This document shows positions 1 to 64,000 of a DNA stretch of 64,000 nucleotides, piece after piece. A program made the position numbers and the translations under genes. The DNA lies in the NCBI GenBank assembly GCA_039588275.1, contig JBDHAC010000006.1, positions 1 through 64,000 on the forward strand, written 5' to 3'. This DNA is from Gemmatimonadota bacterium. Its GTDB lineage: Bacteria > Gemmatimonadota > Gemmatimonadetes > Palauibacterales > Palauibacteraceae. Position 1 is the first letter of the stretch; the number at the start of each line of letters is the position of its first letter. The notes beneath the pieces were generated by a model. The model was not told where the DNA came from and did not search any database. It was given only the letters and a program-made list of their open reading frames with translations.

Positions 1-1160
1 GACTCGATCGAGCACGGGGCGGTGAGGAGCTGCCCCGAGTAGTAGGTGGTGACGAGCCCGAAGCTGGCGTACGCGCCCCCGTCCAGGATCGTGTGCGCGT
101 CGAGCGCCTTGAGCGTCCCGTCCTCCGAGGCGCCCAGCTTGTAGCGCATCGTCATCGGGTGGCGCCCGCGGTGCGAGTAGAACACCTCTTCGCGCGTGTA
201 CAGGATCTTGACGGGGCGTCCGGTCCTTAGGGCGAGGAGCGCGACGCAGAACTCGAGATCGAAGGGCTCCGACTTCCCGCCGAACGCACCGCCCACGGCC
301 GGCTGGATCACGCGCACTTTGGCCACGTCCAGCTCCAGAACGCGGGCGATCTCGCGCTGCAGGTAGTGCGGGACCTGGGTCGACGACCACACCTCGAGGG
401 CCCCGTTCTCGTTCCGGCGCGCGATCGCGCAGTGGGGCTCGATCGGGGTGTGCGTGGTGCCGTGGAAGAAGTACGCGCCCTCGACCGTGACGTCGGACTC
501 GGCCATCAGCCGGTCTACCTCGCCAAACTCGAGGTGGACGTGCTTGAGGACGTTGCCGTTCCGGGCTTCGATCGGGAGGTCGGCGTCGGTACCTTCGCTC
601 TCCGGCGCTCCGGGCTTCGCCTGCTTGGCTTTCTTGGACTTCTTCGGCTCGTGGATGAGCTGGGCCGCGGCTTCGTCGGTGAGGGCCTCTTCGGGGCTGA
701 AGTAGGCAGGGAGCTCCTCGTACTCGACCTCGATCAGCTCCAGGGCCTGGTTCGCGGTGTCCTCGTCTGTGGCCGCGACGGCCGCGACGGCGTCGCCGAT
801 GAAGCGCACCTTGTCGAGGCAGAGCGCGTGCTCGTCGCGCGTCCACGGGATGATCCCGTAGGGGATCGGCATGTCGCGGCCGGTGATGACCGCGTGCACG
901 CCCTCGAGCGCTTCGGCCTTCGACGTATCGATCGAGACGACGTTCGCGTGCGGGACCGTGCTCCGGAGGATCTTCGCGTGCAGCATCCCCGGGAGGACGA
1001 TGTCGTCGGTGTAGATCTCCTTCCCGGTCGACTTCGCCAGTCCCTCGACGCGCCTCGCACGCCGGCCCAGAGCGGTGAACTCGGCCTCGGCGAGGTCGGT
1101 CAGCGCCTCGGGGTCCTCGGCGGCTTCGGCTTGCTTGGGGGAGAGCTCTTCGGGCTTCAT
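1..1160 (-). CDS. Xanthine dehydrogenase-family molybdopterin-binding large subunit (5' part; runs off the window start)
   Basis: Manual translation from ATG at 1160: MKPEELS...KSTGKEIYTDDIVLPGMLHAKILRS...TPIEPH...WSSTQVPH...VGGAFGGKSEP...HRGRHP...DGGAY, which are typical XdhA/CoxL/HcrA motifs. Absent from the ORF track because it is open at the edge. Confidence 0.93.
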   Translation of the reverse strand, partial: MKPEELSPKQAEAAEDPEALTDLAEAEFTALGRRARRVEGLAKSTGKEIYTDDIVLPGMLHAKILRSTVPHANVVSIDTSKAEALEGVHAVITGRDMPIPYGIIPWTRDEHALCLDKVRFIGDAVAAVAATDEDTANQALELIEVEYEELPAYFSPEEALTDEAAAQLIHEPKKSKKAKQAKPGAPESEGTDADLPIEARNGNVLKHVHLEFGEVDRLMAESDVTVEGAYFFHGTTHTPIEPHCAIARRNENGALEVWSSTQVPHYLQREIARVLELDVAKVRVIQPAVGGAFGGKSEPFDLEFCVALLALRTGRPVKILYTREEVFYSHRGRHPMTMRYKLGASEDGTLKALDAHTILDGGAYASFGLVTTYYSGQLLTAPCSIE

Positions 1161-1540
1161 GGGTCGTAATGTAGGGCGCTCGCGAAGTAGCGCGCACGGC
1201 CGGGCCTGACGGCCCGGCACGCGTCACGGCTCCTTGCTCCCACCCGATAGGTGGATCCTTGACTAGATGCCACCAAGGGGGGCGAATCTTACATCGTGGA
1301 GGCGCCCACCTTCGGCTGAGGCGGCCTTTCCGCGCGGCCTACTCCTTCTACAAGCCCAGCGCGCCCGCGACATTTGCCACCAACTTTGAACCGTCGACCA
1401 GAACCACGAGCACGGGCCCCTCCACAAAGAGCGAGCGCGATTGCGCATCCGGGCCCACGCCACTGCCGCCCGAGGAGCCCCCATGGGTGGGTGCGCAATG
1501 GGCCCTTGTGTCGCGGGCGATGAGAGCCTAATTCTATTAT

Positions 1541-1560
1541 TGTTATAGTTATATAGAACA
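1541..1560. promoter_or_regulatory. Probable GntR (YtrA-like) operator in an AT-rich promoter
   Basis: Imperfect palindrome TGTTATAGTTATATAGAACA in an AT-rich patch ~23 bp upstream of the GntR ATG. Confidence 0.6.
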
Positions 1561-1583
1561 TATAGCGGAGAGTGTTTGGCTCT

Positions 1584-2573
1584 ATGCGTACGCGGCTCGA
1601 CCCGGAGAGCGCCGTCCCGCTGTACCACCAGGTGGTGCGCGCGGTCGAGTATCGTATCGCGACCGGCGACCTCCGAGCCGGAGACCGGCTGCCGTCGCTA
1701 CGGGAGGCCGCCGAGGACTGGGGGATCAACCTGCACACGGTCCGGAAGGCATACATCAATCTGGCCACACGGGGCGCGGTGGAGACGCGACCCGGCGCAG
1801 GCACGGTGATCCTCGGATGTGCGCCCGCGCCGGAACCCAGGGAGTCGGCGGCAGACACCCCTCGAAGTTGGACCCCGGACGGCTCCATCGACGACTACGT
1901 GTCCCTCATGGTGCAGGAAGCGGCCGAACGCTGGGGAGTAACACCCTTCGAGCTCGGGCGGCTCGTGAGGGCGCGGGGCGGCCGCGACCCCGTGTGGGTC
2001 GTGGAATGCAGCGAGATCCAGGCACGCGACCTCGCCGAGCAGGTACGGAGGCGAACTGGCGCCGACGCGAGGGCCTGGAGTCTCGAGCGCCCGGGTAGTC
2101 TCCCGGCGGGCCGCGTCGTCGCCACTCACTTCCATTACGGTGATTTCCGCCGCCGCTGGCCCGATCGGCTCCCGGAGGTACAGTTCGTCGCGATCCGCCC
2201 CGATCCCTCGATCCGCGATCGCGTTCGGGACCGGCTGGTGTCGACCGCGGAGCGGGGGCCGGCCCTCGTGTGCGAGCGCGAGCCCGCCATGGCCGCAAAC
2301 GTCGCGGCCGACCTCGCCCCGCTTCTCGAGGCGGTGGCCCCGGTGGAGACCCTCGTGTGCCGCGAGCCGTCGGCATTCTTCACCGCCCCTCCCGTCGACG
2401 CCCCGCGCCTCTTCTCGCCGCGTGTCTGGGCCGAGCTCAGCGATTCCGCGCGCCAGGACCCGCAGTCGATCGAGATCCGGTACGTGATTGACGAGACCGA
2501 TCTCGAAGAGCTGGCCGAGACGCTGCTGGGCACCATGGAGAGCGGGGTGGATGTCGCGGGGATGACCCCTTGA
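1584..2573 (+). CDS. GntR-family transcriptional regulator with long C-terminal domain
   Basis: PLYHQVV...GDLRAGDRLPSLREAAEDWGINLHTVRKAY...VETRPGAGT winged HTH. Confidence 0.92.
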   Translation: MRTRLDPESAVPLYHQVVRAVEYRIATGDLRAGDRLPSLREAAEDWGINLHTVRKAYINLATRGAVETRPGAGTVILGCAPAPEPRESAADTPRSWTPDGSIDDYVSLMVQEAAERWGVTPFELGRLVRARGGRDPVWVVECSEIQARDLAEQVRRRTGADARAWSLERPGSLPAGRVVATHFHYGDFRRRWPDRLPEVQFVAIRPDPSIRDRVRDRLVSTAERGPALVCEREPAMAANVAADLAPLLEAVAPVETLVCREPSAFFTAPPVDAPRLFSPRVWAELSDSARQDPQSIEIRYVIDETDLEELAETLLGTMESGVDVAGMTP

Positions 2574-2623
2574 CCGGAGCGGAAGCTCCCGGCCAAGCGA
2601 TGAGGCAATGAACGGAGGCAGCA

Positions 2624-4072
2624 ATGAACCACATATACCACTCCTTGGGGCTCAGTGCTGGCATTCTGGCAGTTGGAATGACGGCGTGTGGCGAGCCAGG
2701 GGCTGTGGATCCGGGGCCGTTGGGTGGGGAACCGAGTACGTCGACGACGGCGTTCGTCAACGTGAACGTGATTCCCATGACCGGGGACGTGCTGCTCCCG
2801 GAGCAGACGGTCGTGGTCGCAAATGGAAGCATCGTCGAGGTCGGTCTCTCCAGTAGTACGACGGTGCCCGCGGACGCCGAGGTCATCGACGGCGCAGGCG
2901 CCTACCTGCTTCCCGGCCTGGCGGACATGCACGTGCATCTGCGGGACAACTGGCCCGTGTCGCAACTGGATCTGTTCCTAGCGAGCGGTGTGACCACGGT
3001 CAGGTCGTTGGATGGAGCTGGGGCGTTCGTCCTCTCATGGCGAGACGAAATCAATGCTGGGACGCGACGTGGCCCGACCATTGTCACGTCCGGCCCGGTC
3101 CTCGATGGGCGGCTCGTCGATCCCGAACTCGCGGTCCAGCAACAGGTCGCCCAGGGCTACGACTTCCTCAAGCTGTACTCCTACCTCACGCTCCAAGGAT
3201 TCCGCGACGTCCTGAGCGCCGCTCGGCAACTTGGCGCCTACACGGTGGGACACATCCCGTATGCCGTCGGTTTGAACAACGCCGTGGTGCAAGGCATGAA
3301 CGAGATCGCCCATGTCGAAGAACTGACCTGGGAGTTCGTCGAGTTCGACAGGAACGTCGGGCTCGACGCTTCGGAGTGGCTGCCGTATTTGATCGGTCTG
3401 ATCTTCCAGCAATTCGACGTGCCGGGGGGCTTCAATGACGCCGAGTTCCTCGCAACTTTCGGTGACTCGGTGGCAGTCATCACCGCCAGACTGTCAAGTG
3501 CGCGCATGCCGGTCGCGACGACACTCTCCGTCGACAGCGTGATCGTCCAGAAGCTCTTCGCCCCCGATGCGTTCCTCGCACGCCATGAGAGTCAGTACCT
3601 GCCGGAGGCGTACCGCACCAGTTTCCTCCAGGGGACGGAGAAGCACCAGGTACAGTTCGCCGGCATCGAAGTGCTGGCCACGTACAAGTACGCCTTCGAC
3701 AGATTGCTCGTGCGTGAGCTCCACGCGGCTGGCGTGGCTCTTGTTGTGGGAACGGATTGCGGCACGGGCGGCATGGGGATCGTGCCAGGGTTCTCCATCC
3801 ACGATGAGCTGCAAATCCTCACGGCTAACGGCTTTACCCAGTATGAGGCCATCGCAGCCGCGACCGTGGAGGCATCTCGGGTCATGGAGTCCATCACGGG
3901 GGAGGACGCCTTCGGCACCATCGAAGTCGGTAAGCGGGCGGATCTCCTGTTGCTGAGCCAGAATCCGTTGCAGGATATCGCCACCCTCAGGCAACCACGT
4001 GGAGTCATGGCAAGAGGCGTCTGGTACTCGAGCGGGCACCTGCAAGGGATGCTTGCCCTTACCGGGCACTAG
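2624..4072 (+). CDS. Amidohydrolase-family protein, probable lipoprotein
   Basis: LLPGLADMHVH, GTDCG and GTIEVGKRADLLLL motifs; lipobox-like MTAC. Confidence 0.9.
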   Translation: MNHIYHSLGLSAGILAVGMTACGEPGAVDPGPLGGEPSTSTTAFVNVNVIPMTGDVLLPEQTVVVANGSIVEVGLSSSTTVPADAEVIDGAGAYLLPGLADMHVHLRDNWPVSQLDLFLASGVTTVRSLDGAGAFVLSWRDEINAGTRRGPTIVTSGPVLDGRLVDPELAVQQQVAQGYDFLKLYSYLTLQGFRDVLSAARQLGAYTVGHIPYAVGLNNAVVQGMNEIAHVEELTWEFVEFDRNVGLDASEWLPYLIGLIFQQFDVPGGFNDAEFLATFGDSVAVITARLSSARMPVATTLSVDSVIVQKLFAPDAFLARHESQYLPEAYRTSFLQGTEKHQVQFAGIEVLATYKYAFDRLLVRELHAAGVALVVGTDCGTGGMGIVPGFSIHDELQILTANGFTQYEAIAAATVEASRVMESITGEDAFGTIEVGKRADLLLLSQNPLQDIATLRQPRGVMARGVWYSSGHLQGMLALTGH

Positions 4073-4297
4073 GATCCGCCTGGCGTGGCTGCATCGCTTC
4101 CTCACCGAAAAGTACCACACGCCCCCTCCCGTGAGCTCCGGCGGTATTTACCTCGGATCCTCTCCTGGGCGTTGCTGACACATCGGTGTGGTGGGCCGCG
4201 TCGCAGACGCACGTCGGTGATACCGGTGCACGCGTTGGCGAGCAGGAGCGCGAGAGCCACGCCTGGCTTGAAGTTCAGAGTTCTCCTCGCAGCGGCT

Positions 4298-4828
4298 CTA
4301 GCCGGGCGTCACGATCCGGAACGTGTTGGAGACACGTAGGGCGAGCGGCAGCGTGTCACCGATCGAGAACAGGCTTCCGTCGTTGTTCCAACGAATGGCG
4401 TCCCACACGAGGCGGTAGGTACCGTCCAGCGGCGCCGTCTCGAACTTCGGGTGCACCGCACCGAGCCCGTGGAAGACGGGCAGCGTATCCCGGTAGGTCG
4501 CCAGGTACGGAATCGGAATCGGCACGCTCACGCAATCGGGCGTGGCCATGCCCCACGCGAAGGCCCATGTGTCACCCACTCGCTTCTCGAGGTGGGGCGG
4601 CGCGATCCGGTTGCAGTTGAGGACGTGGATTCTGCGCCCCGTGCGGTTGGTGTACGTGAAGGAGATCGAGGTCTCGAGGCCGCCCGACGTGGCCGTCAGT
4701 GTGTATTGCGCCCGATCGGTGCGGAAATCGGCCTCGCGATCGCCCCCCAGCCCAAGGAAGCCGCCCTGGCACCCGGCCGCTCCGAGTCCCAGGCCGAGAC
4801 ATGTGATCAGACGTCGTTTCGCGATCAT
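4298..4828 (-). CDS. Hypothetical lipoprotein
   Basis: MIAKRR...LGAAGC lipobox, GGGAG RBS, beta-rich body. Confidence 0.7.
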   Translation of the reverse strand: MIAKRRLITCLGLGLGAAGCQGGFLGLGGDREADFRTDRAQYTLTATSGGLETSISFTYTNRTGRRIHVLNCNRIAPPHLEKRVGDTWAFAWGMATPDCVSVPIPIPYLATYRDTLPVFHGLGAVHPKFETAPLDGTYRLVWDAIRWNNDGSLFSIGDTLPLALRVSNTFRIVTPG

Positions 4829-4984
4829 GGCGTACTCCCAGGGAGCCTCCACCTCCTATCTGCCCTCGCTCCTCACGCCCGTCTCCCCCTCCCAGAGAAC
4901 GCGCGATTACCCCACACGTGTGACAGGTGCAGCGCCGACGGACGAAGATCGATCGGGCTGGCGAGGCGATGTCGTTTTGGCCGT

Positions 4985-5015
4985 ATGATAACAGCATGAT
5001 ATATTGTGTTATCAT
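4985..5015. promoter_or_regulatory. Antitoxin autoregulatory operator (inverted repeat)
   Basis: Perfect ATGATAACA-N13-TGTTATCAT overlapping the antitoxin start codon. Confidence 0.7.
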
Positions 5016-5244
5016 GGTGCGGACGCAGATCTCCCTGGAGCGCGACATGTACGAGGAGGCCAAGAAGGAGGCCCGGAAGCAAGGCATCTCGTTCGCCGAA
5101 CTGGTCCGTCGAGCGCTGGCCCGCACCCTACCGCAGCCGGACATCGAGCAGCCCTGGATGCGCTTCGCCGGCATCATCGAGGACGCCGGCCCCGACGCGA
5201 GCCTCACCGTGGACAGCGTGGTGTACGGGCGCGAGCGCCCGTGA
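5014..5244 (+). CDS. Ribbon-helix-helix (CopG-like) antitoxin, VapB type
   Basis: MVRTQISL...EARKQGISFAELVRRAL; overlaps the toxin start (GTGA). Confidence 0.88.
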   Translation: MVRTQISLERDMYEEAKKEARKQGISFAELVRRALARTLPQPDIEQPWMRFAGIIEDAGPDASLTVDSVVYGRERP

Positions 5245-5657
5245 AGCCCGCGGCGTTCATCGATTCAGGCGCTTTCATAGCATTCCTCGTCCGTTCCGAT
5301 ACGCTGCACGAGGACGCGGTGGGGCTATTCTCGAGGCCGCCCCGGCGCCTGAAGACCTCCGTGCTGGTGGTGTCTGAGACCTACGGGTGGCTTCTGCACC
5401 GTCTGGGCGAGGGCGCTGGGCGAGCGTTTCGCTCGCTGCTCGAGAGCTTCCCGTCGCTGGAGGTGTTGGATGCCGATTCGGCCCATCTAGAGGCTGCGTG
5501 GAAGAAGATGGACGAGCTGCGTGGCCTCAGGCTCAACTTCGTCGACGCCTCGAGCCTCGTCTGGCTACAGACGTTGGGGATTCGCAATGTGTGGGGTACC
5601 GATCACCACCTCGCGGTAGAGGGGGCCCGCGTCATCCCCGGCGCACCTCCTCGGTAG
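5241..5657 (+). CDS. vapC: PIN-domain VapC toxin
   Basis: FIDSGAFIA, VVSET, NFVDASS and WGTDHH PIN acidic motifs. Confidence 0.9.
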   Translation: MKPAAFIDSGAFIAFLVRSDTLHEDAVGLFSRPPRRLKTSVLVVSETYGWLLHRLGEGAGRAFRSLLESFPSLEVLDADSAHLEAAWKKMDELRGLRLNFVDASSLVWLQTLGIRNVWGTDHHLAVEGARVIPGAPPR

Positions 5658-6903
5658 AGCGCGAGGTCACACCAGGCCCTGACGCGCTCGTACCTGAGTC
5701 CTCGCCACCCACCATCCCGTCCACGACGGTGGCGGCGGCCACATCGGCGATGACGTTCGTACCCGTGCGGAACATGTCCGGGATCCGATCCACGCCCAGC
5801 AGGATCCCGAGTCCCGCCAGCGGTACGCCCACGGCGTCGAGCGCCGGGACGAGGGTCATCACGCTGGCGCTCGGCACGGGCGCGACGGTCAGCGAGACGA
5901 GGAAGGTGGCCAGGACGGCGCCGGCCACGGCCGAGGCGGGAATCGGCACGCCGTACAGCGAGGCCAGGAACACGACGGCGGCGCCCTGAAACAGCGCGCT
6001 TCCACACCGGTTCAACGAGGCGGCCAATGGCAAAACCAGCCGCGCCACGTGGGGCGAGAGCTTCAGGTTCCTGTCGGCCTCCTCGAGCATCATCGGGAGG
6101 GTCGCGACCGAGCTCGTGGTGCTGAACCCGAGGGTGTAGGTCCCCAGCGTTCCCCGGATGAAATCGCCGATCCTGACGTTCCCGAAGTAGCGGAGCGCCG
6201 GCAGCAGGATCACGCCCATGAACAGGAACGTGCCGACCACGACGGCGAGGATGAAGATTCCCAGGTTCTGAAGCATGGCGAGGCCGGTGCGGGCCGCCAC
6301 CGGCGCCGCCAGCCCGAACACGCCGACCGGCGCCGTCCACAGGATCCAGTGCACGAGCTTGATGAGCGCGTCGCTGAGCGCCTCCCCCAGCGACACCAGT
6401 CCCTCGCGCCGTTCCTCGGAAAGCGTCCCGGCTGCCGCGGCGAACAGCACGGTGAACACGATCATCGGGAGGAGCGCCCCGTCCGCCGCCGCTTCGAACG
6501 GGTTTCGTGGGACCAGGCTGACCAGGAAGTCGACGATCCCCGGCAGCTCGGGAGCTGCCTCCCCTGCGGCCGCGGGGGGCGTCACCGCCGGCGCGAACGC
6601 GACCCCGATTCGCATGAGCCCCATCCCGATCAGGATGGCGGGAATGGTCGTGAGCCAGAAGAACCCGAGCGACAGACCGCCCAGCCGGCCCAGCTTCCTC
6701 ACGTCACCCAGCCGGGCCACACCCACGAACACGGTCACGGTCACCAGCGGGATCACCACCATCTGGAGGGCCCGCATGAACAGGGTGCCCAGGGGTGCGA
6801 CGCCCTCCGCGAGCGCCGTGAGCGCGGGCGATCCGGTCGCGGAGGCGATCATGCCGAGGGCGAGGCCCGCGACGAGACCGATGAGGATGGCGACGTGGCT
6901 CAT
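5632..6903 (-). CDS. Dicarboxylate/amino acid:cation symporter (DAACS, GltP-like)
   Basis: FSTTSSVATLP, LAASLN and GVDRIPDMFRTGTNV motifs; multiple TM segments. Confidence 0.93.
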   Translation of the reverse strand: MSHVAILIGLVAGLALGMIASATGSPALTALAEGVAPLGTLFMRALQMVVIPLVTVTVFVGVARLGDVRKLGRLGGLSLGFFWLTTIPAILIGMGLMRIGVAFAPAVTPPAAAGEAAPELPGIVDFLVSLVPRNPFEAAADGALLPMIVFTVLFAAAAGTLSEERREGLVSLGEALSDALIKLVHWILWTAPVGVFGLAAPVAARTGLAMLQNLGIFILAVVVGTFLFMGVILLPALRYFGNVRIGDFIRGTLGTYTLGFSTTSSVATLPMMLEEADRNLKLSPHVARLVLPLAASLNRCGSALFQGAAVVFLASLYGVPIPASAVAGAVLATFLVSLTVAPVPSASVMTLVPALDAVGVPLAGLGILLGVDRIPDMFRTGTNVIADVAAATVVDGMVGGEDSGTSASGPGVTSRSTEEVRRG

Positions 6904-6935
6904 CCGCTCAACCTATCGCGCATGCGGGCCCGCAC

Positions 6936-7775
6936 TCATTCCGACGGGTTGGTGCCAGAGGTCGTCGCCGAGGTTTGATAGACGGTGGGATCCTCGATCC
7001 CGGCCTCCTCGAACCCGCGCCGTCGCAGGATGCACGCATCGCACCGTCCGCACGCCTCGCCGGCCTTGGACAGGTCGTAGCAGCTGGTGGTCAGCCCGTA
7101 GTCCACGCCGAGCTCCACGCCGCGCCGGATGATCTCCGCCTTGCTCATGTCGATCAGCGGCGCGCGGATCCGGATCCGGCCCGCTCCCTCCACTCCCGCC
7201 CTGGTCGCCAGCGCAGCCATCGACTCGAACGCTTCGATGAACTCGGGTCGGCAGTCCGGATACCCCGAGTAATCGAGCGCGTTGACGCCGATGAAGATGT
7301 CCTCCGCACCCAGGACTTCGGCCCACGCCAGGGCTAGCGACAGGAGCACGGTGTTGCGGGCCGGCACGTACGTGACGGGAATCTCGGGGCGGGGCGCGTC
7401 GCCATCTCCGGACTCGCCCTCTCTCCTGACCTGGGCGATCGGCTCGCGATCCTTGGGGATGGGGATGTCGTCGGTGAGCGCGGATCCGCCGAAACCGCCC
7501 AGATCCACGCCGACCTCGCGGTGCTCCGAGACCGCCAGAGCCATCGCGACCCCGCGGGCTGCCTCGAGCTCGACCGCGTGTCGCTGTCCATAGCGCACGG
7601 TGATCGCGTACGTCTCGAAGCCCTCGGCGCGAGCGATCGCCAACGCCGTGGTCGAATCCAGACCTCCGCTCAGCAGCACGACCGCGCGGCGCGATTCCCG
7701 CCGAGCATCGCCCGCCGCCGCGCCGGCGGGCGGCCGCTCTCGCCCCAGCGGCATAGATTCGTCAGAGTCCTTCAT
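6936..7775 (-). CDS. queC: 7-cyano-7-deazaguanine synthase
   Basis: [31 protein letters not shown]...CGRCDAC. Confidence 0.96.
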
Positions 7776-7810
7776 GGCGTGAATCTAACCCGTACGGAGT
7801 GGAGCCATCG

Positions 7811-8206
7811 ATGCCGGAGCTTCCCCCCGAGGGGCCACTCCCTCGACCCAAGGACCCTAACGAGGGGCGAGAGACGCTCAAGAGCGAGGCGATTCCCGCA
7901 CCTCAGGTGCAGGTGATCACGCTCCGAGCGCTCGAGTTCACCTCGCTGTGTCCGAAGAGCGGCCAGCCGGATTTCGGACAGGTGATGATCGAGTACGCGC
8001 CACGCGAGCTTTGCATCGAATCGAAGGCGCTCAAGTTCTACCTGTGGTCGTTCCGGAACGTGGGCGCGTTCTGCGAGGATCTGGCCGCGCGGATCGCGGA
8101 CGACGTCGTGTACGCGATCGACCCGGCGTGGGTGGAGGTCAACGTCCACCAGAACGTGCGCGGCGGGATCGAGATCCTCGCGCGCGCCGAGCGGGGAGAG
8201 CGCTAA
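7811..8206 (+). CDS. queF: preQ0 reductase (type I)
   Basis: EFTSLCPKSGQPDF, ESKALKFYLWSFRN, VRGGI. Confidence 0.93.
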   Translation: MPELPPEGPLPRPKDPNEGRETLKSEAIPAPQVQVITLRALEFTSLCPKSGQPDFGQVMIEYAPRELCIESKALKFYLWSFRNVGAFCEDLAARIADDVVYAIDPAWVEVNVHQNVRGGIEILARAERGER

Positions 8207-8340
8207 AGCGCCTCGCGGACCGCCTCCGCCACGACGGCGTAGCCAGCGGCGTTCAGGTGCTCGTCGAGGATGAACACCTCGTCCGGGCCGATTCGCCCCG
8301 TTACATCCAGCAACCGGGCCCGGATCGGCGTTCCGAGCAT
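8203..8340 (-). pseudogene. C-terminal remnant of an SGNH/GDSL hydrolase
   Basis: 45-aa frame ending VFILDEHLNAAGYAVVAEAVREAL*, resembling SGNH block V; no GDS block upstream. Confidence 0.45.
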
Positions 8341-8688
8341 GGCGCGGCCCGGGATCGCGCTTCAGCCTGCGGGCACCGCCGCCAGCAAGCCCTCGACCAG
8401 CTCCTCCAGCCGGCCGTAGGCGTCCAGGATCTCGCCCGGTACGACGCGCACGGGAGGCGGGCACCAGGTCCGAATGCCAATTACGATGAGACTATCGTGC
8501 TCAAATGCGGCGTCAACGTGGGAAAAAACACGCCGAATCGCACTGTCTCATCTCCTGAATGCGATCTGCGCAACGCGCCCGATGGTGCACGTATTCCTCT
8601 TGAGAGGCTATCGTCCGGCAACGAAGTTCGGGACGGCCCGGCGGCGGTCGCCGGTAGCGACCGGAGGTGAGGCTTGCGGCGGACGGAC

Positions 8689-9132
8689 GTGACCACGACA
8701 GCTCGCTTCAAATCGACGAGGTTCCGGCCGCGCCGGCCCGAGAGCGAACAGGTCAACCCCGGCGTCTACGGCGAAGAGCTCGCCCGCTGGCTCGCCGCGC
8801 GTCTCGCCAGGAGCGAGGGCGCCGAACCCCGCGTCGATTACGAGGACTGGGCGTGGCTGGTAGAGTTGAGCCTCGGCAACGGGCACGCCTGGATCTTCTG
8901 TGCGAACGAGTACGGCTCAGATGACGTGTGGATGATCGATGTCCGCCCGCGCCCTCGCTTCCTGGGGTGGTTCCGACGATCCTCCGTCACGCCCGACGAC
9001 ATCTTCGGTCTGTGCAAGAAGCTGCACGTGATCCTGTCGTCGGAAGCGACCATCAGGGACCTCGAGTGGGTCCGCATGGGGGTGCGCGGCGAGGAGTCCG
9101 AACCGTCACCCCGGCCGCATCGAGGCGGCTAG
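8689..9132 (+). CDS. Hypothetical protein
   Basis: Coherent coding frame (FKSTRF...VNPGVYGEELARWL...EDWAW); start uncertain (8674 or 8689). Confidence 0.7.
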   Translation: MTTTARFKSTRFRPRRPESEQVNPGVYGEELARWLAARLARSEGAEPRVDYEDWAWLVELSLGNGHAWIFCANEYGSDDVWMIDVRPRPRFLGWFRRSSVTPDDIFGLCKKLHVILSSEATIRDLEWVRMGVRGEESEPSPRPHRGG

Positions 9133-9150
9133 CCCGGACTGTCTGGCGGT

Positions 9151-11535
9151 CTACCGCACCCCGCGCTTGGTCCACACGAGGATGACCCCACATCGCGATC
9201 CGAAGCCGCGGTACATGGCTGGGGCCGTCGCGGCGTTCCGGTGCACCTCGATGCCTTCGATCATGTGGCGCGGAAGCGACGCGATTCGATTGAACGGGTT
9301 CTCACCGGGTATCTCCGGCATGCCCTCGATGGAGGACGAGATCGGATTCCCGTCCAGGTAGACCACCGGAGGGCAAGTCAGCGATCTCGGGCCTCCGATT
9401 CCGCGCTGCAGGTCGATCTCCCAGCAGTCGGACTGCGTCAGCAGGACCGTCGGAACGGAGTCGCTGCGGAACTGTTCCCCCCCCGTCGATGTGTACGGGC
9501 AATTCCGGAGCCGCACACCGGGGATCTTGCGGAAGGCAGTGATGACGTCGCCGAACTGAAGGTCCTCGCTGCTGATGAACTCGCCCAGCCCCCGGTTCCT
9601 TCGTGTGTAGAAGCCGGCGAGCTGCAGATTCGTGAACGTCCGCTCGATCTCCACATCCAATGCGGGTAGCTCGACGGGGCGCGTCTCCATGGTGAACAGC
9701 GCCAGGGTCACGCTACCCGCGGTGAGATCGACCTCTGCGGTGTCGGACGCCATCCCCAGGTATTCCGTCACCACTTGGTGTCGTCCCTGCGGCACTCCCT
9801 GCATCAGGAACGTGCCCTCATCACCGGTCATCTGCTCGATTCCGGCCCCGAGGATCCTCACCCGAGCGCCGGCCAACGGTCGGTCGTCCTCCGCCGACCT
9901 GACCACGCCACGCAACGTAACGTCCGGGTCCGCAGTGCTCCGGGACTCCGCCAGGGCCGAGGCCGTCACCTCGAGATCGCGCATCACGAGCGCCCCCGCC
10001 GGGATTTCCTGCGTCACCGGCTCGCTCAGCTTGTCCGGTCCGGAGGCCTGTAGCTCGAGCGCGAGCGTCGGGTCCACCCCGCACACGAGGAAGGCGCCCC
10101 GAGTGTCCGAGCGGAACGCCCTCGCGTCGCTCCCCTCCCCGGGACGGAGCCACACGACGGCACCCACCACGGGTTCGCCCGACGCGCCGTCGAGCACTCG
10201 TCCAAGCAGCACCGACTTGGACGGATCGGCCTCGACCTCGGCCGGGCACAGCTGCGCGGCCGCCCAGGCCGGACTGTACTCGAGCGTCACCGAAGTCAGA
10301 TCCTCGGCGAACACGTCCACCGTGAGCTGGGGATCCGGCACGTCTGCCAGACGAGGATCGGGGTGTCGCACGCCGATCGCGTATCGCCCGGGCGGCACGA
10401 GATCGAGTCGGAAGCGGCCCGCCTGATCCGCCCGTGTCGCCATGTCCGTACCGACCAGGTAGACCTCGGCTTCGGGGAGGGGCGCATCCGCGCCATCCGT
10501 AACCGACCCGCTCAGCGTGCCGAAGTCGGCGAGCGTTACGGTGTTCCCGTCATTCAGCTCGACGCGGGCGACTTCAGCGCCCTTTTCCCGGTAGCCCACG
10601 ACATCGGCCAGCAGCCCCGCGCCGCGCTCGTGAATCGGCGTCCGGATCCACCAGCGCGCGATGAACCACGCCCCGGAGGGCAACCGCTGGAACTCGAGGC
10701 GGCCCGTCGCATCTCCCCGGCGGGGCAGGTTCACGAGCATCAGCCCGGTGTACTCGAAGTCGAGATCCAGGAGCTCGCCGGTCTTCGCGTCCAGCCACAG
10801 CGCGCCTTCGACGTCGGGCACGGTCCCGCGGTCTATCGGCTCGAACCGCAGGCCGATCTGCCCCGCGCGCTCCCGCGTGCCCAGCGCGAGCGCGAAGCAG
10901 TGCCGACTGCGGAAGGCATCCGACAGGAGCGTGCGCGCGTCCAGCCCGTAGTAGCGGTAACCACCTTCCGTCCGCTGTACGTACCCACCCTCTGCCAGCT
11001 CATCCGCGGGAAGCCCGATGAAGGAGGTGCGACCCGTGATCCACCTGGTCTCGCTCTCATCCCGGCCGACGCTTCGGTACCGGGTGTCGAGGTTTCTAAG
11101 CCAATCGCGGAGCTCGAAGCGCAGGCTACGCCGGGCCTCGGTCCATTCGGTCACGTCCAGTGCTTTGCGGGCCTCGTCCCACGCCAGCAGGAACTCTTCA
11201 TCGGCCGGTCCGCCCACGCGGAGCGTGTACCGGCCCGCCGGGAACCCCTGGAGCACGAAGGCGCCGTCGGTCTCCGTCAGCGTCGACACGGCGGTCTGCC
11301 CGGTCCCGTCGACGAGGCTCACGAACGCCCCGGCGAGCGGGCGGCCGCTTGCCGCCTCCACCGCCGTCCCTCGGACTTCCTGACTCGAGAGAGGGCTGCT
11401 GGAGAGCGCGATGCTCGCCACGAGGAGCCCGGCGAGGAGGCCGGCGTTTTGTGTGAGGAGGCGGACGAGATGTGCAGACGCGAGTCGGCGGTCGTTTCGG
11501 GGCGCGTGCTCGTTGGTCGAGGCGCTATATGACAT
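9151..11535 (-). CDS. Secreted protein with repeated carboxypeptidase-regulatory-like domains and a C-terminal TonB-plug-like domain
   Basis: Signal peptide; repeated G.V.D...P..GA.V units; C-terminal IEGIEVH...CGVILVWTK. Confidence 0.85.
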   Translation of the reverse strand: MSYSASTNEHAPRNDRRLASAHLVRLLTQNAGLLAGLLVASIALSSSPLSSQEVRGTAVEAASGRPLAGAFVSLVDGTGQTAVSTLTETDGAFVLQGFPAGRYTLRVGGPADEEFLLAWDEARKALDVTEWTEARRSLRFELRDWLRNLDTRYRSVGRDESETRWITGRTSFIGLPADELAEGGYVQRTEGGYRYYGLDARTLLSDAFRSRHCFALALGTRERAGQIGLRFEPIDRGTVPDVEGALWLDAKTGELLDLDFEYTGLMLVNLPRRGDATGRLEFQRLPSGAWFIARWWIRTPIHERGAGLLADVVGYREKGAEVARVELNDGNTVTLADFGTLSGSVTDGADAPLPEAEVYLVGTDMATRADQAGRFRLDLVPPGRYAIGVRHPDPRLADVPDPQLTVDVFAEDLTSVTLEYSPAWAAAQLCPAEVEADPSKSVLLGRVLDGASGEPVVGAVVWLRPGEGSDARAFRSDTRGAFLVCGVDPTLALELQASGPDKLSEPVTQEIPAGALVMRDLEVTASALAESRSTADPDVTLRGVVRSAEDDRPLAGARVRILGAGIEQMTGDEGTFLMQGVPQGRHQVVTEYLGMASDTAEVDLTAGSVTLALFTMETRPVELPALDVEIERTFTNLQLAGFYTRRNRGLGEFISSEDLQFGDVITAFRKIPGVRLRNCPYTSTGGEQFRSDSVPTVLLTQSDCWEIDLQRGIGGPRSLTCPPVVYLDGNPISSSIEGMPEIPGENPFNRIASLPRHMIEGIEVHRNAATAPAMYRGFGSRCGVILVWTKRGVR

Positions 11536-11809
11536 CCTGGTACCGCTCGCTCCTGAAGTACCTGTTGCCGCGAACGCGGTCGATCCGGATCCTCGCCCCG
11601 TCGCTCCCCATCGCTCGTGGGGGTGGACGCCCGGTGCGCCGCCGGCGAGAACGGATCATACCGGAGTCCGCATCGTAGGATCCCCGAGTCCGCGTCCTCT
11701 GGGATCCATGCCTCTACACTCTATACACCCGCCGGGGGGACTCGGATTCACGCGGATCGTCAAACGCACACTAGGGGACGACGAACGAACCGCGGTGGTC
11801 CCGCCGACG

Positions 11810-12436
11810 CTACGGATGCCCGATCTCGACTACCATCTCGATCTCGACGGCCTGATCCCGCGGTAAGGAGGCCATTCCGACCGCGGCGCGAGCGTGCTTG
11901 GCCACCGCCGGCCCGAAGACCCCCTCGAGGAGGTCCGAACACCCGTTGATAACCTGCGAGTGCTGGGTAAAGTCCGGGGGCGCGTTGACCATCCCGAACA
12001 CCCGCACGATCCGCCTCACCCGGCCCAGGTCACCGATCTCCCGCTTGAGCGAGGCCAGGAGACACACTCCCACCCAGCGCGCGACCGCGTACCCCTCCTC
12101 GACCGTGAGGTTGCGACCCACCTTGCCCGTGTTCGTCTCGTTCAACCCACCGCAGGGCCCATGACCGGCGACGAAAACCAGATTCCCGGTCGTCACGGCC
12201 TTTACGTAGTTCGCTACGGGGGCATCGGGCGTCGGGAGCTCGATTCCCATCTCGGCCAGTCGCTCTTCGGGATCGAACTCCTGTCCTGCCGCAGGCACGG
12301 TCCAAACCAGGGCGAGCGTCGCGGCCAAGAGGACCGTCCGGGCCCGGACGACCGTCGCGGCCCGGACGACCGTCGCAGCCAAGACAAATGCCTTCACGCG
12401 CGGGTGCAGGGATGCGGTCGATCGGTCTGCTTCCAT
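11810..12436 (-). CDS. RidA/YjgF-family protein with N-terminal signal-like segment
   Basis: PVANYV...GNLVFVAGHGP...NGCSDLL...HARAAVGMASLP...VEIE. Confidence 0.88.
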   Translation of the reverse strand: MEADRSTASLHPRVKAFVLAATVVRAATVVRARTVLLAATLALVWTVPAAGQEFDPEERLAEMGIELPTPDAPVANYVKAVTTGNLVFVAGHGPCGGLNETNTGKVGRNLTVEEGYAVARWVGVCLLASLKREIGDLGRVRRIVRVFGMVNAPPDFTQHSQVINGCSDLLEGVFGPAVAKHARAAVGMASLPRDQAVEIEMVVEIGHP

Positions 12437-12593
12437 CCGGAGTTTCCTCTTTGTCTGGGAGTCGAATCGCCACAGCGGTGATGCTGGTCCTCGTGGCCTT
12501 GATCGTCTTCGCGTGGGTCGCCGGCCGCTTCGCGGATGGCTGCCTTGGCGGCAGGCGTCCCCCCTGAAGGCAGGCTCGCGGTCTACGATCCGC

Positions 12594-13103
12594 TTATTCG
12601 CGTCTGGCTTCCAGGACCTGCTCCGGGTTCTCCCCCGTGCGCAGGGCCTCGGCGGCGACCTCCACTGCCTCGAAGATCTTGGTGTAACCGGTGCAGCGGC
12701 ACAGGTTGCCCGATAGCGCGCTCGCGATTTCCTCGCGGGTGGGGGACTGGTTGCGGAGCAGGAGTCCGTAGGCGCTGCACAGGATCCCGGGGGTGCAGAA
12801 CCCGCACTGGGCACCACCGGTCAGGTCGAACGCGTCCTGTAGGGGGTGAGGGTCGGGGCCGGCGGCGAGTCCCTCGACGGTCACGATCTCGTGTCCGACC
12901 GCTTCGTGAACCGGCATGATGCAGGAGAGGTAAGCTTCACCATCCAGGAGGACGGTGCAGGCTCCGCAGTCGCCCTTGTCGCACCCCTGCTTAGAGCCGG
13001 TGAGCCCCAGCACGTACCGGAGCGCTTCGAGGAGGGTGTAGTGCGCGGGCATCCCCACCTCGTATCGGTCCCCGTTTACGTCCAGCTCCAAGATGCTGTG
13101 CAT
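12594..13103 (-). CDS. Xanthine dehydrogenase-family (2Fe-2S) small subunit
   Basis: GCDKGDCGACTV, QCGFCTPG, GNLCRCTGY. Confidence 0.96.
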   Translation of the reverse strand: MHSILELDVNGDRYEVGMPAHYTLLEALRYVLGLTGSKQGCDKGDCGACTVLLDGEAYLSCIMPVHEAVGHEIVTVEGLAAGPDPHPLQDAFDLTGGAQCGFCTPGILCSAYGLLLRNQSPTREEIASALSGNLCRCTGYTKIFEAVEVAAEALRTGENPEQVLEARRE

Positions 13104-13210
13104 GTATGGAAAGCTGTGACTCGATCAGGCCGCCAGCAACCGGCCGGATGGAACGCGGCGGCCCGACGTGGGGTGTGAATGTCGATGGTGTTCTCTTGGT
13201 TCGGAGACCG

Positions 13211-13260
13211 GATGAGGCTCCAACTGCGATGAGGCTCCCACTGCGATGAGGCTCCCAGTA
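13211..13260 (+). repeat. 17-bp tandem repeat x3 (GATGAGGCTCCMACTGC)
   Basis: Units start at 13211, 13228 and 13245; each contains ATGA. Confidence 0.9.
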
Positions 13261-15411
13261 GATAGATTCTCGCGCACCGCGTTCGTCGGACTCCTGGCCC
13301 ATTTCGTCTCGCCGTTTGCTGGCGTGGCCCAGGACGCTGATGCCGGGATGCCGCTGGACCGCTGGCTCGTGTCAGAGCGTCTGGATCTCTCCGCGGTCGA
13401 CGCTTCTTCTCCCGCCGATCCGCTCGCGGGCCCCGAGGGAGTGCTGTTTCCGGAGCGAGATCTCGAGGTGGGGCCCTCGTATTGGATCCTGATCCGAGAT
13501 GACGGCGTCCGCGGCTTCGAAGCTCGCACGGTGTTGGCAGCCCGCGACGCCCGGCGCGCGATCGGCGAGGAGCCGGGAGGCGAGGCTGGAGGCGAGGCCG
13601 GCCGCGTTTCGAGCCTCCTGGCCCATGTCTATCTCAAGGCACCTGAGGATCGAACGGTCCTCCTCGACGCGACGCATCGGGATTGTCAGGCGGCGCGCGT
13701 TTGGCTGAACGGTCAGCAGATCGAGCTTCCGGGCCCTCCCGTGCAGCTGCGGCTTGCCGGCGGCTGGAACACGCTGCTCGTGCACCTTCGCGAGAGCGCC
13801 GAGTGCCCGCCCGGGTTTTCCGCCGTGCTCCTGCCCGGTGCCGACATCGACGAGGATTCCGATTCCGGCGTGAGCGGGACGCTCACGGGGGTCCGCGTGC
13901 AAGCCTCCCGACCGCCCGGGGTCCGGCGTCACCACCCCGAGGGCTGGGTGAGCGTGGGCGCTGTCGAGGCCGCCGCCGGTCTCGACTGGCAGGCCGGCGC
14001 CGAGGACCTTACGGGTGCCGTCCGGTACGACTATGTGGCTTGGGGGCGGTCACTCACCCCAGGTGGCGGGAGAGGGGAAGGGGACCGGGACACCGAGCAG
14101 CCCGCGTTTGACGTCACCGGCGCCTGGGACCTCACTTTGTTCGGCCCCACCGGCATCCAGCGTTCCACGGTGGAGTTCCGCATGGCGGAGGACGGGGAGC
14201 TCGAGGGCCGTGTGACGGATGACGACCGGAGAGAACGGCCACAGGAAGGGCCCCGGGGTGGATTCCGTGGGAACATCGACGATGGGCGGGTGAGCGGCGA
14301 CCGGATCTCCTTCGCGCTCGACATGTCTTTGCCGCGCGGCCGCTCCATCGAGGCGCGCTTCGAGGGTATCATCGAGCGCGATTTCATGAGCGGGAACATC
14401 GAGTTCGGAGCCGGGGGCGGTCGCATCGGCGATTTCGAATCGCGTTTCGAGGCGACTCGGCGCCCGGAGGAGGATGAGGAGCCCGGAGACGAGCGCCCGG
14501 GCGAAGAGAGTCCACAAGAGGGCGAGGGCGTGGAGCGCCCTGATCCGGACGAGAGACCCCAGCTCCCCGGCCGTACACGGGGCGACCGGGCGGGCGGACG
14601 GCCCGGTGGCTTACCCGGGACTGGTCGGGAGCTCTCGGACGAGCAGCTCCGGGCCCGAATCCGCAGTCAGCTCCTCCCGCCACCGGAGCCGACCGCGCCA
14701 CTGCCTGATACGGCTGCGTTCGAGCTGCGTCTGGGCGGCCCGCGGATGCACCAGATCGCCCGCGATCTGGTGCCTGGCGCCACACGCTCGGACGAGAGCC
14801 CCATTCCGTTCAAGCGACTTCGCGAATTGGCTCTCTCGCGGGATGGCGCCGAAATTCGTCTGCGCTGGGCCGATGAAGAGCGAGAGATTCGACGCCTCGT
14901 GGCGCCGGAGGGAGTGCTGCGCGCGCTCCACCGCCCGATCACGCTAACTGGGTGGACCGCTGAGGGCGGCGGCGGCGCGGCCGGCGGCGGCGCTGCCGGT
15001 GGCGCGGGTCGCGGCGGACGGTATTCCGGCACCTGGCAAGTCCCTGAGGCGCTCTCGGGGTTCACGTTGCGCATCGTATCGCCCGAGGACGCCCCCACGC
15101 CCGAAGGCGCGCCCACGCCCGAAGGCGCCACGCTCAGCGTCAACGGCCGGGCCCTCACGCCTGGCGCGGCGGACCTTTGTAGTCCCTGTCGCAGGGGTGA
15201 GCGTCTCGAGATCGTCATGACCGGCGCCACGCGGGCCCCGGGCGATGAGACAACCGCCGTCGAGGTTCAAATCGTCGAGCCCGGGTACCCGGACGCCGTC
15301 GAGGCGGCCCAGGACCAGGCGCTACCCGGCGCAGCCGAGTGGCTCGAGGCTCTCAGAGGCGACAACAGCCGCTACCGTGAGCTCGCGGCGCGCCACGCGG
15401 GCGGCGCCTAG
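13246..15411 (+). CDS. Large secreted hypothetical protein
   Basis: 721-aa ORF, signal peptide (AGVAQ), VWLNG...LAGGWNTLLV beta-sandwich-like segment, low-complexity linkers. Confidence 0.75.
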   Translation: MRLPVDRFSRTAFVGLLAHFVSPFAGVAQDADAGMPLDRWLVSERLDLSAVDASSPADPLAGPEGVLFPERDLEVGPSYWILIRDDGVRGFEARTVLAARDARRAIGEEPGGEAGGEAGRVSSLLAHVYLKAPEDRTVLLDATHRDCQAARVWLNGQQIELPGPPVQLRLAGGWNTLLVHLRESAECPPGFSAVLLPGADIDEDSDSGVSGTLTGVRVQASRPPGVRRHHPEGWVSVGAVEAAAGLDWQAGAEDLTGAVRYDYVAWGRSLTPGGGRGEGDRDTEQPAFDVTGAWDLTLFGPTGIQRSTVEFRMAEDGELEGRVTDDDRRERPQEGPRGGFRGNIDDGRVSGDRISFALDMSLPRGRSIEARFEGIIERDFMSGNIEFGAGGGRIGDFESRFEATRRPEEDEEPGDERPGEESPQEGEGVERPDPDERPQLPGRTRGDRAGGRPGGLPGTGRELSDEQLRARIRSQLLPPPEPTAPLPDTAAFELRLGGPRMHQIARDLVPGATRSDESPIPFKRLRELALSRDGAEIRLRWADEEREIRRLVAPEGVLRALHRPITLTGWTAEGGGGAAGGGAAGGAGRGGRYSGTWQVPEALSGFTLRIVSPEDAPTPEGAPTPEGATLSVNGRALTPGAADLCSPCRRGERLEIVMTGATRAPGDETTAVEVQIVEPGYPDAVEAAQDQALPGAAEWLEALRGDNSRYRELAARHAGGA

Positions 15412-15574
15412 GTCGTCACCGGGCCTTCCTGCCGCCCGCTCATCTGCGCTGATCCGGGCCCCGGGGCCTGGGCCTGCCTCGCTCTTCCTGGCCCCAGGGA
15501 AGTGGCAACCCTTTGGGCAAACCTGTGGCAAGCCCGAGCAAACAGTGACGCATGTCTTCTTCCAAGAACCTGCG

Positions 15575-15606
15575 GTATACTGCGTATACGTGTATACATA
15601 GTATAC
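15575..15606. promoter_or_regulatory. Cluster of four GTATAC palindromes, candidate operator
   Basis: GTATAC at 15575, 15584, 15592 and 15601. Confidence 0.5.
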
Positions 15607-15672
15607 CAGGCCATTTCGGAAAAAGAGACACCATGCGGGAAGGTCGTGAGCGGCGAGCCGGTGCGGCGCCGA

Positions 15673-16614
15673 TCAGTTGGATGCGTAGGCGCTCCGCCGG
15701 TCACGGCGGCGAGCCAACTCGCTCGTATAGGCAAGTCCGAGCGAATCGGCCCGCTCACGAGCCCAATCCGTGAGCTTCGTCGTACCTCTCGGCGGTGACT
15801 CCACGTAGAGCAGCTCGGCCATCAGCCCGGCGATCTCGTCGGGAGTGATGAGCACATCGCGTAGCACCCAGCCCATCGCCGTGCCGATGACGGCCCCGAT
15901 CCGCGGGGGAATGCCGATGATTGCACGCTCCACGCCGATGATATCCGCGATCGTTTCCACCAGCCGTCGGAACATGAACGTCTCCGGGCCGATCGCGTCG
16001 ATCACGGCATTCTCGTCTCGCTCGCCCCATTCCACCGCCAGGCGGGCCAGATCGTCCACATAGATGGGTTGTAGCCGGTACTCTCCGTCCCCAAACACGC
16101 CGAACAGGGGGAAGCGGCGCAGAACCCAGGCGATGTTGTTGATGAGGATGTCCTCCTTCCCGAAGAGCACGGTGGGTCGGAGGATCGCGTACGAAAGGCC
16201 GGACGCGCGCAGTGCCGCTTCGAGCGTGGCCTTGCCCCTGAAGTATTCGAGCGGTGAATCCAGCGAAGGGTTCGTGATCGAGACGTGTACGACGCGGCGC
16301 ACACCCGCTTGTGCGGCCGCCTCGAACAGGGTGAGCGAGTTACGCACGGCGTCGGAGTGCCGGAATCGGCGGTGGTTGAAGCGCACCCAGTACGTGTTGT
16401 ACAGCACCTCGACGCCCGCCAGATGCTGAATCAGCCTGGCCGGAGAGCCAAAGTCGAGCGGGAACGCCTCTACCCTACCTTCGAAGGGGTTGGCCCGCCG
16501 GGTGGAGTTGGTGAGGGTGATGACACGGCGCCCCGAGTCCAGCAGGCGGCGCGCAATGTACTTCCCGGAATAGCCGAAGGCCCCCGTAACGGCGTGGGCT
16601 GGGGCTTCGGTCAT
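15673..16614 (-). CDS. NAD-dependent epimerase/dehydratase (NDUFA9-like SDR)
   Basis: VTGAFGYSG, YFRGK, ILRPTVLFG, QPIYVDD. Confidence 0.9.
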   Translation of the reverse strand: MTEAPAHAVTGAFGYSGKYIARRLLDSGRRVITLTNSTRRANPFEGRVEAFPLDFGSPARLIQHLAGVEVLYNTYWVRFNHRRFRHSDAVRNSLTLFEAAAQAGVRRVVHVSITNPSLDSPLEYFRGKATLEAALRASGLSYAILRPTVLFGKEDILINNIAWVLRRFPLFGVFGDGEYRLQPIYVDDLARLAVEWGERDENAVIDAIGPETFMFRRLVETIADIIGVERAIIGIPPRIGAVIGTAMGWVLRDVLITPDEIAGLMAELLYVESPPRGTTKLTDWARERADSLGLAYTSELARRRDRRSAYASN

Positions 16615-16659
16615 GGGTCGGGTCGTCGGGTGCGCTCGGACGAGTACCCCGTGATCCGC

Positions 16660-17469
16660 CTACGAGTCGAACAGGTCTGACTGCGTCGCTGACCGCGGAT
16701 CACCGTCGGAATCGTCGCTCGCGGATTCTGCCGTGGCCGGCTCGGCCTCCACAACCGACGGCTCAGGCTCGACCGGCGTCGGCTCGGGCTCGACCGGCGT
16801 CGGCTCAGGCTCCGCCGCGGTCGGCCCGGGCTTTGTCACTGAGGGCGGTGCAGCGGCTGTCGCCTCATCCCAAGCGGTGAGAATATCCGTCGTGGGGGGC
16901 TCCTCCCGGGGCCATGTTCCCCCGCCGGGGCCGGATGATCCCGCCTCACGGGCCGATTCTCGCTCGGAGTCGGCCCGGGCTGTCGGCTCGGCACTCGCTC
17001 CGGAATCCGATTCGGCGTCGCCCTCGGCTGGCAACTCGGCAGCCTCGGTCGGTGCGTCCCCGCTCGCTGCAGGCGTGGCGACGGCTCCTGTCGCGACACC
17101 TGCGGCGCTCACCGCCGGGAATGGCGGAGCGATGGTATGCTCCGAGGCGGACCGTCCAGGCTCTGACGCGGGGTGTCCAGGCCCAGATTCGGGCTTCGAC
17201 GCAGGCTCGGCCCCGGACTTCGATTCCGGCGCGGACCCGGGAGGCTTGTGGCCCGACCCCGGCGAGGTGCCGGGTGATTTCTCGGACCACTTCGTCTCGC
17301 GCTCCGCCACTTCGAGCTCGCGCTGAATCTCGTTCATCCCGCGCTTGAACTCCCGCAGGGCCTTGCCCATCGAGCGCGAGATCTCGGGCAATCGCCGCGG
17401 CCCGAACACGATGAGGACGATCATCGCGATCAGGAGCATTTCCCAGGTACCGATTCCGGTGAACGGCAT
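16660..17469 (-). CDS. tatA: Twin-arginine translocase TatA/TatB-family subunit with long low-complexity tail
   Basis: GTWEMLLIAMIVLIVFGPRRLPEISRSMGKALREFK. Confidence 0.88.
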   Translation of the reverse strand: MPFTGIGTWEMLLIAMIVLIVFGPRRLPEISRSMGKALREFKRGMNEIQRELEVAERETKWSEKSPGTSPGSGHKPPGSAPESKSGAEPASKPESGPGHPASEPGRSASEHTIAPPFPAVSAAGVATGAVATPAASGDAPTEAAELPAEGDAESDSGASAEPTARADSERESAREAGSSGPGGGTWPREEPPTTDILTAWDEATAAAPPSVTKPGPTAAEPEPTPVEPEPTPVEPEPSVVEAEPATAESASDDSDGDPRSATQSDLFDS

Positions 17470-17490
17470 GGCGGGCCCGCCGGATGGCGG

Positions 17491-18039
17491 CTAAGCGGAA
17501 AGGGCGCGGAGAATCTCCTCGCCGTAGAACATGCCGATGTACGTCGCCTGGATGGGCGTCACTCGGCGTACGGCCCAGATCAGCTCGACGTGGTTCGGCT
17601 CGCGCGGTGGACTGAGCGGCTGAAACCCGGACTCGAACGGAAGCCTGTTCCCCTTCTTCAGGTTGCACCTGCTGCACGCCGTGACCACGTTCGCCCAGCC
17701 GTTGTCGCCTCCGCGGGAAATCGGGATCAGGTGGTCACGCGTCAGCGACTCGCGGTAGCCCAGCTCGCGCTTATGGCGCCCGCAGTACTGGCACCGATAG
17801 GCGTCGCGCGCGAACAGGAAGGTGTTGGTGACCTGTCGACGGAAGCGCCGCGGCACGTGAATATACTTGCTGAGGCGGATTACGAGGGGCGTGGGAACCT
17901 CGAGTCGCTCCGAGCGGACCGGGCGCTCGGGATCGACTTCCAGCGCTTCCGCCTTCTCGTCAATGACGAGTCGGACGGCGCGCCGGATCGGGATGATAGT
18001 CAGCGGCTCGAACGACGCGTTCAAAGCCAGACAGCCCAT
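17491..18039 (-). CDS. HNH endonuclease
   Basis: LALNASFEPL, RDAYRCQYCG, TRDHLIPISRGG, ACSRCNLKKG. Confidence 0.93.
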   Translation of the reverse strand: MGCLALNASFEPLTIIPIRRAVRLVIDEKAEALEVDPERPVRSERLEVPTPLVIRLSKYIHVPRRFRRQVTNTFLFARDAYRCQYCGRHKRELGYRESLTRDHLIPISRGGDNGWANVVTACSRCNLKKGNRLPFESGFQPLSPPREPNHVELIWAVRRVTPIQATYIGMFYGEEILRALSA

Positions 18040-18219
18040 TGTGTCGACCCCCTTCCCCCGGGTGAGTCGCGCCAGATTACGTGACGCGACCCGCGGGTGC
18101 AACCAAAATCTAGGGATTCTCGGCGTACCTTGCACCGTTGAGGGACACGTGATGCATGTGCTACACCTGATGCCGGTCTGGATTCCTGACCCCGGAGGCC
18201 ACGGGCCCCGAGGCCACGT

Positions 18220-20625
18220 GTGAAGCCCAGCGATCCGGCCAACAAGGCTACATCCCCCGTGGATGCATGCGAAGTCGCGATCGCGCGGCCCTTTATGGGC
18301 ACGCTCGCCTACCGGGTCCCCGACGGGCTGCGGGGGCGATTACGCCCAGGCGACCGCGTTCGCGTGCCGCTCGGCCAGCGTCGGGTGATCGGTGTCGTGG
18401 ATCGGGTGCAGCCCGCCGTCGATCGGGAGCTGCGTGACATCCTGGAGGTGCTCGACGAGTCCCCGGTGCTCGACGAGGGCCTCCTGCAGCTATGTCGTTG
18501 GGTGGCAGACTATTACGTCGCCCCGCTCGGGCTCGTGGTTCGCGCCGCGCTTCCGCCGGGTCTCATGGGTGGGCGTTCGAACGGTCGTGAAGGCCCGGCC
18601 GTTCGAACGCGGAGGGTGATCCGTCTCGTGAGCGAGCTCCCCACTCTGTCCGCGCGCGACAAGCTGTTCGGCCGATCTCCCCGGCAGCGCGAGGCGTTCG
18701 AGACGTTGGAGACCCTCGGCGGGCAGAGCGCGATGTCTCACATGTCGGGGCAGCTCGGCTTCAGCCGCGGCGTGCTGCAGGGGCTGGTGTCGAAGGGAGT
18801 GGCCGAGCTTACCGACGAGGTGGTGACCAGGGATCCGTTCGCGGACTTCGAGGCCCGCCCCACTGAGCGCCTGGAACCGACACCGGCCCAGACGGCCGTG
18901 ATCCAGGCCCTGCTCGACGAGGCCGCCGCACCCGACCCGCGGGTCGCTTTGCTGCACGGCGTGACGGGCTCCGGCAAGACGCTCGTCTATCTCGAAGTGC
19001 TCGAGGCGATCGTGAAGGAGCGCGGTCGCTCGGCGATCGTGCTGGTGCCGGAGATCTCGCTCACCCCGCAGACCGTGGAGCGGTTTCGCGGGTGCTTCGG
19101 GGACGATGTGGCCGTCTTGCACTCGGGGCTCTCCGACGGCGAGCGATACGACGCGTGGCGTGCCCTGAAGGCGCGGGACAAGCGGATCGCGATCGGGGCC
19201 CGCTCGGCGGTTTTCGCGCCCGTACCCGACCTCGGGGTGATCATTCTCGACGAGGAGCACGAGGGCAGCTACAAGCAATCCGACACGCCACGGTATCACG
19301 CGCGCTCGATTGCGGTAATGCGCGCGCGCCTGAGCAGCTGTCCCTGCGTGCTGGGGTCGGCGACACCAGCGGTCGAGAGCTGGGAGAACGCCCGCCGGGG
19401 CCGTTATCGGCTCCTGGAGCTTCCCGAGCGGGTGACGCGACAGGATCTGCCGTGCGTGGAGCTGGTGGACCTGCGTGGCGAGACGGACGTTCGCACCCCG
19501 GAGGCGCACGGTCGCGGCGGCGGTGACACCGACGCCGACGGCCCAGATGCCCGCGGCCCAGATGCCCGCGACTCGGATGGCCGCCCCTACGACGCCCGTG
19601 ACACGGATGCTCAGAGGGGCCCGTGCATCCTGTCGTCCTGCCTGGATGCAGCGATCCGAGAGAGGCTGGAGCGGGACGAGCAGGTGATCCTCCTCCTCAA
19701 CCGGCGGGGATACGCGACCTTCGTCCAGTGCTACGAGTGTGGGAAGGTGTGGAGCTGCCGGAGCTGCAGCGTCTCGCTTACCTATCATCGTCGCCGCGGT
19801 CGCCTCGTCTGCCACCACTGCGGCTTCGAGGCGGCTCCCCCCGATCGCTGCGACGCGTGCGGAGTTCCCGGCCCCACGTTCACCGGGCTCGGGACCGAAC
19901 AGGTGGAGCGACGGCTGGGCGAGCTGTATCCAGAGGCCCGCCTCGAGCGCATGGATCTGGACACGACCGGCACGAAGTGGGCGCATTTCGAGATCCTCGA
20001 GCGCTTTCGGCGGCGCGAGGTCGATATCCTCCTGGGGACGCAGATGATCGCGAAGGGGCTCGACTTTCCCGGCGTCACGCTGGTCGGCGTGGTGAACGCG
20101 GACACCGGTCTCAATCTTCCCGACTTCCGCGCCAGCGAGCGCACCTTCCAGCTCCTCGAACAGGTGGCGGGCCGTGCGGGGCGTGGGTCTGATCCCGGTG
20201 AAGTGCTCGTCCAGACCGCGCGGCCGCAGCACTTCGCCCTCCGGGCCGCCGCCGCGCACGACTACGTCGGTTTCGCGGAACAGGAACTGGAGGATCGCCG
20301 GGAACCCGGCTATCCACCGCATCGGCGGCTCGCCAACCTGGTGATCTCGGGGCGGCGCGAGGGGCAGGTCGCGGACACCGCGACCGAGCTCGCCGAATGG
20401 ACCCGACGCCTGATCGCGGCCCGCGAGATAGAGGGAATCGACGTCGTCGGCCCCGCCCCCTGCCCGATCGACCGCCTGCGTGACCGATGGCGCTGGCACT
20501 TCCTGCTCAAGTCGGATACACCCCCGGCGCTTGGCGCGGTGCTGCGCTTCCTCGCCCAGCGCCGGGGTCGCACCGATCGCCAGATCCGCCTCGAGATCGA
20601 CCGCGATCCCGAGGCGTTGCTGTAG
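18220..20625 (+). CDS. priA: Primosomal protein N'
   Basis: GVTGSGKT, LVPEISLT, DEEH, Cys-rich zinc motifs, GTQMIAKGLDF, QVAGRAGR. Confidence 0.97.
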   Translation: MKPSDPANKATSPVDACEVAIARPFMGTLAYRVPDGLRGRLRPGDRVRVPLGQRRVIGVVDRVQPAVDRELRDILEVLDESPVLDEGLLQLCRWVADYYVAPLGLVVRAALPPGLMGGRSNGREGPAVRTRRVIRLVSELPTLSARDKLFGRSPRQREAFETLETLGGQSAMSHMSGQLGFSRGVLQGLVSKGVAELTDEVVTRDPFADFEARPTERLEPTPAQTAVIQALLDEAAAPDPRVALLHGVTGSGKTLVYLEVLEAIVKERGRSAIVLVPEISLTPQTVERFRGCFGDDVAVLHSGLSDGERYDAWRALKARDKRIAIGARSAVFAPVPDLGVIILDEEHEGSYKQSDTPRYHARSIAVMRARLSSCPCVLGSATPAVESWENARRGRYRLLELPERVTRQDLPCVELVDLRGETDVRTPEAHGRGGGDTDADGPDARGPDARDSDGRPYDARDTDAQRGPCILSSCLDAAIRERLERDEQVILLLNRRGYATFVQCYECGKVWSCRSCSVSLTYHRRRGRLVCHHCGFEAAPPDRCDACGVPGPTFTGLGTEQVERRLGELYPEARLERMDLDTTGTKWAHFEILERFRRREVDILLGTQMIAKGLDFPGVTLVGVVNADTGLNLPDFRASERTFQLLEQVAGRAGRGSDPGEVLVQTARPQHFALRAAAAHDYVGFAEQELEDRREPGYPPHRRLANLVISGRREGQVADTATELAEWTRRLIAAREIEGIDVVGPAPCPIDRLRDRWRWHFLLKSDTPPALGAVLRFLAQRRGRTDRQIRLEIDRDPEALL

Positions 20626-20731
20626 CCAACGGCCCGTCGGCGCCCCGTTCCCAGCCGAAACCTTGTTACGCGCCCGCCGGAGCCGCATTTTCACGCTCCA
20701 TCAGTGGGGTTTACGGCAAGAAGGAGCGGTC

Positions 20732-21184
20732 ATGAGCGAGACAGGCGGCGCGCGGATCCGGGTCACTCTCCGGTGGCTTCAGATCCTGGACAACCTGGAG
20801 CCCTTCTACAAGGAAAAGGGCGAGTTTCGCTTCCGGTCTATCGTGTCGAGCGAGAACCGGGGCGGGATTCAGCACGAGACCCGCTTCCCGGAGGAAGGCC
20901 ACTGGTCGATATCCGACCATCCGGCCTGGAACCGGGAGCGGGTCAATCGCGTGCTGTTCGAGGGCGAAGTGGACGACCACCTCGTCATCGAGCTGTATGG
21001 CGAGGAGCTCGATACGATGAGCGCCAACGACATGCTAGACACTTACCGGAGGGAGTTCCGGGGTCCGGTAGATTCGTGGGTCGGCACCTATGGCCCGGGC
21101 GATGACATCGCCGAGGACCAGGACTCCGACGATCCGGAGATGATGAGCAACTGGCGCATCTTCTACGACATCGAGCAGGTCTGA
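20732..21184 (+). CDS. Acidic hypothetical protein
   Basis: AAGGAG RBS; 150-aa coherent ORF. Confidence 0.75.
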   Translation: MSETGGARIRVTLRWLQILDNLEPFYKEKGEFRFRSIVSSENRGGIQHETRFPEEGHWSISDHPAWNRERVNRVLFEGEVDDHLVIELYGEELDTMSANDMLDTYRREFRGPVDSWVGTYGPGDDIAEDQDSDDPEMMSNWRIFYDIEQV

Positions 21185-21269
21185 AGTCCAGGCGGCCTGG
21201 CGCGCCGAGGTTATACCAGACGGGCGGCCACGAGGCCGCCCGTCTTCGTTCCCACCTGATGAGGTATTC

Positions 21270-22658
21270 GTGATGGGACTCGTTGGACATCTCGTGGAAG
21301 GCAATGCCTGGTCGCTCGCGCCCGCCGCGTGGGTGTTGACGTTCCTTCTCTCCGGGTGCGCGGGGGAGGCGGTGAATCTTTCCGCCGACGTGCCGATGGA
21401 GGCGTACGCGGCGGTCGAGGAGTGCTCGGGGCTCGACGCCGATGAGAAGACCGATTGTTACCAGGGACATTTTCTGGCGCGTCTCGAGGAGGCGGGAGTG
21501 CGCGAAGCGTTGTCCACGCTCGAGGCGGCGGCAGCCATCGATGTCGACGTGGAGCGAGACGGTCACGTCTACGTGCACGGGATCGGCATCAGCTCGTACT
21601 CCCCCGGCGTCGATGTCTCCACCGTATTCGCGGAGTGCACGACGCTGTTCCAGTCCGGGTGCTATCACGGGGTATTGCAGGCGCATTTCATTGCGGTCGG
21701 TGACGTGACCAGCGATGTCGTGCGTGAGCTGTGTCAGGCGTACAAGGAGCCGGGCGCCGACCAGTGGGTTCTCTTCCAGTGCCTACACGGGATGGGGCAC
21801 GGGCTCACGATGTTCTATGAACACCATCTCCCTCGTGCGCTCGAGGCGTGCGACCTGCTCGAGTCGAGATGGGACCAGCAGTCGTGCTACGGCGGCGCAT
21901 TCATGGAGAACATCATGAACGCGACCACTCCTCATCACCCAGCATCGGAGCTGACCGCGGCGGTTCGGGACGAGGTGGCGGAGGCCGTGGCCGCGGGAGG
22001 CGAAGAGACCGCGGATGCGGCGGGTGAAGAGGCCGTGGAAGGCGCGATGGAGGAGGCCGCGGGAGGCGAGATGCACGCCCACGGCGCCGCGATGGCCGAG
22101 GGCGGACTCGCGGAAGGCGAAGATGCGTGGGAGCCCTGGGAAGCGTTGCGGGACGATGACCCGCACTATCCCTGCTCGGTCATGGAGCCCCGCTATCTTC
22201 GCGAGTGCTACATGATGCAGACCTCGGCAATGCTGTGGATGAACGACGGAGACATCGGCGATGCCGCCGAAAGCTGCGATGATGCACCCGAGCAGTGGCG
22301 GCCGACCTGTTTCCAGAGTCTGGGGCGCGACATCAGCTCCTACACGCTCCAGGACCCCGACGATTCGATCCGGGAGTGCAGCAAGGCGAACCCGGAATAC
22401 CGTGACTGGTGCTACATCGGGCTGGTCAAGAACTTCGTGGACCTGACCTCGGACACCCAGACCGGGTTCGAGTTCTGCCGAAAGGTGGAGGAGGACTCGA
22501 AGCCCCGCTGTTACGAGGCGCTCGGAGAGGAGATCGGGATCCTGCGCAGCACGCCGGAGGAGCGGTGGGAGCTTTGCGAAGCAGCGGAGTCGCCGCTGTA
22601 CCAGCAGTCGTGTCTGTACGGTGCCCGCGTGCAGACCACTCGACCTCCCGGCACCTGA
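21270..22658 (+). CDS. Cys/His-rich repeat lipoprotein of unknown function
   Basis: LLSGC lipobox; GCYHG, CLHGMGHG and CYGGAFME motifs; repeated C-x(n)-C[YFL]. Confidence 0.85.
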   Translation: MMGLVGHLVEGNAWSLAPAAWVLTFLLSGCAGEAVNLSADVPMEAYAAVEECSGLDADEKTDCYQGHFLARLEEAGVREALSTLEAAAAIDVDVERDGHVYVHGIGISSYSPGVDVSTVFAECTTLFQSGCYHGVLQAHFIAVGDVTSDVVRELCQAYKEPGADQWVLFQCLHGMGHGLTMFYEHHLPRALEACDLLESRWDQQSCYGGAFMENIMNATTPHHPASELTAAVRDEVAEAVAAGGEETADAAGEEAVEGAMEEAAGGEMHAHGAAMAEGGLAEGEDAWEPWEALRDDDPHYPCSVMEPRYLRECYMMQTSAMLWMNDGDIGDAAESCDDAPEQWRPTCFQSLGRDISSYTLQDPDDSIRECSKANPEYRDWCYIGLVKNFVDLTSDTQTGFEFCRKVEEDSKPRCYEALGEEIGILRSTPEERWELCEAAESPLYQQSCLYGARVQTTRPPGT

Positions 22659-22730
22659 ACCCCCGGCACCTGAGCGCCCAGCACCTGAGCGCCCGATACC
22701 TGAGACGCGGCGCGACGCCGAGCACCTGAC
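22651..22730 (+). repeat. 15-bp tandem repeat (GCACCTGAGCGCCCR-like) x4 plus a partial copy
   Basis: Units at 22651, 22666, 22681 and 22696, partial at 22722; the first contains the upstream gene's TGA. Confidence 0.85.
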
Positions 22731-22745
22731 GCCCTGCACGCGGTT

Positions 22746-23402
22746 TCAGGCCGCGGCACCTACTCCGGCCATGAAGCGCGCCAGCTTGGCCTCGTCCAGG
22801 GCGCCGTCGGTCCGCAGACCGCTGCACACGTCCACCCCGAACGGGCGCACTGCGCGGATCGCGTCCCCCACGTTGTCCGGGTCCAACCCTCCCGCCAGGT
22901 AGACCGGAGCCGCGACGTTCTCCACGATGGCGCGGCTCACGGTCCAGTCGTGGGTGCGCCCGGTCCCGCCGAGCTGTTTCACGGTGAGCCGCGGATCGCC
23001 GGAGTCGAGCAGGATCGCGTCCACGAAGGCCGCGTAATCCCGTGCCTCGTAGAGGGATTCCTCGCCCACGACGTGAACGACCTGCACGAGGGCGATGCCG
23101 GGCAGGAGCTCGCGCAGTGCGGCGAGAGCCCCCGGCTCCATCCGATCGACGAGCTGCAGCGTGTTGACGCGCGACTCGCGTTGCTGGGCCGCGATCGCCT
23201 CGGGGTCGGTCTGCGAAGTGAGCAGGACCGTGGCGACCCCCGGCGGAACGACGCGCGCGATCTCACGAATCGCCTCATCTGCAATGACCCCGGGGCCGCT
23301 CGGCATCGCCGAGACGAGACCCAGCGCCGAGGCGCCGTGGCGGACCGCCAGGCGTGCCTCGTCCACGCTGGCTATGCAGCACACCTTCACGCGGGGAATC
23401 AT
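22746..23402 (-). CDS. trpF: Phosphoribosylanthranilate isomerase
   Basis: RVKVCCI, LLDS, GGTGRTHDW, LAGGLDPDNV, FGVDVCSG. Confidence 0.92.
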   Translation of the reverse strand: MIPRVKVCCIASVDEARLAVRHGASALGLVSAMPSGPGVIADEAIREIARVVPPGVATVLLTSQTDPEAIAAQQRESRVNTLQLVDRMEPGALAALRELLPGIALVQVVHVVGEESLYEARDYAAFVDAILLDSGDPRLTVKQLGGTGRTHDWTVSRAIVENVAAPVYLAGGLDPDNVGDAIRAVRPFGVDVCSGLRTDGALDEAKLARFMAGVGAAA

Positions 23403-24436
23403 GCGTCCGACCCTGGGGCGCGCTCCGTGACCCCGAGCCCGGGCTCGTCGCCGAGTACGATGCGCCCCCTCTCGAGATGCGGGCCGCTGAACGGATCGTC
23501 CTTCAGCAGCTCCGCGCCGTCGAGGTCGGCGTAGTCCACAAGTGGGGCGAGGTGCGCCGACGCCGCGATCCCCAACGTCGTTTCCAGCATGCACCCGAGC
23601 ATCACCTCGAGCCCGCACGCTCGGGCGGTGTGGATCATCCGGAGCGCTTCGCGTGGTCCACCGCACTTGGAGAGCTTGATGTTGATCCCGTCCACTCGAT
23701 CGGACAGGCCCGGGATGTCGGACGCGACCAGGCAGGATTCGTCCGCGATTATCGGCAGCGCCGAGCGCGCGTGCACGGAAGCGAGTCCCTCGTGGTCCTC
23801 GGGCGGAACAGGCTGCTCCACGAACTCGACGCCGAAATCGCGCAGCATGGCGATCCCCTCGAGAGCCTCGCGCGGCGTCCAGCCCGCGTTCGCGTCCGCC
23901 CGTAGGACCACCTCAGGGGCGACGTCCCGGACGGCGCGTAGTATGGGCTCGTCGGCGTCGGTTCCGACCTTGATCTTCAGGATCGGGTACTCGGCCGCCT
24001 CGCGGACCTTGGCTGCCATTACCTCGGGCTCGTCGATTCCGATCGTGAACGAGCTCAGCGGCGCCGTGGTGGGGTCCAGCCCCCAAAGCCGCCACAGGGG
24101 CTGGCCGAGACGCTTGCCGATCCAGTCGTACAGCGCCGCCGAGACCGCCGCGTGCGCGGAGCCGTTCTTGGGAAGGAGCGCGCGCAGGTCGCGCTCGATC
24201 GTGTCGAGACCGAAGGGGTCCTCGACCGCCGCCAGGCTCGGGCGAAGCGTCTGGAGCGCCTGATCGACGGTGTCCGCGGACTCCCCGTAGTAGGAGGAGG
24301 GATCCGCCTCACCCCACCCCTCGATGCCCTCCAGCTCGATTCGGAGCCACACGACCGTGTCTTTGGTCCGGACGCCGCGACTGATTCGAAACGGGTGCTT
24401 GGTGTGGACCTCCAGCTTCTCCCAGGAGACCCTCAA
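23399..24436 (-). CDS. Dipeptide epimerase (L-Ala-D/L-Glu epimerase, enolase superfamily)
   Basis: KIKVG, DANAGW, EQP, DES, NIKLSKCGG, GCMLE, DLDG; TTG start chosen, uncertain. Confidence 0.92.
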   Translation of the reverse strand: MRVSWEKLEVHTKHPFRISRGVRTKDTVVWLRIELEGIEGWGEADPSSYYGESADTVDQALQTLRPSLAAVEDPFGLDTIERDLRALLPKNGSAHAAVSAALYDWIGKRLGQPLWRLWGLDPTTAPLSSFTIGIDEPEVMAAKVREAAEYPILKIKVGTDADEPILRAVRDVAPEVVLRADANAGWTPREALEGIAMLRDFGVEFVEQPVPPEDHEGLASVHARSALPIIADESCLVASDIPGLSDRVDGINIKLSKCGGPREALRMIHTARACGLEVMLGCMLETTLGIAASAHLAPLVDYADLDGAELLKDDPFSGPHLERGRIVLGDEPGLGVTERAPGSDA

Positions 24437-24479
24437 CGCACGATCCTCGCTGGACGGGCGTTGCCCCACCGGCGGCCGT

Positions 24480-24579
24480 TTCCCACTCGGCGGCGGGCGG
24501 TCCCGACTCGCCGGCGGGCGGTCCCGACTCGCCGGCGGGCATTCCCGACTCGCCGGCGGGCATTCCCCACTCGGCGGCG
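24480..24579. repeat. 21-bp tandem repeat x~5 (TCCCGACTCGCCGGCGGGCRK)
   Basis: Units at 24480, 24501, 24522, 24543 and 24564 with no spacers. Confidence 0.9.
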
Positions 24580-24590
24580 CGACCGACGCC

Positions 24591-25823
24591 TCACTCCGCC
24601 AGCCACATCTCGTGCTGGATCTCCCGGGGAGAGACCTCCGGTCCCTCATCCCCCATGTAGACGTTGATCTCGGTGCGCAGGCCGAAGCGACCCTCGTAAT
24701 ACACGCCGGGCTCCACCGAGAAGCCAATACCGGGGACCAGGCGCCGCTCGTCCCGCGTCTCGATGCTGTCGAGCGTCGGCCCGACGCCATGGAGCTCGCG
24801 GTCGATCCCGTGACCCGTCCGGTGCATGATCCCGTCGGCAAAGCCGCGCTCGGTCAGGACAGAGCGCACGTGGCGGTCCACGTCGGCGCCGGTCGGGAGG
24901 TCTTCCGGGTACGCGTCGCGGATCAGCTGCACGGCGCCGTCGCGTGCCGCCACGAGCGCCTCCCAGGCGGCCTGGACCTCCTCCGGGACCGACGAGCCCA
25001 GGTAACCCATCCAAGTCTGGTCGGCGAACACGGCGCTCGGCTCGTCCGCCGCGCGCGCCCACAGGTCTATGAGAAAGACCTCTCCGGCGCGTATCGGAGC
25101 GGAACCCTCGGGCTGCGGCTCGTAGTGCGGTAGGGCCGCGTTCTCACCCACCGCCACGATGGTATCGACTTCGGTCAGGCCTTCGGCGGTGAGTCGCGCG
25201 CGCACCCATTCCGCGAGCTCGTACTCGTTGGCCGGGAGCCCGTGGCCGCCGGCTTTCCCACCGCCACCATCTGCACCACCGCCGTCCGCGGCTGCGCGCG
25301 CGGCGAGCTCGAACGCGCTGCGCGCCGTCTCGGCGAGGATCTCGGCGGCACGACGCTGGAGCTCGAGACCCGTCTCTCCCCACTGCGCAGCGGTTCGCGA
25401 GATCAGATCGACCGAGCTCACGACGCGCACGCCCAGCGACTCGATCAGCTCCACCACGCCGGCCGGTACGTTGTCCACGTACGGCACTCCGTCGCCGGGT
25501 GATACCTCCATGGCCACCACGGCGTGACCCTCCAGCATGCGAGCCAGCGTCGCCTCCATCTCCTCCCACCCCACGTAGCTCTCAATCTCGTGGGGCCAGC
25601 CGTGCCAACCCGAAAGCTCGATGCGGTGCACGAGCGCGTGAGGAGCAGCATCGGGGGTAAGGAGCAGGAAGTACCGCCGCTTCTGACCCTCCGGCATGCC
25701 GAGCATGTCCGCGGCTACGTGGTTGCGCGCGTGGAAGTCGTATAGCAGCCACGCGTCCAGGTCGTTCGCCTGCAGCTCTTCGCGGGCTCGCTCGATGAAG
25801 GCCTCGCTCAGCGTGGCGCCCAT
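24591..25823 (-). CDS. Xaa-Pro peptidase family (M24) metallopeptidase
   Basis: PHY, IDLW, ADQT, HRTGHGI, SVEPGVY, GLRTE. Confidence 0.93.
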   Translation of the reverse strand: MGATLSEAFIERAREELQANDLDAWLLYDFHARNHVAADMLGMPEGQKRRYFLLLTPDAAPHALVHRIELSGWHGWPHEIESYVGWEEMEATLARMLEGHAVVAMEVSPGDGVPYVDNVPAGVVELIESLGVRVVSSVDLISRTAAQWGETGLELQRRAAEILAETARSAFELAARAAADGGGADGGGGKAGGHGLPANEYELAEWVRARLTAEGLTEVDTIVAVGENAALPHYEPQPEGSAPIRAGEVFLIDLWARAADEPSAVFADQTWMGYLGSSVPEEVQAAWEALVAARDGAVQLIRDAYPEDLPTGADVDRHVRSVLTERGFADGIMHRTGHGIDRELHGVGPTLDSIETRDERRLVPGIGFSVEPGVYYEGRFGLRTEINVYMGDEGPEVSPREIQHEMWLAE

Positions 25824-25886
25824 GGGATCTCCTCCTGTATGGATTCACCGTCCCTGGGTGGTGAGTCACCCGGAGCGGGAAGTTGC

Positions 25887-26954
25887 CTACCGTCTCGCGC
25901 TTCCGGACCCCTCCGCGGTCGAACCCTCCGGCGGCGTCTCCTGCGACCCCGACTGGGGCCCCGGTTGCGGCCCCGGCTGCGGCGCCTCCCGCAGCGTATC
26001 CCGCAGCGCGATCAGGTGGGCCACTACGTTGCGACCCGTTTCCTCGGGATTGTAACCGCCCTCCAGGAGCGAAACCACGCGACCGTGCGTGGTCGCGGAG
26101 GTGCGCCGGACGAGCTCGCGTGTGAGCGTCGCGAAGTCCTCCTCGCGCAGCGTGAATCCACCGATCGGATCGCCCACCCCCGCGTCGAAGCCGGCCGACA
26201 CGAGGACCAGCTGCGGGCTGAAGCGCCTGAGCACCTCGTCCAGCCCGTCGAGCAGCGCCTCGACGTACTCCTCGGGCGCGAGGCCCGGCGGACGGGGAAT
26301 ATTGAGCGTCGTCCCCGCGCCGGGGCCCGCGCCGGTCTCGCTGGTCGAGCCCGTGCCGGGGTATAGCGGACTCTGGTGCATGGAGAGGTAGAAGACCGCG
26401 GGGTCGTCGTAGAAGATGTCCTGGGTCCCGTTCCCGTGGTGGACGTCCCAATCGACGATCAGCACCCGCTCGGCGTCGCCGGTCCGGATCGCGTGCCGTG
26501 CCGCGATCGCGACGTTGTTGAACAGACAGAATCCCATCGCCCGATCCGCAGTCGCGTGGTGCCCGGGCGGCCGCACGGGACAGAAGGCCGCCCGTGTCTC
26601 ACCCGCCAACACGGCTTCCACGGCCGCGATCGCGCACCCCACGGCCCCGAGGGCCGCATCCCAGGACGCGGGCGAGACGACCGTATCCGCATCGACCGAC
26701 AGAATCTCCCCCGTCTCCTGCGCTAGATCGCAGGCCGCGCGGACCCGCTCGACGTGGCCCGACGTGTGAGCGAGCTCGAGCAGCCCGGGATCGGCCAAGG
26801 CTGCCTCAAATTGCTCTACATCCGCCACGAGAGTCGGGAGGGCGCGATACAGGGCCTGCACCACGGCCCTGAGGCGGCCCTGGTGCTCGGGGTGACCCCA
26901 ACCGGTGTCGTGGCGCGCACAGGCGGGATGGTGGAAGAGGGCTATCGATGCCAG
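25887..26954 (-). CDS. Histone deacetylase-family (AcuC/AphA-like) deacetylase
   Basis: [43 protein letters not shown]; start uncertain (possibly CTG). Confidence 0.93.
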
Positions 26955-27077
26955 GTCGACCTCGCTTGCCAGCTCGCTTCCAAGCGGGCGTTGTTGCTGG
27001 TGGAAAAGGCGAATCCTAGCTTGCCCTTTCCTCGAGGCAAGGCAACTGGGGTGACCGGAGTGCAGCACAGGAAGCGA

Positions 27078-28085
27078 ATGCCAGACCGCATGGCACTGAC
27101 CGTGGTCATCACGGTTCTCCTCTCGACGGCCGCTTGTGAGGTCGAGTGGGGTGGTGGGCGTATCGCGCTCGAAGACCCCGCACCACCTCCGGACACCACC
27201 GTCACCCCCGAAGAGCCCGACGTCCGGTTGGCCCCGATTCCCGATGGGCCGCTCCTGTTCCTCGCCCGGCTGAGTCCGGACGGATCGGCGCGTGTCGTTC
27301 CGCTCGCGAGCCTGGGAGGAGAACCGGTCGGCGCCGTGCTCACGTCGCTCGTGTATCCCGATACGGTCGACGACGGTTACCGCGCGCGGTTCGACTCCAC
27401 GTTCCTCGCGGCCGGCGCCGAACTCCAGTTGCACACGAGCGGCGAGCGCATCGGCTCCCTCATCCTGGAAGGGTCACCGAGGGTGAGAGGTGCCGCCTGT
27501 CCCAGCGTCGGATCCGGGCGCGCATTGCTGCTGCCCGGCCAGACGGCGCCACCATACGCGTTCGCGCTCCCGGCCGAGGCGGGCGACGCTGCCCCCGCCC
27601 TCGTCCGACCCATCGAGCCTACGCGCCGCATGTCTGTGGCGGGCCCGGTCCTGGCCGAGCGCCTGATCGACGATGCGCGCGCGTTCCTCGCCCAGCGTGT
27701 CGCCTTCACCCCCGTCTGGTTGCCCGACGACACCATCCCGGGGATGGCGGCCACGTACCTGGTCAACGACTCGCTCGCCCCGGGTCCACCCGCTGGAGAG
27801 GCCATCTCGTTGTTCTTCCTGGCGCAGTACGATGTGGCGGCCGGGTACCGGGCTCTGTGGCAGGAGGTGCGCCGCTACGACTCGGCCGCCGAGAAGGAGG
27901 TGTTCGAATACCTGGATTGGGTCCGGCTCCCCGCCGGGCGGTTGGATGTGCTGCGGCGGTACGATGGGACCCGGGCCGGTCTCGCCACGAGTCTCCTGCC
28001 GGAGGGTCCCGCGGCCGGATCACGCGAGGTCGGCTGGATCGAACCGACCGCGTGCAGCGCGCTGGAGCTGCTAGAGGGTCCCTGA
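27078..28085 (+). CDS. Hypothetical lipoprotein
   Basis: LLSTAAC lipobox-like signal; long coherent ORF. Confidence 0.75.
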
Positions 28086-28149
28086 CCGCCAGGATTCGCT
28101 GGAGGGTCCCTGACCGCCAGGAGTCGCTGGAGGGTTCCCGACCGTCAGG
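28070..28149. repeat. 28-bp tandem repeat x~3 between convergent genes
   Basis: GCTRGAGGGTCCCTGACCGCCAGGAKTC at 28070 and 28098, degenerate copy at 28126. Confidence 0.88.
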
Positions 28150-29011
28150 CGGCGAAGCTGGCCAGGAGCTGGCCGGAGGCTCCGGCTCGAAGATCCCGTA
28201 GCGCTCGATCCCGCAGCTGGCGCACCCGCTCCCGCGTTACCCCGAGAAGCTGGCCGATCTCCTCCAGCGTGTGTTCCTGCTCGCCCTGCAGGCCGTAGTA
28301 CAGCCGGACGACGCGCGCATCTCGCGGCCGCAGATCCCGAAGCGCCAGCGCGATGTGCTCCTTGAGCAGGATCGCCTCGACGGACTCCTCCAGGCTCGAC
28401 TCATCCACCAGGAAGCGCTCCGCCAGATGGTTGTCCTCCGACGCTCCGACGGGCGCGTCAAGCCGCACCTCGGCCACGTTCAGGGCTTGGAGCATGTCGA
28501 CGATGGTCGGCTCGAGCTCCGCCACTTCTGCGACCTCCTCGGCGGTGGGCTCCCGGCCCAGCTCCTGGCGTAGCTGCTCCCGGACTCGAACGATCCTCGC
28601 CAGCTCGGTGGCCCGATTCAGCGGCAAGCGAACCGAGCGGCTGTTCTTGGCCAGCGATGCGAGGATCGCCTGGCGGATCCACCACACGGCGTAGCTGATG
28701 AACTTCACACCCTGATCCGGATCGAACTTCCTGGCCGCCGTGACCAGACCCACGTTTCCCTCCTGGATGAGATCGAGGAAGGACATACCGCGATTCTGAT
28801 ACTTCTTAGCGACCGAGATGACGAAGCGCAGATTCGAGCGAATGAGGAGATCCAGAGAACCGCGGTCGCCCGCTTGCGCCCGGCGCGCGACGCGATCCTC
28901 CTGCTCTGCGTCGAGCAGGGGATAGCGACTCAGCTCCTCGAGGTAGATGTCGAGTGCGGTCGCGACCCCGTCGGGGGAGACGGTGGGGGACGGTCGTCCG
29001 TTTTGAGGCAT
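28145..29011 (-). CDS. RNA polymerase sigma-70 factor (RpoD/RpoS-like, lacks region 1.1)
   Basis: NLRFVISVAKKY, DLIQEGNVGL, SYAVWWIRQAI, TLEEIG...TRERVRQ. Confidence 0.96.
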   Translation of the reverse strand: MPQNGRPSPTVSPDGVATALDIYLEELSRYPLLDAEQEDRVARRAQAGDRGSLDLLIRSNLRFVISVAKKYQNRGMSFLDLIQEGNVGLVTAARKFDPDQGVKFISYAVWWIRQAILASLAKNSRSVRLPLNRATELARIVRVREQLRQELGREPTAEEVAEVAELEPTIVDMLQALNVAEVRLDAPVGASEDNHLAERFLVDESSLEESVEAILLKEHIALALRDLRPRDARVVRLYYGLQGEQEHTLEEIGQLLGVTRERVRQLRDRALRDLRAGASGQLLASFAA

Positions 29012-29123
29012 CGCCGACTATAGAACGAGGACCTGCGCCGCACGCGTTTGTGGACGGGCAATTTCACCCCGTCCGTCCGAGGTCGGCAAGCTATTGATAG
29101 GGCCCAAAGGCCGTCAAACGCGA

Positions 29124-30017
29124 TCAGAGCTTCCCACGCTGTCTCTCCTTCGCCGGCAGCACCTCCAGACAGGTCGTCCACCAGCCCGTCAGGATCGTCT
29201 CGACGAACTCCTCGGGCAGCTCCTCCTCCCGCATCTCGGACGCCAGTCGCTCATGATCGTAGGCGACCGGGATGAACTCGACCTCGAGCCCCGCGCCGGG
29301 CTCGGCTCGCTCCTCCGGCCCGGCTCGCTCCTCCTGCCCGGCCCGCTCCTCCTGACGGGCTCGCTTCCTCGGGCCGGCCGGCTCGCTTAGCGTCAGCATC
29401 GTGTACCAGACCTCGGTCCGACCGTCGTTGGCCGGGCGGCCGAGGGCTCCAACGTTCACGAAGCGTCCACCCCCGGTGAGCGCCCGCTCCCAGTGCAGCC
29501 CGGTGTGCGTGCCCAGGATCACATCGGTCTCGTGCTCGGCGGCCAGGTAGTCGAGGAACTGGGTCGAGGTCGTGGACTCCCACAGGAACTCGTTCATCCG
29601 GCGGGGGCTGCCGTGGCACAGGAGGAGGCGCCACCCGTTCACCTCCAGTCGTTCCCGGTCGGGCAAGGAAGCCATCCATTCCCGCCATCGCTCGTCCGTA
29701 TTCCGGTAGGTGTACCGGTACGAGAGGCGGGCGAAGTGATTGTCGCGAGGATCGGTGTAGCCACACTGGCAATCGTCCAGCCCTCGGGCGATCGAGTCGT
29801 CGTAGTTGCCCCGGATCACGCGCACGCCCGCATCGATCAGGAGCGGGAACACGCGGTCGGGGTGCGGGCCGAAGGCGCCCATGTCTCCGAGGCAGTAGAG
29901 GTCCTGCGCGCCCCGCGCCCGCGCGTCCGTCAGCGCGGCTTCGAGAGCCAGGTGGTTGCTGTACACACCGCCGAAGAAGGCGAGGCGGACCCCTGCGGCA
30001 GTGCGCTCAGGTGACAT
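29124..30017 (-). CDS. Calcineurin-like metallophosphoesterase
   Basis: CLGD, RGNYD, CHGSP, THTG, NVGALGRP; first metal motif altered (GGVYSN instead of SDxHxN). Confidence 0.88.
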   Translation of the reverse strand: MSPERTAAGVRLAFFGGVYSNHLALEAALTDARARGAQDLYCLGDMGAFGPHPDRVFPLLIDAGVRVIRGNYDDSIARGLDDCQCGYTDPRDNHFARLSYRYTYRNTDERWREWMASLPDRERLEVNGWRLLLCHGSPRRMNEFLWESTTSTQFLDYLAAEHETDVILGTHTGLHWERALTGGGRFVNVGALGRPANDGRTEVWYTMLTLSEPAGPRKRARQEERAGQEERAGPEERAEPGAGLEVEFIPVAYDHERLASEMREEELPEEFVETILTGWWTTCLEVLPAKERQRGKL

Positions 30018-30963
30018 CCTGTCCGATGACTCCGTAGTTGCTGCATATCGCACCGTACAGCCAGCAGGTGTAGCAGGCCTGGTGGCTCAACTCGAAGGGT
30101 CTCTCCGCATCCCCGATCGAGTCCCCCAGGCGTGACTCGGGCGCGTCGATGAGGATCGGGCAGACGTGAACGCCGCGGCTCGTGACGATGCGGCTGCTGG
30201 AGCACAGCAGTTGGCCCGTATCGAACCCGCACATCATCTCCTCGGTGATGCGCTCCTCCGCCGTATAGCCCCGGTCACGGGCGATCTCGCGACCGATGCG
30301 GAGCGACGGGAGGACCTTTAGCCGCGGATTCGAATAGCCGAGCGCCTGCAGGCGACGCACGAACGCCCGACGCACCTCCTCGTCCCGGTCGGGATCCCAC
30401 ACCTGCGTTGCCGTGATGATGGGCAAGAAGCCGTAATCCAGGAGCCGCCTGACGCCGTCCATGGCACGGTCGAAGGTCCCTTCGCCCCTAACGGGGTCGT
30501 TCAGCTCGGGCGATGGGCCATCGATGCTGACGCGAAGCTCCAGCGAATAGGGAGAGCGCTCGGAGGCCTCGGCGATGGGGCGAAGCGCGCGGTCGGGGAG
30601 GAGTGTGCCGTTGGTAAGCACGGTGGCGGGCCCGAGCTCGAGCATGGCCTCGAGCATGCGGGGAAGATCGACGTGCATGAACGGCTCGCCGCCCGTCACG
30701 TAGTACTCCTTGACACCCCAACGCTTCGACTCTTCCAGGCAGCCAAGCACATCGTCGAGGCTCAGGAACCAGAAGCTGTGGTTCTCGGGGGCGCAGCTGA
30801 TGAAGCAGTGCGTGCAGCGGAGGTTGCAGATCGTACCGGCGACCTGGAACCAGAGCGCATCCAGGTGATCCAGGCGGACCATGGGAGCCGTCGGCTCGTT
30901 CGTGTCGGGCGCGTCGATGGCCGGTCGGGATCGTCCTGCGATCGGAAGCGCGGAACCAGTCAT
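30007..30963 (-). CDS. Radical SAM protein
   Basis: CNLRCTHC, TGGEPF, LTNGT, VSIDG; Cys-rich C-terminus. Confidence 0.93.
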   Translation of the reverse strand: MTGSALPIAGRSRPAIDAPDTNEPTAPMVRLDHLDALWFQVAGTICNLRCTHCFISCAPENHSFWFLSLDDVLGCLEESKRWGVKEYYVTGGEPFMHVDLPRMLEAMLELGPATVLTNGTLLPDRALRPIAEASERSPYSLELRVSIDGPSPELNDPVRGEGTFDRAMDGVRRLLDYGFLPIITATQVWDPDRDEEVRRAFVRRLQALGYSNPRLKVLPSLRIGREIARDRGYTAEERITEEMMCGFDTGQLLCSSSRIVTSRGVHVCPILIDAPESRLGDSIGDAERPFELSHQACYTCWLYGAICSNYGVIGQDVT

Positions 30964-31143
30964 GCATGTAACTCCCGGCCTGGCCGTTCTGTCGACGAAG
31001 GAGATGGCAATGTAGCGGGTCGACCATGGGCCGGCGCCGCTCGCTCGGTGGTCATACGTTGTCACGATCGATGCTCACGGGTTGCAGCGCCGGGTGGAGG
31101 CCGGTCTTGTCCGCTCCGCCGACGGCCTAGAGAATGTGAGGAC

Positions 31144-31977
31144 ATGACTGCGGGTCCAGGAACCTCGGCTCGAACCAAGGCGAACATGCCCGACGAGAAA
31201 CAGGCGAGCGCGAATCCGGCCGATCACCGGTTCGCGTGGCGGTGCGCCACCGGGTCGGACGTCGGGTGCGTGCGGGCTTCCAACGAGGATGCGTTCTGGG
31301 CCGACGATACGGCCGGGCTGTTCGTCGTCGCCGACGGCATGGGGGGACACGCCGCCGGGGAGGTCGCGAGCGCTCTGGCCGTCGAGTACGCGGCACGCGG
31401 GGTCTCGTGTCTCGAGGGCGACCCGAGCGTCGAGCAGGCCCGCGAGTGCATCAGCATGGCGATCGTGGAGGCAAACCAGCGCATCCTGACCGAGGGGCGC
31501 ACACACCCGGAGCATACGGGGATGGGCACCACCGCGACCATCCTCTTCCTGTCCTCGAGCGGCTGGTACGTGATCGGGCATGTCGGGGACAGCCGGGCGT
31601 ATCTGGCCAGAGACGATCAGGTGTACCGGCTGACGGTGGATCACACGTACGTGCAGGAGCTCGTGAACCAGGGACGGCTCACGGATGAGCAGGCCCGCAT
31701 CCACCCCCGATCGAGCTTGCTCACGCGTGCTCTGGGTACGCAGGCCAGCGTAGCGGTCGACCTCTACGAGGGCGAGTTGCGCCCCGGAGACCGGTTTCTG
31801 GTGACCTCGGACGGGCTGACCACGATGCTCTCCGAAGCGCAGATCGGCGCGCTCTTGCTCCAGCGCCGCCCGCCCGATGACCTGGTGACGGCCCTAGTCG
31901 ATGCCGCCAACGATGCGGGGGGCACCGACAATACCACGGCGATCGTGGTGGACGTGGAGGAAGAGCCCGCGGCCTGA
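31144..31977 (+). CDS. PP2C-family Ser/Thr protein phosphatase
   Basis: RASNED, VADGMGGH, GMGTT, HVGDSRAY, SDGL, GGTDN. Confidence 0.95.
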   Translation: MTAGPGTSARTKANMPDEKQASANPADHRFAWRCATGSDVGCVRASNEDAFWADDTAGLFVVADGMGGHAAGEVASALAVEYAARGVSCLEGDPSVEQARECISMAIVEANQRILTEGRTHPEHTGMGTTATILFLSSSGWYVIGHVGDSRAYLARDDQVYRLTVDHTYVQELVNQGRLTDEQARIHPRSSLLTRALGTQASVAVDLYEGELRPGDRFLVTSDGLTTMLSEAQIGALLLQRRPPDDLVTALVDAANDAGGTDNTTAIVVDVEEEPAA

Positions 31978-32014
31978 GCCCCGGTGACCAAGATCGCTGC
32001 CCGGTGAGGCTCGC

Positions 32015-33361
32015 TCAGCCGTACAGCGGCCGGTCCTCCTCCAGCCGCGCATCGACCTCTTCCCCCGGCGCCTCGATCAGCTCCAACAGCGGCCGGGGAT
32101 CCTTCGGCTCGACACGCGCCAGCGTGAACACGCGGAATACCCGTGCCGCGTGGTGTAGCGAGCGACTCAAGCGCGGAAGATCGATGAGTCCCTTCTCTCC
32201 CCTCGAGGTAAGCCGCTGAACGCCACCGTCCCGCCTCACGAGGAGGAGCCGCAGCTGAAGCATCTCGGGATAGCCGGGATAGTCGAGAATCACGTAGTCT
32301 TCGGGTAGACCCCATTCATCTGCCAGACGAGCCTCCAGCCTCGCTACGAGCTTCGGGCGCTCCGCGACCCAGGACGAGACCCCGGCCGGCAGCGAGTCGC
32401 CGAAGAGCTCTACCGCTCGCTTCGGAAGACGGCGATGTGTGAGCGAATCGAGAAGCAGAGCGATTCGCTCGAGCAGGACCCCGGGCGCCTCCGGATCCAC
32501 CGAAAGCTCGACGCGGTGCGCCATCAAGCCGAGCAGTTCCTCGTCCGTCGGCCCGGCGAGCTCGTCCGCCGCCAGCAGACCCACTTCGAGCGCGGCTTCG
32601 ATCAGCCTGCGGAACGTGGTTGTGGCGGCGCGAACGGCGTGGTGCCAGTAGACGTTCCGGAACATCTGGTACTTGGAGAACAGGAGCGACTCGAGCGCCG
32701 AAAGACCCTTCTCCGTTACGCCCACCTCGAGCGGCGCGGTCTCCGACTCCCGCGCCAGGGTGAGCGAGTCGAGCAAGCGTTCGACGTCGACGGCTCCATA
32801 CGGGACGCCGCAGAAGAAGCTGTCCCGCCTCAGGTAGTCGATCTTGTCCAGATCGAGCGACCCCGCCACCAGTCCCTGCAGCGGGTGGTCCGAATCCCCC
32901 CGAATGAGCTCCGAGATGCGTGGAATCGCGTCCTCGCCGTGCACCGCCAGCGCCTCACGGATGGGCCCGGCGTCGAGGAAGCGGGCCGCGACCTCTTCAT
33001 GGTGCCCCGGGATGGAATCCGGTCCAAGCTCCTCCATCGCGTGCGAAAACGCGTAGTGACCCACGTCGTGGAGCAGCGCTGCGAGGCGCACGATCGGGAT
33101 CAGCGCGTGCTCCGCTTCGGTCAGCTTCGCCAGGTCGCCGGTCCGGCGCAGCGTCTCGATCGCGCGGGTCGTCAGGTGGTAGACGCCCAGAGCATGTAGG
33201 AAGCGCGAATGGACCGCGCCAGGATACGCGAGGTGGGCGAAGCCGAGCTGTTTGACCCGACGCAGTCGCTGGAACTCGGGCGTGTCCAGGATGGTGGCCG
33301 CATCCGGATCGACCGGGATGTTCTGCCAGACGGGGTCTCGAACCGTGCGCGTGCGTGTCAT
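32015..33361 (-). CDS. HD-domain phosphohydrolase (dNTPase/SAMHD1-like family)
   Basis: FQRLRRVKQLG, HSRFLHALG, LLHDVGH, DLDKIDYLRRD, VYWHH. Confidence 0.92.
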   Translation of the reverse strand: MTRTRTVRDPVWQNIPVDPDAATILDTPEFQRLRRVKQLGFAHLAYPGAVHSRFLHALGVYHLTTRAIETLRRTGDLAKLTEAEHALIPIVRLAALLHDVGHYAFSHAMEELGPDSIPGHHEEVAARFLDAGPIREALAVHGEDAIPRISELIRGDSDHPLQGLVAGSLDLDKIDYLRRDSFFCGVPYGAVDVERLLDSLTLARESETAPLEVGVTEKGLSALESLLFSKYQMFRNVYWHHAVRAATTTFRRLIEAALEVGLLAADELAGPTDEELLGLMAHRVELSVDPEAPGVLLERIALLLDSLTHRRLPKRAVELFGDSLPAGVSSWVAERPKLVARLEARLADEWGLPEDYVILDYPGYPEMLQLRLLLVRRDGGVQRLTSRGEKGLIDLPRLSRSLHHAARVFRVFTLARVEPKDPRPLLELIEAPGEEVDARLEEDRPLYG

Positions 33362-33560
33362 GGGCCCCGCCAAGATGAACGGCGGCTCATCAACCAGCAA
33401 TCAACGTCGCCGCCTCGCTTGACACGGCCGGTCGGCGCCGGAGAGAATGCAGGGCGACCGGACCGCCGTCTCGACCCGTACTCGCCGGCGGAGACCGGCG
33501 AGGTGAGGGGTGGGCGGGAGCTTGCGGCCGGTTCGCCGACACCTAGCCACGGAGGGCCGC

Positions 33561-33953
33561 GTGGAGATCAAGCCGGGTCGGATGGTACACCTCGGATACG
33601 CCAAGTACTGGCGCTCCGATCAGATCGTCGGGTTGATCCCGATCGAAGAAGACCGCGGCCCCGGACGACGGACCGAGGTATACGTCGCGACGGGTGGCGA
33701 TCCCATCACCGCCTCTCGAGCCGAGAGCTCGATCCTGCACGACATGGCCTCGATGCCGGACGAGGTGCGGGCCGCGGAAGTCGGCTCCATCGCGGAAGAC
33801 ATGGTGGAGGCTCTGCGCGAGCTTTCGCCGGTCCTCCGGCGGATGCTCAAGAACGAGGAGTCGTTCGACGTCGAGTACTGGCTTCGCCGGCTGCGGCAGG
33901 TGACGGAGCGACACGAGGACGGGGGATCGCAGGAAGACCTGTTCGAGGGCTGA
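33561..33953 (+). CDS. Hypothetical protein (weak resemblance to RemA/DUF370)
   Basis: GGAGG RBS + GTG; VHLGYAKY...IVGLIP...GRRT. Confidence 0.7.
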   Translation: MEIKPGRMVHLGYAKYWRSDQIVGLIPIEEDRGPGRRTEVYVATGGDPITASRAESSILHDMASMPDEVRAAEVGSIAEDMVEALRELSPVLRRMLKNEESFDVEYWLRRLRQVTERHEDGGSQEDLFEG

Positions 33954-34101
33954 GGGGTAGCTGATGGCCCCGGCGCCGGCCGCAGTTTCCGGCCTACGCA
34001 TCTCCTGCGGCCGCGCCAGCGCCTGACCCGACCCGGTTCCCACCCCTCCGACCCGGCCACACCACCGGAACGACGCTTCCCGCGAACGGTACTTTCGCTA
34101 C

Positions 34102-36240
34102 GTGAGTACAGCGAATACCGGAAGCACCAGTGTGACCTGCCTGCGGCTCGCGGCGCTGTGCCTTGCCGCAGCCACGCCGGCAGCGGCCCAGGCGGTCGAG
34201 GGCACCCAAACGGTCGAGGGCAGCCAAACGGTCGAGGGCGGCCAAACGGTCGAGGGCGCCCAGGCCGCGGATTCCGCGTGGAACGGCTCCGACGCGGTCC
34301 ATATCGCGCGGCGCGCGGTCGAGGCGCGGAAGCACGCATACGCCGACAGCTCGCTGCGCAGCTTCCGGGCGCGCGCCCAGGGACACATCTACTTCCTGGG
34401 CGAGTTCGAGGAGGATCGCGAGCTGGTGCGCGCCGACCAGGTCGCGCTTCAGATCTCGTGGGAAGCGCCGGACCGGGCGCTCCAGACGATCGTGGGGCGG
34501 CGACACGAGGTTCGGCTGCCTACTCGAATCCAGTACCACATCGACCACCTGAGCCTCGTGCTCGACAACTTCGGCGACCGGATCCGGCTCGGGGAGGGGG
34601 ACGAAGTCTGGAACGTCCTGCACCCGGCAGCCCGTGGTGCCCTGCGCTACTACGAATACAGGCTAGTCGACTCCTTCGAGATTCGCGTCAGGGATCGGGT
34701 GACGCACGTGGATCGAGTCGACGTGCGACCGAGGGACTCGGCGCTTCCGGGCGTAGTGGGGACCATGTACGTGGACAGCGAGTCCGGTGCGATCGCTCGC
34801 CTCCGCGTAACGTTCACGAGCGCCTCGTACCGCGACCCCGACCTCGAGTACATCACGCTGGATCTCCGCTCGGCGCTCTGGGACGGACGCTACTGGCTTC
34901 CCTACGAGCAGGACCTGGAGATCCGGAGACAGCTGTCCTGGCTCAGCTTCCCGGTAGGCAGCGTGATCCGCACCCGGATCCGGGTGCTCGACTACGAGAT
35001 CAACGGGGTGCCCCAATACCGGATCGCATCGGGCGAGCGAATCGCATCGCTTCCGGCGCCGACCCTGGCCGAATACGAGGAGTGGGAGACTCCGCTGTAC
35101 GCGGGTCCGCTCGGGGAGAACGAGCTGTCGGACCACGAGCTCGCCCAGACCCGCGCGAGGGCGAGAGAGCTCGTGAAGCCCCAGGCCCTGTTGGGGGGTG
35201 AGCGCCTGCAGCTTCACCTCCCGAACGCCTCTTCGGCCGTGCGCGCGCGCCGCGCGGAGGGGATCCTGCTCGGCGGCGGCGGTGCGTACCGTCTCGACGA
35301 GCGGAGCGAGTTGTCGTTCTGGGGTGGGTACGCCTTCGGGCGGGAGCGGCCTCAGCTCCGCCTCGGAGCCGATCGCTGGAGCGGCAGCTGGCGGGTGAGC
35401 GCCGAGGGGTTCTACAACGCGCTGCAGGATGTCGGCAGCTTCCAGGCGGCGTCGGGGCTGACGCAGACACTGTCTCTGGCACTCGAGGGCGAGGATTACA
35501 CGGACCCGTACTTCGAGCATGGAGGGCGCCTCGGCGTCTCGGGACCGGTTCTCGGGGGCCGGGTCGGAGTTGGGCTCGCCGCCGCGAGTCACCGCTCTGC
35601 GGATCTGATCATGCAGACCGTGCTGATCGGACAGGCCGAGCTGCGTCCCGTGCGCCCCATCGACGACGGCACGCTAGTCGCGCTGGAGGCGTCCTTCGAG
35701 CGCGAGCTGGGCAGGATTCTCCACACCGCGTGGCGCATGGAGCTGGACGGGGAAGCGAGCGCGGGTGTGATCGGCGACTTCGGGTTCACGCGGGCGCTCC
35801 TCACGCTCTTGGGCGAGCGGGCCGAGGCCGGCGGCGATTGGGACTGGACGGCGCGTCTCGGGCTCGGGGCGGCGGGAGGCGAGCTCCCGGCGCAACGACT
35901 CTTCTTGCTGGGTGGGCGCGGGACGTTGCCCGGTTACGCGTTCCGGTCCTGGGGAGGAGACCGCGTGGCGTGGCTGGAGGCGGACGTGTCGAGGGCGCTC
36001 GTCGACCCCTGGGTTGGGATACACGCGCTCGGGTCGATGGGTTGGACGGACCTGACCTCGGTCGGTCAGTCCGCCGCCGATCGATTCGGAGTCGCGCAGA
36101 CGGTCGGAACGAAGGCGTCAGCAGGTGTGGGGCTCGGGCTGTTCTATGACATCCTGCGGATCGACCTGGCGCGCGGTCTGGACGGCGGCGAGTGGGCGCT
36201 CTTCGTCTCCCTCAATCGGGCGCTCTGGTCAGTGCTCTGA
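34102..36240 (+). CDS. Probable outer-membrane protein with C-terminal Omp85/TamA-like beta-barrel
   Basis: Signal peptide; LGGRGTLPGY and terminal amphipathic strands; N-terminal 18-bp QTVEG repeat. Confidence 0.8.
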   Translation: MSTANTGSTSVTCLRLAALCLAAATPAAAQAVEGTQTVEGSQTVEGGQTVEGAQAADSAWNGSDAVHIARRAVEARKHAYADSSLRSFRARAQGHIYFLGEFEEDRELVRADQVALQISWEAPDRALQTIVGRRHEVRLPTRIQYHIDHLSLVLDNFGDRIRLGEGDEVWNVLHPAARGALRYYEYRLVDSFEIRVRDRVTHVDRVDVRPRDSALPGVVGTMYVDSESGAIARLRVTFTSASYRDPDLEYITLDLRSALWDGRYWLPYEQDLEIRRQLSWLSFPVGSVIRTRIRVLDYEINGVPQYRIASGERIASLPAPTLAEYEEWETPLYAGPLGENELSDHELAQTRARARELVKPQALLGGERLQLHLPNASSAVRARRAEGILLGGGGAYRLDERSELSFWGGYAFGRERPQLRLGADRWSGSWRVSAEGFYNALQDVGSFQAASGLTQTLSLALEGEDYTDPYFEHGGRLGVSGPVLGGRVGVGLAAASHRSADLIMQTVLIGQAELRPVRPIDDGTLVALEASFERELGRILHTAWRMELDGEASAGVIGDFGFTRALLTLLGERAEAGGDWDWTARLGLGAAGGELPAQRLFLLGGRGTLPGYAFRSWGGDRVAWLEADVSRALVDPWVGIHALGSMGWTDLTSVGQSAADRFGVAQTVGTKASAGVGLGLFYDILRIDLARGLDGGEWALFVSLNRALWSVL

Positions 36241-36294
36241 CACACGGTCCCGCCGACACTCATCGGAACGACACCGCCAGGAGACACGAGACCG

Positions 36295-37050
36295 ATGCAT
36301 GACCGCGAGATCCGCCTGGAACGGATGACCTCGCCCGAGGTCGCTCGGGCCCTGGAACAAGGTTTCAAGACCGCCGTCGTCGCTTGTGGGGCGGTCGAGC
36401 AGCACGGGCCGCATCTGGCCATGTCGATGGATGCCGAGCACGGAGACCGGCTCGCTTTGGAGGTTGCCCGCCGGCTTGGCGACGCCCTGGTCGCGCCGAC
36501 GATCCGCGTCGGCTGCTCAGAGCACCACATTGCCTTCAAGGGCACGGTCTCCCTCGAGCGCGAGACCTTCCTCGCCGTGTGCCGAGACTATTGCTCAAGT
36601 CTCGCCAGGCACGGTTTCGAGAGGCTGTACTTCGTCCCGACTCACGGAGGCAACTTTGCGCCGTTGAAGGAGGGGCGGGACGCCCTCGACGAAGCGGCAG
36701 GGGCCGCGTGTTCTGTTGAAGTGTACGCGGACTTGATGGAAGTCATAGAGGTGTGGCGCGGGATCGCGGAGCGCGAGACCGGTCTTGGAGAGCGCGTGGG
36801 CGGGCACGCCGACCTCGCGGAAACCTCCGTCATGCTGACGCTTCGCCCCGACTTCGTTCGGGAGGAGAAGGCGGAGCAGGGTTTCATGGCCTCGCCCGAG
36901 GACCGCGAGGAGGTCGTGAGCCGGATCCTCCGTGACGGCTTCGCCGCGGTGACTCCGAACGGCATCCTCGGAGACGCGAGAGGTGCGACCGCGGAGTTGG
37001 GCGCAGCTCTGATCGCCGGGTTGGCGGACGCGGTGGTGTCGTCGTTCTAG
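36295..37050 (+). CDS. Creatininase-family amidohydrolase
   Basis: GAVEQHGPHL, SEHH, HGGN, GHADLAETS. Confidence 0.93.
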   Translation: MHDREIRLERMTSPEVARALEQGFKTAVVACGAVEQHGPHLAMSMDAEHGDRLALEVARRLGDALVAPTIRVGCSEHHIAFKGTVSLERETFLAVCRDYCSSLARHGFERLYFVPTHGGNFAPLKEGRDALDEAAGAACSVEVYADLMEVIEVWRGIAERETGLGERVGGHADLAETSVMLTLRPDFVREEKAEQGFMASPEDREEVVSRILRDGFAAVTPNGILGDARGATAELGAALIAGLADAVVSSF

Positions 37051-37219
37051 AACCGGCAGGAGCCGGCAGCGCGAGCAGGGGCACGGTGAGCAGCGATGCG
37101 AGCAGGCGTCGATTCATGCTGGGGAACGCTCCGTGTGGTCCTAGAGGAAGGGTCCCGGCTCCCGACTCCGCAATAGGACGGATCCCGGGCAGGCAGGGTT
37201 GTAAGCCGTCGCGAGAAGA

Positions 37220-37268
37220 CTGGCCGGGCCCCGGTCGGCTCGCTCGGAGCGCGCCGGGGCCCGGCCAG
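37220..37268. terminator. GC-rich 15-bp hairpin, possible terminator
   Basis: CTGGCCGGGCCCCGG / CCGGGGCCCGGCCAG just downstream of the 37284 stop; weak U-tract. Confidence 0.5.
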
Positions 37269-37283
37269 GTGGAACTGTCCTGG

Positions 37284-38423
37284 CTATCCGGCGTCCCGTG
37301 CATGCCAGGCGGCGAGAACGTCGACTTCGCGCTCGGCGGGCAGGCCGAAGCGCGAACGCCCCTGACGCTCTTCGTCCAGCGTCTTCCACCACGCGACGGT
37401 GTCGATCGCCGTTTCGGCCAGGGGCCGGAAGGTGAGGCCTTTCTCCAGCGCCCGGGCGATGCTCACCTGCAGCAGACCGCCGCCCTCGCCCTCGGGCGGC
37501 ACCCAGGCCGGCATGTGCAGCCATGGCTGCACCTCGTGCTCCTGCAGGAACTCGGCGTCGACCCAGGTAAAGGTGGCGTCGGCCTCCAGCGCATCGCGGA
37601 TCTCGGTCAGCATCGGCCCCATGCCCATGCGGGTCGCCGGTCCGGTCGCGTTGTAGGTGCCCGTGTGTGACTGCTCGACCAGGTGAATCATGAACTCGCT
37701 GAGATCGCGCGCGTCGATGACCTGCACCGGGTCGTCCGGCGTGCCCGGCGCCATCACTTCGCCACCCCTGTCCACGCGCACCGGCCAATACGTCCAGCGA
37801 TCGGTGGGGTCGCCGGGGCCGACGATCAGCCCGGGTCGCACGACGGCGGCACGGCCGGGGAAGGCCTTCATGGCTTCCTGTTCGCTCAACGCCTTGAGCG
37901 GTCCGTACGTCTCGCCCGTGATCTCCTCGACCGTCTCGTCTTCGATAGTGCCGACCGCGTCATCTTCGGTGATGCCGACCTTCGAGGGATCGCCGTACGC
38001 GGAGATCGAGGAGACGAACAGGTAGTGCCCGGCCCGCTCCGACAGGAGCCCCGCCGATTGCCGCACCCAGCGCGGGATCGAGGCGGAGTTGTCGAGCACC
38101 GCATCCCACTCGCCGGTCTCCAGCGCGGTGAGGTCGTCGTTCCGGTCACCCTTCAGCCACTCGACGCGCTCGAACAGGTCGTGGAAGAACGGGGGCTCGG
38201 TCTGGCCGCGGTTGAAGATGGTCACTTCGTGGCCCCGTTCCAGCGCGTACTTGACCTGATGAGGTCCGATGAAGCTCGTGCCTCCGAGGATCAATATGCG
38301 CATGGCGCCAGGTGGTCCCTCCTGCGCGTCGCCGCTCGCGCCCGCCAGAGTCGGGCGGATCAGTCCGAATCCGAGCGCACTCGCGCCCGCGAGCCGGAGG
38401 AATTCCCTACGGTCGGTCGTCAT
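37284..38423 (-). CDS. Tat-exported NAD-dependent epimerase/dehydratase
   Basis: DRREFL twin-arginine signal; ILGGTSFIG, YGPLK, RPGLIVGP. Confidence 0.92.
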   Translation of the reverse strand: MTTDRREFLRLAGASALGFGLIRPTLAGASGDAQEGPPGAMRILILGGTSFIGPHQVKYALERGHEVTIFNRGQTEPPFFHDLFERVEWLKGDRNDDLTALETGEWDAVLDNSASIPRWVRQSAGLLSERAGHYLFVSSISAYGDPSKVGITEDDAVGTIEDETVEEITGETYGPLKALSEQEAMKAFPGRAAVVRPGLIVGPGDPTDRWTYWPVRVDRGGEVMAPGTPDDPVQVIDARDLSEFMIHLVEQSHTGTYNATGPATRMGMGPMLTEIRDALEADATFTWVDAEFLQEHEVQPWLHMPAWVPPEGEGGGLLQVSIARALEKGLTFRPLAETAIDTVAWWKTLDEERQGRSRFGLPAEREVDVLAAWHARDAG

Positions 38424-38446
38424 GTGGTCTCCTCTTCGGCGGGTCG

Positions 38447-41221
38447 TCAGCCGAACTTGGTGTCGTACCATGTGGACCCCACACCCAGATCCACTTTCAG
38501 GGGCACGGCCAGCTCGATCGCACGCTCCATCTCGGAACGAACGAGCGCGCTGACCGCGTCGATCTCCGTTTCAGGCGCCTCGATCAGGAGCTCATCGTGG
38601 ACCTGCAGCAGCATCCTGGCCCCGGTATCCGCCAGCCGCTCGTGCAGCTCGATCATCGCGATCTTGATCAGGTCCGCGGCGGTTCCCTGTATGGGGGAGT
38701 TCGTCGCGGTGCGCTCGCCAAACCCGCGCTGACCCGGGTTGCGTGACCGGATTTCCGGAACATAGCGCCGACGCCCGATCAGCGTCTCGACGTATCCCTT
38801 CTCGCGCGCCATCTCCTTCATCTGCTCGAGGTAGTCGGCCACGCCCCTGAAGCGCTCGAAGTACTGATCGATGAACTGTCGCGCCTCGGTTCGCGAGATC
38901 CCGAGCTGGGCCGCCAGCGCCACGGGTCCCTGCCCGTAGATCGTGGCGAAGTTGATCGTCTTCGCCTGGTCCCGCATGGCCGGGGTCACACGCCCGGATT
39001 CCACTCCGAAGATCAGCGCCGCCGTCTCGCGATGAATGTCGCGATCCGCGCCGAACGCCTCCAGGAAGACCGGATCGCCCGACAGGTGCGCGAGCACCCG
39101 TAGCTCGATCTGAGAGTAGTCGGCGCCGATGAGGAGTTGACTGGGAGCCGGCACGAACCCTTTGCGGATCTCGCGACCGAGGGGCGAGCGGATCGGGATG
39201 TTCTGGAGGTTCGGATCGGACGAAGAGAGGCGCCCCGTAGCGGTGACGGTCTGGTTGAAGGAGGTGTGGATCCGTCCATCCTCTGGAGAGACGAGAAGCG
39301 GCAGCTTGCTCACGTACGTCGAGTCCAGCTTGTCCAGCTCGCGGTGCTCGAGGATCAGCCGGGGCATCGCGTGGCCCATTCCGGCCAGCTGCTCCAGCAC
39401 GCTCTCGTCGGTGGATGGACCGGTCTTCGTCCGTTTCACCACCGGTAGCTCGAGCTTCTCGAACAGCAGCTCCCGCATCTGCGGGACGGATCGGAGATTG
39501 ACCTCTTCGCCCGCCACCTTGCGGATCTCGTCGCTCACGAGCTCCAATTCCGCTCGCAGCTTCTCCCCGAGCGCCGCGAAGAAATCCACGTCGATCGCGA
39601 TCCCGACACGCTCCATGTGGGCGAGCACGGGCAGGAGCGGCATTTCCACCGTCTCGAACAGGCGCTCCATGCCGTGTGCGCGAAGCTCGTCCCGCTGCGG
39701 CTCCAGCAGACGGAGCGAGTAATCGGCGCCTTCGCACGCGTGCGTCATCGCCGCTTCTCGCGCCACCTGATCGAGCGGCGTCGCGGCGCGTCCACTGCCG
39801 CTCAGGTCCTTCGCCGTCCGCAGCTGCGCCGAGAAGCGGTCGAGCGCGAGGAGATCGAGCGAGCGCTCGCGGGCCGCCGGGTCCAGGCAGTACGAAGCGA
39901 CGGCCGTGTCGAACGCGAGCCCGCCCAACCCGACACCGACCCGCGAGAGCAGCTGGAGCGCGTACTTGAGGTCGTGCCCCACCTTGGGGCGATCCGACTC
40001 GAGGAGCCGGCGCACGTCCTCCATCTCGGGGGCGTCGAGTGGCGGCAGGTTGGCGACCTCCTCCGCATCCAGTCCCAGCGTCGGATTCCCCTGCGCATCG
40101 CGGACGACTTCGGGGGGACGGTGGCCCAGCGGGAGGTAGAACGCGCGTCCGGGCTCGGCGGATAAAGCGATCCCGACGAGCCGGGCGCGCAGTGGATCCA
40201 CGGTCGTGCCCAGGGCGAACACGGCCAGGGGCTCGGCCTCGCGCAGCTCGCGCGCCATGGCACTCGCGCGCTCCGCCGTCTCGACCAGCTCGTAGTCCAC
40301 GCCGGTGACCGGCGCCGCGTCCGCCGTGGGCTCGACCTCGCGGAGGAGATTGTGGAACTCGAGCTCGAGGAAGATGGCCTGTACGCGCTCCCGATCTGGT
40401 TGTTCGCGTTCCAGCCCGCCCAAATCCAGCTCGACCGGGGCGTCGCTCCGGATCGTGACCAGCTCTTTGGAGAGGCGCGCCTCCTCGGCGTGCGCCTGGA
40501 GGGCGTTTCGGGCGCGCTCGCTCGACACCTCCTCCGCGTGAGCCAGGATTCCCTCCAGATCGCCGAACTCCCGGATGAGCCCTGGTGCCGTCTTCTTCCC
40601 GATCCCCGGGACACCGGGGACGTTGTCCGAGCTGTCACCGAGCAACGCCAGATAGTCCGTGACCCGCTCCGGAGGGACTCCGAAGCGATCTTCCGCGTTG
40701 TCGAGCGAGACCCACTCCTGCTCGACCCCCGCCGGGCCGCCCCGTCCGGGGTTGAGCAAGGCCGTATCCTCGTCGATCAGCTGGTGGAAGTCCTTGTCCC
40801 CGGAGACGATCACGGTGCGAAGACCGGCGTCGGCGGCCTGCGAGGAGAGCGTTCCGATCACGTCGTCCGCTTCCCACCCGTCGGCCTCGATTACCGGCAC
40901 CCGGAACGCCTCGAAGATCTCTCGACAGCGTGGCAGCGACGCTCGGAGCTCATCCGGCATCTTCTCGCGGGTCGCCTTGTATTCCGGGAAGAGCTCCGTG
41001 CGGAAGCTGTCTCCGGCGTCGAACACCACCCCGAGATAGGCGGGGTCGTGATCCTCGATCAGCCTCAGGAGAAAGCGGGCGATACCGTACGGTGCGGATG
41101 TGTTCTCACCGCTCGAAGTGGTGAGCGGTCGGCTGATCATCGCGAAGAAGGCTCGATAGATCAGCGCGTAGCCGTCGAGCAGAAAGAGACGGGGTCGGTC
41201 GCCGGGTGTTTCGTTCGGCAT
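38447..41221 (-). CDS. polA: DNA polymerase I
   Basis: LLDGYALIYRAF 5'-3' exonuclease, TGRLSSSDPNLQNIP, DYSQIELR, QVHDEL. Confidence 0.98.
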   Translation of the reverse strand: MPNETPGDRPRLFLLDGYALIYRAFFAMISRPLTTSSGENTSAPYGIARFLLRLIEDHDPAYLGVVFDAGDSFRTELFPEYKATREKMPDELRASLPRCREIFEAFRVPVIEADGWEADDVIGTLSSQAADAGLRTVIVSGDKDFHQLIDEDTALLNPGRGGPAGVEQEWVSLDNAEDRFGVPPERVTDYLALLGDSSDNVPGVPGIGKKTAPGLIREFGDLEGILAHAEEVSSERARNALQAHAEEARLSKELVTIRSDAPVELDLGGLEREQPDRERVQAIFLELEFHNLLREVEPTADAAPVTGVDYELVETAERASAMARELREAEPLAVFALGTTVDPLRARLVGIALSAEPGRAFYLPLGHRPPEVVRDAQGNPTLGLDAEEVANLPPLDAPEMEDVRRLLESDRPKVGHDLKYALQLLSRVGVGLGGLAFDTAVASYCLDPAARERSLDLLALDRFSAQLRTAKDLSGSGRAATPLDQVAREAAMTHACEGADYSLRLLEPQRDELRAHGMERLFETVEMPLLPVLAHMERVGIAIDVDFFAALGEKLRAELELVSDEIRKVAGEEVNLRSVPQMRELLFEKLELPVVKRTKTGPSTDESVLEQLAGMGHAMPRLILEHRELDKLDSTYVSKLPLLVSPEDGRIHTSFNQTVTATGRLSSSDPNLQNIPIRSPLGREIRKGFVPAPSQLLIGADYSQIELRVLAHLSGDPVFLEAFGADRDIHRETAALIFGVESGRVTPAMRDQAKTINFATIYGQGPVALAAQLGISRTEARQFIDQYFERFRGVADYLEQMKEMAREKGYVETLIGRRRYVPEIRSRNPGQRGFGERTATNSPIQGTAADLIKIAMIELHERLADTGARMLLQVHDELLIEAPETEIDAVSALVRSEMERAIELAVPLKVDLGVGSTWYDTKFG

Positions 41222-41250
41222 CTAGCGGACGGTCCACAGGGGATGATTTC

Positions 41251-41291
41251 AAAAAAAAGAACGCGCCCCGGCCGCTGGGCGGGGCGCGTTC
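41251..41291 (-). terminator. Rho-independent terminator of csp
   Basis: GAACGCGCCCC stem followed by T8 on the minus strand. Confidence 0.85.
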
Positions 41292-41314
41292 GAGCGTCCG
41301 GAGCTCCTCAGGCG

Positions 41315-41521
41315 CTAGCTGGGCTTCGCGACCCTCGTCGCGTGGAGGCCCTTGTCACCTTGGGTGAACTCGTAGTCCACCTCCATCCCTTCCGACAGCG
41401 TCTTGTAGCCGTCCATATCGATGGAACTGTAGTGAACGAACACGTCGTCACCACCATCGGTTTGCTCGATGAATCCGTAACCCTTGGCATCGTTAAACCA
41501 CTTCACCCGACCTACTGGCAT
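41315..41521 (-). CDS. Cold-shock protein
   Basis: GRVKWFNDAKGYGFI, DVFVHYS. Confidence 0.97.
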   Translation of the reverse strand: MPVGRVKWFNDAKGYGFIEQTDGGDDVFVHYSSIDMDGYKTLSEGMEVDYEFTQGDKGLHATRVAKPS

Positions 41522-41667
41522 CTACGGCCTCCTACGACGAAAAGACGGGTCTAGCAACGTCCGAGGGTGGCCCCTCGGGGGAAAGTCGCTCGTATGCTAC
41601 CGATGGGATTCGAATCCGTCAACACGGCTCGGAGCGCTCTCTTCGGACGCTCGCCGGCGTCCCGGAA

Positions 41668-44148
41668 TCAGGGGTCGGCGACCGCGTCCCAGGGTCCGTA
41701 CAGGCGGTCGTAGATCGCGATAAGCTCGGTGACCGCCCGCACGTATTCACGCGTCTCGCGGAACGGAATACGTTCGACGAACTGGTCCTCGCCCGCCGCC
41801 AATTCCGGAAACTCGCGCCACGAGAGCCAGCGGTGGGGACCCGCGTTGTACGAGATGAGCCCCGCCAACCGCGAGCCGCCGAAGCGACCCAGGACATCCG
41901 CCATGTACCTCGTCCCGAGCAGCAGGTTGACCTGTGGTACGGTGAGCTGCGAGCGCCGGTATTCCGGCAGCCCGGCGCGGCGTGCGACGTCCTGCGCGGT
42001 GCGGGGCAGGAGCTGCATCAGACCGACGGCGTTCGCCCCGGAGACGATCTCCGGATCGAAGAGCGACTCCCGTCGCGCGACGCCGGCGACCAGCTGGGGC
42101 GGGAGTCCGCGCGCGCGCGCGGCACTCACCAGCGCATCGCCGAACGGGAGCGGATACACGGCCTCGAGCAAAGGTACGCTCCAGCGCTCGCGTCTGGCCT
42201 TCACGCGCCACGCTAGGCGGACCCCTTCCTGGGTCCAGCCCGCCCGGTTCAGGGCTAGCGCGAAGGCGAGGAGTTGATCCAGGTCGGTCGGACCCTCTCC
42301 CCGGGCCGCGTCCAGCTCTCGCCGCGCACGTGCCCTCCAGCCCAGCTCGCGCAACAGGTCCATGCGCTCCAAAGCGTCCCGAAATCGCCGATCCAGCTCG
42401 GGCAGCGCTCCGACCGAATCGAGGCGGAGCGAGACCCACCGGTCACGCGCGACCCGCGCCTCGGCCAGGATCGCGTAGTAGTCCAGCGGATCGCGCGCGA
42501 TCGTCTCGAGGAACTGCGCGCGTGCCGTCGCCGTGTCTCCTTCGGCCTCGTACGCCCGCGCCGTCCAGTAGACGGCGCCCTGAGACCAGGAGCCCCGCGG
42601 GTAGCGGCGGCGGTACTCCTCCAGGCGGTCACGCGCTTCGGGGTACGCGCCCTCGAGGAAGTCCAGCATCGCCAGGCGCGAGAGGGAGCGGGCGCCGTAC
42701 GTAGTGCGGGGGAAGCGATCGACGGTGGAGGCGTACCGTTCGCGAGCCTGCTCGAGCCGTCCGGCGTCGTGGTCCCCGTCCGCGAGGAGATACGAGGCCA
42801 GTGCAGCCGAGACCCCCTCACCCGAGGCCGCCGTCTCGAACGCCTCCCGCGCGGCGCGCGTCTGACCCAGGGCGCTGAACGTGCGCGCCGCGAGCAACCA
42901 GATCGATGCCTGACGCGATGCGGGCAGCGCGTCCCCACCCAGCCACGGGCCGAGCTCGGCTATCGCCCGATCGAGATCGCCCGCGGCCCGGTGCGCCGCA
43001 GCGAGTCGCTCGGCGATGGCGGGAACTTCCGAGGCGGGTGCCTGCCGCAGCGCCTGCGCCAGGTACTGCCGGCCGCGTACGCTGCGACCAGAGCGGAGAT
43101 CTGACATCCCTACGGCGCGCGTGGTGCCCCATGACTCGTCCAATTCGAGCAAGGCGGGTCCGACCTCCGCACCCACCCGCCGCGATCGCAGCGCGGCACG
43201 GTATGCGTCCTCGGCGCCTTCGTCGTCGCCGATCCAGTGCAGGTAAGGCGCGATATGATCGCCGGCCAGGCGGTCGAACACCCCACCACCCGCCTCGCGC
43301 GCGAGCGCGACGCCCCGCTCGGGATCGCCGAGCTCGAACCAAAGCCGAGCGAGCGTGAGATCTATGGAGTCCGCGGGGACCAGCGGGTCCTCCCGCAGTT
43401 GCGTCGCGAGCTCCTTTACCGAAGCGCCATCCTCTGCCTCGGCGCGGCGGTACAGCGCCGAGAGCCGCAGCCACGGTCCGAGCGCGGGGTGCTCATCCGC
43501 GGCCTGCTCGAGCTGGGCGGCCGCCGCCGCGGGATGGCCGAGGCGCGTCAACGCGCCCGCGTACCGCACCCGGACTTCCACCGGCGGCGGCTGAGGCCGA
43601 AGATCGGCTTCCAGGTACGCCTGGTAGGCATCGCCTGCGGCGGAAAGGCTGTCGAGACCCAGATATGCTCGCGCCAGGAGGCGCTGCCCGGCACCCTCTT
43701 CGAACTCCTGGAGCCAAGGCTGCTCGACGAGCAGGCGTCGCACCGCGGGCCACGCTCGGTGATCCGCGTACGCGCGCGCCGCCAGGATGACGGCCTCGGG
43801 ACCCGCGAGGCGACCGCTGGACAGGTCGCGCGCGAGGGCGCGGCTCGCCGTCACGGGCATGTCGGCGCCGAGCAAGCGCTCCGCCTCCTCGAGCAGAGCC
43901 GCCGTTTCGGTCTCCGGATCAGGGCGGTCGGCCGGCTCCGCGGCTTCCCCGGGCCCAACCGCCGGTGGTGGAGCCGGCACGCTGTCCGGCGCCTGCATCG
44001 CGGTCACGCCGCCCGCGAGCGGGAAAGTAGCCGCGAGCGCCAGGGTGGGTGCCAGCGCCCACGGCAACCCCGCCGCGCGCACGGTCCATCCTGACGCACG
44101 AGCGGCCCGTCTTCGCTCGATGGCCGACGGGCCGCTCGGCTGGCTCAT
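41668..44148 (-). CDS. Lytic transglycosylase (Slt family) with TPR region
   Basis: RRES.F, GLMQL, SYNAG, IPFRETREYV. Confidence 0.92.
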   Translation of the reverse strand: MSQPSGPSAIERRRAARASGWTVRAAGLPWALAPTLALAATFPLAGGVTAMQAPDSVPAPPPAVGPGEAAEPADRPDPETETAALLEEAERLLGADMPVTASRALARDLSSGRLAGPEAVILAARAYADHRAWPAVRRLLVEQPWLQEFEEGAGQRLLARAYLGLDSLSAAGDAYQAYLEADLRPQPPPVEVRVRYAGALTRLGHPAAAAAQLEQAADEHPALGPWLRLSALYRRAEAEDGASVKELATQLREDPLVPADSIDLTLARLWFELGDPERGVALAREAGGGVFDRLAGDHIAPYLHWIGDDEGAEDAYRAALRSRRVGAEVGPALLELDESWGTTRAVGMSDLRSGRSVRGRQYLAQALRQAPASEVPAIAERLAAAHRAAGDLDRAIAELGPWLGGDALPASRQASIWLLAARTFSALGQTRAAREAFETAASGEGVSAALASYLLADGDHDAGRLEQARERYASTVDRFPRTTYGARSLSRLAMLDFLEGAYPEARDRLEEYRRRYPRGSWSQGAVYWTARAYEAEGDTATARAQFLETIARDPLDYYAILAEARVARDRWVSLRLDSVGALPELDRRFRDALERMDLLRELGWRARARRELDAARGEGPTDLDQLLAFALALNRAGWTQEGVRLAWRVKARRERWSVPLLEAVYPLPFGDALVSAARARGLPPQLVAGVARRESLFDPEIVSGANAVGLMQLLPRTAQDVARRAGLPEYRRSQLTVPQVNLLLGTRYMADVLGRFGGSRLAGLISYNAGPHRWLSWREFPELAAGEDQFVERIPFRETREYVRAVTELIAIYDRLYGPWDAVADP

Positions 44149-44235
44149 GCTCCGGTTTGTATCCCGTCCCCTCCGCACCACACCCCCGTGTCCCCGATCC
44201 ACCTCCCGTGGATCGCTCGAAGAGCCCGCGAGCCG

Positions 44236-47196
44236 CTAGAACGGGCTGAAGTCGTACCGGATCCGCGCCATCCCGAAGCGCCCGAGCACTGGCGCCCCCA
44301 CGAACGTCTGATAATGGTTGTCGAACACGTTCTGGACGTCCAACTGCAGCCACACGCCCTCCAGGCCGGGGAGCTTGTAGCCGAGACCCACGTCCACGAC
44401 CGCGAACGCATCCACGTGCCCGATATACACGGCCGAATTCGCCTCGAACCCGTTCTGGTACCGGAAGCGAACCTGGCTGTTGAAGCCTCCCTCGCTCCGG
44501 TATGAGAGGGCCGCGGTGCTCTTCACGGTCGGCGCGTTCAGCGGCACCAGCTCCTCCACGCCCCTCGCGCTCGTCTCGAACTCATCCTTGTCCACGATCG
44601 ACAGGGTCGTGGCGAGCTCCCACTCATCGCTGAGCAGGAAGTTTGCCACCACCTCGGCACCGAAGACATCCAGGCTACCCAGGTTCTCGTACACGAAGGC
44701 GAGCGTGGCATCCGTTCCTCCGACGCTCTGCGGCGTCACCACGCCGAGCGGGACCCTGCCGATAGTCGAAGCCAGACTAGCGGCCGTTGCCTGCGCCGTC
44801 GCCGCGTCGGGGAACGCGATGCCGACCAGCGGGAGGAACTGTGTGGTCAGATAGACGCCGATGTCCTGTCCGTTCAGGAACACGTTCGGCGAGGCGATCC
44901 GGAGCGCGGAGGTGAAGTCCGTGATGTGACTCCACCAGCCGTTGATCCCCAGCAGTACCCGGCCACCCAGGAGCCCTTTGTATCCGACCTCGAACGTATT
45001 GGTGATCGTCGGCTTGAGCCGATCGAAGTCCTGGATACCGGCCAGGCCTCCGGGCGTGACGCAGAAGGGCGGCGCCGGGCAATCTCCGGTCGCCGGGGCG
45101 CCGAGCTGGAGGCTCGGATCGAGCGTGAGCGCCACGATCCCGATATCGCTCTCGCCCGGCGGGGCGATCAGCCCGAGAAGCGCCCCCGCCTGCGCGTCCT
45201 GCGCCGCGACGAGCGCCACTGCCTCCTGCCACAGCTGCGCCGTCGTCGTGGGAAGGAACTGCCGTGGGCTGCCTCCCAGCAGGACGTTGAACGGCGACAT
45301 GTGCATCGGGATCCCGTTCGCATCCCGCATGAACTGGTGGCCCACCTCCGTGCTACCGGTCGCCCGGATGTCATACCGGAAGGGACCGCCGAGCGGCAGT
45401 CGCTCCCCGGAGATGTCCAGGAACAGATTCAGCGTCGTCGGGGTCGAGAAGGCCCGGTTGAACGTGGCGCGGATGCTGCTTCCCGGATCCGGCTTGTAGA
45501 CCAACGCGGCGCGTGGCGAGAACACCGGATCTTCCAACCGCGAGTGGTCATCCAGCCGCGCCGCGGCCACGAAGTCCAGCTTCGGGTCGAGGGCCCACTC
45601 CCACTGCAGGTAGCCGCCGATCTCGGTGACGTTGTCGTCATCGTCGTTCTTGCCGTTGATCGTGCCCTCGGTGTCGGGCGTGGTTCGAATCAGATCGGCG
45701 CCGTAGATGAAGCGGTGTGTCTCGCCGAGCCGCGCGGCGTGCTGGAGCTGGCCCACGAAGATCTGCGATTTGTCGATCAGCGGGCGACCCGAACGGAGCA
45801 GATACGTCTTGTCGTTGTCGCTCTTGTTCCAGAAGAACTGCGCGAACAGGTCCCGGTGGTTGATCCGCGCCTGTGCGTAGTTGTACGCCCAGTCAATGAC
45901 CTGTGCGGCACCCAGACCGGTCAGATCGACGCTGCTTATCGCGGTCGTCCGTCCGCCGGACAGGATCACGCTGGTCTCCGGAGTGGGTCGCCAGTCGATG
46001 CGGCCGTCCAGCGTCCAGCGCTCGAGGTTGTTGTCGCGGCCCTGGCATGAGGTCCCGCCGGAGTTGGGGCGGCATACGTTGTTGACGCTGGTCTGAAGGA
46101 GTGCCTGGTCCGCGGGATCCGTGAGGTCGAGACCCTCGGAGAACGCCAGGCAGTCCGGGTTGTTGAGATTGAACCCGCTCTGGATGCACGAGAGCGCATC
46201 TTCCCTCTCCCCGGCTTCCTCGGTGTCGATGAACGTGTACTCCGTGCCCTTGAAGTACTGGCCCGACACCTTCATACCGAATTGCTCGGAGGGGGCGATG
46301 GCGATGCGGCCCTCGCCGTGAAACAGGCCCTCATCGCTACCGCTGAACGGAAGCCCCCCGGCAACCTGAGACGGGTCGTCCTCGCTCGATTGCTGCCGCA
46401 GGCCGCCGGCCACGGAGAAGCTCACCCCCGGATGGTCGATCGGCGAGCGGGTGAGCGAGTGGATCACGCCGTTGGCCGCGTTCGGCCCGTAGAGCGCCGA
46501 GCCCGGCCCGAGCACCACTTCGACCTTGTCCAGGTCCAGGTTGGTGGTCGGGGTCAGGTGCGAGATGTTGGCGCGCAGCGAAGGTACCCGGCTGATCCGG
46601 TTGTCGGTCAGCGTGAGCGACGCGCCCGAGAAGATGTTGTTGAACCCGCGCACCACCACGTAGCTGGTCTGCACCCCGGTCTGGATGACGTCCACGCCAG
46701 CTTTGCTCTTTACGTGATCGATCGTGGTGACCGATGGCCGTTCCTGAATGTCGAGCGAGCTCACGACCTCCACCGCCGCGGGCGCATCGAGCACCTTTTC
46801 CTCGGTCCTCGATGCCGTCACCGTGATCGGGTTCAGGCTGTAGCTCCCCTCGGTCATGGTGGCCGAGACGCTCGTGAGCTGCCCCGCGGTCACGGTCTGT
46901 CCGGTCAGCGTGGCCGTGTTCCAGCCCGGTGACGTGAAGCGGATCGTGTAGGTTCCGGCCGGGACGCCATTGATGCGGAACGCACCGCCCGGCCCTGATG
47001 TGCCGTTCGCCACGACGGCTCCCGACGCATCCATGACCTCCACCAGGACCGCGGCCAGCCCGGCGGCGGTCGCGTCGTCGCGCACCGTGCCGGCGACGCC
47101 ACCGACCTGTCCCAAGGCCGTTTTGGGGAACAGGAGAAGCAAGAGGAGCGGGAGAGCCGCAAGCGAGAGCCGAACCGAACGCGAGCAGGTATTCAT
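44236..47196 (-). CDS. TonB-dependent receptor
   Basis: ITVTASR, EVVLGPGSALYG..AANGVI plug, NVFD..Y and C-terminal Phe. Confidence 0.95.
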   Translation of the reverse strand: MNTCSRSVRLSLAALPLLLLLLFPKTALGQVGGVAGTVRDDATAAGLAAVLVEVMDASGAVVANGTSGPGGAFRINGVPAGTYTIRFTSPGWNTATLTGQTVTAGQLTSVSATMTEGSYSLNPITVTASRTEEKVLDAPAAVEVVSSLDIQERPSVTTIDHVKSKAGVDVIQTGVQTSYVVVRGFNNIFSGASLTLTDNRISRVPSLRANISHLTPTTNLDLDKVEVVLGPGSALYGPNAANGVIHSLTRSPIDHPGVSFSVAGGLRQQSSEDDPSQVAGGLPFSGSDEGLFHGEGRIAIAPSEQFGMKVSGQYFKGTEYTFIDTEEAGEREDALSCIQSGFNLNNPDCLAFSEGLDLTDPADQALLQTSVNNVCRPNSGGTSCQGRDNNLERWTLDGRIDWRPTPETSVILSGGRTTAISSVDLTGLGAAQVIDWAYNYAQARINHRDLFAQFFWNKSDNDKTYLLRSGRPLIDKSQIFVGQLQHAARLGETHRFIYGADLIRTTPDTEGTINGKNDDDDNVTEIGGYLQWEWALDPKLDFVAAARLDDHSRLEDPVFSPRAALVYKPDPGSSIRATFNRAFSTPTTLNLFLDISGERLPLGGPFRYDIRATGSTEVGHQFMRDANGIPMHMSPFNVLLGGSPRQFLPTTTAQLWQEAVALVAAQDAQAGALLGLIAPPGESDIGIVALTLDPSLQLGAPATGDCPAPPFCVTPGGLAGIQDFDRLKPTITNTFEVGYKGLLGGRVLLGINGWWSHITDFTSALRIASPNVFLNGQDIGVYLTTQFLPLVGIAFPDAATAQATAASLASTIGRVPLGVVTPQSVGGTDATLAFVYENLGSLDVFGAEVVANFLLSDEWELATTLSIVDKDEFETSARGVEELVPLNAPTVKSTAALSYRSEGGFNSQVRFRYQNGFEANSAVYIGHVDAFAVVDVGLGYKLPGLEGVWLQLDVQNVFDNHYQTFVGAPVLGRFGMARIRYDFSPF

Positions 47197-47309
47197 ACCG
47201 CCTCCGGGGTTCCAGGCGCACACCGCCATCGGTGGAAAAAGGGACAGAAGCGTCAGAAAACTCGAAATTGGGTATGAGGGGCGCAAGTGCGGGGCTCGGA
47301 TCACGATGC

Positions 47310-47338
47310 AAAAAGGCCCGGGCGGGCGGCCCGGGCCT
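47310..47338 (-). terminator. Rho-independent terminator after exbB-like gene
   Basis: AGGCCCGGGC stem + T5 on the minus strand. Confidence 0.75.
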
Positions 47339-47389
47339 CTCGTCGATCTGGGCGATCCGGGTCCTCTGAAGACCCGTTCCAGCCGTGCC

Positions 47390-48094
47390 TCAGCGGGCGG
47401 CGGCGCGTGCCTCGCGCTCGTGCAGAGCGTCGATCATCCGCTGCGCGCTCTCCTCCATGTCGATCACCAGGCGGTCGATCCGCGTGACGAAGTAGTTGTG
47501 CATGATGTTGATCGGGATCGCGATCGTCAGACCGGTGGCGGTCGTGATGAGGGCGACCTTGATCCCTCCGGCCACCAGCGTCGCCTCGACCTCACCCGCA
47601 ATCTCGATCGCCTGGAAGGCCATGATCATCCCGATCACGGTTCCGAGGAAGCCCAACAGCGGCGCCACGTTCGCGAGCGTGGCGAGCCACACGAGGCCCC
47701 TCTCGAGACCGGCCACCTGGATCGCGCCGGCGTTCTCGATCGCCTGCATGACGCGCTCCGTGCCTTCCTCGTGACGGCGCAAGCCTGCCTTGAGGATCTC
47801 GGCGGCGGGCGATTTCGAATCCTCGCACCTGGCGAGCGCCTCATCGAGCCGCCCCTGCGCGATCATCCCGTCCACGTCGCCCAGCAGCGTTCGCGTCCGG
47901 GCTGCCTTGGCCTGCAGATCGAAGAACTTCCAGATGATGATTAGGATGCCGATCGCCAGAGCAGCGCCGAGCGGCCACATCATGAATCCACCCGAGGCCC
48001 AGATGTCTCCCAGGTTGAGGGACTGACCCTCGCCGAGTCGCGGCGATGTCTCCTGAATCGCCCAGAGTGTCGCAGCGAACAATGGTCTCTCCAA
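47390..48094 (-). CDS. exbB: MotA/TolQ/ExbB proton channel protein
   Basis: APLLGFLGTVIGMI, GIKVALITTATGL. Confidence 0.92.
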   Translation of the reverse strand: MERPLFAATLWAIQETSPRLGEGQSLNLGDIWASGGFMMWPLGAALAIGILIIIWKFFDLQAKAARTRTLLGDVDGMIAQGRLDEALARCEDSKSPAAEILKAGLRRHEEGTERVMQAIENAGAIQVAGLERGLVWLATLANVAPLLGFLGTVIGMIMAFQAIEIAGEVEATLVAGGIKVALITTATGLTIAIPINIMHNYFVTRIDRLVIDMEESAQRMIDALHEREARAAAR

Positions 48095-48209
48095 CGGTAA
48101 AGTTAATTCATCGCCGGAAGCTGCCGGCGGCGCCTGAAGGCAGGCCGGACCAAGCTAGGCGGGGGCTCAGGGCGCGTCAAGTCGGGCTTTTCGCCCTCCG
48201 TGGGGTGGC

Positions 48210-49067
48210 TTATTCGGCTATGCGCGGCAACCTCGGCACGGCCTCGAGCAGGCTCCGCGTGTAGGTCTCGCGCGGTCGCTCGAACAGCTCCGTGGTCGTG
48301 CCGCGCTCGACGATTTTCCCCTCCTGCATGACCAGGACCCGGTCGCAGATCTGACGGACCACGGCCAAGTCGTGCGAGATGAGCAGATAGGTGAGTCCGA
48401 GCGCGCGGCGGAGCTCGGCCATGAGCTCGAGCACCTTCGCCTGAACGGAGACGTCGAGGGCCGAAACCGGCTCGTCAGCGATGATCACCCGCGGCCCGAG
48501 GCACAGGGCGCGTGCGATCCCGATGCGCTGCCGTTGTCCCCCCGAGAACTCGTGCGGATACCGGCGCTCGGAGCCGGCGTCGATTCCCACCTGCTCGAGG
48601 AGCTCCGCCACACGCCGCTCGGCCTCCTCGCCGCGCCCCAGATCGTGGACGGCGAGTATCTCGCGCAGGGCGCCGCCGACGGTGATGCGCGGGTTCAACG
48701 ACGCGAACGGATCCTGGAACACGACCTGCACCGAGCGGCGGAAGCGCAGACGGTCCTCGGGTGATTGCGTCGAGAGTCCTCGACCCTCGAACAGGACCTC
48801 GCCCTCGTCCGGTTCTTCGAGACCCAGGAGAAGCCTTCCGAGCGTGCTCTTCCCGCTTCCCGACTCACCCACCAAACCCACCGCCTCGCCCGGTCGCAGC
48901 ACGAGCGACGCCTGTTGCACGGCCACCAGATCCGGCGCGGGCCGACCCATCGACCGACGGACGCCGTACCGCCGGCTGACCTGGCGCGCCTCCAGGATCG
49001 GCGCGCCATCTCCCGAAACCGGGGCCGACGTCATAGCGCTCGATTCCTCACTGTTATCGGGCGTCAT
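48210..49067 (-). CDS. Peptide ABC transporter ATP-binding protein (OppF/DppF-like)
   Basis: GESGSGKS, FSGGQRQR, ADEPVSALD. Confidence 0.95.
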   Translation of the reverse strand: MTPDNSEESSAMTSAPVSGDGAPILEARQVSRRYGVRRSMGRPAPDLVAVQQASLVLRPGEAVGLVGESGSGKSTLGRLLLGLEEPDEGEVLFEGRGLSTQSPEDRLRFRRSVQVVFQDPFASLNPRITVGGALREILAVHDLGRGEEAERRVAELLEQVGIDAGSERRYPHEFSGGQRQRIGIARALCLGPRVIIADEPVSALDVSVQAKVLELMAELRRALGLTYLLISHDLAVVRQICDRVLVMQEGKIVERGTTTELFERPRETYTRSLLEAVPRLPRIAE

Positions 49068-49070
49068 CTC

Positions 49071-50090
49071 TCACCCCTGCTGAGGAGCGGGCGCGAAGCC
49101 CACCCCTGCCCGACGGCCCGGCTCGGCCTGGAGCCAGCAGCGCGCCCGAGCGCCTCCAGCATCCAGCAGAGCGGGCTCCTCCGCCTCACACCGCTCCCAT
49201 GCGTACGGACAGCGCGGGTGGAATCGGCACGCCGCCGGCCACCGCGTCGCGCTCGGGACACGGCCGGGTATCACGACCAGTCTTTCGGACGGGGCGTCGA
49301 TCGAAGGCACGGCTCGAAGGAGACCCTCGGTATAGGGGTGAGCGGGGTTGCGGAACAGCTCCGCGGTGGACGCCTCCTCCACGATCTGCCCGGCATACAT
49401 GACGCCCACGCGGTCCGCCACCTGCGAGACGACGGCCAGGTCATGCGAGATCAGCAGGAGGGCCATCCCGGTCTCGCGCCGCAGGGAATCGAGCAACTCG
49501 AGGATCTGGGCCTGGATCGTGACATCCAGCGCCGTGGTCGGCTCGTCCGCGATGAGGAGTGAGGGTCCGCAGGCGATCGCCATCGCGATCATGATCCGCT
49601 GACGCATCCCACCGGAAAGCTCGTGTGGATAAGCGCGCCGGGCGCGCTCGGGGTCGGGCAGGCCCACCCGCTCGAGCTGCTGCAGGACCTCGGCGCGCAG
49701 GTTGGCGCGCCCCGTCTGTCGGTGGGCGCGCACCGCCTCGGCGATCTGGTTTCCGACGCGATACACCGGGTTCAGCGAAGTCATCGGCTCCTGGAAGATC
49801 ATCGCGATCTCGGCGCCGCGTACCTGTCGCAGCCTCGCGCCCGGCGCTCCGACCAGCTCCTCTCCCCGGAGCCGAATGCTCGAGCCGGGAAGCGTGCGGG
49901 AAGGCGGGGAGGGAACGAGACCGAGGATCGACAGGGCCGTGATCGACTTGCCGCACCCCGACTCGCCCACGAGCCCCAGCGTCTCGCCCGGCTGGATGTC
50001 GAGCGAGACTCCGTCCACCGCGCGCGACTCGCCCGCATCGGTGTCGAAGTACACCCGCAGATCGTCGACCCGAAGCAGGGCGTCGCTCAC
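49071..50090 (-). CDS. Peptide ABC transporter ATP-binding protein (OppD/DppD-like)
   Basis: GESGCGKS, LSGGMRQR, CRFHPRC. Confidence 0.95.
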   Translation of the reverse strand: MSDALLRVDDLRVYFDTDAGESRAVDGVSLDIQPGETLGLVGESGCGKSITALSILGLVPSPPSRTLPGSSIRLRGEELVGAPGARLRQVRGAEIAMIFQEPMTSLNPVYRVGNQIAEAVRAHRQTGRANLRAEVLQQLERVGLPDPERARRAYPHELSGGMRQRIMIAMAIACGPSLLIADEPTTALDVTIQAQILELLDSLRRETGMALLLISHDLAVVSQVADRVGVMYAGQIVEEASTAELFRNPAHPYTEGLLRAVPSIDAPSERLVVIPGRVPSATRWPAACRFHPRCPYAWERCEAEEPALLDAGGARARCWLQAEPGRRAGVGFAPAPQQG

Positions 50091-51205
50091 GAATCCGTCC
50101 CCACGATCGTTCTCGGGTCGAGCGCGTCCCGGAGGCCGTCCCCGATCAGGTTGAAGCTCATCACCGTGAGCACGATCGCGAGGCCGGGGAAGAGGGTGAT
50201 CCACCACGCGTCCAGCATGACGTCCCGGCCCGCCGCCACCATGCCTCCCCAGCTCGGTGCGGGCGGCGGCACGCCCAGCCCCAGGAAGCTGAGCGCGGCT
50301 TCGGCCAGAATCGTGTTCCCGATGCCCAGCGTGGCCGCCACGATGATCGGGCTTACTACGTTGGGCATGATGTGGCGGAACAGGATGCGCGACCGCCCGA
50401 AGCCCAGTGCCCGTGCCGCCACGACGTACTCACGCTCGCGCACCGAGAGCACTTCCCCACGCACGACGCGCGAGGTACCCATCCACCCCGTCAGACCGAG
50501 AACGATCGTGATGATCAGGATGGATGGCTCGATGAGCGCCACGACGGTGATCAACAGGACGAGCCGGGGGAAGCTCAACAACATGTCCACGACCCGCATC
50601 GACGCGGCATCCACCCACCCGCGAGCGTATCCCGCCACGGAGCCGACCACGGAGCCGAGCGTGATCGCGATCGCCACCGCCAGGAACCCGATCAGCAGGC
50701 TGATACGGCCGCCGTACAGCACCCGGCTGAATACGTCGCGGCCAAAGCGGTCCGTGCCCATGGGGTGCGTCAGCGTGGGTCCCTGGAAGCGGGTGGCGAC
50801 GATGTCCGTACCTTGCTGCGCCGGATCGAACGGCGCGAGGTACGGCGTGAGCAGCGCCATGGCCGCGAGCAGGGCGACGAGAGCCAATCCCAAGAGCGCC
50901 GGCCGGTGTCGGCGGAAGGCTCGCCACGCGACCGACCATTGTGACTCGCGGGCGTCTCCAGCCGGGCCGTCGCCGCCCTGACCGAGCCGCCAGGCGGCCA
51001 CCAGTCCTCCCGCGAGCGTCAGGAGCGCGAGCCACTCGTCGACCGCCCCACCCCGCAGGGTGGCGACGATGCGATCGAGACGGATGGCAGCCAGGGCCAG
51101 CAGTCCCACCCAAGCCGCGAGTGCAAGCATACCGCGGACCCGGCCTCGCGCCGCCAGCCGGGCGCCGGGCAGGAACAGATCGGGTGCCGACCCGCCCCTA
51201 TTCAT
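50087..51205 (-). CDS. Peptide ABC transporter permease (OppC-like)
   Basis: HPMGTDRFGRD, EAALSFLGLG. Confidence 0.95.
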   Translation of the reverse strand: MNRGGSAPDLFLPGARLAARGRVRGMLALAAWVGLLALAAIRLDRIVATLRGGAVDEWLALLTLAGGLVAAWRLGQGGDGPAGDARESQWSVAWRAFRRHRPALLGLALVALLAAMALLTPYLAPFDPAQQGTDIVATRFQGPTLTHPMGTDRFGRDVFSRVLYGGRISLLIGFLAVAIAITLGSVVGSVAGYARGWVDAASMRVVDMLLSFPRLVLLITVVALIEPSILIITIVLGLTGWMGTSRVVRGEVLSVREREYVVAARALGFGRSRILFRHIMPNVVSPIIVAATLGIGNTILAEAALSFLGLGVPPPAPSWGGMVAAGRDVMLDAWWITLFPGLAIVLTVMSFNLIGDGLRDALDPRTIVGTDS

Positions 51206-52175
51206 AGCGAATGCGCGGGTCCACGACCGCGTACAGCAGGTCGGCCACCAGGTTGCCGGCGATCACCAGCGCGGCGAACAGGAAGCTCCCCGCCAGAACG
51301 ACCGGGTAGTCGCGGGCCAGGATCGCGTCGTGCATCAGGCGACCCATGCCGGGCCACGAGAACACCACCTCGATCACGACCGCGCCGCCGAACAGGATCG
51401 GCAGGAAGAGTCCCAGCAGGCTAACGACCGGGATGAGCGCGTTTCGGAGCGCGTGCACGAGGACCACGCGTCTCTCGCCGAGACCCTTCGCGCGCGCCGT
51501 GCGAATGTAGTCCTGCCCGATCACCTCCAGCATCGAGCCCCGCATGTACCGGGCGACCGCCGCCGCCGACGCGATCCCGAGCGCGATCGTCGGGAGGACC
51601 AGGTGTCGGGCCCGATCCGTGATCCGGCCTCCCAAGCCCAACGCGTCGTAATCCAGGCTCTGCATGCCCGAGATCGGTAGCCTCGCTCCATCGGGCACGA
51701 CGCTCGATGAGACGAGCAGGATCAGCATGAGACCGAGCCAGAAGCCGGGCATCGAGTAGATGAACAGCGCCGCGAAGGTGAGCGAATGATCCAGCGCCGA
51801 GTATTGGCGGATCGCCTGCACGATCCCCACCGCGCAGCCGAGAACGAAGATCAGCGCGAGCGACACTCCGCCGAGCAGAAGCGTGTTCGGGAGCGCATCC
51901 GCGAGCACGGCGGTCACGGGCCTGAACTGACTGAAGCTGTACCCGAAGTCCCCGGTCAGGAAGCTGCCGAGCCAGCGCACGTATTGCTCGTGCAACGGGC
52001 GATCCAGGCCGAAGTTCCGACGCATTTGCTCGATCACTTCGGGGCTGACGTTGGGGTTGAAGAACGCGGCGGTCGGATCTCCGGGGGCGAGGTGGAGGAG
52101 TACGAACAGGAGGGTCACGATCCCCCAAAGCAGCGGGATCGCGCCTATCAGCCGGCCGATGAAGTAGCGGAGCAG
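51198..52175 (-). CDS. Peptide ABC transporter permease (OppB-like)
   Basis: APGDP, DYIRTARAKG, HALRNA, DPRIR; start placed at CTG 52175. Confidence 0.93.
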   Translation of the reverse strand: MLRYFIGRLIGAIPLLWGIVTLLFVLLHLAPGDPTAAFFNPNVSPEVIEQMRRNFGLDRPLHEQYVRWLGSFLTGDFGYSFSQFRPVTAVLADALPNTLLLGGVSLALIFVLGCAVGIVQAIRQYSALDHSLTFAALFIYSMPGFWLGLMLILLVSSSVVPDGARLPISGMQSLDYDALGLGGRITDRARHLVLPTIALGIASAAAVARYMRGSMLEVIGQDYIRTARAKGLGERRVVLVHALRNALIPVVSLLGLFLPILFGGAVVIEVVFSWPGMGRLMHDAILARDYPVVLAGSFLFAALVIAGNLVADLLYAVVDPRIRYE

Positions 52176-52203
52176 CGAACCCCCTCAGTTCTTCAGTTGC
52201 CTG

Positions 52204-53874
52204 CTAAGGCTGGCGCGATGGGGCGGGGGCGCGGTGATCCGGGTGGACCCACCAGTCCCGTACGCTCGTGAGCTCGCCCCGGGCATCCAGCGCGAGCCCC
52301 TGTAGCTCCCGCCGCACTCCCACCGCGTCGGTGGTGAAGTACAGGAAGGTGAACGGCTGATCCCCCCGCACGATGCGATTGTACTGCCGGTAGAGCCGCA
52401 ATCGCGTCGGTCTGTCTCGAACGGTCGGGATCGAGTCGAGCACCGGATCGAGCTCCCGGTTGCAGTAGCTCGCGAACTGGAAGATCTCGCCCAGGTGGCT
52501 GCAAGCGAACAGCGGGCGGTCATCCACCTCGAAATCCGGGTCCCACGCCAACACGACCGCGTCGAATCGCCGTTCGGGACTCGTGAGAGCGGCGGCGAGC
52601 GCACCGGACTCCCGTGTCGTCGGGGTCGCATCCACTCCGATCGCACTCAGCTGACTCTGGACGATCACCGCGATGTCCTGGTTCACCTGCCGATCGTTCG
52701 TCGAGAGCTCGAAGCTGAGCTCGTTACCGGCGCGGTCGCGCACTCCGTCGCCGTTCGAGTCTGTCCAGCCCGAAGATTCCAGCAGCCCGGCGGCCCGCTC
52801 GGGATCGTATGGAAGAGGCGCCAGGTCGGCCTCGTGCGCCCAATGCCATGGCCCGATCGGACCGTTGGCGACGCGTCCCAGCCCGTTCCGCACAGCGCGT
52901 ACGAGGGCTGGCCGATCGATCGCCATCGTGAGCGCGCGCCGCACGGCCCGGCTACGAAAGATCGGCCGCTGCCCGTTCCACACGATGAACGTGTAGGAAC
53001 GGATGGGGAACGTCCTGACCTCCAGGTCGGCGTTCGCCTCGATCCGCTCTATCTGCGAGGGCGGCAGATCGCGCAGCATGTGGACCGAGCCCGTTCGCAG
53101 CTCGGCGAACAGCGTCGCCTCGTCCGGGACGGCCCGGTAGACGAGCCGGTCCAGGTAGGGTCTGCCTCCCAACGCGTTAGGGAAACCCTCGTTCGCTTCG
53201 AACACCCAGCGGTCACCGGGAAGCCGCTCGACGAACCGGAAGGGTCCGTTTCCGACGGGGGCCTCGGTCCCGAACGGGTCTCGCCCGAGCTCCTCCGGTG
53301 GAATCTCGCCCAGCAGGTGTGCCGGCATGATCGGAAGCTGCGTCCACCCGTACAGGAAACCGGCGTGCGGACGCAGCACGAAGCGAATGTTGTACGGACC
53401 GAGGATCTCGGCCCCTTCCCATTGATCGAACCACTCGCGGTTCGGGAAGGCGGTGCTGGGCTCCTTGAGGCGCTCGAAGGTGAACGCCACATCGCGGGCC
53501 GTCGTGGAAACGCCGTCGTGCCATCGTACGTCGTTTCGGAGGTGAAACACGACCTGGGTGCTGTCCTGGTTCAGCTCCCAGGACTCGGCGAGGTAGGGCT
53601 CCTCCTGCATGTCGGCGTCGTGACGGAGGAGCGTCATGAGGAGCACGTGCTTCTGGAACTCCGCGGCGAGCTGCCCGGTAGTGGCGGCGGGGTTCATGGT
53701 CACGACGTCCGCGACCCCGCCCACGACCGCCGTGCCGCCGAATCGCTCCGACTCGGCCACGGGCGGCAACGGGGGAACCTCGGGTGGTTCCGCCCGGTCA
53801 CCGCACCCCGAGCCCAGCAGGGTGAGCCACACGCAGAGCGTGCAGGAACGTAGCGGCGCCCACGCGTCCCTCAT
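52204..53874 (-). CDS. ABC transporter family-5 substrate-binding lipoprotein
   Basis: GGAGG RBS, LGSGC lipobox, LAESW, WHDG, PVGNGPF. Confidence 0.93.
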   Translation of the reverse strand: MRDAWAPLRSCTLCVWLTLLGSGCGDRAEPPEVPPLPPVAESERFGGTAVVGGVADVVTMNPAATTGQLAAEFQKHVLLMTLLRHDADMQEEPYLAESWELNQDSTQVVFHLRNDVRWHDGVSTTARDVAFTFERLKEPSTAFPNREWFDQWEGAEILGPYNIRFVLRPHAGFLYGWTQLPIMPAHLLGEIPPEELGRDPFGTEAPVGNGPFRFVERLPGDRWVFEANEGFPNALGGRPYLDRLVYRAVPDEATLFAELRTGSVHMLRDLPPSQIERIEANADLEVRTFPIRSYTFIVWNGQRPIFRSRAVRRALTMAIDRPALVRAVRNGLGRVANGPIGPWHWAHEADLAPLPYDPERAAGLLESSGWTDSNGDGVRDRAGNELSFELSTNDRQVNQDIAVIVQSQLSAIGVDATPTTRESGALAAALTSPERRFDAVVLAWDPDFEVDDRPLFACSHLGEIFQFASYCNRELDPVLDSIPTVRDRPTRLRLYRQYNRIVRGDQPFTFLYFTTDAVGVRRELQGLALDARGELTSVRDWWVHPDHRAPAPSRQP

Positions 53875-54024
53875 CGTCCTCCTCCTCCCGACCCCAACGT
53901 CGTCGAAATGACGCCTCACGACGCCCCGCATATGCCTCATACAATATGCTCTCCCGACCGCGGCGCGTATATGCCCCGGGGAACGCGGAGCACCGGAGGG
54001 TGCACTCGCTAACCGAGCACCTGC

Positions 54025-55668
54025 TCAGGGAGGCGAGCTCCAGCGCCAGCGTGGGAGCGTCACCAGCTCGCCCCTCGCGTCCATCTCGACCCCGTCCAGC
54101 TCCTTCCGCACCCCTGCCAGCTCGTCGTTCCAGAACAAGAGCGTGATCGGCTGGTCCGCTTGCACGATCTCCGCGAAGCGGCGCCAGATGGAGATGGCCT
54201 CGGCGGCGTCGAGCGTGCGCGCGCCCAGATCCATGAGACTGTCCGCAGCGGGATTCGAGTACGAGCTCCGGTTCGCGCTTCCCTCCACGGCCAGCTGGCT
54301 GGAGTGGAACAGGGGGCGCGGGTCGACACGGAAGTTGTCCAGGACCCAGTTGGTGAGCACGGCGTCGAAGTCGCGGGCGCGGTGCAAACCGAGGACGGTC
54401 TGCCACTCCAGGAGGCGCGCTTCGACCTCGACGCCGATCCGGGCGAGCTGAGCCTGTACCACCTGCAGGAGATCTCCGAACACCGGGTTTCGCTGGCTCG
54501 CCAGCAACTGGAAGCGCAGCGGCCGGCCGGCGCGCTCACGCACGCCATCGCCGTCTGCATCGCGCCAGCCGAGGCCCTCGAAGATGGCCGCGGCGGAGTC
54601 TGGAGCGTACGGGAGAGGCTCCAGGGAGGGCGCGTACGGGTGCCATGGCGGGATCACGCTGCTCGCCGGCTGACCGAGCCCCCGCAGGATCGCGTCGAGT
54701 AGCTCCTCGCGGTCGATCGCCATCGCGAGCGCGCGACGTGCCTCCGGCTCGCGGAACGGCTCACGAAGCGTGTTCCATCCGATGTACGTGAACTGGCGCC
54801 ACGGGAAGGAGAGGAGCTCGACACCGGAGGCTTCGCGAACGCGCTCGGCATCTTGCGGCGCCAGCGGACCATCCACGTGAATATCTCCTCGCAGGAGCTC
54901 CGCCAGCCGTGTGGTCCGCTCGGGCAGGAAGCGGTAGACCACCCGCTCGATCTCGGCGGGCCCACCCAGCGACGCCGGGAAGCGGGGGACGCGCTCCAGA
55001 GAGAGCGCCTGGCCCACATCCCAGCGCACGAAACGATACGGACCGCTCCCCAACGGGGCGCGCCCGAACGGATCGCGCGCGAGATCCTCGGGAGGGACCG
55101 ACTCGAGCAGGTGCTTCGGCACGGGTGGCCAGAAGAAATCCTCCAGCGGCTCTGCGTGCGGTGCCGTGAAGGTGAAGCGGATCCGATGCGAATCGAGCAC
55201 CGTCGCGGTCTCGACGTTCGACAGATACGCCGCCCCGAGCGGCGAGGCGACAGCGGGGTTCTTGGCGAGATCGAAGGTGAACTTCACGTCCTCGGCCGTG
55301 ACCGGCGGGCCGTCGTGCCAGGTCAAGTCGCGGCGGAGCTCGAACGTGACGTTCGTTTCCGAGAGCGTCCACCTCTCCGCCAGCCATGGTCGCACGTTGA
55401 ACGAGGCGTCGTAGGTGACGAGCGGCGTGAACAGCAGCGAATAGATGAGGTCGTTGGCGTTCTGATCCGTGCTCACGACCGGGTTCAGCGTCTGCAGCTC
55501 CGCGGCGTACCCGAGCACGAGAGATGTCGGCCGCGTCGCACCCGAGTTGCCGGCATCGCCGCAGGCGAAGAGCGCGATCGGCGCGAACAGGAACGTCGCC
55601 GCGCGCCGCGCGCGGAGTAGGGATGCTGACCGCCTGCTGGGCTCCAGGTGCCCCGAAGTGTCGCTCAC
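54025..55668 (-). CDS. ABC transporter family-5 substrate-binding lipoprotein (second copy)
   Basis: LFAC lipobox, WHDG..VTAEDV, GSGPY. Confidence 0.93.
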   Translation of the reverse strand: MSDTSGHLEPSRRSASLLRARRAATFLFAPIALFACGDAGNSGATRPTSLVLGYAAELQTLNPVVSTDQNANDLIYSLLFTPLVTYDASFNVRPWLAERWTLSETNVTFELRRDLTWHDGPPVTAEDVKFTFDLAKNPAVASPLGAAYLSNVETATVLDSHRIRFTFTAPHAEPLEDFFWPPVPKHLLESVPPEDLARDPFGRAPLGSGPYRFVRWDVGQALSLERVPRFPASLGGPAEIERVVYRFLPERTTRLAELLRGDIHVDGPLAPQDAERVREASGVELLSFPWRQFTYIGWNTLREPFREPEARRALAMAIDREELLDAILRGLGQPASSVIPPWHPYAPSLEPLPYAPDSAAAIFEGLGWRDADGDGVRERAGRPLRFQLLASQRNPVFGDLLQVVQAQLARIGVEVEARLLEWQTVLGLHRARDFDAVLTNWVLDNFRVDPRPLFHSSQLAVEGSANRSSYSNPAADSLMDLGARTLDAAEAISIWRRFAEIVQADQPITLLFWNDELAGVRKELDGVEMDARGELVTLPRWRWSSPP

Positions 55669-55712
55669 CGGCCGAACGTACGGACCCCGGATCGCGGGAG
55701 AAAGCAGCGAGG

Positions 55713-56669
55713 TTACCGGCGCCAGGTCCACTCCGGCGTCCGGTACTTGTCCGCGACCAGCCTGCGGGCTTCCGCCTCGAGCGCGCGGTCGTGCACCGCG
55801 TCGAGCGCAGCCCGCTCCGGTCGGCAACCGAACTCTTCGCTGAAGGCGTCCGTGAGCGTCCGGACGAGATCGACGGGTGCCGGCAGCCCGCGCACCAGCT
55901 CCGAAAGCCCGATCGCGGCCCGCTCCGCGCGATCGGCATCCCGGGCGTGAAGGTCTCCCCGTCCCTGCTCGTTCAGCAGCAGGATCGACCCATGTTGGAG
56001 AAGGGCGCCTCCGTGCCTCCATTGGGCGCTCCCCACGAGCTTGCGGCCCCGCGCGGTGACCTCACCGGGTGCCGGCGCCTGGAAGCAGGGCTGCGGTCCG
56101 AGGGCTCCGTGGGACGCGTTTCCCGGGCGAGGTCCGCGGAGGGGCGAGCCGCGGGCCCGGCCCTCCGACGCGAAACCCGGCTCTACATCGAAGGCAGGGT
56201 CATCGAAACCGGGGTGTGGGTCGAGCGCTGCGCCGAGCGAGGTGAGTCCGCGGCGGAGGGCCCGGTTGATCCGCTGGTACAGCCTGCGGGGGCCGCCCCA
56301 TAGCCGGTCGGGAACCGTCACGCTGTAGGTCAGCTCACGGCTGTGGTACACGGAGCGTCCACCGGTCGGGCGCCGTACCACCGTTTCCCCAGCCTGAAGC
56401 TCTTCACGCAACCTGCCCTGGACGCGGTCCGGTGTCGATTGGTTGCGGCCGAGAGACAGACAGCCCGGTTCCCACGCGTAGAAGCGCAGCGTCGCCGCAC
56501 CGGCGCGCGCGCCGGCCATCAGCGCTTCATCCACCGCCATGTTCCAGGCTCCGTCGCCCGGTCCGTCGATGCGAAGGTCGAAGCGCGTGGGAACCGCGGC
56601 GGGATCGGTGAGTGTGCGGTGCGTGGGTCGACCGTGTGTCGCGGCTAGTCGCCGTCCGGGAAGCTCCAC
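55713..56669 (-). CDS. Lipoate-protein ligase/octanoyltransferase (LipM/LplA family)
   Basis: WNMAVDEAL, RRPTGGRSVYH, RKLVGSAQ, LQHGSI; start uncertain. Confidence 0.92.
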   Translation of the reverse strand: MELPGRRLAATHGRPTHRTLTDPAAVPTRFDLRIDGPGDGAWNMAVDEALMAGARAGAATLRFYAWEPGCLSLGRNQSTPDRVQGRLREELQAGETVVRRPTGGRSVYHSRELTYSVTVPDRLWGGPRRLYQRINRALRRGLTSLGAALDPHPGFDDPAFDVEPGFASEGRARGSPLRGPRPGNASHGALGPQPCFQAPAPGEVTARGRKLVGSAQWRHGGALLQHGSILLLNEQGRGDLHARDADRAERAAIGLSELVRGLPAPVDLVRTLTDAFSEEFGCRPERAALDAVHDRALEAEARRLVADKYRTPEWTWRR

Positions 56670-58129
56670 CGCACGTCCAGGTGACGGCCGGCACCCCCTT
56701 CGTCGAGACGGCGTACGGGGGTCTCGTGCGGCGCTTCGGTCACCAGCTCGGGGGTCTCGGCGGCCTCGCGCGCGATGGCCAGCAACGCGTCGGCGAACCG
56801 GTCCAGCTCTTCCTTCGTCTCGGTCTCCGTCGGCTCGGTCATGAGCGCCTCCGAGACCGTGAGCGGGAAGTAGACGGTGGGGGCATGGAAACCGTAGTCG
56901 AGGAGCCGCTTGGCCACATCCAGCGTCTTGACCCCGTATTCCTTCTTCAGGCGATCGCCCGTGTACACCGACTCGTGCATCCCGCGCCCGTAGGGCAGGG
57001 GGTAGGTGTCGACCAATCGTGCGCTCAGGTACGCGTTGTTGAGCACGGCCGCGTCGGCGGTGGCGCGGATCCCCTCGACACCCAGCATCCGGATGTAGGT
57101 GTAGGCGCGCACGAGCACGCCGAAGTTGCCGTTGAATCCGTGCACCTTCCCGATCGATTCCGGTGCGTCCCAGTCCCACGCGAAGCGGTCCTCGAGGCTC
57201 ACGACTCGCGGGATCGGGAGGAACTTCGTGAGGTGATCCTTGACCGCGACCGGTCCCGAGCCGGGTCCGCCGCCGCCATGCGGCGTGCTGAAGGTCTTGT
57301 GCAGGTTGAAGTGCACGATGTCGTAGCCCGTGTCGCCCGGGCGGGTGACGCCCATCATCGCGTTCAGGTTGGCGCCGTCCATGTACATCAACCCACCCGC
57401 CTCGTGCACGCGCCGACTGATCTCCTCCACCTCCGACTCGAAGCGGCCGAGCGTGTTGGGATTGGTGAGCATCATCCCGGCGGTCTCGTCGGACAGGGCG
57501 GCCGAAAGCGATTCCAGGTCCGTTCGCCCCGCGTCGTTGGAAGCGATCTCGACGACCTCGAATCCCGCCAGCGCGCAGGTGGCCGGGTTTGTCCCGTGCG
57601 CCGAGTCGGGGACCAGGACCTTGCGCCGCCCACCCTCGCCGTTGGCGCGGTGATACGCGCGCATCAGCATGACCCCCGTCATCTCGCCCTGTGCCCCCGC
57701 CGCGGGCTGTAGCGTCACGGCATCCATGCCGGAGATCTCGCGCAGGATCTCGGCGAGCTCGTACATGAGCCGCAGGGCGCCCTGCGTGGCCTCCGAAGGC
57801 GTCAGCGGGTGGAGACCCGCGAACAGGGGCAACCGGGCCGTCGCCTCGTTCACCTTCGGGTTGTACTTCATCGTGCACGAACCGAGCGGGTAGAGCGCCC
57901 GATCCACGTGGTGGTTCTTGAGCGAGAGCTCGGTGTAATGGCGCACCACCTCGTGCTCCGGGATCTCCGGCAGGCGCGGCGGCGTCGAGCGGAGCAGCTC
58001 GGGGGGCAACAGCTCCTCCAGGGGCCGCGTCGGGACATCCGGCGTAGGCACCGACGTGCCTCGTCGTCCGGCGCGAGATCTCTCGAACACGGTGGGCGTG
58101 TGCTCGCCCTTGAACGGGAATCGGCTCAT
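56645..58129 (-). CDS. gcvPB: Glycine dehydrogenase subunit 2
   Basis: LGSCTMKYN, NLHKTFSTPHGGGGPG. Confidence 0.97.
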   Translation of the reverse strand: MSRFPFKGEHTPTVFERSRAGRRGTSVPTPDVPTRPLEELLPPELLRSTPPRLPEIPEHEVVRHYTELSLKNHHVDRALYPLGSCTMKYNPKVNEATARLPLFAGLHPLTPSEATQGALRLMYELAEILREISGMDAVTLQPAAGAQGEMTGVMLMRAYHRANGEGGRRKVLVPDSAHGTNPATCALAGFEVVEIASNDAGRTDLESLSAALSDETAGMMLTNPNTLGRFESEVEEISRRVHEAGGLMYMDGANLNAMMGVTRPGDTGYDIVHFNLHKTFSTPHGGGGPGSGPVAVKDHLTKFLPIPRVVSLEDRFAWDWDAPESIGKVHGFNGNFGVLVRAYTYIRMLGVEGIRATADAAVLNNAYLSARLVDTYPLPYGRGMHESVYTGDRLKKEYGVKTLDVAKRLLDYGFHAPTVYFPLTVSEALMTEPTETETKEELDRFADALLAIAREAAETPELVTEAPHETPVRRLDEGGAGRHLDVRWSFPDGD

Positions 58130-58196
58130 CGCCGGGTGTCCGCGTCAGTGGCAGACCGCTCGAGAGCTCGGGCGGGCCGGCGGCGCATGGAGTGGC

Positions 58197-58889
58197 TCAA
58201 AACTCGTACGCTCCCCCCGCTGCGAGCGGGACGACCTCTGCGGTTGATCCCACGCGGCCTCGGAACGCCTCCGGATCCTGCTCGATCATATCGAAGGTGT
58301 CGTAATGGATCGGGATGACCACCTCCGGGCGGATCATCTCGACCGCCCGCGCCGCATCCTCCGGACCCATCGTGAAGTTGTCACCGATCGGCAGCAGAGC
58401 CACATCGACCTGCCCCGCGAGCAGCTGCATGTCCGTCATCAGCGCCGTGTCGCCGGCATGGTAGATGCGCTTTCCATCCACCGACAGGAGGATGCCCGCC
58501 GGCAAAGTCGTGTAGCCCTCCGCTCCCTCCGCATCGATCTTCCCGCCGTGCAGCGCGGCGGTCAGCTTCACCCGTCCGAAGGGGAAATCGAACCCGCCAC
58601 CGATGTGGAGCGGGTGGGCGTTTTCCACGCCACGCACAGATTGCGCGTAGCTCACGATCTCGAACGTGGCGATCAGCATGGCGCCCGTCGCCGAGAGCAG
58701 GTCCCACGCGTCCGCGACGTGATCGAAGTGCCCGTGCGTCAGGAGCAGATAGTCGAGTCGGTCGTGGAAGTGCTCCGGTCCGACGTCGGCTTTCGGATTC
58801 TCGCTCAGGAAGGGATCGATCAGCAGCCGCGTGCCGTCGGCGGCCGTGATCTCGGTGCATGCGTGCCCGTGGAAGATCAGTCTACCCAT
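58197..58889 (-). CDS. Metallo-beta-lactamase-fold metal-dependent hydrolase (UPF0173-like)
   Basis: THGHFDH, YHAGDT, LPIGDNFTMG, PIHY. Confidence 0.93.
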   Translation of the reverse strand: MGRLIFHGHACTEITAADGTRLLIDPFLSENPKADVGPEHFHDRLDYLLLTHGHFDHVADAWDLLSATGAMLIATFEIVSYAQSVRGVENAHPLHIGGGFDFPFGRVKLTAALHGGKIDAEGAEGYTTLPAGILLSVDGKRIYHAGDTALMTDMQLLAGQVDVALLPIGDNFTMGPEDAARAVEMIRPEVVIPIHYDTFDMIEQDPEAFRGRVGSTAEVVPLAAGGAYEF

Positions 58890-58905
58890 CTCTCATATCC
58901 TCCGG

Positions 58906-60252
58906 TCACCCCCCCGATGCTTCGGAGAGGAAGGCCACCAGGCGGTCGATATCCTCTTTGCGGTGCTTCTCCGTGAAGGCGAGCAGGAGCCCGTCCTCCA
59001 CGCCCAGGTCGGGCATCCTCGACAGGTAAACCCCCGCGAGGAGTCCTTCTTTCAATCCGTCCCGGACCACGTCCTGCCCGGGGCGCCCGGTCTTAATCAC
59101 GAACTCCCGGAAGAAGGGAGCCTCGGGGAATACGGGCTCGAGCCCGGCATCGGTGAGAGCCTCGTGCGCGTAGTGGGCGTTCTGCACCGAAACGAGCGCG
59201 ACTTCGCGAAGCCCATCGCGACCGAGCAGCGCGAGGTGTATCGTCGCGGCCAGCGCGTTAAGCCCCTGGTTCGTGCAGATGTTGCTCGTCGCCTTCTCGC
59301 GGCGGATCTGCTGCTCACGGGTCTGTAGGGTCAGCACGTAGCCGCGCCGGCCCTCGACGTCGGTCGTCGCGCCCACGATGCGTCCGGGCATCTTCCGGAT
59401 CAGCTTCCCGGTGGCGGCGAACAACCCCACCACCGGCCCGCCGAAGTTGGGCGCGTTCCCGAACGGCTGCCCCTCGGCCGCCACCAGGTCGGCTCCGCAC
59501 TCCCCGGGGGTCCTCAACAGGGCGAGGCTGAGAGGATCGGCCACCACGACGATCACGAGGGCACCGTGCTCGTGCGCCGCGGCCGCGAGCGGCTCCACAT
59601 CCTCGATCACGCCGTAGAAGTTCGGATTTTGGACGATCAGAGCGGCCGTCTCATCGTCGATCGCCTCGGCCACCGAGGCCGCGTCGACTCGCCCGTCAGA
59701 GCCGATCGGTACCCGGACGACCTCCATTTCCTGGCCGGCCAGGTAGGTGCGCAACACCCGCCGGTAGTGCTTGTGCAGCCCGCCTGCCGCCACCACGCGG
59801 TTCCGGCGAGTTGCCGACAGCGCCACGAGTACCGCTTCGGCCGCCGCCGAAGCGCCGTCGTACATGGATGCGTTCGCCACCTCCATCCCGGTGAGCTCGC
59901 ACACCATGGTCTGAAACTCGTAGATCGACTGCAGCGTGCCCTGGGCCACTTCGGGCTGGTAGGGCGTGTACGCAGTGTAGAACTCGCTCCGTCGGATCAG
60001 ATGGTCGACGGCGGCCGGGACGTGATGGTCGTAGATGCCGGCGCCGGCGAAGCTCAACAGGGGGTGGTTCTCGGAAGCGTACGAATCGAGCAGCCGTACC
60101 GCCTCCGCCTCGGAGAGCGCCGACGGCATGTTCAGCGGCTCGCTGAGGCGGATATCGGCCGGGATGTCCGAGTACAGATCGTCTACGCTCGAAACGCCCG
60201 CGGCAGCGAGCATCTCGGCGCGATCGGCGTCGCTGTGGGGAACGAACGACAT
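58906..60252 (-). CDS. gcvPA: Glycine dehydrogenase subunit 1
   Basis: EFYTAYTPYQPE, NASMYDG, IRREKATSNICTN. Confidence 0.97.
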   Translation of the reverse strand: MSFVPHSDADRAEMLAAAGVSSVDDLYSDIPADIRLSEPLNMPSALSEAEAVRLLDSYASENHPLLSFAGAGIYDHHVPAAVDHLIRRSEFYTAYTPYQPEVAQGTLQSIYEFQTMVCELTGMEVANASMYDGASAAAEAVLVALSATRRNRVVAAGGLHKHYRRVLRTYLAGQEMEVVRVPIGSDGRVDAASVAEAIDDETAALIVQNPNFYGVIEDVEPLAAAAHEHGALVIVVVADPLSLALLRTPGECGADLVAAEGQPFGNAPNFGGPVVGLFAATGKLIRKMPGRIVGATTDVEGRRGYVLTLQTREQQIRREKATSNICTNQGLNALAATIHLALLGRDGLREVALVSVQNAHYAHEALTDAGLEPVFPEAPFFREFVIKTGRPGQDVVRDGLKEGLLAGVYLSRMPDLGVEDGLLLAFTEKHRKEDIDRLVAFLSEASGG

Positions 60253-60386
60253 TTACGTTTCTCTAGCAGGCCGCTGACGGCCCGCATCTGTAGGAGCCCG
60301 GGGGCTTCGCCACCGCCGGCAGCGAAACCGAGGAGGCCGGTGCGAGCGGGAGTCCGCGCCGGACGCGGGGCTCCGGTTCGCTTGGC

Positions 60387-60785
60387 TCAGGCCTCCTCGT
60401 CCCCGATGTGTTTGCCGTAATCTTCTGCCGAGAGGAGTTCATCCAGCTGTGTGGCATCGTCCACGCGCAGCCGGATCATCCACCCCTCGCCGTACGGGTC
60501 CGTGTTGACGAGGGCCGGATCGTCTTCGAGCGCGGCGTTGATCTCGACGATCTCGCCGGCCAACGGGCTGTAGAGCTCCGAGACCGCCTTGACGGCCTCG
60601 ATCGTTCCGAACGAGTCCATGCGGGCGTACCGGTCACCTGACTCCGGGAGCTCGACATACACGACATCCCCGAGCTCTCCCTGCGCATAGTCGGTGATTC
60701 CGACGAGCACCACACCCTCTTCGTCGGTCTCGCGAACGTACTCGTGCTCCTCGGTATACTTCAGGCTGCTCGGGATTTCGGACAT
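60387..60785 (-). CDS. gcvH: Glycine cleavage system H protein
   Basis: GITDYAQ.LGD, IEAVKAVSELYSP, DPYGEGW. Confidence 0.97.
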   Translation of the reverse strand: MSEIPSSLKYTEEHEYVRETDEEGVVLVGITDYAQGELGDVVYVELPESGDRYARMDSFGTIEAVKAVSELYSPLAGEIVEINAALEDDPALVNTDPYGEGWMIRLRVDDATQLDELLSAEDYGKHIGDEEA

Positions 60786-61000
60786 CTTCGCCTCGTTCTT
60801 TTTCCGACCCGCTTTCCGTCATTCAGGAAGGCCGGGGGGTGAGAATATCCGAGCCGTGCAGTGGAGCGTCAAGGAGCGCTGCGGGCGCGATCAGAGCCCG
60901 TGGCGGCAGGCCGCCAGGAGACCCGACACGGGCCCTCCTGGAGGCGCGGCGGCGTGAGGATTCCCGGGCAGTGGCCGACCCGTGTGCCGGCCGCCTCCGA

Positions 61001-61705
61001 TCAGCTCTCGGTGCCCGGGTCCCCTGCCTGGAGCCGAGCGCGGGCCTGCCGCTCGGCCTTGAGCCTCTTGCGTGCCTGCCGATCGGTCTCGCCGGAGAGT
61101 CGTTCCTTGATGTCCACCCCGGCCATCATCGCGAAGCCGTTCACCTTGATGACCGGTGCGTCAGGGTTGGCGGGCCGGCTCGGCTCCTCGGCCCCGAACC
61201 CGCCCATGATCGCCACTCCGCTGGACTCGACCCGCACGCCGGGCGGGACGATGATATCGACACCGCCCATCAACGAGATCACGGTCACCCGGGTGACGGG
61301 TGAGGCAAAATCGGCGTCGCGGAAGTCGAGCTCGGCGCCACCCATGATCGCGAGCACGGTGAGCTGCTTGGGCGGCGTCCACATCCCCTTCCGCTCTACT
61401 CCCCCCATGACCGCGACGAGGAAGTCGCGCTCGCTGACGGGGAGCGTCGGATCTACGACGACCGGAGGAACGGCGGGATGCAGCTCGGACTTGGCGGGAG
61501 GCGCGCCCGGCTCGACCAGCGCGGGGAGGTCCGACTCGAGCGCCACGAGCTCCGTCTTCTCGCGCGCCGCGTAGGCGAGGTCCAGACGGCGTTCGAAGTC
61601 ATCCACGCCGAGGTGATCGCGCGCGAAATGCGTGCACAGCCGCTTGACGACCCGCTCTCGCTCCTGAGGCGTGATCGGCTGGGCCGGAAGATGGTCGTCC
61701 GTCAT
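61001..61705 (-). CDS. DUF1707 (SHOCT-like) + LiaF-like domain protein
   Basis: ERERVV.RL...G.DDFERR...A; MGGAELDF, MGGVDIIVP. Confidence 0.85.
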   Translation of the reverse strand: MTDDHLPAQPITPQERERVVKRLCTHFARDHLGVDDFERRLDLAYAAREKTELVALESDLPALVEPGAPPAKSELHPAVPPVVVDPTLPVSERDFLVAVMGGVERKGMWTPPKQLTVLAIMGGAELDFRDADFASPVTRVTVISLMGGVDIIVPPGVRVESSGVAIMGGFGAEEPSRPANPDAPVIKVNGFAMMAGVDIKERLSGETDRQARKRLKAERQARARLQAGDPGTES

Positions 61706-61811
61706 CGTTCGTTCGTCATCGGTTGATTCTCTGCAAGCTCCCGTGGTCGGGCAAGCTGGCCCTCTCCGCGTCCGGATCGTGAGCCGAAGTCGGGACGGGG
61801 ACCGACATCGC

Positions 61812-61840
61812 TTGCCCGGGAGGCGACCGGGCTCCAGAAT
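61812..61840 (+). promoter_or_regulatory. Candidate sigma-70 promoter
   Basis: TTGCCC-N17-CAGAAT. Confidence 0.45.
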
Positions 61841-61878
61841 ACGCGTCATACTACTGGCGCCCTATCGTGAAACCTTGT

Positions 61879-62052
61879 GAAAGGAGGTGATCCAGTGTCT
61901 GATGGGAGTAGACCGGGTCTAACTCGACACGGGCAAGCGATCGCCTCAGCGCAGGAGTAGCACACCGGACTCGGGAAAGTTGCGTTGAGTTGACCACACG
62001 CCGACCTGATCAGGAGCGAGCCCCGGCTGGGCATCGCGTCGAGTTAGGTCCG
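61879..62052 (+). ncRNA. Candidate structured RNA/leader with extended Shine-Dalgarno and 21-codon ORF
   Basis: GAAAGGAGGTGATCCAG; stem 61914-61931/62035-62052; inner stems; no family recognised. Confidence 0.55.
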
Positions 62053-62151
62053 AACTGAACACGACGGCCGCAGGCGCGACACGAGCCTGCGGCCGTCGTG
62101 TATTCGATATCCAGCGGAGCCGTGGTCGAGACCGCGGAAGGTTCAGGGTAC

Positions 62152-62955
62152 ATGCCTCGCTTCAGCAAATACACCGGCGCGGGGAACGACTTCGCCCTCG
62201 TGCGCGCGGAGGAGGTGGGTATGGGCGATCCCTCGGGCCTGTCTCGCAGGATCTGCCCCCGGGAAACCGGTGTCGGCGTCGACGGCTTGATTCTCGTCCG
62301 CAGCCTGTCCGACGACCACATTCGATTGCGCTTCTTCAACCCCGACGGGTCCGAGTTCGGGACGTGCGGCAACGGCAGTCGGTGTGCGGCCCGGTACGCC
62401 GTGGAACGAGGCCTGGTGCCGGAGCCCGAACTGACGCTCGTGACGGACGACGGTGAGATCGATGCGCGCGTCGGGGAGGAGGTCGTCGCGCTCGACTACC
62501 GCATCGAAGCCGTGCTCGAGCGTGAGGTCCGGGTAGAGGTCGCGGGCTCCGGCCGGAAAGGGTGGCTGGTGCAGATCGGCACGCCCCATCTCGTGGTCCT
62601 GCTCGACTCCGTCGAGCTCCCGGACTTCGACTCCGCCTGTCGGCCGATCCGGTCCCACGCGGAGCTGGGCTCAGAGGGGGCCAACGTCGACCTGGTCGCC
62701 GCCACCGGTACCGATTCGGTCTCGATCCGCACGTTCGAACGGGGGGTCGAGGGCGAGACCCTGGCCTGTGGTAGCGGCGCAATGGCTACCGCGCTCGCGC
62801 TCCGAGCGGCCGGTCTGTCGAACAAGCGGCTCACCCTCGAGACGCGGAGCGGGGCCGCGCTCACCGTCGAGCTGCGCGACCGCGAATCGCTCATCCGGCT
62901 CTCCGGACCCGCACGACACGTGTTCGACGGCGTCTACCCCGACACCGCCGAGTGA
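62152..62955 (+). CDS. dapF: Diaminopimelate epimerase
   Basis: KYTGAGNDF, NPDGS...CGNG, GTPH, FERGVEGETLACGSG. Confidence 0.96.
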   Translation: MPRFSKYTGAGNDFALVRAEEVGMGDPSGLSRRICPRETGVGVDGLILVRSLSDDHIRLRFFNPDGSEFGTCGNGSRCAARYAVERGLVPEPELTLVTDDGEIDARVGEEVVALDYRIEAVLEREVRVEVAGSGRKGWLVQIGTPHLVVLLDSVELPDFDSACRPIRSHAELGSEGANVDLVAATGTDSVSIRTFERGVEGETLACGSGAMATALALRAAGLSNKRLTLETRSGAALTVELRDRESLIRLSGPARHVFDGVYPDTAE

Positions 62956-64000
62956 CCTCCAGGGCTCCGCCCTCCACACATCCGCAGCGGGTGGCCTCTC
63001 ACCTCCTCGATTGGTACGAGAGGCACGAGCGTGACGTGCCCTGGAGAGACGAGCGGGATCCGTACCGGATCTGGGTCGCCGAGATCATGGCGCAGCAGAC
63101 CCGCATCGATACCGTCCGTCCGTTTTACCTCCGCTTTCTGAACCGCTTCCCGGACATCTACGCGCTCGCGGAGGCTCGGCTGGACGCCGTGCTCAAGTCC
63201 TGGGAAGGGTTGGGGTACTACGCGCGGGCGAGAAACCTCCACGCTGCCGCGCGGGAGATCGTGGCCGACTATGGAGGCGCGCTCCCTCGAGACCCGGATC
63301 GGCTGCGCCAACTCCCGGGGATCGGACCGTACACGGCGGGGGCGATCGCGAGCATGGCGTTCGAGCGCAGGGAACCGGCGGTCGATGGTAACGCACGCCG
63401 TGTGCTGTCTCGCCTGTTCGATCTCGAGGCGCCCACGGGCGCGGTCCTCGATGCCAGCGCCCGGGAGCTTCTGGCATGGTGTGCGCGCCGACCGGCTCGG
63501 CTCAACCAGGCGCTCATGGACCTGGGCGGCGCGATCTGCACGCCGAGGCAGCCACGATGCGGTGATTGCCCGCTCGAGAACGATTGCCTGGCGCGGGCGC
63601 GCGACACGGTCTCGGAGCGCCCCGTCCGACGGCCTCGGGAGCCGCTCCCACACTACGATGTGGCCGTCGGCGTGGTCTCGAAGGACAGTCGTCTCCTGAT
63701 CGCGCGCCGACCCGAGGATGCCCTGCTGGGCGGCCTTTGGGAGTTCCCGGGTGGGAAGATCGAGCCGCACGAGACTGCTCCCGCCGCGGTGGAGCGCGAG
63801 CTACGCGAGGAACTGGAAGTGGAGGTTCGGGCTCGGGAGCTCATTGGCCGTGTGCAGCACGCGTACAGCCATTTCCGCGTCACCCTGCACACCTACCATG
63901 CGGACTGGGTGTCCGGTGAGCCGCGGCCCCACGCGGCGACGGCCTGGCTGTGGGTCGAACCGAACCGGCTGGAGGAGTTCGCGTTTCCAAAGGGAAGCCT
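62952..64000 (+). CDS. mutY: A/G-specific adenine glycosylase with C-terminal Nudix domain (runs off the window end)
   Basis: Manual translation: WVAEIMAQQT, WEGLGYYARARNL, LPGIGPYTA, VDGN, CTPRQPRCGDCPLENDC. Confidence 0.96.
   Translation, partial: MTSRAPPSTHPQRVASHLLDWYERHERDVPWRDERDPYRIWVAEIMAQQTRIDTVRPFYLRFLNRFPDIYALAEARLDAVLKSWEGLGYYARARNLHAAAREIVADYGGALPRDPDRLRQLPGIGPYTAGAIASMAFERREPAVDGNARRVLSRLFDLEAPTGAVLDASARELLAWCARRPARLNQALMDLGGAICTPRQPRCGDCPLENDCLARARDTVSERPVRRPREPLPHYDVAVGVVSKDSRLLIARRPEDALLGGLWEFPGGKIEPHETAPAAVERELREELEVEVRARELIGRVQHAYSHFRVTLHTYHADWVSGEPRPHAATAWLWVEPNRLEEFAFPKGS

Follow-up and report, generated by a model that had tools for sequence, protein, structure and literature searches.

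A mini-mRNA-like element with an extended 16S rRNA tail complement in Gemmatimonadota, probably a version of the rre mini-messages in a new phylum

The closest described relatives of the locus studied here are the rre genes. Hahn et al. 2016 (PMC5711450) presented rreB of the Bradyrhizobiaceae and rreR of the Rhodobacterales as mini-mRNAs with an extended Shine-Dalgarno (SD) sequence, and the sections of their paper used here name rre genes in Alphaproteobacteria only. According to these sections, the 17-nt match of rreB to the 16S tail ends in the G of its GTG start codon, and the RNA co-sediments with the 30S and not the 50S subunit in gradients, for which 5' seed bases are required. It is weakly translated, and changing its start codon to a stop codon raises its stability from 10 to 37 min. 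Overexpression of rreB by 20-fold left growth unchanged, ribosomes far outnumber the RNA, and its function is called elusive. The same sections stress that the RreB and RreR peptides are conserved within their clades, and report that the synthetic peptides are unstructured. In a partly consulted source on S. aureus, extended SD helices close to the start codon are described as supporting initiation.

A second relative is the Rfam family CC2171 (RF01867), filed by Rfam as a non-coding sRNA. It corresponds to CCNA_R0051 / CCNA_03965 of Caulobacter, which is listed as translated in the supplements of Schrader et al. 2014 (PMC4117421). In Dataset S1 of that paper CCNA_03965 has similar RNA levels in rich and minimal medium but ribosome profiling values of 0 and 2,049 RPKM, respectively, a contrast that may reflect real medium-dependent translation or an artefact. 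To judge from an uncultured Caulobacter locus (L188), the CTG annotated as its start seems to share the frame of the GTG that follows the 16S-tail complement and to precede this GTG by six codons. In Table 1 of PMC6237742, CCNA_R0051 rises 4.4-fold, non-specifically, in a 240-min DNA-damage experiment. The excerpts on CC2171 available to us also mention Northern detection in Methylorubrum, a G1 peak of expression and a structure update in Rfam 15. In the literature searched (most subscription papers lie outside it), we found no follow-up on rre function and no report from Gemmatimonadota.

The element described here lies on the forward strand of a 64,000-nucleotide stretch of Gemmatimonadota DNA, which was analysed as a whole and is called the window. 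Its features are collected in Table 1, and the RNA measures about 250 bases. The original prediction took it for an unrecognised structured RNA that matches neither tmRNA, SRP, RNase P, 6S RNA nor a riboswitch. Indeed, in Rfam searches nothing in the window reaches the gathering cut-off, these classes included; ARAGORN calls no tmRNA there, and the genome has one tmRNA outside the window. The word unrecognised applies at that level only, as the rre class is in print and CC2171 shares the 16S-tail complement, hereafter the head. ARAGORN also calls a tRNA-Ser with the unusual anticodon ACT at 24235-24324 (-), which may be a false call. We consider the element likely to be a stand-alone folded RNA; because its frame is under selection, mini-mRNA is a more fitting name for it than ncRNA.

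Table 1. Features of the element and its neighbours, in positions of the window.
Feature	Coordinates	Strand	Basis or remark
Sigma-70-like promoter, TTGCCC-N17-CAGAAT	61812..61840 (61812-17/61835-40)	+	Sequence; conserved position in homologs
Candidate transcription start	near 61847	+	Placed from the promoter-like site
Conserved GCCC near 5' end	61859..61862	+	Invariant in 19/19 aligned rows; possible partner GGGC 61931-34
Head, 17-nt complement of 16S 3' end	61879..61895	+	Core 61882-92; predicted unpaired toehold near 61880-83
Micro-ORF, 21 codons, GTG start, TAG stop	61895..61960	+	Sequence; frameshifted at codon 7 compared with rest of phylum
GGG-AGUA segment, possible loop-E-like extension of long stem	61904..61910	+	GTA invariant in 19/19 rows
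Long closing stem, 5' strand	61914..61931	+	Core 61917-28
Anti-head within ORF	61937..61947	+	Alternative partners: head (61884-92) or 62030-37
Inner hairpin, variable domain	61945..61989 (61945-53/61981-89)	+	68% paired over 19 rows; predicted in rod fold
3' strand: anti-anti-head 62030-37 and closing stem 62038-52	62030..62052	+	RNAalifold consensus, covariation
Terminator-like hairpin, 17 bp	62059..62101	+	Covariation; U-tract weak here, stronger in many relatives
dapF, neighbour outside the element	62152..62955	+	PF01678, E 4.5e-41
Divergent DUF1707 gene, neighbour	61001..61705	-	PF08044, E 6.4e-11

The head is the exact complement (17/17) of the 3' end of the genome's own 16S rRNA, in line with the complement to the conserved 16S 3' end that had been predicted. 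The 17-mer is found twice in the 4.1-Mb genome, in the element and opposite the 16S 3' end, as its reverse complement (contig C3). Its predicted duplex with the last 13 bases of the tail (-25.0 kcal/mol) is stronger than that of every site before the 3,938 long open frames, shadow frames included, the best of which reaches -21.7. An 11-mer core of the head is invariant in the 19-row alignment of homologs; the last G of the 17-mer, which is the first base of the start codon, is variable among them. The start is placed 13 nt from AGGAGG in 243/245 copies, a distance that the search patterns themselves fix. As a marker the head is not diagnostic by itself: inspected by eye, the 27 viral matches are mostly ordinary phage genes with 64-102 codons. 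In three viral contigs (L200, L213 and L220) the head precedes a 10-codon frame, directly behind which come another strong SD and a long gene, possibly a translational-coupling or standby device in phages. On a Streptomyces chromosome (L186) a 51-codon Cys/Ser/Thr-rich peptide that resembles a RiPP precursor has the head as its SD, and a similar gene follows.

As far as the published sections describe rreB and rreR, the element shares with them the 17-nt complement of the 16S end including the GTG's first base, the short ORF, neighbour genes that differ between clades, and a hairpin, here predicted and conserved, that would hide the head except for a few 5' seed bases. Both rre genes are orphan transcripts with a promoter and a terminator, to which a conserved promoter-like site and a covarying hairpin correspond here. 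The element differs from them in its phylum, its length (about 250 compared with 165 nt), its number of codons (21 compared with 14/18), the TTG starts in most of the phylum and the genus-wide frameshift, and the covarying alternative fold reported below is undescribed for rreB in those sections. Its peptide is unrelated to the 14- and 18-residue types of RreB and RreR, which sets it apart from their orthologs. With CC2171 it shares a head identical over 22 nt of the consensus, a rod-like body under a long-range stem and a terminator hairpin; the distance from the start to the closing stem is about 7 nt in Alphaproteobacteria and about 16-20 nt in the present element. The CC2171 model scores 27 bits at the element (E about 0.001), compared with a gathering cut-off of 75 bits, and among 20 varied loci it is the sole Rfam family found at the element, above the cut-off in three. 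A body model built without the head recovered 10/10 held-out long copies of Gemmatimonadota and none of the 46 alphaproteobacterial-type loci, 16 ATG-type elements or 8 short copies; only the head is therefore shared. Judged from its sequence, the element would work like rreB and rreR and bears their hallmark, and it is neither a member of CC2171 nor an ortholog of rreB or rreR.

Two other known kinds of RNA are comparable in layout. The mRNAs of type I toxin-antitoxin systems (hok, tisB, aapA) have a masked SD, long-range pairing and a small ORF; these traits are alike here, but the peptides are neither hydrophobic nor conserved. In ribosome-dependent attenuator leaders a short ORF overlaps alternative helices upstream of a terminator, as it does here; the helices of the element, however, are predicted to gate the RNA's own ribosome site and not the terminator, and the downstream gene varies.

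Analysis of the folding showed that the + strand of the element folds better than 200/200 shuffles (z -5.7; the - strand gives z -4.1), which is partly due to the 17-bp hairpin at 62059-62101. RNAalifold yields a rod fold made of a closing stem (61917-28/62038-49) and a helix between the anti-head and the 3' strand (61937-45/62030-37). The closing stem had been predicted as 18 bp; it is a covarying long stem, with 17/18 pairs and one A-C mismatch in the reference RNA and a conserved core of 12 pairs in which 96.5% of cells are paired and seven pairs show compensatory changes. The anti-head helix is 96.7% paired, with A-U to G-C changes in six rows. Together the rod helices are 97% paired and their compensatory changes were not reached by any shuffle, a test that kinship may inflate. 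The terminator-like hairpin has 10 consensus pairs, 98.3% paired, seven of them with compensatory changes. This hairpin and the internal anti-head (61939-47) were both absent from the original prediction.

The anti-head is also conserved against the head, with 99.4% of cells paired in the 19-row alignment and wobble changes only. In 58 copies in which the motif was found allowing at most three mismatches, 406/406 cells of the head/anti-head pairs are retained, and four copies of one family display a matched change of head and anti-head, maybe from one evolutionary event. The head pairs better with its own body than the shuffle mean in 18/18 own-order and 19/20 other-family copies, and in 79/100 alphaproteobacterial-type copies (mean z -1.1). 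It is predicted to be paired to the interior of the ORF in 13/17 own-order copies folded to the stop codon and in 4/17 folded at full length; the corresponding counts are 20/20 and 10/20 in other families, and 57/97 and 52/97, a small drop, in Alphaproteobacteria. The anti-head can thus mask the ribosome site or pair downstream, which predicts two folds, and in these models the conserved crossing helices are better read as two alternative folds than as one pseudoknot.

The pseudoknot originally proposed did not survive comparison with homologs, as crossing 8-bp helices are present in 4/19 of them and in 129/760 shuffles, the level expected by chance. Its first helix, the inner hairpin of Table 1, is partly conserved; the second consists of 4+4 pairs around a 1x2 loop and is 43-47% paired over the 19 homologs. 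The perfect palindrome at 62005-14 is present in the reference and, in the alignment, is not conserved outside the genus. A decoy helix between the palindrome region and the 3' strand was rejected (p of at most 0.1 in 6/19 rows only). The GGG-AGUA segment, which may be a loop-E-like extension of the long stem, has a 3' partner that is only partly conserved. A better pseudoknot candidate, on sequence grounds, is possibly the 4-bp pairing of GCCC with GGGC that would cross the long stem. GCCC is present in 54/58 copies bearing GGGC and in 15/187 without it, a count confounded by kinship, and no covariation was found for this pairing. Short variants of one genus (g34; L155-L161 and L163-L166) measure about 120 nt and have a frame of 11 codons; they retain the head, the anti-head and the downstream competitor strand, with neither GCCC nor GGGC present.

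We lean, with some reserve, to the reading that the element is a stand-alone rre-type mini-mRNA acting as a ribosome-operated RNA switch, its peptide probably being a by-product. This proposal builds on the conservation, in our alignments, of the promoter-like site, the head, the start position, the short frame, the long stem, the anti-head and the terminator hairpin; 30S binding, weak translation and start-codon-dependent decay are borrowed from rreB alone. The nascent RNA would mask its own ribosome site through the anti-head. A 30S subunit would then dock on the extended 16S-tail match, invading via free seed bases used as a toehold; in the masked fold of the reference RNA about four bases on the 5' side of the head are predicted to stay free, and the tail, whose predicted pairing with the head (-25.0 kcal/mol) is stronger than that of the anti-head (-16.0), would win the competition. 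After slow initiation at the weak GTG start, the ribosome would translate through the anti-head and terminate inside the structure, and the RNA could flip between the masked and the open rod fold. Afterwards it would refold or be degraded, so that translation sets its turnover, and the purpose may be to gauge or briefly hold free 30S subunits. The conservation of both helix sets favours such a switch, as does the predicted gap of 6.4 kcal/mol between the masked (-121.3) and the rod fold (-114.9) of the reference RNA. Against it, the masked fold of this RNA is predicted best at all lengths past 61950, the full length included, and the anti-head signal is weaker in Alphaproteobacteria. The originally suggested ribosome-capturing ncRNA comes close, as the relative rreB co-sediments with 30S (PMC5711450). 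The unchanged growth under rreB overexpression argues against bulk sequestration of ribosomes.

The micro-ORF bears most directly on whether the peptide matters. The GTG frame of 21 codons is present as predicted, and copies start with GTG, TTG or ATG, TTG prevailing in most of the Gemmatimonadota; among the single-mismatch matches of the phylum, 57/60 change GTG to TTG and none gives ATG, CTG or a non-start codon. A stop codon within 10-30 codons is found in 242/245 non-redundant copies, compared with 110/245 in frame +1, the first count being slightly inflated since the loci judged by eye to be ordinary genes and left out included frames of 51 and 58 codons. Duplicates, truncated loci, two unpublished loci and viral loci were also left out, and frame +2 is uninformative as a control because the head itself places a stop there. 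The frames span 11-31 codons without a common peptide sequence between clades. In 57/58 copies an internal motif, whose offset is 31, 34 or 37 nt, lies in a single reading frame; the genus of the source genome is the one exception. In all three genomes of this genus one base is missing at codon 7 and codons 7-21 are rewritten, and the shifted frame terminates at a different TAG at nearly the same position; one RNA-library contig (depth 3.2) reads TGA where this TAG stands.

Since the frameshift rewrites codons 7-21 and yet ends at a nearby stop, it looks, from the sequence comparisons, as if translation is selected and the peptide apparently not. That the frame is retained in the other 57 copies is also what a conserved peptide would give, and this counts against a switch with a by-product peptide. 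The rival reading is a plain small-protein gene whose output the long SD, the weak start and the masking hairpin keep very low, with the peptide as its relevant product. We consider this rather unlikely. It agrees with the motif frame being kept across 3-nt indels, with Ser at codon 2 showing some synonymous variation (partly fixed by the search pattern), and with the clade-wise conservation of RreB and RreR in the sections of PMC5711450 used here. It is opposed by the departing peptide of the source genus, by the lack of common sequence between clades and by the unstructured synthetic RreB and RreR peptides in the same sections. Changes in the ORF motif also oppose it: they fall on codon positions 1/2/3 in the ratio 10/14/7, with no synonymous bias, mostly on positions 1-2 with base pairing retained.

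The spread of the element was examined in several genome sets. A DNA search matched 27/41 related genomes, and after three head-less matches (G010, G035 and G036) were dropped the element was present in 19/24 same-family and 4/16 same-order genomes. An 18-nt pattern with one mismatch matched 79/301 genomes of the phylum (the unpublished G096 included), nearly always once, and its reversed control nine. A looser head pattern matched 85/151 genomes of the phylum, but its reversed control also matched many and it was left out of the prevalence. In GTDB contigs we estimate the exact 20-nt head to occur in about 3,500 stretches; by their titles, the 120 matches listed are almost all alphaproteobacterial, and 21/201 genomes of that class carry it. 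In Gammaproteobacteria the head matched 9/251 genomes (the unpublished G375 included); of the eight matches read, two look like real elements and six lie in or before ordinary genes. Besides the one Streptomyces, the head was not found in the 200 genomes of Actinomycetota searched. A metagenome scan for ATG and TTG forms gave an estimate of about 660 stretches, and many loci among L227-L346 start with ATG, span 18-30 codons and share the rod-plus-terminator layout. In a gammaproteobacterial record titled SAR92 cluster bacterium (G332; L190/L142) a terminator-like hairpin comes about 20 nt behind the head and GTG-TCT, the frame has no stop ahead of it and a tRNA gene adjoins, possibly a minimal or non-stop version. 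At L243:1-141 (-) the head is followed by sequence that continues into its own perfect inverted copy, probably an artefact of assembly.

This patchy spread is a difficulty for a second alternative, that of a 30S quality-control or storage RNA: its head would sit over the free tail of the 16S rRNA, test-driving or parking newly matured or idle small subunits, and the short frame would permit termination and recycling. The tail segment complementary to the invariant head core is presumably the binding segment of the maturation GTPase Era, which would suit such a role. So would the presence of rreB on 30S and not 50S (PMC5711450) and the non-specific 4.4-fold rise of CCNA_R0051 after DNA damage (PMC6237742), in the parts of both sources used here. 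The lack of a growth effect on overexpression and the large excess of ribosomes over the RNA (PMC5711450, same sections) speak against it as well, and we hold this role to be improbable.

The element could also be a decoy, titrating small RNAs or proteins whose targets are SD or anti-SD sequences. CCUCCU-type small RNAs are known from Alphaproteobacteria, and the AGGAGG exposed in the rod fold would presumably pair with them. A decoy, however, would need neither the fixed start spacing (itself set by the search patterns) nor interchangeable start codons or an early in-frame stop, and we think it very improbable.

The element has the outline of an independent unit. The promoter-like site lies where it had been predicted, and an equivalent site, with a TTG-type -35 and a (T/C)ANNNT -10 element placed 35-55 nt before AGGAGG, is present in 30/49 homologs; a simple scanner calls neither promoter nor terminator here, and both rest on conservation. 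Four RNA libraries, from three studies, contain contigs covering the element at an identity of at least 90%. Three of the contigs are 179-199 nt long and span about 61870-62060, and the fourth, of 647 nt, extends past both ends; the short ones are a weak hint of a discrete transcript, as contigs cannot prove transcription or its ends. The sequencing runs were searched as contigs only, with at most 10% of words matched, and the contig cover over 18 kb consists mostly of short pieces from other organisms, so that absent cover of the flanks is uninformative. Two roles raised in the original prediction, a type I toxin mRNA and a leader that couples translation to dapF-mutY, are largely refuted and hardly credible now, and so is an attenuator of these genes: dapF does lie 50 nt downstream on the same strand in the source genome, and SD masking with 5'-3' pairing resembles type I toxin messages, but the covarying terminator-like hairpin intervenes, the dapF linkage does not hold (7/50 loci, 7/23 own-order and 0/27 other-family), several loci have a convergent gene, and the peptides are not hydrophobic (hydropathy median -0.26 and 95th percentile 0.70 over the copies, polar in the source), with no shared runs of one amino acid found among those compared. 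Divergent from the element lie gcvH, gcvPA-like and gcvPB-like genes at 56645-60785 (-); gcvH is upstream in 14/23 own-order loci and is commoner there than dapF downstream. For GcvH, the closest hits that bear a name belong to Gemmatimonadota.

The rre genes were described in 2016, in Alphaproteobacteria. The element is probably a version of these published, unexplained mini-messages in a new phylum. Because the same head carries unrelated bodies in distant phyla, a conserved ribosome-level role is suggested. We tentatively raise the broader idea, possible but doubtful at this stage, that rre-type genes are bistable RNAs across phyla in which the 16S tail would displace the anti-head and one round of translation would reset the fold, gauging or licensing those 30S subunits whose 16S end is mature and free; the genus in which the peptide is rewritten would then be a natural experiment for its dispensability. 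What the source copy newly contributes is this frameshifted genus and a covarying two-fold design. They suggest specific mutants that would separate the peptide from the act of translation and so make the question of function testable, for which Caulobacter is a tractable host.
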